NCBI GenBank assembly: GCA_964426185.1
Contig: CAYRPF010000042.1
Location: 1-25,842 of the forward strand
Reading direction: 5' to 3'
Origin: an uncultured archaeon
Lineage (GTDB): Archaea > Asgardarchaeota > Lokiarchaeia > Sigyniarchaeales > Promethearchaeaceae
Length of the DNA: 25,842 nt
The notes beneath the pieces were generated by a model, which searched no databases, was not told where the DNA came from, and was given only the letters and a program-made list of their open reading frames with translations. Below are positions 1-25,842 of this stretch, one piece after another. Made by a program: the position numbers and the translations under genes. Position 1 is the stretch's first letter; each line of letters starts with the position of its first letter.

Positions 1-17
1 ACATTAGCTAGTTAATC

Positions 18-335
18 ATGAGTTTATTTGAACCTAATCGAAATTGGAAAAAATGGGCGGATGAATTTGATGTTGCCCTGGATAAAGTGGTAAAGGCTAA
101 TCCGGACTGTTGGATGACTTTAGACTTTATAATTGACGAGCAGACTTGGAACAAGGCGGAGGCGTTAGGGAACGACCCGTATTTTGAAATGACTCTGCCT
201 CAGTATTTTACCGGGAAGATGTGGGATCGGATTAGAATTAGAAAAATTCGCCAGGTTCCCAGAGAAAAAGAAGGTGAACCCATTATGCGGTTTGAAATTA
301 TCCAAAAATACGATCCTACCCAACCTCTAAAATAA
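18..335 (+). CDS. Hypothetical protein (105 aa)
   Basis: ATG start and TAA stop, protein-like composition, 28 nt upstream of the co-oriented CDF gene; no recognisable motif. Confidence 0.7.
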   Translation: MSLFEPNRNWKKWADEFDVALDKVVKANPDCWMTLDFIIDEQTWNKAEALGNDPYFEMTLPQYFTGKMWDRIRIRKIRQVPREKEGEPIMRFEIIQKYDPTQPLK

Positions 336-363
336 GAAAACAAATTTACTCGGAGAATATAGT

Positions 364-1953
364 ATGAATAAGAGATCTCAACCTTCCCAAAATCAGCACA
401 ATCAATCTCAATCTTCTCAAACACCCCCAGCCCAAAATCTCGCTTTAAATTTACTAGAAGAACGTAATTTGCAAAAGAAAGTCTCCTGGCTTTCAATTTT
501 TCTGGTAATCACTGTATTTATCATCAAAGTCTTGGTATCATTTTTTACCCAAAGTCTTTCCTTTCTCATAGAACTTTCCGATTCCATCATTGATTTGATT
601 GCAGTCTTGATTACATTTATCGCTTTAAAAGAAAGTTCAAAAGAACCTGATTTTGACCATATGTTCGGTCATGAAAAAATCAATTCGTTTGCAGCCCTTC
701 TTCAAAGTCTGTTGATATTGGGAATTTATGGATGGATTCTTTATTCTTCCCTAAAAAATTGGATATTGGGTACATTACCAGATGCATCCAACACGTTATT
801 CGGGATTGGAGCCATAATATTAACCATAGGTTTAGTATTTGCAATCTCTCAAATTATTATCGGCATTGGCAAAAAGAGTAAAAATCAGCTGATTCTAGCA
901 CAAGGAGCCAATTTTCGGGGTGATTTTTATCGAAACATTACCGTTATTGTCAGTTTGACTGCCACATACTTTGGGATTAAATACATCGATGCCATTGTGG
1001 CTATTTTCTTTTCTTTAAAATCGCTATATGAAGGATTTAAAATTTTAAGGCAAAGTTATAGAGAATTGGTGGATACAAATCCAATTCCCCCAGAGAAAGT
1101 AAGAAAACTGCAGCAGAAATTAGAAAATATTCCAGGTGTCCGTGAAATTCAAGATTTGAAAATTCGCACTACGGGGAATAAACTCGATCTATCTTTATGC
1201 ATTAAAGTCAAAGGAAAGCAGCGAGCATTTCAAATAGATTTAATTACAGAGCGGATGTATAAAATTGTATCTGCTGAGTTTCCCGGCTATCATTGCAATA
1301 CCTATTTTTGCACAAGAAGTCCTAAACTTCATCCTCACTTGACAGATAGCCAATGGATATCTAACATTATAAGAAAATCGATTGATTTTTACCCAGAAAT
1401 AACCAATATCCATAATATCGCCATAGATCAGTTCCAAAACGAATTTTTAATACGTTTCCACATCGATTTACCAGGAAATTTAACGTTATCAGAGGGACAT
1501 TTGATAATTTCTCAATTTGAACAAGATTTACGAGATATCATCCAACAAACTTTGGATACTCACATTATGTTGAAATTTGTCTCACATTTGGAACCCACGC
1601 ATGATCTGGACCGAATTCACTTCCATCCAGTTTTGAATCCAGAAAATTATTCAGAGATAGAAAATAAGGATTTGGAGAAAAAATTAAAGAAAGAATCAGA
1701 GAAAGCATTAATTGTAGCAACAAGTAAAATTCGAGAAATAGTGCATTCTTTTTCTGAGGTGCAAGAAATTCACGACATTAGGTTATTGATGGAATCAGAT
1801 GGTTGGTTTTTATCCTTTATGCTCCATTTAAAAAGTGATTTAACCATTTTTCAAGCCCATATGTTGAATGAACAGATTGAACAGAAGTTATTTATGCAAT
1901 TTCCCCAACTTAGGGATTGTACCATTCATAACGAACCAAAAGAAGCTAACTAA
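364..1953 (+). CDS. Cation diffusion facilitator (CDF/FieF-like) transporter with three tandem cytosolic dimerisation domains
   Basis: About 6 TM helices; TM2 SDSIID; PDFDHMFGHEKIN signature; TM5 NFRGD; three C-terminal repeats, two with (G/A)H...HxEP patterns (EGH...HLEP; QAH...HNEP). Confidence 0.92.
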   Translation: MNKRSQPSQNQHNQSQSSQTPPAQNLALNLLEERNLQKKVSWLSIFLVITVFIIKVLVSFFTQSLSFLIELSDSIIDLIAVLITFIALKESSKEPDFDHMFGHEKINSFAALLQSLLILGIYGWILYSSLKNWILGTLPDASNTLFGIGAIILTIGLVFAISQIIIGIGKKSKNQLILAQGANFRGDFYRNITVIVSLTATYFGIKYIDAIVAIFFSLKSLYEGFKILRQSYRELVDTNPIPPEKVRKLQQKLENIPGVREIQDLKIRTTGNKLDLSLCIKVKGKQRAFQIDLITERMYKIVSAEFPGYHCNTYFCTRSPKLHPHLTDSQWISNIIRKSIDFYPEITNIHNIAIDQFQNEFLIRFHIDLPGNLTLSEGHLIISQFEQDLRDIIQQTLDTHIMLKFVSHLEPTHDLDRIHFHPVLNPENYSEIENKDLEKKLKKESEKALIVATSKIREIVHSFSEVQEIHDIRLLMESDGWFLSFMLHLKSDLTIFQAHMLNEQIEQKLFMQFPQLRDCTIHNEPKEAN

Positions 1954-1959
1954 TGCTCC

Positions 1960-1986
1960 TTTTTTTTAATAAAATGAACCTTTTTT
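1960..1986 (+). terminator. Putative archaeal oligo(T) terminator after the CDF gene
   Basis: T8 at 1960-1967 and T6 at 1981-1986, just after the stop at 1953. Confidence 0.45.
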
Positions 1987-2044
1987 AATGGGGAACGCTT
2001 CTTTTTGTACACCACGGACTTCTTATGCAATTAGGGTGGATAAT

Positions 2045-2566
2045 ATGGAAAAAAAAGAAGTGCAGGTATCAATCAGTTGGCATCCACTTAAAAGATATGT
2101 TAAAATGCCCAAGATTCTCCACGGTCCGCCAAATATGAATATTGTTGATGTGATTTATGAGATAGATCGGCAGTATTTCGAAAACCGTAAGAATTCAAAC
2201 CGAAGTCATCGTTTGGACTTCATGGCAGCAAAGATAAAAAGTACACTTCAAATGCTGTGGAACTCAGAAACTGGGTTGTTTTATGATGATGTTGGGGTAG
2301 AATGCAGGACACCTCCACCAGAATCTAAAACGGTCCCAGTTGAGAAGGATTGGAAAACACCCATTCCTAATGATGCTTATATCGTTTTAATGCCTGATGC
2401 TCAGTGCTGATGAAATGCCGTTGAAGAACGCTTAAAACCAGGGCGTTTTCTGAAAGGATTGAAAATGCAATTTGGAGAAAATTCTCCTATATATCAATTT
2501 TACTACTCTCAGTACCATTCTAGAAAACGTACCAACGCACAAGATTCAAATGATGAGAAGGAATAA
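2045..2566 (+). CDS. Putative selenoprotein with a C-U-U motif (173 aa if both TGA are read as Sec; 121 aa if translation stops at 2410); N-terminal part possibly beta-grasp/ubiquitin-like
   Basis: ATG at 2045 preceded by SD-like AGGGTGGA; TGC-TGA-TGA at 2405-2413; 50 further sense codons (NAVEERLKPGRFLKGLKMQFGENSPIYQFYYSQYHSRKRTNAQDSNDEKE) to TAA 2564-2566; SECIS-like hairpin at 2550-2584; all 19 other credible genes end in TAA. Confidence 0.72.
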
Positions 2567-2584
2567 ACTTCGTCTTTCTCTGAT
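2550..2584 (+). promoter_or_regulatory. Eukaryote-like (Lokiarchaeal-type) SECIS element
   Basis: AUGAU(2550-54), GAGAAGGA(2555-62), loop AUAAACUUCG, UCUUUCUC(2573-80), UGAU(2581-84). Uninterrupted 8-bp stem with one G-U pair, tandem G.A core, AAA 11 nt after AUGA. Possible lower helix AACG(CA)CAAGAUU 2534-2546 / AAUCUUGCGUU 2603-2613. Confidence 0.72.
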
Positions 2585-2611
2585 GCCGATGTCCCTCGGA
2601 AAAATCTTGCG

Positions 2612-2623
2612 TTTTTTTATTTT
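2612..2623 (+). terminator. Putative oligo(T) terminator downstream of the SECIS
   Basis: TTTTTTTATTTT just 3' of the SECIS core, which would place the SECIS inside the transcript. Confidence 0.4.
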
Positions 2624-2743
2624 AGTTAAGATGTTTCCAAAGGCATTTAGGAAGAAAAATATTTATTCTTTTTACTTATACGCATCTATCAAAATAAATT
2701 ACTGTTAATTAACGGTTAAAAATTATCATTACAGGTTGCCTCA

Positions 2744-4129
2744 ATGCGAAAAACTACTCAGATCTCTGGTATATCATTAATTTTAAGTTCTCCCGATGAA
2801 ATTCCAGATTTACAGTGGATTGGAGAAGAACTGTATCTATCTCAATTATTAGCAGCGTGGACCATAGTTGATCCAAAACATGATATTCCAATGAATCCTC
2901 AAATATTAGGTAAACCAGGAGTGGGGAAAACCACCCTTGCATACAGTACAGCTCGATCTTTAGGGTTACCTGTCTATATTTTTCAATGTACGGTTGACAC
3001 TCGCCCGGAAGATTTGTTAATCACGCCAGTAATCGGTAAAAATAATAACATAGAATATCATGCAAGTCCACTCGTTAGTGCGATGATAGAAGGTGGTGTG
3101 TGTATTTTAGATGAAGCCAATAGGATGGCAGAAAAATCATGGGCATCATTGGCACCTTTGTTAGATCAGAGGCGATATGTGGAATCGATCATTGCTGGGA
3201 TTAAAATTCCCGCCCATCCCAATTTTCGAATTTGCGTCACCATGAATGAGGATTCCAGCACTTTTGAAGTTCCTGAATATATTCATTCCCGCCTACAACC
3301 ACAGATTTTTATTGAATTCCCAGACTCTGAAGAAGAATTTCAGATCCTAAAATTTAACCTCCCGTTTGCATCGGACCAGATTATTGAGTATACGGTACGA
3401 TTTTTACAGAAAGCGCATAAGGCCAATAAGAATTACACTGTTCGAGATGGAATCAATATATGTCGCTATTATTTGAAGATTCAACATCATTTTTTTAGTA
3501 AATCAGATAACCCGAACTCTGTTTCAGCAGAATATGCATCCTTGGATCAATCATCTGCAGAACAGAGACAAAATAATGCCACAGATCCAAAAAAAATTAA
3601 TAAGCGCTTATTTCAACAATCCCTTTTCCATATTTTGGGGGAAGAAGGTTATAAATTCTATTTAGGGAAGGAAAACTCTACAGCAAACCATTCGGGTCAA
3701 TTCCAAGATATATTTGATCAGTTAAATGCAATTTTTTACGAAGATTCCATAGAAGATGATTTTAATGATGATTCTCTTATAGATAAATCTGAAAAGGAAG
3801 ATGACTTCGTAGAATTTTCACATGACGATGAAGAACTATTTGAAGATTTTGATGATGAACATATTGATCTGTTAGATTTGATGGAAGAGCAAGATACTAA
3901 ATGGTATGAAAAAAAGGAAGGCAAAGACATATTAGAGCCAATACTCGATGAAGATACAGAGGATGACCAAGATTTTTCCAAAAAAAATAAAGATCCAAAT
4001 GAAATCATTCGCGAATTTTTAGAACGTAAAAATAAAGAAAAGAAAAATAATGAATCGGATAATCTGAATAAACCTCATAGATCTAAGGAAAAATCTTCTT
4101 CGGGGGCAAATTCAAATGATTCTGTATAA
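2744..4129 (+). CDS. MoxR-like AAA+ ATPase (AAA_5/dynein-related) with a long acidic disordered C-terminal tail
   Basis: Walker A GKPGVGKTT; Walker B ILDEANR; IPAHPNFRICVTMN sensor region; D/E-rich then K-rich tail. Confidence 0.9.
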   Translation: MRKTTQISGISLILSSPDEIPDLQWIGEELYLSQLLAAWTIVDPKHDIPMNPQILGKPGVGKTTLAYSTARSLGLPVYIFQCTVDTRPEDLLITPVIGKNNNIEYHASPLVSAMIEGGVCILDEANRMAEKSWASLAPLLDQRRYVESIIAGIKIPAHPNFRICVTMNEDSSTFEVPEYIHSRLQPQIFIEFPDSEEEFQILKFNLPFASDQIIEYTVRFLQKAHKANKNYTVRDGINICRYYLKIQHHFFSKSDNPNSVSAEYASLDQSSAEQRQNNATDPKKINKRLFQQSLFHILGEEGYKFYLGKENSTANHSGQFQDIFDQLNAIFYEDSIEDDFNDDSLIDKSEKEDDFVEFSHDDEELFEDFDDEHIDLLDLMEEQDTKWYEKKEGKDILEPILDEDTEDDQDFSKKNKDPNEIIREFLERKNKEKKNNESDNLNKPHRSKEKSSSGANSNDSV

Positions 4130-6170
4130 AAATCTGCGGATATTTCCGACTTTTCATGATTCCTTGGATTTTTCTTCAGAAATCCGAAATTATTTTTATC
4201 AACACCCCCCTGATCTCATAGCTGTCGAATTTCCAGAAAATCTAAAATTTCTTATTTTGCAAGGAATCGATAGATTGCCAAAAATTTCGGTGGTGCTCTA
4301 TTACGATGAATATCTCGACACTCAGCTTTATATTCCCATAACGCCCGCAGATTCTTTAGTAGAAGCGCTTCGCTTAGGCGAAGAATATGCAATCCCCGTT
4401 GAGTTCATTGATATTTTCATAAAAAATTATCAACCTGCAATTGTTCCTTTGCCCGATCCATACGTTCTGCACTATATCCCATATTCAAAATTCTATGATC
4501 TGTTATGTGAAAATTTACAACTCAAAGAGAAAGCTCAGATATTTCTCCGAAAATATCAACATAGCCAAAATCACCAAGAAAATCCAGATCATTCAAATCA
4601 TCCAATTCATCCAAGTAATCATAAAGAACCTTCATCTTTCGAAATTCCCGGAGAAGAAGATGAAAAGTGGTTACATTCCGCAGAAGAATTGGATTCACTA
4701 CGAAATTTCTATATGGCTTCTCGATTAGCAGAATTAATGAAGTTAAATCCGAATTCCACAATATTAGTTGTTGTAGGAATGAACCATTGGGAAAATATCC
4801 GCGTTCTATTGGAACACCAAATCACAGATTCAGAGATTACAGCTTTTGAACCAGAGATAGAAGCTCAATTGATGAATGTGCGAAATTCAGACATACCAAA
4901 ACTTTTTTCTAACATCCCAAATATCTTATTCCAATTTGAAATTCATCGACAACAGCAAAAAAGTGAATGGGACGACCTGAATAATTTCTCAAAAATACGA
5001 CAAAATCACTTAATTCGAAAACTTTTAAATAAATTTGATATATTGGAAGGAATCCAAGATATTTTAAGTCGCTCATTGGATAGATATGCAAATGAATATA
5101 AGGAGCGAATCTCATTCCAAAAACTAAAAATTTTAACCCAATATGCTCGCAATTTGGCAATTATTGACAATCAAATCATTCCAGATCTGTTTAATACCGT
5201 TTTAGCAGCTAAAAGTATCATTAACGATGATTTTGCATGGATTGTGTACGAGGAGTGCATTGATTATCCTTTTTCTGAAGATTTTTCTGATTTACCTTCC
5301 CTGCACTTCTCAGAATCTGGAATTGTATTGAATGGAAAACGTTTTAGCATTCGAAGAAATATCCCTGTTCGGTTAAAATCAATTAAACTCCCATTACAGC
5401 CAAAACTCAAGGAAAATTACCAAGGAGAATGGAAAAAAGAATGGATGAAGGGGAGATATCAGTTGGTTTCACATATACCCGAAGATATTTTTGAAGAACA
5501 ATATTTTCAGCATATAAGAAACCGTTCACTTTCCCTTTTACGAGATAAATATGTTAAAATTCATAAATTTTCTTCTACTCTAATGGATGGGATAGATTTT
5601 CGCAAAACAATTCGTAATTGGCCTTTTAAACATGAAATTTATGTCCGAGAAGAAGTCCCCATCCAAGGTTCAGTAGATAGTGTAGTTGTCATTTTCGATT
5701 ATGATAATGAAACTTACAAGAAATACCCCTATCGAATGATGTGGTATGCAGAACATGATCATGAAAGTGATTTGGGATTTTACAGTACCTATCCTGGAGT
5801 GAATTTAGTTGGACCTGGAATATCTCGAATTGAATTGGGAGGAGTGGTATCATTTTATCCTCCACGTGGAGTCCCAAATATTTGGTCTAGGCGCTTTCAA
5901 AAACAATATCCTTTTGTTCATTCAACAGACGAACTTCTTTTATTGAGTGCACTGTTATTTGCTCAAAAGAAGTTTATCACTTATGTAGCACCTTCTAAGC
6001 CTCGGCAATTCTTTTATCAAATGGCAGAGAAGTTGAATCTTTCCATAATATTTCTCCCACTAAATCGGTTCAATCCAGTAAGTTTACGAGCATTGCGTCA
6101 TCTACATATATTGGCAGGGAAAAATAAGCGTAATTTGGCATATAAATACATTAATAAGCGAAAATACTAA
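4116..6170 (+). CDS. MoxR partner protein: N-terminal TraB/YehM-like domain and C-terminal degenerate vWA-like region
   Basis: Overlaps the AAA gene by 14 nt; H...PDLIAVEFP and VVVGMNHW motifs resemble TraB/GumN and YehM; GIDFRKTIRN resembles the G-x-D-x-R-R-T-I-R motif that precedes CoxE-type vWA domains. Confidence 0.6.
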   Translation: MILYKNLRIFPTFHDSLDFSSEIRNYFYQHPPDLIAVEFPENLKFLILQGIDRLPKISVVLYYDEYLDTQLYIPITPADSLVEALRLGEEYAIPVEFIDIFIKNYQPAIVPLPDPYVLHYIPYSKFYDLLCENLQLKEKAQIFLRKYQHSQNHQENPDHSNHPIHPSNHKEPSSFEIPGEEDEKWLHSAEELDSLRNFYMASRLAELMKLNPNSTILVVVGMNHWENIRVLLEHQITDSEITAFEPEIEAQLMNVRNSDIPKLFSNIPNILFQFEIHRQQQKSEWDDLNNFSKIRQNHLIRKLLNKFDILEGIQDILSRSLDRYANEYKERISFQKLKILTQYARNLAIIDNQIIPDLFNTVLAAKSIINDDFAWIVYEECIDYPFSEDFSDLPSLHFSESGIVLNGKRFSIRRNIPVRLKSIKLPLQPKLKENYQGEWKKEWMKGRYQLVSHIPEDIFEEQYFQHIRNRSLSLLRDKYVKIHKFSSTLMDGIDFRKTIRNWPFKHEIYVREEVPIQGSVDSVVVIFDYDNETYKKYPYRMMWYAEHDHESDLGFYSTYPGVNLVGPGISRIELGGVVSFYPPRGVPNIWSRRFQKQYPFVHSTDELLLLSALLFAQKKFITYVAPSKPRQFFYQMAEKLNLSIIFLPLNRFNPVSLRALRHLHILAGKNKRNLAYKYINKRKY

Positions 6171-7250
6171 ATGTTACATGTTAACATGATTGAACTAGAG
6201 AACAAATGGAAAAAATGGAATATTCCAATAGATCGTAAAGAGTATATCCATTATTTATCATTTTTCTTAATTACATCGTTGATACTCTTTTTTCTAGGTA
6301 TCTTTCTGAACGAAACTAATTTGGATGAAATTTTATATGCATCAAATCCGTTTGTTTTCTGGTTTGTTAGAATTATTGCAGAATTTGGTTCAATCGCGGG
6401 TATTTTAATTGCTTTTTGTGGAATTCGTCTATATGTTAAACCCAGAATTGGAAGAAGTGCACTTTTTGCATATGGAATTGCTTGGATTGTTACAACCTTT
6501 TTGAAAATAATTGTGCGAGATTTACGCCCCTCTCAAAATATTTATCAAGGGAGACCATTAGGATTGGGTTGGGGATTTCCATCAAGTATATCTGCTGGAT
6601 TAGTATGCTTTTGGGGATTCGTGCTTTTTCACGCAATAAAATATCCTAATCTAAAAGTTCGGAAAATATTGAATTGGATGGGATGGATTTTCACAATTTT
6701 AATTCCGTTCAGCCATATTATAATTGGAATGAGTGATCTGGAGGATATTTTTGGAGGTTATCTTATTGGATTTCCAATTCTTGGATTTTTTCTTTTATTT
6801 GATGCAAAATTGTCAAAAATATATATTCAAGGGTTAAAAATTATAATAATTGGGTTTATTCTTTCCGTTTTTTATGTTGGACTGGGATACATCACTTTTT
6901 CATTGATATTTCCGGAATATTCTCAAGAAATCTTTGAATCACTAACTATTTCCAGTGGAATTATTCTTGGTTTGACAAGCATTTATGCGATTACTATTAA
7001 TCAAAAGTGGTCTAAATTTGAAAATTTCCCCATAAAAAGGCGAAATTTGATTTTTTTTATCCAAATTTTATTAATTCTGGTTATTTCTATTGGATTTGAG
7101 TTGTTGTTTCCTAATATTGTTATGTATGGAATAATCCAGGGATTAATTATTGTAATATTATCGATAATAAGTATTCTACCTGCGATTGTGCTAAATTTCT
7201 TAGAAAGGAAAGGGATTTCCACAACCTCGACAGAATTGAGCAGCAACTAA
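6171..7250 (+). CDS. PAP2-superfamily integral membrane protein, probably catalytically inactive
   Basis: Multiple TMs; C1 KIIVRDLRP intact; C2 is FPSSI (canonical PSGH); C3 is SHIIIGMSDLED (canonical SRxxxxxHxxxD). Confidence 0.8.
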   Translation: MLHVNMIELENKWKKWNIPIDRKEYIHYLSFFLITSLILFFLGIFLNETNLDEILYASNPFVFWFVRIIAEFGSIAGILIAFCGIRLYVKPRIGRSALFAYGIAWIVTTFLKIIVRDLRPSQNIYQGRPLGLGWGFPSSISAGLVCFWGFVLFHAIKYPNLKVRKILNWMGWIFTILIPFSHIIIGMSDLEDIFGGYLIGFPILGFFLLFDAKLSKIYIQGLKIIIIGFILSVFYVGLGYITFSLIFPEYSQEIFESLTISSGIILGLTSIYAITINQKWSKFENFPIKRRNLIFFIQILLILVISIGFELLFPNIVMYGIIQGLIIVILSIISILPAIVLNFLERKGISTTSTELSSN

Positions 7251-8117
7251 ATTACGTTCTCCACATTCTGGGCAATATTTCACAGAGAATTCATTAGCAA
7301 TTTCATTAAAAGATGAATCGTCCATGTTCTTTTCTTCAGGTGGCATGGAAGATTTTCTCTTTTCTGCAGATTTTTGATTTATTTTGGGGAGAGTAGAGAC
7401 CTTCCGAAAAGGAAAGGGCAGTGAAGCGCTAAGATTTGAAAGGTATTGTTCTACTTCTTGTGCTGTGACTTTATTTTTTGATTGATTTAATTCGGAAAAA
7501 TCCACATTTAACTTAGGAAAAGCACATTTTTCAAATTTAAAAGAGTGAAGGTGAGGCGCTATTTTCCCTAAAGAGTTTATATTTAAATAATTTGAATCTT
7601 TAAACCATAACTGGGCCAAATTTTCTGCTTGAAGCGTTTGCAGATCAATTGTGCAAAAATGACAATGGTTAAGAAACTGAATTGATTTTAAATTTTGTAA
7701 TACTGTTTTCCCTAAAAATAAAGTAGATTGTTGAGTATTAATTAAATGCAACATCTCCAAACGATTATCTCCTAAAATATCCCCTTTATATCTAAGAAAT
7801 TTAGAATTTTCGATTAACCATCGCTTCCAATGGGGGAAATTTCCAACAATATCAAGAATATCCATATATTCTATATATGAAAAGAACACCTGCTCAAGCT
7901 GTGAGAAAGAAGGATAAAAAAGAGAAAAACTAAAGTATTTGCATCCGATCACTTCAATATATTTCAATTTCGGCCAATGGTCTTCATCTAGCAGGATTTG
8001 GCAATTTGAGCAATTATGAAAACTTAATTTCTCAATCTCTTGTGAATTTTCTGGAATTTTAGAAAGATCGTTGGGAAATTTTAAGTATTTCCGTTTTTTA
8101 AACAGTAGTTCCCGCAT
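7200..8117 (-). CDS. Leucine-rich-repeat-like protein with C-terminal zinc ribbon
   Basis: Repeating LxxLxFxxC/S pattern (LKYIEVIGC, LKSIQFLNHC, LHSFKFEKC); terminal CPECG...CRGCG. The ORF is open from 8180; ATG 8117 avoids overlap with the upstream gene. Confidence 0.7.
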   Translation of the reverse strand: MRELLFKKRKYLKFPNDLSKIPENSQEIEKLSFHNCSNCQILLDEDHWPKLKYIEVIGCKYFSFSLFYPSFSQLEQVFFSYIEYMDILDIVGNFPHWKRWLIENSKFLRYKGDILGDNRLEMLHLINTQQSTLFLGKTVLQNLKSIQFLNHCHFCTIDLQTLQAENLAQLWFKDSNYLNINSLGKIAPHLHSFKFEKCAFPKLNVDFSELNQSKNKVTAQEVEQYLSNLSASLPFPFRKVSTLPKINQKSAEKRKSSMPPEEKNMDDSSFNEIANEFSVKYCPECGERNLVAAQFCRGCGNPFPF

Positions 8118-8160
8118 GATAATCAGCAAGTAGGTTAATTCAATCACAGATTTATGATAT

Positions 8161-8709
8161 TTAATTTCTTCGAAGCCCATTTATTGGATCATTTATTTGT
8201 GTATCGTCTGTCCATTTAGCAACCTCCTTTAATGAATGAAAAATTCTTCCCTTCGATTGATAAATGCAGTATTCAACTTGTAAATTAACCATACTGGCTA
8301 AATTGTCTCCTGTAGATCTCAAATCTCCTCTATAACCATAAATTTCTTTTCCTAAAATATAAGCCATGCCTATTTCTGCAGCAGTTCCTGAATCAACATC
8401 GGGACCATCAAGAATTCCCAAGACTTTATCTGCCGATCGAAGTAAGTTTTCATTATTCTTGGCAATTTCTCTATTAATTTCTTCCATTTGATGAATAATT
8501 TGAGTAAATGTAATATTTAAATTTGAGATTTCAGAATTATAGAGTTTATTGTTTAATTTCTTTAACTTAATCCCTAACTCTTGATTTGGTCCATAATCAA
8601 ATGGATCTAATAATTCAAACATTCTTTTCAAGATATTTTTCAAGGGTTGAATTCCATAATCTCCGATTTCAGAAAATCCATGAGGACCCGCTAAGTACAG
8701 TTTTTTCAT
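8161..8709 (-). CDS. Nucleoside 2-deoxyribosyltransferase / N-glycosidase family protein
   Basis: LYLAGP..FSE, DGPDVDSGTAAEIGMAY (catalytic Glu), GYRGDLR; likely start MKKLYLAGP at 8709. Confidence 0.88.
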   Translation of the reverse strand: MKKLYLAGPHGFSEIGDYGIQPLKNILKRMFELLDPFDYGPNQELGIKLKKLNNKLYNSEISNLNITFTQIIHQMEEINREIAKNNENLLRSADKVLGILDGPDVDSGTAAEIGMAYILGKEIYGYRGDLRSTGDNLASMVNLQVEYCIYQSKGRIFHSLKEVAKWTDDTQINDPINGLRRN

Positions 8710-8783
8710 ATTGTTACTAACAGTATGCAGATAAGAAATACTTTTCACGTTTTGCTAATTTCTTAATAATTTCAATATAAAAT

Positions 8784-9206
8784 TTATACTCCCTCCAAAC
8801 TCTGAAAGATAGCAAGCAACAAAATAAAGATAAACTCAAAATTAGGAAAATCGCAAGAAAAAACCCCAGTGCTTAGATTTACATATAATTCAATATCAAT
8901 TTTTCTTAGCCAAGATTTAAATTTTTCAATGATAAAATGTTCTTCTTCTTCTGATTCCATGGGATCGAGCATAAAACTAACCTTTATTGGATTTTTTTTC
9001 GATTTTGTTGCAATTTTCCCATGCGGCCAATGCTCAGCGCAGAAAAGTTCTAAAAATTGGCAATTTTCAAAAACTATCCTAAAATCACCTTTAGATGGCG
9101 ATTTTTCAAGGTGGATGTGGAATGGTCTTAAACTTTCGCCCATCATGGTAGATAATATTTTTATTGGAAACTTTGACCCAGATTGGTGAGATACGTGCCC
9201 ACTCAC
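8784..9206 (-). CDS. Hypothetical protein (140 aa)
   Basis: GTG start, TAA stop, co-oriented with two downstream genes; no motif recognised. Confidence 0.6.
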   Translation of the reverse strand: MSGHVSHQSGSKFPIKILSTMMGESLRPFHIHLEKSPSKGDFRIVFENCQFLELFCAEHWPHGKIATKSKKNPIKVSFMLDPMESEEEEHFIIEKFKSWLRKIDIELYVNLSTGVFSCDFPNFEFIFILLLAIFQSLEGV

Positions 9207-9381
9207 TGCAATTTGAGAATTTCTAATATACGTTTGGTTAATTATCTAAATTCCCCCCTTTCCCTCTAAACATTATATCTTTCATACATACTTAAATGTA
9301 TCCGACAAAAAGGGATATTTCATAACAATGATACTATAAATCAATTGCGATAATATTTTAATCGTGGAAATCCACATGTAA

Positions 9382-11352
9382 ATGAGTATTTTGGTTACGA
9401 ATTATTCAATCCATAAGGAAATCACCCAAGAATTCTTAGAGATCTATCGCTCTATTATAAGAGAGAAGATGAAAATAGATCCCCTTGCAGAAAAGGATAA
9501 GATTAAAAATTGGGATATGGTTTTCCCTACACTTTTTGAAAAATATCAAAAATATATCAAAAAAACCTCTAAAATCGCCAAAAAATTGCAATTAATCAGG
9601 GAACTAGGAGAAAAATACCAATTTTTTATCTCACATCAGGTGATTTTTGAAAATGACAAATGGAAAATTGTTCCTCGGAAAAAAAAAATACATCAACTAG
9701 GCACCATTTATACCCCTTCAGAAATTTCTCATTTCATCATTCGCTGGATTTTTCAATTAATAAATGAAAATTCGTATCAAGTAAAGGTAAATTGGAAAAT
9801 TGCTGATCTAGCATGTGGTCCCGGGCAGTTCTTAATTGATTGGATCGAATTAGGAAGTTCAATCCGATTACCCCAACCATTATCTCTTTTTGGTTATGAC
9901 AATGATCCTATTGCAATTCAAATTGCAGCTCTTGGATCTTTTCCAGACCTTTATATCGCCCAGAAAGATTCTCTTTTTGATGGTGCTCTGGAACAAAGAA
10001 ACCAATTTGATATTATTGTTGGAAATCCCCCGTATATTAAATCTAGCGCTATAGATGATGATTATTGGAATAAATTAAAACTTAAGTTTAAGAGTGCTTA
10101 TCATAAATTTGATCTTTCGGTGGTATTTTTAGAGAAAAGCCTTTGTCTACTAAAACCAGGAGGTATAGCAGGATTTATTATCTCAAATAAGTGGTTGACC
10201 TCTAAATACGGTATGAAGATAAGAGATCTTTTACTATCATCTACGAAGATCTTAGCAATAATAGATGTATCACAAATTTCCATCTTTTCTAATGTCTCCA
10301 CCTACCCAGTCATTATATTTTTCCAAAAAAGAGCAAAAATTCCCTCTAAACAGCAAAAATCAGATATAGAAATGAAATCGTTGGTAAGACTATACCATAT
10401 AGAAAAAATTACTGATCTTGAAAAGATTCTAACAGGAAAAATAAAGGGGTTTAGTATTCAGCAGCATTTTTTTCATTTTACCCCCCATCATTCTATTATT
10501 ACCAATTTTTCAATTAATGAGCATGAATTATTGTCCCATTTTTGGAATCTTCCACAAGATTCATTTTTCTTTCTAAATGATCCAAAGAGCCCATATACCT
10601 TGCGTAAAGGGATTCATACTGGAAATTGTAAAAACAAATTAATTGTAAATGAAATCCACAACTCAGAATTTGACAATCTTGAAATTAAACCTTTAATCAC
10701 CAGCAGATTGAAAATAGAACGTTATAAAATTTCATGGCAGGGATTATGGATTCGATATAACAAATCATTAATCGATAAATCAAAAGGAGATTATGGATCC
10801 TTGCGTGAACCTTGGATTTTTGAAGCAAATCCAAAAATTTGTATTAAATTATTCGGGATTAGGATTCAAGCAGCTATTGATTTTTTCCGATATTATACTA
10901 ACAATTCGGTTATTTTATTACTCCGAAAAGATCAAAATCCTGCTTTTCACACAAATTCCAAAAAGTTCTATCATTTAAAAGAACACTCAGAAATGCACTC
11001 TTTTAAGGCAATATTTAGCCATATCGAAGAGGAATTCTACTATATTTTAGGAATATTAAACTCTAACTTAATTTCATCTTACTACCGCATCATGTATAGA
11101 CATACTCATGTCCGCGGTAATTATCTACAATATTATATTAAAGATTTAGGAAAAATTCCGATAATTTTACCAACTAAGCACAATTTTAAAATAATACGTG
11201 ATATTGCCCAGTTAACACGTAGAATCGTAAAATTACATGAATCTTTCTTAGCTAATAGGGTTGAAATTGAAAAAGAAGAAAAGATATTGAATAAAAAAAT
11301 AGATTCTTTATATGGATTTAATTCTTCTTACTTACAAAAACAAATTGATTAA
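9382..11352 (+). CDS. N6-adenine DNA methyltransferase (gamma class, Eco57I/TaqI-like with C-terminal TRD)
   Basis: LGTIYTP motif X; DLACGPGQF motif I; DIIVGNPPY motif IV; LKPGG; YILGILNS...YIKDLGKIPI TaqI_C-type end. Confidence 0.9.
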   Translation: MSILVTNYSIHKEITQEFLEIYRSIIREKMKIDPLAEKDKIKNWDMVFPTLFEKYQKYIKKTSKIAKKLQLIRELGEKYQFFISHQVIFENDKWKIVPRKKKIHQLGTIYTPSEISHFIIRWIFQLINENSYQVKVNWKIADLACGPGQFLIDWIELGSSIRLPQPLSLFGYDNDPIAIQIAALGSFPDLYIAQKDSLFDGALEQRNQFDIIVGNPPYIKSSAIDDDYWNKLKLKFKSAYHKFDLSVVFLEKSLCLLKPGGIAGFIISNKWLTSKYGMKIRDLLLSSTKILAIIDVSQISIFSNVSTYPVIIFFQKRAKIPSKQQKSDIEMKSLVRLYHIEKITDLEKILTGKIKGFSIQQHFFHFTPHHSIITNFSINEHELLSHFWNLPQDSFFFLNDPKSPYTLRKGIHTGNCKNKLIVNEIHNSEFDNLEIKPLITSRLKIERYKISWQGLWIRYNKSLIDKSKGDYGSLREPWIFEANPKICIKLFGIRIQAAIDFFRYYTNNSVILLLRKDQNPAFHTNSKKFYHLKEHSEMHSFKAIFSHIEEEFYYILGILNSNLISSYYRIMYRHTHVRGNYLQYYIKDLGKIPIILPTKHNFKIIRDIAQLTRRIVKLHESFLANRVEIEKEEKILNKKIDSLYGFNSSYLQKQID

Positions 11353-12534
11353 GGGAATTAAATCTTCACGGAATTTCTGAATTCCTAACACTTCTTCTCT
11401 GAGATCTGTGGTTAACACCCATAAATAAACCATTCCACTGTCTGAAGAAGTTATATATTCAGATATAAAATGTAGATTATTGCGTTTATAATTTAGTTCA
11501 TAAAAATCTTCTTTTTGTAATCCTGTAGTCAGATGGAATAAATAAAGATTTTGCAGATAAGCTGCTGAATTTTTTAACATTTCTTCTTCTTGATGTGTTT
11601 CACCGTAAGATCCAAACACTAAACCAGTGGATGAAATTAAAACACAAGCACGAGCATTGATATCTTTTACGTAGACTTTCAGGAGCTCTTGAATAACACC
11701 TCCAGAAGTAGAAATTTTCTTCAGAGCTAAAGAAAAGAGATTTTCAATGGAATTTCGTTCGTAAATTGAACTTATTGCGAATCCGATATCAAATTTGCTA
11801 GACATCTGTTCAAAACTTTCCATTAATTTTAACCGTTTTTGGTTAAGATCTTCATCGTTCGCAATATCTGGATCCATTTTCGAAAAGACAACTAATATAG
11901 GTATGATGAGATCATTCTTTTCCAAGGTATCGAGGATTTTTTGATAATATTCTAACGATTCTTCATATCGATCAGGATCTTGAATGTCAATAATATAAAT
12001 CATCATATCAGTTCCTGTAAAATACATATCAGCCTTTTCAAAATAAGTGTCTCGATACTGACTTTGGCCACCAAAATCAAAAGCCACTAATTCATATCCT
12101 AAAATGTTGGTATTTTGTCGCTGTAACCCTCTGGTAGGGAGTAATTCCTTTATTGCAGAATATTTTTCAGATAATGCGGTCAGAGCAGAAGTTTTTCCAG
12201 CATTCCCTAAACCAAGAAAGATTATTTTCTTTTTACCTTCTCCATGCTCAGCCAATTGAGTCATGTGCCAAAAGATTAACTCACAAATCATGGCAAATTT
12301 ATTTGTTTCATCAGGATTGAGCCCTTCAAATACTAAGGGATCTTGATATTGAGCGAGATCTTTTATAGAGACAAGATCTAATTCCTCAAAGAATGGTTCC
12401 CAAGAAGCATCCCACACTTTTAACATGTTGAATGGGAGATCCAGCACATCGCTGGGCTTAGAAATGGAACTTAAATCCACGTCATCTTTGAAAAACGATC
12501 GGACTTTCGCAAGAATATTAGTTTGTGGATCCAT
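11332..12534 (-). CDS. Arf/Rag-like small GTPase with N-terminal extension and C-terminal roadblock/longin-like domain
   Basis: G1 GLGNAGKT, G2 PTRG, G3 DFGGQ, G4 SKMD, G5 SSI; C-terminal ACVLISSTGLVFGSY strand pattern. The ORF is open from TTG 12603; ATG at 12534. Confidence 0.88.
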   Translation of the reverse strand: MDPQTNILAKVRSFFKDDVDLSSISKPSDVLDLPFNMLKVWDASWEPFFEELDLVSIKDLAQYQDPLVFEGLNPDETNKFAMICELIFWHMTQLAEHGEGKKKIIFLGLGNAGKTSALTALSEKYSAIKELLPTRGLQRQNTNILGYELVAFDFGGQSQYRDTYFEKADMYFTGTDMMIYIIDIQDPDRYEESLEYYQKILDTLEKNDLIIPILVVFSKMDPDIANDEDLNQKRLKLMESFEQMSSKFDIGFAISSIYERNSIENLFSLALKKISTSGGVIQELLKVYVKDINARACVLISSTGLVFGSYGETHQEEEMLKNSAAYLQNLYLFHLTTGLQKEDFYELNYKRNNLHFISEYITSSDSGMVYLWVLTTDLREEVLGIQKFREDLIPLINLFL

Positions 12535-12645
12535 TGTGTATTCAATAAAATCAAGGGAAGATCTTTGAAAAATTTTGTTATTTAAAAATGTTAACTTACC
12601 CAACTTCTTTAAGATAACGGAGATAATATTAATATATCTATATTC

Positions 12646-13893
12646 ATGGAAATGATGGTGGTTATGCCCGATACTATCCCCGAAGCTATAATGTTTGTGC
12701 TGGACGCCTCTCGTTCTATGTTCAGATCAGACTACAGCCCTAATCGTCTTGGAGCTTGTGAAATTGGAATAGTAGAATTTGTTCAAACACGGTTTCTCAG
12801 TGACCAAGAGAATGCTGGATCTTCTGCTTTTGGATTAGTGGTGGTAAGGAGCAAATCAGAAAAAATTTTTGATTTTACCGATGGGGCTGAAGTACCAGAA
12901 TTCTCTGAATTTTTAGGAAATTTAGCTTGCGGAGGAAAAAGCTCACTTGGAGAAGGGTTAGGACACGCTATAAAGATATTAATCGAAGATATTCGCACTA
13001 ATGGAGCTAGAGTGCCCTTAATTATTCTCTTCTCGGACGGAAATAATACACCTTCAAAAATTGAACCGCTAAAAATGGCTGCATTGGCAAATCAATTAGG
13101 AATAAAGATTCACACAGTGCATTTAGGGGATATCCAGCCAACAAACTTATTAAAGCAAATCGCTGAAAAAACTAATGGCCAATATCAACACGCAAAAAAT
13201 ACAGAAGCTATTATTCGTTTTATTCAAAATCTTGCTCAAAATAATTTTTTACCCCCTGGATCTTCTGTGAAGAAAAATAAATCACGTATTCCTCAACCAA
13301 TTTTGAAAAAAATTGCTGCTCCTTTATTGACTGAAGCAGAAATGACGAAAGGTTCAGAAGACCAAAAAAATCTAATCGCTCGTTTACGGGGAACTAAATC
13401 TTATGAAAAATGCAGCATTTGTTTTCAATCCAACGATCCAATTTCAAAAACTGAATTCAATATAAGTGGAGCTTATTGCCCGAACTGCGGAACTCCAATG
13501 CATTATTCTTGTGCAAGTTTATGGGCGAAAAATCAGAATAAGGAAGGAGATGGAACAATTTTTAGATGTGTTCACTGCTTATATCTGTTAAAAATCCCTG
13601 CATCAATAAAGACAGCCGTTCAAATGCACCAAAATCTAAAACAAGAAATGAGAAGCGAAAATTCTCAAAAACTAGCGAAAACAGTAAATGTATCGGTAGA
13701 ACTTGCGAGAGATCTAGGTGAAGAAGCCACATATTCTGCATGTCCTGTATGTTCAGCTATTTTCGAAGAAGATGATCGAGTGATTAAATGTGGTAATCGG
13801 ACTTGTAATGCCATCTATCATGAAAAATGCTTTGAGAAATTACCAGATCATCAATGCAAGGTTTGTGGCATAAAAATGGTGAAAATGTTTTAA
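12646..13893 (+). CDS. vWA (Ssl1/Rpn10-like) domain protein with two C4HC3 RING-like zinc fingers
   Basis: VLDASRSMFRSDYSPNRL (MIDAS DxSxS), LFSDG; CxxC...CxxC..H..C...W...CxxC and CPVC...C...C..YH..C...CKVC. Confidence 0.85.
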   Translation: MEMMVVMPDTIPEAIMFVLDASRSMFRSDYSPNRLGACEIGIVEFVQTRFLSDQENAGSSAFGLVVVRSKSEKIFDFTDGAEVPEFSEFLGNLACGGKSSLGEGLGHAIKILIEDIRTNGARVPLIILFSDGNNTPSKIEPLKMAALANQLGIKIHTVHLGDIQPTNLLKQIAEKTNGQYQHAKNTEAIIRFIQNLAQNNFLPPGSSVKKNKSRIPQPILKKIAAPLLTEAEMTKGSEDQKNLIARLRGTKSYEKCSICFQSNDPISKTEFNISGAYCPNCGTPMHYSCASLWAKNQNKEGDGTIFRCVHCLYLLKIPASIKTAVQMHQNLKQEMRSENSQKLAKTVNVSVELARDLGEEATYSACPVCSAIFEEDDRVIKCGNRTCNAIYHEKCFEKLPDHQCKVCGIKMVKMF

Positions 13894-13924
13894 ATTTTCG
13901 AGGTTTGTATGCAATTATACTATA

Positions 13925-14965
13925 ATGAAGCACCTTATTCGAGTTGTCTTTTTATATAATACTATTTCTTCTTCTGTTTTAAATCACTTAAGGACCGAAT
14001 TGAAGGAATTTCCCAATATTGAAATAATTATACCTCAAAGCACAGAAATATCAGATATGATTCCCTTGGTGGAAAAAGCAGATGTTTTAGTTGGATGGAA
14101 ATGCCCTAAAGAGCTTCTTCCTTATACTCAACATCTGAAATTGTATATTTCTCCATATACTGGGGTTAGTTATTTAATTAAAGCATTCAAGCAAATGACC
14201 CCTCCACCTCATTTTCCTATTGTAAACGCACACGGGGCAGCAAAACTAATTGCCCAACATGCTGTTGCTATGTTATTTGGTATAATGAATCATCTGATTA
14301 TTCATCATAATGATATGCTTAATGGGAACTGGATTCCAGGAGGAGAAGGGGTAGAAGAGCCTTGTCCATCAATTCCAATAGAAGGTCGTAAAATTGGATT
14401 ATTTGGATACGGTCAAATTAATCAAACGGTTCACAAATATTTGCGAGGATTTCCCGTTGAATTTCATGCACTGAAACGTTCTTGGAAAAAAACCTCAGAA
14501 GAAAAACATCCCAATAAAATTGTGCAATATTCTCCCAAACAGTTAGATATCTTTATGAAGAATATAGATACACTTATAATCGCAGCCCCCCTCACACCTG
14601 AAACCGAAAATCTCATTAGAATGAAGCAACTTAAACTCCTTGGTCCAGATGGAATAATTGTGAATGTTGGACGAGCGAAAATTATTAACGAAAAAGACTT
14701 GTTTAATGCACTTCAAAAGAAAATTATTGCACGAGCGGCTTTAGATGTATGGTACATTTATAATCCTACTCCAGATGCTCGCAATCGATTGTGGCCATTT
14801 TCACAACCCTTTAATACCTTGAAAAATGTACTGCTTTCGCCTCATCGGGCAGATTCTCCCTTTGATCATCTCAGCAGATGGGATGATATCATCACCAATA
14901 TCAAGAAAGTTGCCCAAGGCCGACACGATTTTCTAAATCAAGTTGATCTCGAAAGAGGATACTAA
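13925..14965 (+). CDS. D-isomer-specific 2-hydroxyacid dehydrogenase
   Basis: IGLFGYGQI Rossmann motif, PLTPETENLI, VNVGRA, ALDVW, LSPH (catalytic His). Confidence 0.92.
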   Translation: MKHLIRVVFLYNTISSSVLNHLRTELKEFPNIEIIIPQSTEISDMIPLVEKADVLVGWKCPKELLPYTQHLKLYISPYTGVSYLIKAFKQMTPPPHFPIVNAHGAAKLIAQHAVAMLFGIMNHLIIHHNDMLNGNWIPGGEGVEEPCPSIPIEGRKIGLFGYGQINQTVHKYLRGFPVEFHALKRSWKKTSEEKHPNKIVQYSPKQLDIFMKNIDTLIIAAPLTPETENLIRMKQLKLLGPDGIIVNVGRAKIINEKDLFNALQKKIIARAALDVWYIYNPTPDARNRLWPFSQPFNTLKNVLLSPHRADSPFDHLSRWDDIITNIKKVAQGRHDFLNQVDLERGY

Positions 14966-14967
14966 AC

Positions 14968-15558
14968 ATGCATTTTTCTATTGAATCTATCAAGCTTTCA
15001 TTCGATCAGATAATATTTCAAAAAAACGATAAAATGGTTCAAGAAAATTGCCGAAAACCATATAAAAATCATCCGAAAGGATGCCCGAATTATGGAAAAA
15101 ATTGGAGTTGCCCGCCTTACAGTCCAACCATTAAAGAAACGAAGGCAAATCTTTCGAAATATCGGTATTTTTGGCTTATTCGGATTAAAATTGGTACAAG
15201 CACGCATCCAATAAAAGTATGGGCAAAGTATAAGAATTCTAAGCTGTTTGAAAAAATCACCATGTACTTAAACGAATTTCTAGGAAAACTGCAAGAAGAA
15301 CATCCGAAAGACAAAATTTATTTTTGTTCTGAATGTAGGATTTGTAAAAACAAGGGATACTCATGTACATGCCCTTCTGAACCATGTAGATATCCAGAAA
15401 AGATGCATTTTTCGCCTGAAGCTTTGGGAATTGATTTGTTTAATATAATGAGAAACCTCGATCTGGATATAGAACACAACCCATCCAAAATTCTGCAAAG
15501 AATAGGACTTTATGCTTCAGATCATTATTTAAATTTCCCTGAATATCGAAAAATCTAA
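14968..15558 (+). CDS. DUF2284-like Cys-rich metal-binding protein
   Basis: CPNYGKNWSCPP, CxxCxxC, C-T-C...PCRYPEK..SPEALGID. Confidence 0.8.
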   Translation: MHFSIESIKLSFDQIIFQKNDKMVQENCRKPYKNHPKGCPNYGKNWSCPPYSPTIKETKANLSKYRYFWLIRIKIGTSTHPIKVWAKYKNSKLFEKITMYLNEFLGKLQEEHPKDKIYFCSECRICKNKGYSCTCPSEPCRYPEKMHFSPEALGIDLFNIMRNLDLDIEHNPSKILQRIGLYASDHYLNFPEYRKI

Positions 15559-15627
15559 GAAATTGATTTATAGCAAAAAGTGAACAGATAAAGATCAGAA
15601 TCAGAAAAAAGAACAGAAGGTTATATT

Positions 15628-16350
15628 TTATTCTTTGAGATTCATATATTTCATTTTTTCATCCATTTCAAGAATCCGGAATTCCTTCGATTCGGTATCT
15701 ACACAACCAATTTGGATGGTTTCATTCTCGATTTCCTCTTCTGTGGATTCTTTCAAGACTTGAATACCTGTTTGAATTAAATCATCTAATGTCATATCAT
15801 CTTTTAATATTTTATTGAGCTTCTCCCGCGCTTCCTCAGCGTTGCGGCCCATAGCTGTACCTTTCCAGGCCCAAAATGTTCCGCTTGGAGATGTAGTCAT
15901 AACTCTGGGTGATTCATCGGGATCAACACCAATAATTAATAATGCAGAACCAAACGGGCGAACTCCACCGTGTTGGCTATATTGTTGTTTAATATCTGCT
16001 AATTTCCGGGTAATAGTCTGCACCCTAACCGGCTCGTTATAAGTTAATCGGTGAACTTGGCACTGAACTCGAGCATAATCCACAAGAATACGAGAATCAG
16101 CATGCAATCCAGAAATACTACAACCGATATGTTGATCAATTCTGAATATTTTCTGAATAGTTGCTGGATCCATTAATTTACTGAATTTCTTACGGGTAAT
16201 AATGGCTGCACCTGCTTTAGATTTGAGGCCAATACATAAAGTTCCACGTCGCACCGCTTCCAACGCATATTCTACTTGATATAATCGTCCTTCTGGACTG
16301 AACATGGTTATTGAACGATCATATCCTGCGTCATCGCCCTTTCTCATCAT
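15628..16350 (-). CDS. psmA: Archaeal 20S proteasome alpha subunit
   Basis: GYDRSITMFSPEGRLYQVEYA signature; QHGGVRPFGSALLI; SPSG. Confidence 0.97.
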   Translation of the reverse strand: MMRKGDDAGYDRSITMFSPEGRLYQVEYALEAVRRGTLCIGLKSKAGAAIITRKKFSKLMDPATIQKIFRIDQHIGCSISGLHADSRILVDYARVQCQVHRLTYNEPVRVQTITRKLADIKQQYSQHGGVRPFGSALLIIGVDPDESPRVMTTSPSGTFWAWKGTAMGRNAEEAREKLNKILKDDMTLDDLIQTGIQVLKESTEEEIENETIQIGCVDTESKEFRILEMDEKMKYMNLKE

Positions 16351-16446
16351 GATTTTCTACGCCTTTGGTAATAATTTTAGTTATTCTATTACTTACTATA
16401 ATGAAAAAAGAGGACGAGTGTAAAAAATTTTGGCCTAAAATTGATA

Positions 16447-16534
16447 ATGGTAGATGAACTTCCTTTCTTAGAAGAACAACTTCATTGGTGAAAGTGGAAA
16501 TGGAAGATGAACTTCATTCCTTAGAAGAACAACT
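16447..16534 (+). repeat. 35-bp imperfect direct repeat duplicating the 5' end of the downstream gene
   Basis: ATGGTAGATGAACTTCCTTTCTTAGAAGAACAACT (16447-16481) vs ATGGAAGATGAACTTCATTCCTTAGAAGAACAACT (16500-16534); 32/35 identical, 53-bp period. Confidence 0.9.
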
Positions 16535-17639
16535 AGAACTTGAAAGAGCCCAAAGTATCCTTGATGATGTAGTAAAATTATGTCAGAAGAACAATCTCAA
16601 GGGAGCCACGTATCTTACTATGCGTGTAATTGAAATATATTTGAATGCTGGGCTCTATCTCCACATTTCACCCGCTTTTAATCAATTGATCGTTTTTGTT
16701 CAAAAAGAAACGGACATTTTACTAATTATGGAAAAAGTGCAAAATGTTATAGTGGAGCTTGAATACTTAAATTTAGAAGAAGAAATTGCTAAATTAAAAT
16801 TAGTTTTGGCTGTTTTAGCCTATAAACAAGAAAATTTTGTTGAAGCAGCTAATCTCTACCAAGAAGTTGCAGAAAAATTTTTAGCAGTGGATCCCGACGA
16901 TTATCGCCAAGCATGTGTCATGTTTTTATTCCGTGCTGCAGAATGTTTTGAAAGAATTAACAGGTTAAAACGTGCCAAGCAATTGATTTATGAAGCAATC
17001 AAGCAAAATGATTCGAGTATTTTTGATTATCCTGCCCATTGTGAATCATTGAAAGAATTGATTTATAGAAAAAAATATGAAGAATCTATAACAGAATTAC
17101 GGGAAATCGCTGGTTTTTTCCGTAATATTCGGCAAAATTTGCGTGAAATGAATGAATTTTCTGATACGCTTGAATATTTGAAAAAGGCAATCTTAGCGCG
17201 TCTGTTGCATATGATTTCAGAATTTAACCTATTAAAAATAATGTGTTATCGATTTCTAAATAATTCAGAGGCTGTAAGAGCCCAAGCAGAAAAATCGATT
17301 AAAGATTTACAAGAAAGTGTCAAAATTTTTAAAGCACTGCTGAAACAATCCCGATACTCATCAGCAGATTTACGACAGGTGACATTTACAGTATTTCTCC
17401 TGCAGATATTTCAAGAATTTGCAAATTATCAAATAGAAGATCCTAAAGATCTCCTTCTTCGTGATGTTCCCCCTGAGATTCAAGACAAGCTCAAAAAATA
17501 TCCCTTTTTCCAGTATACCATGCATATTGTAGAATTTGATTTGAAACATTCACTAGAATTTTTCGATGAAATTATTTTATCCCATATATTGGAACCTTTC
17601 CGGGCTTTCATCATGCAATCTTTGAAAATTCTTGATTAA
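16500..17639 (+). CDS. All-helical TPR/alpha-SNAP-like repeat protein
   Basis: EAANLYQEVAEKF, LFRAAECFERI, KYEESITELREIA helical repeats; ATG at 16500 (ORF open from 16485). Confidence 0.65.
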   Translation: MEDELHSLEEQLELERAQSILDDVVKLCQKNNLKGATYLTMRVIEIYLNAGLYLHISPAFNQLIVFVQKETDILLIMEKVQNVIVELEYLNLEEEIAKLKLVLAVLAYKQENFVEAANLYQEVAEKFLAVDPDDYRQACVMFLFRAAECFERINRLKRAKQLIYEAIKQNDSSIFDYPAHCESLKELIYRKKYEESITELREIAGFFRNIRQNLREMNEFSDTLEYLKKAILARLLHMISEFNLLKIMCYRFLNNSEAVRAQAEKSIKDLQESVKIFKALLKQSRYSSADLRQVTFTVFLLQIFQEFANYQIEDPKDLLLRDVPPEIQDKLKKYPFFQYTMHIVEFDLKHSLEFFDEIILSHILEPFRAFIMQSLKILD

Positions 17640-17690
17640 TAATTAACAGAAATAGAAATCAAATTCAAAACAAAATAATACATGAACATT

Positions 17691-19367
17691 TTATTTTGAT
17701 TCGGCTGATTTCATGGGTTTACTATGAGTTTTGGCAAGTTCAGCTTCAATCCGCTCCCGATGAATTGTATTGTAGGTACAAAAAGGTATTTCTAATACGC
17801 GTTTTCCTTCAGGATCATCCGGATCAAGCACTCCATAATGAACCACACATCTTCGAACACGCTCTACATCTAAATCGTAAGCATCTTGAAAATGCATGCA
17901 ACCCACGAATAATAAACCGTGCTGTAGCATCTGTTTTGATTTCTCAATTCGGATATCATTTAAGAAATTCAAAATAAATCGATACATTGGGTCGTTCAAA
18001 ATTTGTGAAATATTGAAATTTTTCAAGTATTTTAAGGATCCGATACCCCAATACAGTTTCATGAAATTTCGATAGGCAATATCAGTCATTTCATCGGAAA
18101 AGTTAACCAACACATCGAATGCACGTTCAATTCCTAAAGTATAAGCAAATGATTTCAAACTTAGGAGCCATTTAGAAGGTTTCGGTACTTCCCGTTTTAA
18201 CACCATATCCCAACATTGATTTGCCCAGCTGATAAAACCCTCGACATTAATCAAATCTTCCATGGCAACCCATTCACCCTTTTGAATGGGCATGAAAGTA
18301 GCCCAACCACAATCATCATGAGCCGAGATAGACCAACCAGGTAAGTCTGAGAACCAAACTAATAATTGCGTAAGTTTACTAGAAGTAGTTAATGGATAAA
18401 ATTTTGTGATTTTTTGGTTGGTTACTGTTTTGATTTCTTGAATTAGATCGCTGGCAGTATAGCGCATATTCATTAAATCTTCTAAAGTAATTCGTCCGCA
18501 AAGAGAAACGGGTTGAAACACCAGTCCACCAATTATATCATTATTTTTCTTGGCATATTCCAAGATAGGGCCGATTTCGTGATCATTTACACCTTTAGCA
18601 ATTGTAGAAACCAGGAAAATCCCATCCAAGCCTACTTCACGACAGTTATCAATAACTTGCTGTTTAATATTAGTTAAATCTTTTCCCCGAATTTTCTCGT
18701 AGATACCATGTGAGCTTTCACTAGAAGCATCCCAAGACAGATAAATAGCACCTAATCCCACCTCTTTTAATTGTCGGCAGAAATCCTTACTACGTGCCAT
18801 TCGAATACCATTGGTATTTAACATAGTATGGGGGAATCCTAACTCTTTAGCTTTCTTCAATATATCTAAAATTCGAGGATGCAATGTTGGTTCTCCACCA
18901 GAAAACTGGGCAATAACTGCATGATAAGGACGTTGTTTAATAAAATGTTCCATTATTTGGACTACTTCTTCATAAGAATACTCTACAATATGCCCCGCAG
19001 CGTTAGAATTAGCAAAGCAGATTGGACAGTTAAGGTTGCAGCGGTTAGTTATGTCTATTATCATTAAATTTGCCGCAGAAAGATGTTTATCGCAGAGACC
19101 GCAATCGTATGGGCAACCATGTTGTGTGGGAATTTTGAGAATATTTTCCGGCGTGGTAGAAAATGGAGAATCGAGATTGATTGCTTCTTGATTTTTCCAT
19201 TGGTAATATTCGGGATCAATAGAGATTTTGTCTTTAAATTCACCGTGTTTAGGGCAAGTTTTACGCATAAGAACCCAATTAGTTTCAGAATCAATATAAA
19301 TTTCAGCTGGGATGGGTTCCATGCATTCTGGGCAAATAGATGTAGTTTTACGAAGAATTTTAACCAT
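17691..19367 (-). CDS. tes: Radical SAM tetraether lipid synthase (GDGT macrocyclic archaeol synthase, MJ0619 family)
   Basis: N-terminal TTSICPEC...CPKHG; CPYDCGLCDKH; TNRCNLNCPICFAN (CxxxCxxC); SGGEPT; C-terminal CMHFQDAYDLDVERVRRCVVHY...IPFCTYN; ATG at 19367 with AGGT upstream. Confidence 0.88.
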   Translation of the reverse strand: MVKILRKTTSICPECMEPIPAEIYIDSETNWVLMRKTCPKHGEFKDKISIDPEYYQWKNQEAINLDSPFSTTPENILKIPTQHGCPYDCGLCDKHLSAANLMIIDITNRCNLNCPICFANSNAAGHIVEYSYEEVVQIMEHFIKQRPYHAVIAQFSGGEPTLHPRILDILKKAKELGFPHTMLNTNGIRMARSKDFCRQLKEVGLGAIYLSWDASSESSHGIYEKIRGKDLTNIKQQVIDNCREVGLDGIFLVSTIAKGVNDHEIGPILEYAKKNNDIIGGLVFQPVSLCGRITLEDLMNMRYTASDLIQEIKTVTNQKITKFYPLTTSSKLTQLLVWFSDLPGWSISAHDDCGWATFMPIQKGEWVAMEDLINVEGFISWANQCWDMVLKREVPKPSKWLLSLKSFAYTLGIERAFDVLVNFSDEMTDIAYRNFMKLYWGIGSLKYLKNFNISQILNDPMYRFILNFLNDIRIEKSKQMLQHGLLFVGCMHFQDAYDLDVERVRRCVVHYGVLDPDDPEGKRVLEIPFCTYNTIHRERIEAELAKTHSKPMKSAESK

Positions 19368-19502
19368 AATAATTACCTGAGTGATATCATACAATTGTAA
19401 TAAACGGGAAAGATAAGAATCAACTCCTAAACATGGGTGTTGGGAGAATTGTTCCCGTATTAATGGATTTAATTAATTTCGGTTTTGATTAAAAGTTTTC
19501 AG

Positions 19503-22500
19503 TTATTTTTGAAAAGGAGGTCGACGTCGAAAAAAAGTATTTATCCAGCGGTAGCGACGCCTAAAATGTTCAAGCTCTTTAGGTGTTAACTTTAATTGAG
19601 CGCGCTCCATGATGTTCTCGAGAAGTGCGTTTTCTTCGGTGTTGTGAAAATTCCTACCCATTTCATATACAATTGCATAAAGAATTAACGCAGAATAATA
19701 ATCTCCATGCCTTTCATATAACAAAGCACGACGGAAAATTTCATCTTTACGGGCAAAAAACTCAATTTTATCAAGTGATTTTCGCCCACGTAAGAATATA
19801 TCTTGAAAATCTTTAAGAGTGCGGGATAGGAACTGTAACATGGATAATCCTTCAAGTGGTTCGTTCACAATATTTGGAGAAACCGTGATTTCTTCCCAAT
19901 TTTTCTCAGAATTTAAAGGAATGCGAAGTGTGTTTAACTTAGACAGTAATTGCGGCTCCGATGAAGATGAAGTTGAATCTTCTAATTTTAAAGTTGTTTT
20001 CAATAGTGGGATATTTTGCATAGTTGCATAAATCGGAGTATATCGGAAAAAACGATATGAAATTCTTCTTCCAATAAGAATTAACACAGGAATTCCGATT
20101 AAAGCAATTCCAACAATGATAATTAAAGGAAGAAAAATCTTTTGAAATGAATTCCGGGTTATTTCAAATTGTATACTGAAAGAATTACTTACACTTGTTC
20201 TAGATTCAGGGGCTGAAATTTTGAGAAGAATGTAATTGAATTGATTTTTAGATGGAACTTTAATATTTTTAATAAAATACATGCCATTAGAATCGGTTTT
20301 TAATGATAATTGTATCGTTTCATTTGAATCAGCGCCAATAAAGGTAATTTCTGCTAAAAGATTAAAATTAGAGGCTAGCCATTGATCAGAACCGTTGTTA
20401 AAAAAAACTCTCCCTGTAAATTCAAAATTACTTTCTTCTACAACACTAACGATATCGTGATAATTGAACTCAACATTCCATCGAGGAATTACTTCTAATG
20501 AAATTGGATCTAATTGAGTAGGAGATAAATTGGTTGTATTTGCAAAAATGAAAATTTGATATTCCATTGCTGGTTGTAGTTGATCCATTGCGAAATTGGC
20601 ATAATATTTACCTGTGGCTGAAGATATTAAAGAAAATCGAGTGATATTAGAAATAATAAGATTATTGGTCGAATCAAAAATATATCCCCAAATAGATCCA
20701 TATCGAAATGGTAAAAATGTGTTAGAAGTGGCTAAATAGGTAGCTAGATAATGATATTGAAGAGTTATTTTTAACGGATGGTCATATCCTTCAAATTCAT
20801 AAAGTATTGGGGGCTGTAAAATAGGATAATGAATAGAATAGGTGGAAGAATCGATAAACTCAAGATATGTGGGAGGTGCTTTAACATTTATGGTGATTTC
20901 TTGAATTTGGGGTTCGCATTTTGCAGTATTATTTTGACAGTATAAAGAAAGAGTAATAGTATGCTCTCCAATGAAATTAAATGAACTGAATGGATCGGTG
21001 TAAAATCGTAAAATAAAATTATAATTATCATTATTAAATTCACTAGAATTAAAAAACCACCAAGAAGAATCAATTAAAATTTTATCAATATAAGCGGAAA
21101 TATTATAATTTTGGATTTGAAATTGTTTAACTAAGGGCTCGCCATTTGCAAAATACCATTTGCCTTGAACAGTTAAACTTTGGTTGAAGAATATAGTTGT
21201 ATTGCTAATCATGTAGGAAAATGACGTGTCAAGAAGGAAAAATACCTGCACCATACAAGTTTGAGTTTGATAACGATAATGAGAAAAAGTAATGGATACA
21301 TTTCTATTAGTTCCCGCTTGAAAATTTAAAGAGAAAGCAAAAAGAGAAATATAGTACCACTCTTCGTAATATTCAATAGAATAATTCTCTGCAGGCCATG
21401 AAACGGACACATTTGCTGAAGAAATCGGATTTGATGATTTATCTTCATATCTAATTCGGAATGTTCGTGGGGGATTTGATGAATTGAGGGTAAGATCGAT
21501 AGAGTGGTGAGATTGATGAAGAAACGCTTGATTTTTCAAAGGATAGTGAGCTATAACCGAACCCGCCCAAGAATCATTATGCCACCATATTCTCGCAGTG
21601 AGAAAATCTCCTGAAATGTGCTCTGGAAGTATAAATGTGGGAAAAATAAGTTGAGGTAGTGTACCATTGATGGTTTCAGAATACATAGTATGATTATAAT
21701 CGAGATATTGGGCTTTACTGGGAAAATATGTTGAATTAATCGGGCTTCCGTTACCATTTGTTTGCCAAAAAGATAATGAAACAAGCATAGTTGTATTATG
21801 GGTATTTATTTCAGGAACAATCTCATCTAATCCGCCGTAAAACGGTAGCGAAGGAGAAATATCAAAAACTACTGGTGAATTGTCTGAAATTGCCGAAAAT
21901 TCCGCAGACAGTAAAGAATAGGGCGATATTACAGAGTAATTATTTGGAAGTGAATGAAAAGAAAGGGAACCATTAAACGTAAGAGATATGTTTCGCCAAT
22001 GATTCGGAAACGAAATTAGATACCGGAAAGTTTCAGTTTTGAATTTAATTATGGATGTATTAGCTGGAATCTCTCCTTCAGGTAGTATTCCATACCATTG
22101 AACTTCAGAACTTAAATAGGGGATGGTAAATGAGGTAGAATTACCAATTAACTGATTACTAACGATAAGATCTATGGAAAAATTAAATAGGCAAGATGAA
22201 TTTGCTTGAAAAAGGATGGGAAACTGTCCTAAAACAACTGGCCATCCCAAATCATCGCCAATGGTTGAATTAAAATTTATATGTAAAGGAACGCCTAAAA
22301 ACGTTCTTTCCGTAGGGGCTCCTGAATCTTGATATATGGTTGCGTTTAATTGAAGATTGGTAGGATCTAAAGCAGAATATTCCAAGAATTCCATTGAATA
22401 TAAGAAATTTTTGGATGATACAGACCAGTGCAGACCGTCTTGGGAGAGAAGAGGGTTTTGGCTTCCGTCAGCGGGAGAAATAGTCGTATAAAGATTAAAA

Positions 22501-23699
22501 TAATTAGTAGGGTATCCAAAAGTTAGTCCGCTTGCATTTAGTACAAAGTAATATTCGCCAGAAGGTAAGAACACCGAAAATTGACTGAAATCAAAGACTT
22601 TCCAAGAAGATATTAGATCAGCTTGATTTACTCGCTGAATACTCGTGATTGGATCACTCATATTTGGCCCGGTGCCATTACTGGGATAGAGAGTCAGTTG
22701 AAATTCTCCAAATAAAGCCGAATAGGACCCAAATATCCTTAATTCTTGAAAATATGCAGGAGTTGAGAGTGTAAAATTTGCACTTACAAAAGATGAAGAT
22801 GCCTCTTTGTAAATTTGCACATAAGGATTTGTTATTTCTCCTATTTGGTTTATAGAAGAAGTTGAATAGGTATTTGAAGTATGATAAATCGGAAATTGAA
22901 TGGTTTGGTAAACCGAAAGATTGGAATAAATTAGGGTAAGGTTCGCAAAATGCATTCCTGATTGTGCTGCTGAAAAATTGTGCGCGTAACTATAATTTTC
23001 GTAATCCATAATGTCAGAAACGCTGAACTGGAGATTGTTGTCAATATATATTTGGACTTGGAAAATTTTATTGATCCCAAATGAGGCTATGGTGAAATTA
23101 ATCCAATTCAGATACTCGTTATCGCCAGGATTGGTGGTATTGAGAGAATTATTTGTATAGGTTATCCAATAGAAGGGAGTGCCTTCGATAGAATCATTTA
23201 TTGGTTGAAAATGGTTGGTAGATTTCCAAATTTCATCAATAGAAAGATTAAGACTAGTGACTCTAGTTTCTGATGGAAGCGGTAAGTATACTTGAGAACT
23301 ATTCTGAAATGTAGATGAAAGAGAAACAAATCGAGAATAATTTCCCTGTCCAGCAGTTGTGGAGGTATAATTTAGAGGATCTGTTGTTCCTGAATAGGAA
23401 GAATTGAATGTTTGATTATTTTCTCCAGTCAAGGGATCTGAAGATTTTCCAGCAGAATTTCTTTGAATGTAGGAAGATAATTGAGAATTATCACTATAAT
23501 TTGCATAGACGATATGATTTTCTTGAGGAAGTTCATCTAGGAATTCTGATTTCATATTATATTGATCAAATGAATTCGAGGGAGAATTTATTGAGCCTAA
23601 TGAAGATTCTGAAGTGAAATTGGGAATAAAGTAAATCGAAAACATTCCAGCTGTGAAGCATAAAATCATCCACACAATAAGGAATACTTTTCGATTCAC
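19503..23699 (-). CDS. Large single-pass cell-surface glycoprotein (~1400 aa) with a cytoplasmic tail
   Basis: Signal/TM at the N-terminus (GTG 23699: MNRKVFLIVWMILCF; ORF open from 23723); long S/T/N-rich beta-type ectodomain with many NxS/T sequons; TM IFLPLIIIVGIALIGIPVLILIG-RR; ~190-aa tail. Confidence 0.85.
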   Translation of the reverse strand: MNRKVFLIVWMILCFTAGMFSIYFIPNFTSESSLGSINSPSNSFDQYNMKSEFLDELPQENHIVYANYSDNSQLSSYIQRNSAGKSSDPLTGENNQTFNSSYSGTTDPLNYTSTTAGQGNYSRFVSLSSTFQNSSQVYLPLPSETRVTSLNLSIDEIWKSTNHFQPINDSIEGTPFYWITYTNNSLNTTNPGDNEYLNWINFTIASFGINKIFQVQIYIDNNLQFSVSDIMDYENYSYAHNFSAAQSGMHFANLTLIYSNLSVYQTIQFPIYHTSNTYSTSSINQIGEITNPYVQIYKEASSSFVSANFTLSTPAYFQELRIFGSYSALFGEFQLTLYPSNGTGPNMSDPITSIQRVNQADLISSWKVFDFSQFSVFLPSGEYYFVLNASGLTFGYPTNYFNLYTTISPADGSQNPLLSQDGLHWSVSSKNFLYSMEFLEYSALDPTNLQLNATIYQDSGAPTERTFLGVPLHINFNSTIGDDLGWPVVLGQFPILFQANSSCLFNFSIDLIVSNQLIGNSTSFTIPYLSSEVQWYGILPEGEIPANTSIIKFKTETFRYLISFPNHWRNISLTFNGSLSFHSLPNNYSVISPYSLLSAEFSAISDNSPVVFDISPSLPFYGGLDEIVPEINTHNTTMLVSLSFWQTNGNGSPINSTYFPSKAQYLDYNHTMYSETINGTLPQLIFPTFILPEHISGDFLTARIWWHNDSWAGSVIAHYPLKNQAFLHQSHHSIDLTLNSSNPPRTFRIRYEDKSSNPISSANVSVSWPAENYSIEYYEEWYYISLFAFSLNFQAGTNRNVSITFSHYRYQTQTCMVQVFFLLDTSFSYMISNTTIFFNQSLTVQGKWYFANGEPLVKQFQIQNYNISAYIDKILIDSSWWFFNSSEFNNDNYNFILRFYTDPFSSFNFIGEHTITLSLYCQNNTAKCEPQIQEITINVKAPPTYLEFIDSSTYSIHYPILQPPILYEFEGYDHPLKITLQYHYLATYLATSNTFLPFRYGSIWGYIFDSTNNLIISNITRFSLISSATGKYYANFAMDQLQPAMEYQIFIFANTTNLSPTQLDPISLEVIPRWNVEFNYHDIVSVVEESNFEFTGRVFFNNGSDQWLASNFNLLAEITFIGADSNETIQLSLKTDSNGMYFIKNIKVPSKNQFNYILLKISAPESRTSVSNSFSIQFEITRNSFQKIFLPLIIIVGIALIGIPVLILIGRRISYRFFRYTPIYATMQNIPLLKTTLKLEDSTSSSSEPQLLSKLNTLRIPLNSEKNWEEITVSPNIVNEPLEGLSMLQFLSRTLKDFQDIFLRGRKSLDKIEFFARKDEIFRRALLYERHGDYYSALILYAIVYEMGRNFHNTEENALLENIMERAQLKLTPKELEHFRRRYRWINTFFRRRPPFQK

Positions 23700-23819
23700 T
23701 GCGATCAAATAGAGAAATAGCAAAAGTAATTTATATTTATTTGGAAAAATTCATAGCTGGATTTTCGATTCGATAATGTGCATGAAGCATAAATACCACC
23801 AGAAATTGAAGATGTATGT

Positions 23820-25139
23820 ATGGTAAGAACTAAAATTTTGGATCCCCGCATAGTTCATGAAAGAGTTCTCCAGATTAAACTTAATAAACTCAGTCGCAAA
23901 TTGGAACGTGAATTAATTCAATCATTTCGCACTTTTTCCAATCAGATTGAGGAAGATATTAGAGCAATTGATGATTCTCCCCAATTGTTAAATATTATTC
24001 GGTTGGGAGATGCTTTTCGAGATTTATGTGAAAAAATTGGACAAGATCATACTCATTTTGGAGAATTTCTCCAATTTTTAAATGAAGTTAGAAGCCAAGA
24101 TCGCCATTTGGAACGTCTTATCGAAGCTTATAAGCGAAAATATGATCATGGTAATCCAGAGAAATTTCGGGTGGAAAAAATGATACCAGTCGACTATATC
24201 CTTCTGTTTTATCAAAATTTATGTACCATTTATGATGATTATCAAATTCAACAGCAAGAGTTGAAAGAATCTTTCTATTCTGGTCAATTAAACCAATCTG
24301 GCCATCTCAATTCTGATACATCTGGAAATCAATCGAATCGTTCAATCATTCAAAAAATTGGTCAAAAAGGAAAAATTTTTCAGGAAAAAATTCAGAATAT
24401 CTCTCATCTTACTACAAAAAAAGTTGAAACTTTGGATCAAAATTCAATCACCACCCGAATAATCTCAAATATCTATTATTGGCGCCATCCCGAAGAGAGA
24501 ATCGAAATGCAGAAAGAAATTGAAGAATTTCGTAAGAATACTCCACCTGAAATAATGGAGAAAATTAACCAACCGTTACCGTTCGCAGTTGAAAAAGCCT
24601 GTATTGATAAGCATTTGAAATACTTAACCAAACAACTGCAAGATTTCGAATCTCAAGGATTTATTACCCATATCCATGCATTTTTGGCCTTAATTTACCC
24701 TCATTTGGAAAAAGCTGCTGAAAAATTGGATGATACAACGGAATATAGCTTGTCCTTTGAAGAAAAAGCATTTTTAAAAGAAATTATTCGGAAATATTAT
24801 CGCAAAAACGAAGAGTGGCAAGATCGAGTATATCGCAAATATGAAAACCAGCAATTTTTGCACGAAAAACCCGTTTTAGAGCCGCCTGTTAACAAGAAAA
24901 TTCTCGAAACCTATTTACTCCAATATAACCAACAAAGAGAGAAATTGCAGATTATACGTGAAAACAAACGAATTTGTCGATATCTACAAGATGAAAAGAA
25001 GAAAAACCTTCACGGAAAAAAAATATTGAAGAAAAATGAATTAGAACAGAAGAAATTTGAAGAAAACGAATTAAGGAAGAAAAAATCAAAAGAAAATGTG
25101 AAAGAAATAATAAAACACCCTAAAAAACTTTTTCGTTAA
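23820..25139 (+). CDS. Hypothetical helical/coiled-coil protein with Lys/Glu-rich C-terminus
   Basis: 439-aa ORF, ATG and TAA, heptad-like charged helices; no motif recognised. Confidence 0.75.
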   Translation: MVRTKILDPRIVHERVLQIKLNKLSRKLERELIQSFRTFSNQIEEDIRAIDDSPQLLNIIRLGDAFRDLCEKIGQDHTHFGEFLQFLNEVRSQDRHLERLIEAYKRKYDHGNPEKFRVEKMIPVDYILLFYQNLCTIYDDYQIQQQELKESFYSGQLNQSGHLNSDTSGNQSNRSIIQKIGQKGKIFQEKIQNISHLTTKKVETLDQNSITTRIISNIYYWRHPEERIEMQKEIEEFRKNTPPEIMEKINQPLPFAVEKACIDKHLKYLTKQLQDFESQGFITHIHAFLALIYPHLEKAAEKLDDTTEYSLSFEEKAFLKEIIRKYYRKNEEWQDRVYRKYENQQFLHEKPVLEPPVNKKILETYLLQYNQQREKLQIIRENKRICRYLQDEKKKNLHGKKILKKNELEQKKFEENELRKKKSKENVKEIIKHPKKLFR

Positions 25140-25170
25140 TTTGTAGTAGTAATGAATGATTTGCAATACT

Positions 25171-25222
25171 ACCAAGCACCTAAAGGTTAACAGTTGCTTT
25201 GGCAACCAAGCACCTAAAGGTT
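25171..25222. repeat. 18-bp perfect direct repeat flanking a small hairpin
   Basis: ACCAAGCACCTAAAGGTT at 25171-25188 and 25205-25222; GTTGC-TTTG-GCAAC at 25193-25206. Confidence 0.85.
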
Positions 25223-25259
25223 TATAGGATGCTATCACGTTCACGATTTAGCAAAATGC

Positions 25260-25299
25260 TGTTTTACGTGTAAAACAATAAAATAAAACAAAAAAAAAA
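25260..25299 (-). terminator. Putative terminator of the Loki-CTERM gene (U-tract plus palindrome)
   Basis: A10 on + (25290-25299, U-tract on -) about 30 nt after the stop, then the palindrome TGTTTTAC-GT-GTAAAACA at 25260-25277. Confidence 0.45.
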
Positions 25300-25326
25300 G
25301 CAAGAAAGCAATAAATAAGATCCAAA

Positions 25327-25842
25327 TTATTTCCTTTTTCTGCGGTTAATTCGCATGTAAACGACTGCTACCGCTAAGAATGTAAATCCAATCCAAATAG
25401 GTAGAGAATATCCTGGAATGCTGCTTAAATCCATATCACTGAATGGATTATCATTAGGCGAAGTACCATTTCCTGAGCCATCACCATCATCACTTCCTGA
25501 AGGATTACTAGATTCAAATGAAATTCTTAGATTATACCAGTTAAGGGAATTATCTCCTGTTATTTTAATAATATAATCTCTATCTGAATCATAATTAAAA
25601 TCAATGACAAGGAAACCGTCATCAGTAGATCGATCCACTCTTATAAGACCCAAAGTTTCAGCATTAAGTAATTTCATGTTAAGAAGAATATTTTGGCGAC
25701 AATCCACTTCAATGTGAATTGTCCCAGCTGGCGCATGGAATCGATAATAGTCATCATCTCCTTGCCGTAAATCATTCCATTCACCTGGAGCATCCAACCA
25801 TGAAGCATATTGTGCTTCATCGTTATCTTCCATCCAATCATC
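25327..25842 (-). CDS. C-terminal part of a surface protein with a PPC-like domain and Loki-CTERM-type sorting signal (5' end outside the window)
   Basis: Frame is open to the window edge (DDWMEDNDEAQYA); DDDYYRF...YIIKI...YNLRI PPC-like pattern; G/S/D linker; IPGY, TM helix, RRKRK terminus. Confidence 0.85.
   Translation of the reverse strand, partial: DDWMEDNDEAQYASWLDAPGEWNDLRQGDDDYYRFHAPAGTIHIEVDCRQNILLNMKLLNAETLGLIRVDRSTDDGFLVIDFNYDSDRDYIIKITGDNSLNWYNLRISFESSNPSGSDDGDGSGNGTSPNDNPFSDMDLSSIPGYSLPIWIGFTFLAVAVVYMRINRRKRK

Follow-up and report, generated by a model that had tools for sequence, protein, structure and literature searches.

The DNA analyzed here, referred to as the window, is a stretch of 25,842 nucleotides (contig CAYRPF010000042.1, assembly GCA_964426185.1) from an uncultured archaeon of the Lokiarchaeia. 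It contains a reading frame in which a Cys codon is followed by two consecutive in-frame TGA codons and which is interpreted below as a gene for a protein with two adjacent selenocysteine (Sec, U) residues, hereafter the UU gene. Its features are listed in Table 1. Alignment of homologs, together with the GGGTGGA stretch, supports the assignment of the start to ATG 2045 and not to ATG 1988. The upstream gene for a cation-diffusion-facilitator (CDF) transporter is probably transcribed separately and is considered as context only; a CDF neighbor was found again beside the UU gene in Ca. Harpocratesius (locus L059).

Table 1. Positions of the UU gene, its parts and neighboring features in the window
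Feature	Position	Strand	Basis or remark
CDF metal efflux transporter, upstream neighbor	364..1953	+	TIGR01297, 189.8 bits; Cation_efflux and ZT_dimer
Shine-Dalgarno-like GGGTGGA	2034..2040	+	4 nt 5' of ATG 2045; ribosome-binding site inferred from the letters alone
UU gene, very probably a complete selenoprotein gene	2045..2566	+	ATG 2045; 173 codons including two Sec codons, then TAA 2564-2566; homologs align over the whole length, all with both TGAs
Beta-grasp domain (ubiquitin-like, MoaD/ThiS/SAMP/Urm1-type), residues 1-120	2045..2404	+	Predicted from AF2 model, Foldseek, VIA-align
TGC-TGA-TGA, read as Cys121-Sec122-Sec123	2405..2413	+	TGC 2405-2407, TGA 2408-2410, TGA 2411-2413; both Sec codons invariant in the family, Cys not
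C-terminal extension	2414..2563	+	Residues 123-158 predicted as three helices; tail (164-173) modeled with low confidence and little conserved
LokiSECIS-type element overlapping the end of the CDS	2550..2583	+	AUGA 2550-2553; 5' arm 2555-2562; loop 2563-2572; 3' arm 2573-2580; GA 2582-2583. MFE fold, published consensus, family covariation and positional enrichment
Small hairpin CCGA-UGUCCC-UCGG	2586..2599	+	2 nt past the SECIS GA; T-run 2611-2617 next

An initial annotation had drawn attention to the TGC-TGA-TGA triplet and to a run of 50 open codons behind it, and this layout was confirmed: exactly 50 sense codons separate the second TGA from the TAA, giving a readthrough product of 173 residues. 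It had also stated that the 19 other coding sequences of the window all end in TAA, which held for the 19 non-nested open reading frames (ORFs) of at least 100 amino acids; TGA was found only in the ORF beginning at 2045. The probability of a chance 50-codon run, estimated there at about 2%, was reproduced for random sequence at the window's GC content of 33.8% (0.022), but the genome itself gave a weaker signal, as 7.2% of its 517 TGA-ending ORFs of at least 100 amino acids have 50 or more open codons past the stop. Moreover, 20 ORFs of this size in the same genome end in TGA-TGA. Because of these two figures, the evidence from the single genome is suggestive only, and it is the comparative data that make the case decisive. 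Further ORFs that have TGA-TGA followed by a long open stretch (C11 and C1) probably reflect chance, since their domain matches lie in a separate in-frame downstream gene or in the N-terminal part only.

The UU gene was detected in 51 of 61 relatives and in 67 of 301 genomes sampled across the phylum; in one family of Lokiarchaeia, 60 of 69 sampled genomes carry it, often in 2 to 5 copies. A homolog lies at 3,628,649-3,629,116 of a genome consisting of one 6,035,313-bp contig (G010). Adjacent TGA-TGA codons were present at the same place in all 32 homologs that were extracted, with Cys at neither U position, and the approximately 88 full-length matches recovered in phylum-level searches all contain at least two TGA codons. 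No homolog has TAA or TAG at either position, and none ends at the Cys. The motif of the 32 aligned homologs reads PD[AS]GCUU or HADUU. The paralogous HADUU subgroup has no Cys, so that only the Sec pair of the Cys-Sec-Sec site originally proposed is common to the family and UU, not CUU, is its invariant unit. An expected alternation of TGA with TGC or TGT (CCC, CUC or CCU homologs) was not seen, and no Cys-form homolog at either Sec position was found among the family homologs or their distant Sec-free relatives. Homologs of this kind often lend support to a selenoprotein assignment but do not define it.

Conservation on both sides of the UGAs, with a bias toward synonymous change in the extension, had likewise been predicted and was observed. 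Across six families, 35 to 50 codons past the UGAs are kept in sequence, length and frame, and dN/dS (omega) was 0.06-0.27 past the UU and 0.06-0.15 before it, indicating purifying selection on both parts of the protein. Conserved residues include D41 and D82 in the domain and R129 and Y153 in the extension. Several homologs from GC-richer genomes terminate with a TGA stop past the conserved extension, and the seemingly missing start codon of homologs in one sister family (f3) is a GTG within AGGTGA. Public gene calls for the family are wrong, as they either stop at the Cys or mistranslate the UGAs as Trp-Trp, and most library matches end at profile position 117. Neither the protein, nor either half of it, nor the family profile had a significant match in Pfam, NCBIfam or PDB sequences, the family is absent from the catalogs that could be searched, and a metagenome search for related loci with query P0008 found nothing. 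The absence of a Pfam or NCBIfam match and of a catalog entry is in line with the suggestion that this 173-residue selenoprotein family was previously unrecognized.

A hairpin resembling a SECIS element had been noted approximately 140 nt past the UGAs. This element is real: its AUGA begins at +142 from the first UGA, its helix is present in the MFE fold, and its loop of 10 nt is A-rich, has a final G and contains the TAA stop codon. The family pattern, consisting of AUGA, a 9-nt stem, an A-rich loop of about 11 nt with a final G, and GA, was counted within +100 to +150 of the first UGA. It was present in 24 of the 32 family genes (at +114 to +144 nt), compared with an expectation of 0.008 per counting window. 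In the aligned elements, 89% of cells were paired, compared with 44-54% in slid controls, and double changes were found at all 9 pairs. Because elements had been chosen for this set by their pairing, the percentage paired is partly circular, a reservation that does not extend to the positional enrichment or the double changes. The family element agrees with the published lokiSECIS consensus, and the same type of loop lies 3' of HdrA, which has its canonical Sec, and of other Sec genes in this genome. In tandem pairs of UU paralogs, a single SECIS common to both genes lies past the second.

General searches were less informative. The SECIS hairpins are short and AU-rich, and their folding z-scores were unremarkable. 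An Rfam scan of the window gave no match to a SECIS family, the sole match being a chance sRNA; Rfam SECIS models are reported to fail on Loki elements (Mariotti et al. 2016, PMC4989117). With a covariance model (R1), a filtered whole-genome search missed the element of the window itself and returned only one weak match (E 0.27). This search was uninformative, as scoring was limited to 150 of 7036 candidates and AT-rich f3 sequences dominated the model. A loose pattern scan of the genome gave 63 matches compared with 35 in a shuffled genome, a high background in which only the tight subset with an [AG]UAAAC..G loop is informative. The small hairpin beyond the SECIS has an analog in f3, at an equal spacing of 2 nt, with 88% of cells paired compared with 41-55% in slid controls. 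It may be either an accessory helix or a terminator, and there are no functional data on this point.

The reading of the gene had been made dependent on the presence of Sec machinery, which was found. The genome of the window encodes tRNA-Sec (51 bits, over the cut-off), SepSecS (439 bits) and a Sec-containing SelD with an in-frame TGA; the searches covered these three components and left out PSTK and SelB/EFSec. Collectively, these data leave little doubt that 2045-2566 encodes a genuine 173-residue tandem-Sec selenoprotein, although this is a conclusion reached without proteomics, ribosome profiling or 75Se data.

The AF2 model of the UU protein (pLDDT 86.4, pTM 0.84) predicts a beta-grasp domain on which three confident helices of the extension are packed (residues 123-127, 132-143 and 148-158), while residues 164-173 have a pLDDT below 50. 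The top Foldseek matches were Urm1, SAMP1, HVO_2177, MoaD and CysO, with probabilities up to 1.0 and E of about 0.02. For the same set of structures, VIA-align gave Z values of 6.7-7.5 and TM up to 0.66 on the target. With a best Z of 7.5 and a Foldseek E of about 0.02, these matches of a predicted model to sulfur carriers are of only middling strength.

The only Sec-free relatives found are a distant family in Bathyarchaeia, annotated as "hypothetical protein" in NCBI and IMG. Their alignment (A3) matched the UU family by hhalign with a probability of 99.8% and an E value of 2e-27 over 135 columns. They share the beta-grasp domain and a C-terminal helix, and they have a conserved Cys aligned to Cys121. 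However, they are shorter (about 130 amino acids), lack Sec and have Ile, Thr or Ser at the U positions. Having such residues in place of Cys is uncommon at catalytic or ligand sites, which leaves the chemistry undecided. The pump gene ACR3 adjoins the Bathyarchaeial gene in 5 of 23 loci. In some loci, genes for ACR3 or SBF transporters or for an ABC-2 exporter occur next to it; the genes usually found beside it encode DUF1786 and an HxlR regulator (14 of 23 loci).

The gene context of the UU family links it to arsenic operons in sister families but not in the genome of the window. Of the 20 loci retrieved for context, 13 have ACR3 (TIGR00832, over the cut-off) close to the UU gene, every one of them belonging to family f3 or f4, and 12 have ArsR. 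Two full operon orders were seen: ACR3, a CpaM/HgcA-like gene, Fd, a thioredoxin-fold CxC protein, UU and an ArsC-like gene; or a divergent ArsR and ACR3 followed by UU and the ArsC-like gene. The gene for the thioredoxin-fold protein (F3), whose CxxC position is occupied by an invariant C-A-C, immediately precedes the UU gene in 10 loci, and the ArsC-like gene, of the LMW-PTP type, lies directly 3' of it in six further loci (L182-L187). Because an ArsC-like gene thus follows the UU gene in at least 6 genomes, the idea that the UU protein replaces ArsC is weakened. The requirements for an ars operon (clustering and co-orientation with arsR, acr3 or arsB, and arsC) are met in f3 and f4 but not in the window's genome, where the UU gene lies outside any ars operon, ArsR-ACR3 stands alone on another contig, and genes for F3 and ArsC were not found. 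Gene contexts in other f1 genera are unrelated. The ars linkage is lost in this genome, and the suggestion of a redox or soft-metal site draws real support from the context in sister families.

In the explanation that we favor, both UGAs would be decoded as Sec by machinery of the archaeal/eukaryote type, with a Loki-type SECIS, beginning 142 nt further 3' and running across the stop codon, as the directing signal. The resulting beta-grasp chain would carry (Cys)-Sec-Sec at approximately the place where sulfur carriers end in Gly-Gly, followed by the three-helix extension. The vicinal selenolates, with the neighboring Cys where present, are inferred to form a soft-ligand site that may bind As(III), or a thiophilic metal(loid) resembling it, and pass the ligand on; alternatively, the same site might act as a vicinal diselenide or selenenylsulfide redox center. 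In the ars operons, in which most of the relatives are encoded, the protein may partner with the ACR3 pump, the thioredoxin-fold CxC protein and the ArsC-like reductase. As a whole, the combination of Sec-Sec decoding, a lokiSECIS and a beta-grasp domain is scarcely less secure than the selenoprotein itself. Whether the protein handles metal(loid)s is, by comparison, about an even question, inferred in the absence of As(III)-binding or expression data, and within it a ligand-binding or chaperone role is preferred to a redox role.

Vicinal chalcogens with such a role are known: the ArsD metallochaperone has vicinal Cys12-Cys13 and Cys18, MerA has a C-terminal Cys-Cys pair, and these motifs bind As(III) or Hg(II) and pass the ligand to a pump or an active site. 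Like ArsD, the UU protein is a small accessory protein of metal(loid) operons, encoded at a comparable position between pump and arsC. However, ArsD is thioredoxin-like, as is the neighboring F3, whereas the UU protein is predicted to be a beta-grasp protein with Sec in place of Cys, accompanied by ACR3 and not ArsAB; no Pfam ArsD match was obtained for it.

The most serious competing explanation is that the protein is a real tandem-Sec protein devoted to redox chemistry rather than metal binding. The Sec-Sec or Cys-Sec pair would close into an eight-membered diselenide or selenenylsulfide ring, through which electrons would pass between the thioredoxin-fold CxC protein and either the ArsC-like reductase or some other acceptor. 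In its G-C-U-U motif, the protein is similar to the Gly-Cys-Sec-Gly redox tail of animal thioredoxin reductase, the LMW-PTP-type ArsC class is thioredoxin-coupled in bacteria, and the genes for both proposed partners directly flank the UU gene in the loci described above. Known selenoproteins are, furthermore, mostly redox enzymes. However, both F3 and the ArsC-like gene are missing from many loci that retain the UU gene, the HADUU subgroup has no Cys, the conserved Cys of the Sec-free relatives is not accompanied by a second redox-active residue, and no flavin or NAD(P)H domain was found near the UU gene. We consider a purely redox function unlikely, but worth keeping in view.

Much less probable is a ubiquitin-like or sulfur/selenium carrier in which the extension is a propeptide whose removal exposes a C-terminal -Cys-Sec-Sec for activation or conjugation. 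The predicted fold is closest to the sulfur-carrier subgroup, the Gly-Gly C-termini of these carriers align to model residues 119-123, approximately at C-U-U, and Asgard archaea possess ubiquitin-system genes. However, the UU protein has no free C-terminal Gly-Gly, its (G)C-U-U motif being followed by 35-50 further conserved residues (50 residues in all in the window's protein), and a disposable propeptide would hardly be under as much constraint as the domain or be confidently modeled as packed against it, as this extension is. In addition, no profile relationship to Pfam ThiS, MoaD or Urm1 was found at E up to 1, and genes for E1-like (ThiF/MoeB/UbaA), JAMM or rhodanese proteins were not recurrent in the neighborhoods of the family, the genomes as a whole not being covered. 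An ordinary 121-residue protein with a fail-safe TGA-TGA stop, a chance or relic open frame and a terminator hairpin is hardly credible, for even though tandem stops are common, long open runs occur in this genome, public gene callers end the family at the Cys and a T-run follows the hairpin, it is effectively refuted by conservation, selection and the phylum-level search: the codons past the UGAs are constrained across six families and modeled as confident packed helices, no homolog has TAA or TAG there in spite of the 19 TAA-ending neighbors, and a SECIS of the published type lies at a fixed distance.

The tandem-Sec reading is consistent with what is known of the lineage. Published Lokiarchaeial selenoproteins with eukaryote-like lokiSECIS elements comprise HdrA, VhuD, VhuU, PrxL and SPS (Mariotti et al. 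2016, PMC4989117; Huang et al. 2024, PMC11227280). The UU family shares with them its lineage, the recoding system and a 3' SECIS composed of AUGA, a stem of 9 bp, an A-rich loop of about 11 nt that has G at its end, and GA; multi-Sec genes and a single SECIS for two adjacent genes also occur in both. However, it is unrelated to these proteins and absent from the lists of 5-7 Asgard families in these reports, its Sec residues are adjacent, and its SECIS, in the genus of the window, runs across the stop codon.

A second precedent is provided by bacterial metal-handling selenoproteins with CU or CC motifs, namely the SAO system, HgcA and MbdU (Haft & Gwadz, bioRxiv 10.1101/2022.07.06.499078; review PMC13188914). 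These too were overlooked, with gene calls cut at the Cys before the UGA and about 50 residues short, and they have vicinal chalcogen motifs and are found beside metal(loid) transporters, ArsR/SmtB regulators and HgcA-like proteins. They differ in having bacterial in-CDS SECIS elements, other folds, and CU or CC rather than an invariant UU, and none of their NCBIfam models matches the UU family. NCBIfam names beginning with ArsM_ and ending in _UU were rejected as a precedent for adjacent Sec residues, as the review table lists two separate Sec residues (UxxG and CxxU).

The UU family, which is common in Lokiarchaeia, would be an addition to the 11 archaeal selenoprotein families of a 2026 review, in which most known selenoproteins are redox enzymes. 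It exposes a blind spot of selenoproteome screens that rely on known families or Cys homologs, which would miss this family because no Cys-form ortholog exists. If the interpretation is correct, an invariant pair of neighboring Sec residues without any Cys-form ortholog would be met here for the first time in a selenoprotein, and the Loki-type, eukaryote-like SECIS machinery would routinely decode two consecutive UGAs, offering a natural test case for such decoding in a recoding system thought to be ancestral to the eukaryotic one. More tentatively, and with somewhat less than even confidence, an obligate vicinal diselenol on a ubiquitin fold may represent a previously unknown class of metalloid-handling protein in Asgard archaea, acting as a selenolate chaperone for As(III)/Sb(III) (or Hg or organometals) or as a redox partner feeding ACR3. 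Selenium use would then be tied to the handling of arsenic and other metalloids in the archaeal lineage closest to eukaryotes.

The arrangement proposed in the initial annotation, a TGC-TGA-TGA run followed by 50 open codons to a TAA, was confirmed by sequence and translation. The window's 19 other non-nested ORFs of 100 aa or longer were likewise all found to end in TAA (19/19), and the chance of a 50-codon open run, given as about 2%, was computed as 0.022 for random sequence at the window's 33.8% GC. Of the genome's 2660 ORFs with 100 aa or more, 517 terminate in TGA and 20 of these 517 in TGA-TGA, and at least 50 open codons lie behind the stop in 7.2% of the TGA-ending ORFs. The open-frame signal is weaker genome-wide than in the window, and the single-genome evidence is a lead, not a result.

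Coordinates of the tandem-Sec (UU) gene, its SECIS element and associated features (G000, the window's genome; C, its contigs; L, fetched loci)
Feature	Location	Strand	Remarks
UU gene	window: ATG 2045; TGC 2405-2407; TGA 2408-2410; TGA 2411-2413; TAA 2564-2566	+	50 sense codons before TAA; from sequence
SECIS	window: AUGA 2550-2553; arms 2555-2562 + 2573-2580; GA 2582-2583		pattern scan, MFE fold
Small hairpin CCGA-UGUCCC-UCGG, then T-run	window 2586-2599 (T-run within 2586-2617)		exactly 2 nt past SECIS GA
MoxR/dynein-type AAA_5 ATPase	window 2744-4129		long acidic tail; downstream of UU gene
684-aa ORF	window 4116-6170		overlaps AAA_5 ATPase gene; no Pfam or NCBIfam match
HdrA	G000 C88:8941-10977	-	canonical Sec at DDCSIU; second U in SLUTTSG (locus L176)
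113-codon ORF ...LLITLEKTSQUUGLIDFYHV...	G000 C15:29765-30142	-	locus L171:466-804:-
C15 ORF paralogues	C86:1069-1389; C16:15239-15673		read ...RGUCG... and ...KGUCG..., respectively
F3 (95-aa protein)	L076:7662-7958; L069:7574-7963		unannotated; nine orthologues of the L076 copy aligned
CpaM/HgcA-like fusion plus 2x[4Fe-4S] ferredoxin (HgcB-like)	L069:5552-7198 + 7239-7547; L182:1313-3330; L183:2030-4046
B2 gene	~4919-5998 (metagenome loci L101, L111, L123 and others)		directly before Sec-free homologue

Six-frame searching that ignored stop codons detected the UU gene (U, Sec) in 51 of 61 related genomes; almost all matches contained two TGAs, and homology extended beyond them. In an alignment of 32 extracted homologues, adjacent TGA-TGA codons occupied the same position in every sequence and were followed by a conserved extension, bearing out the suggestion of homology on both sides of the UGAs. 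The motif at this site was PD[AS]GCUU, or HADUU in a paralogous subgroup, and the invariant residues were D41, D82, U122, U123 and Y153. The redox or metal site had been claimed as CUU; the UU part stood (32/32), while the Cys, which is not invariant and is replaced in the HADUU subgroup, did not. The 35-50 residues past UU were conserved as xxVxxRLDxGxFK...FGK..E.FAHYF. Among homologue pairs with unsaturated dS, omega (Nei-Gojobori) was 0.06-0.27 past UU versus 0.06-0.15 before it, in line with the synonymous bias anticipated for the extension. In GC-richer genomes, TGA also serves as the gene's actual stop, beyond the conserved extension.

When 301 genomes drawn from across the phylum were searched with a profile, 67 contained the gene, with at least two TGAs in all ~88 full-length matches. 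Carriers were confined to one class (families f1, f3, f5 and f6, including 60 of 69 f3 genomes), with one marginal partial match outside it; families f2 and f4 also carry the gene, as already known from the six-frame search. Among 1.84 billion representative proteins, 84 relatives were found, most of them stopping exactly at the residue preceding UU and a few reading Trp-Trp there, from pipelines using a TGA=Trp code. It is very likely that the UU gene encodes a real, conserved tandem-selenocysteine protein.

The SECIS-like hairpin noted downstream of the UGAs proved to be of the published Lokiarchaeial type (lokiSECIS), in which AUGA precedes a 9-bp stem with an 11-nt loop, A being favoured at loop positions 1-5 and G standing in the last one, and GA follows (Mariotti et al. 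2016, PMC4989117). Its helix was recovered by MFE folds with unremarkable z-scores, and its loop, AUAAACUUCG, includes the UU gene's TAA stop. In the two closest relatives the element has an identical location; its stem shows compensatory changes, its loop is longer, and one of the two has a ministem. A pattern scan found the element in 24 of 32 UU genes, +100 to +150 nt from the first UGA, with 0.008 matches expected per scanned interval from the background of the same loci. In 22 elements with short loops, 89% of cells were paired versus 44-54% with partners slid, both sides had changed in 9/9 pairs, and the observed score was reached by 0/500 shuffles. The paired percentage is partly circular because the scan itself required pairing; the position of the element and the double changes are free of this circularity. 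Tandem UU paralogue pairs share one SECIS placed after the second gene, like the single element published for adjacent HdrA-VhuD genes (Mariotti et al. 2016, PMC4989117). In f3, a second hairpin (AUAGGA-UUGYG-UCCUAU, e.g. L025:1417-1446:-) also lies exactly 2 nt past the SECIS GA; it is conserved, 88% paired versus 41-55%, with modest covariation. This second small hairpin may serve the SECIS as an accessory helix or, alternatively, act as a terminator.

Three components of the Sec machinery were found in this assembly (3.26 Mb, 155 contigs, 92% complete): tRNA-Sec above the Rfam cut-off, SepSecS (439 bits) and SelD containing a single in-frame TGA. The UU gene has Candidatus Harpocratesius repetitus and a 'Promethearchaeota archaeon' MAG as its nearest named relatives, so the Lokiarchaeial placement holds. 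The same SECIS loop type occurs at three other sites in the genome: downstream of HdrA, behind two small U-ORFs and behind a ...QUUG ORF. The HdrA element (AUGA at C88:8432) lies ~500 nt downstream, a spacing that fits the SECIS published as common to HdrA and VhuD. The ...QUUG ORF on contig C15 is a second candidate tandem-Sec gene, with a SECIS directly behind it (AUGA at C15:29746, loop AUAAACGAUG, 9/9 pairs). No Pfam family was found for this ORF or its two paralogues, and its kin in 60 genomes comprised just three weak relatives with 1-2 TGAs each.

An AlphaFold2 model built on the 32-sequence alignment (pLDDT 86.4, pTM 0.84) places a beta-grasp core at residues 1-120, followed by three helices (123-127, 132-143, 148-158) and a tail without order. 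The best Foldseek matches were Urm1, SAMP1, HVO_2177, MoaD and CysO (E ~0.02, probability <=1.0, TM up to 0.66 on target); a second, independent all-against-representatives aligner ranked the same proteins top (Z 6.7-7.5). The C-termini of these carriers align to model residues 119-123. The predicted structure combines a beta-grasp like that of sulfur carriers with a helical extension, on the same scaffold as MoaD/ThiS. The protein is not called a member of that family because the Z scores are middling and profile and Pfam searches found no sequence-level relation; unlike MoaD/ThiS, it has no Gly-Gly end, free C-terminus or profile membership.

Seven selenoprotein families were reported in >400 Asgard genomes via homology to known families (Huang et al. 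2024, PMC11227280), and an earlier search depended on known selenoproteins or Cys homologues (Mariotti et al. 2016, PMC4989117). A 2026 review (PMC13188914) gives 11 archaeal families and does not list an adjacent-UU motif. Nothing relevant on selenocysteines that are adjacent, tandem or consecutive came out of full-text searches, and neither Pfam nor NCBIfam has a model. Within the searchable literature and databases, subscription-only literature excluded, the family is undescribed.

Distant Sec-free relatives were found in Bathyarchaeia (hhalign probability 99.8%), retaining the Cys aligned to Cys121 and carrying Ile, Thr or Ser at the U positions. Of 23 loci, 14 had DUF1786 and an HxlR regulator as neighbours, 5 ACR3, 1 an SBF transporter and 6 an ABC-2 exporter; at those 14, the relative is translationally coupled to the DUF1786 protein and the HxlR-type regulator is divergent. 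The sole near-orthologue without Sec, P0008 (157 aa, on a 20,228-bp JGI metagenome contig), reads ...TPDATC-V-S-FLVEKRL... where the family has C-U-U; at the protein level, Sec loss, frameshift and assembly error are not distinguished.

In families f3 and f4, the UU gene lies within arsenic resistance (ars)-type operons with a divergent ArsR/SmtB regulator and an ACR3 arsenite efflux transporter (TIGR00832, above the equivalog cut-off). Of 20 loci retrieved for their gene context, 13 contained ACR3, and each of these 13 was from f3 or f4. Directly upstream of UU in these operons is the F3 gene, whose product has a thioredoxin fold (model pLDDT 82; Foldseek matches to thioredoxins and glutaredoxins at probability ~1.0), with C-A-C invariably occupying the CxxC position (DxC-A-C motif). 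In one F3 member the N-terminus is extended by a stretch with many CC pairs, NSCCTQSTSCCG. Directly 3' of UU, at least six genomes encode a LMW-PTP-type ArsC-like protein (PF01451; TIGR02691 at 116-141 bits, under cut-off), and the minimal operon form is ArsR<>ACR3-UU-ArsC-like; Grx-type ArsC was found in 0/61 genomes. Some f3/f4 loci add a CpaM-methyltransferase/HgcA-like corrinoid fusion and a ferredoxin, below NCBIfam equivalog cut-offs, which may form a metal(loid) methylation module beside ACR3.

The window's genome has lost this ars linkage: ArsR-ACR3 stands alone on contig C96, neither F3 nor ArsC was found, and the UU gene, with its own Shine-Dalgarno-like site, lies behind the gene of a CDF metal-efflux transporter, an arrangement shared with Harpocratesius. 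We infer, without having shown it, that the selenolates form a soft-ligand site for handling As(III) or thiophilic metal(loid)s like it. Its role would be either that of a chaperone-like ligand site or that of a redox centre with a vicinal diselenide or selenenylsulfide. A metal(loid)-related function for the family as a whole is an evenly balanced proposition, unverified for the window's copy. The nearest precedent for it is the CU/CC motifs of overlooked bacterial selenoproteins, argued to mark heavy-metal interaction (bioRxiv 10.1101/2022.07.06.499078). By type, the tandem-Sec protein is classed here with the selenoproteins that have vicinal chalcogens and a link to metals.
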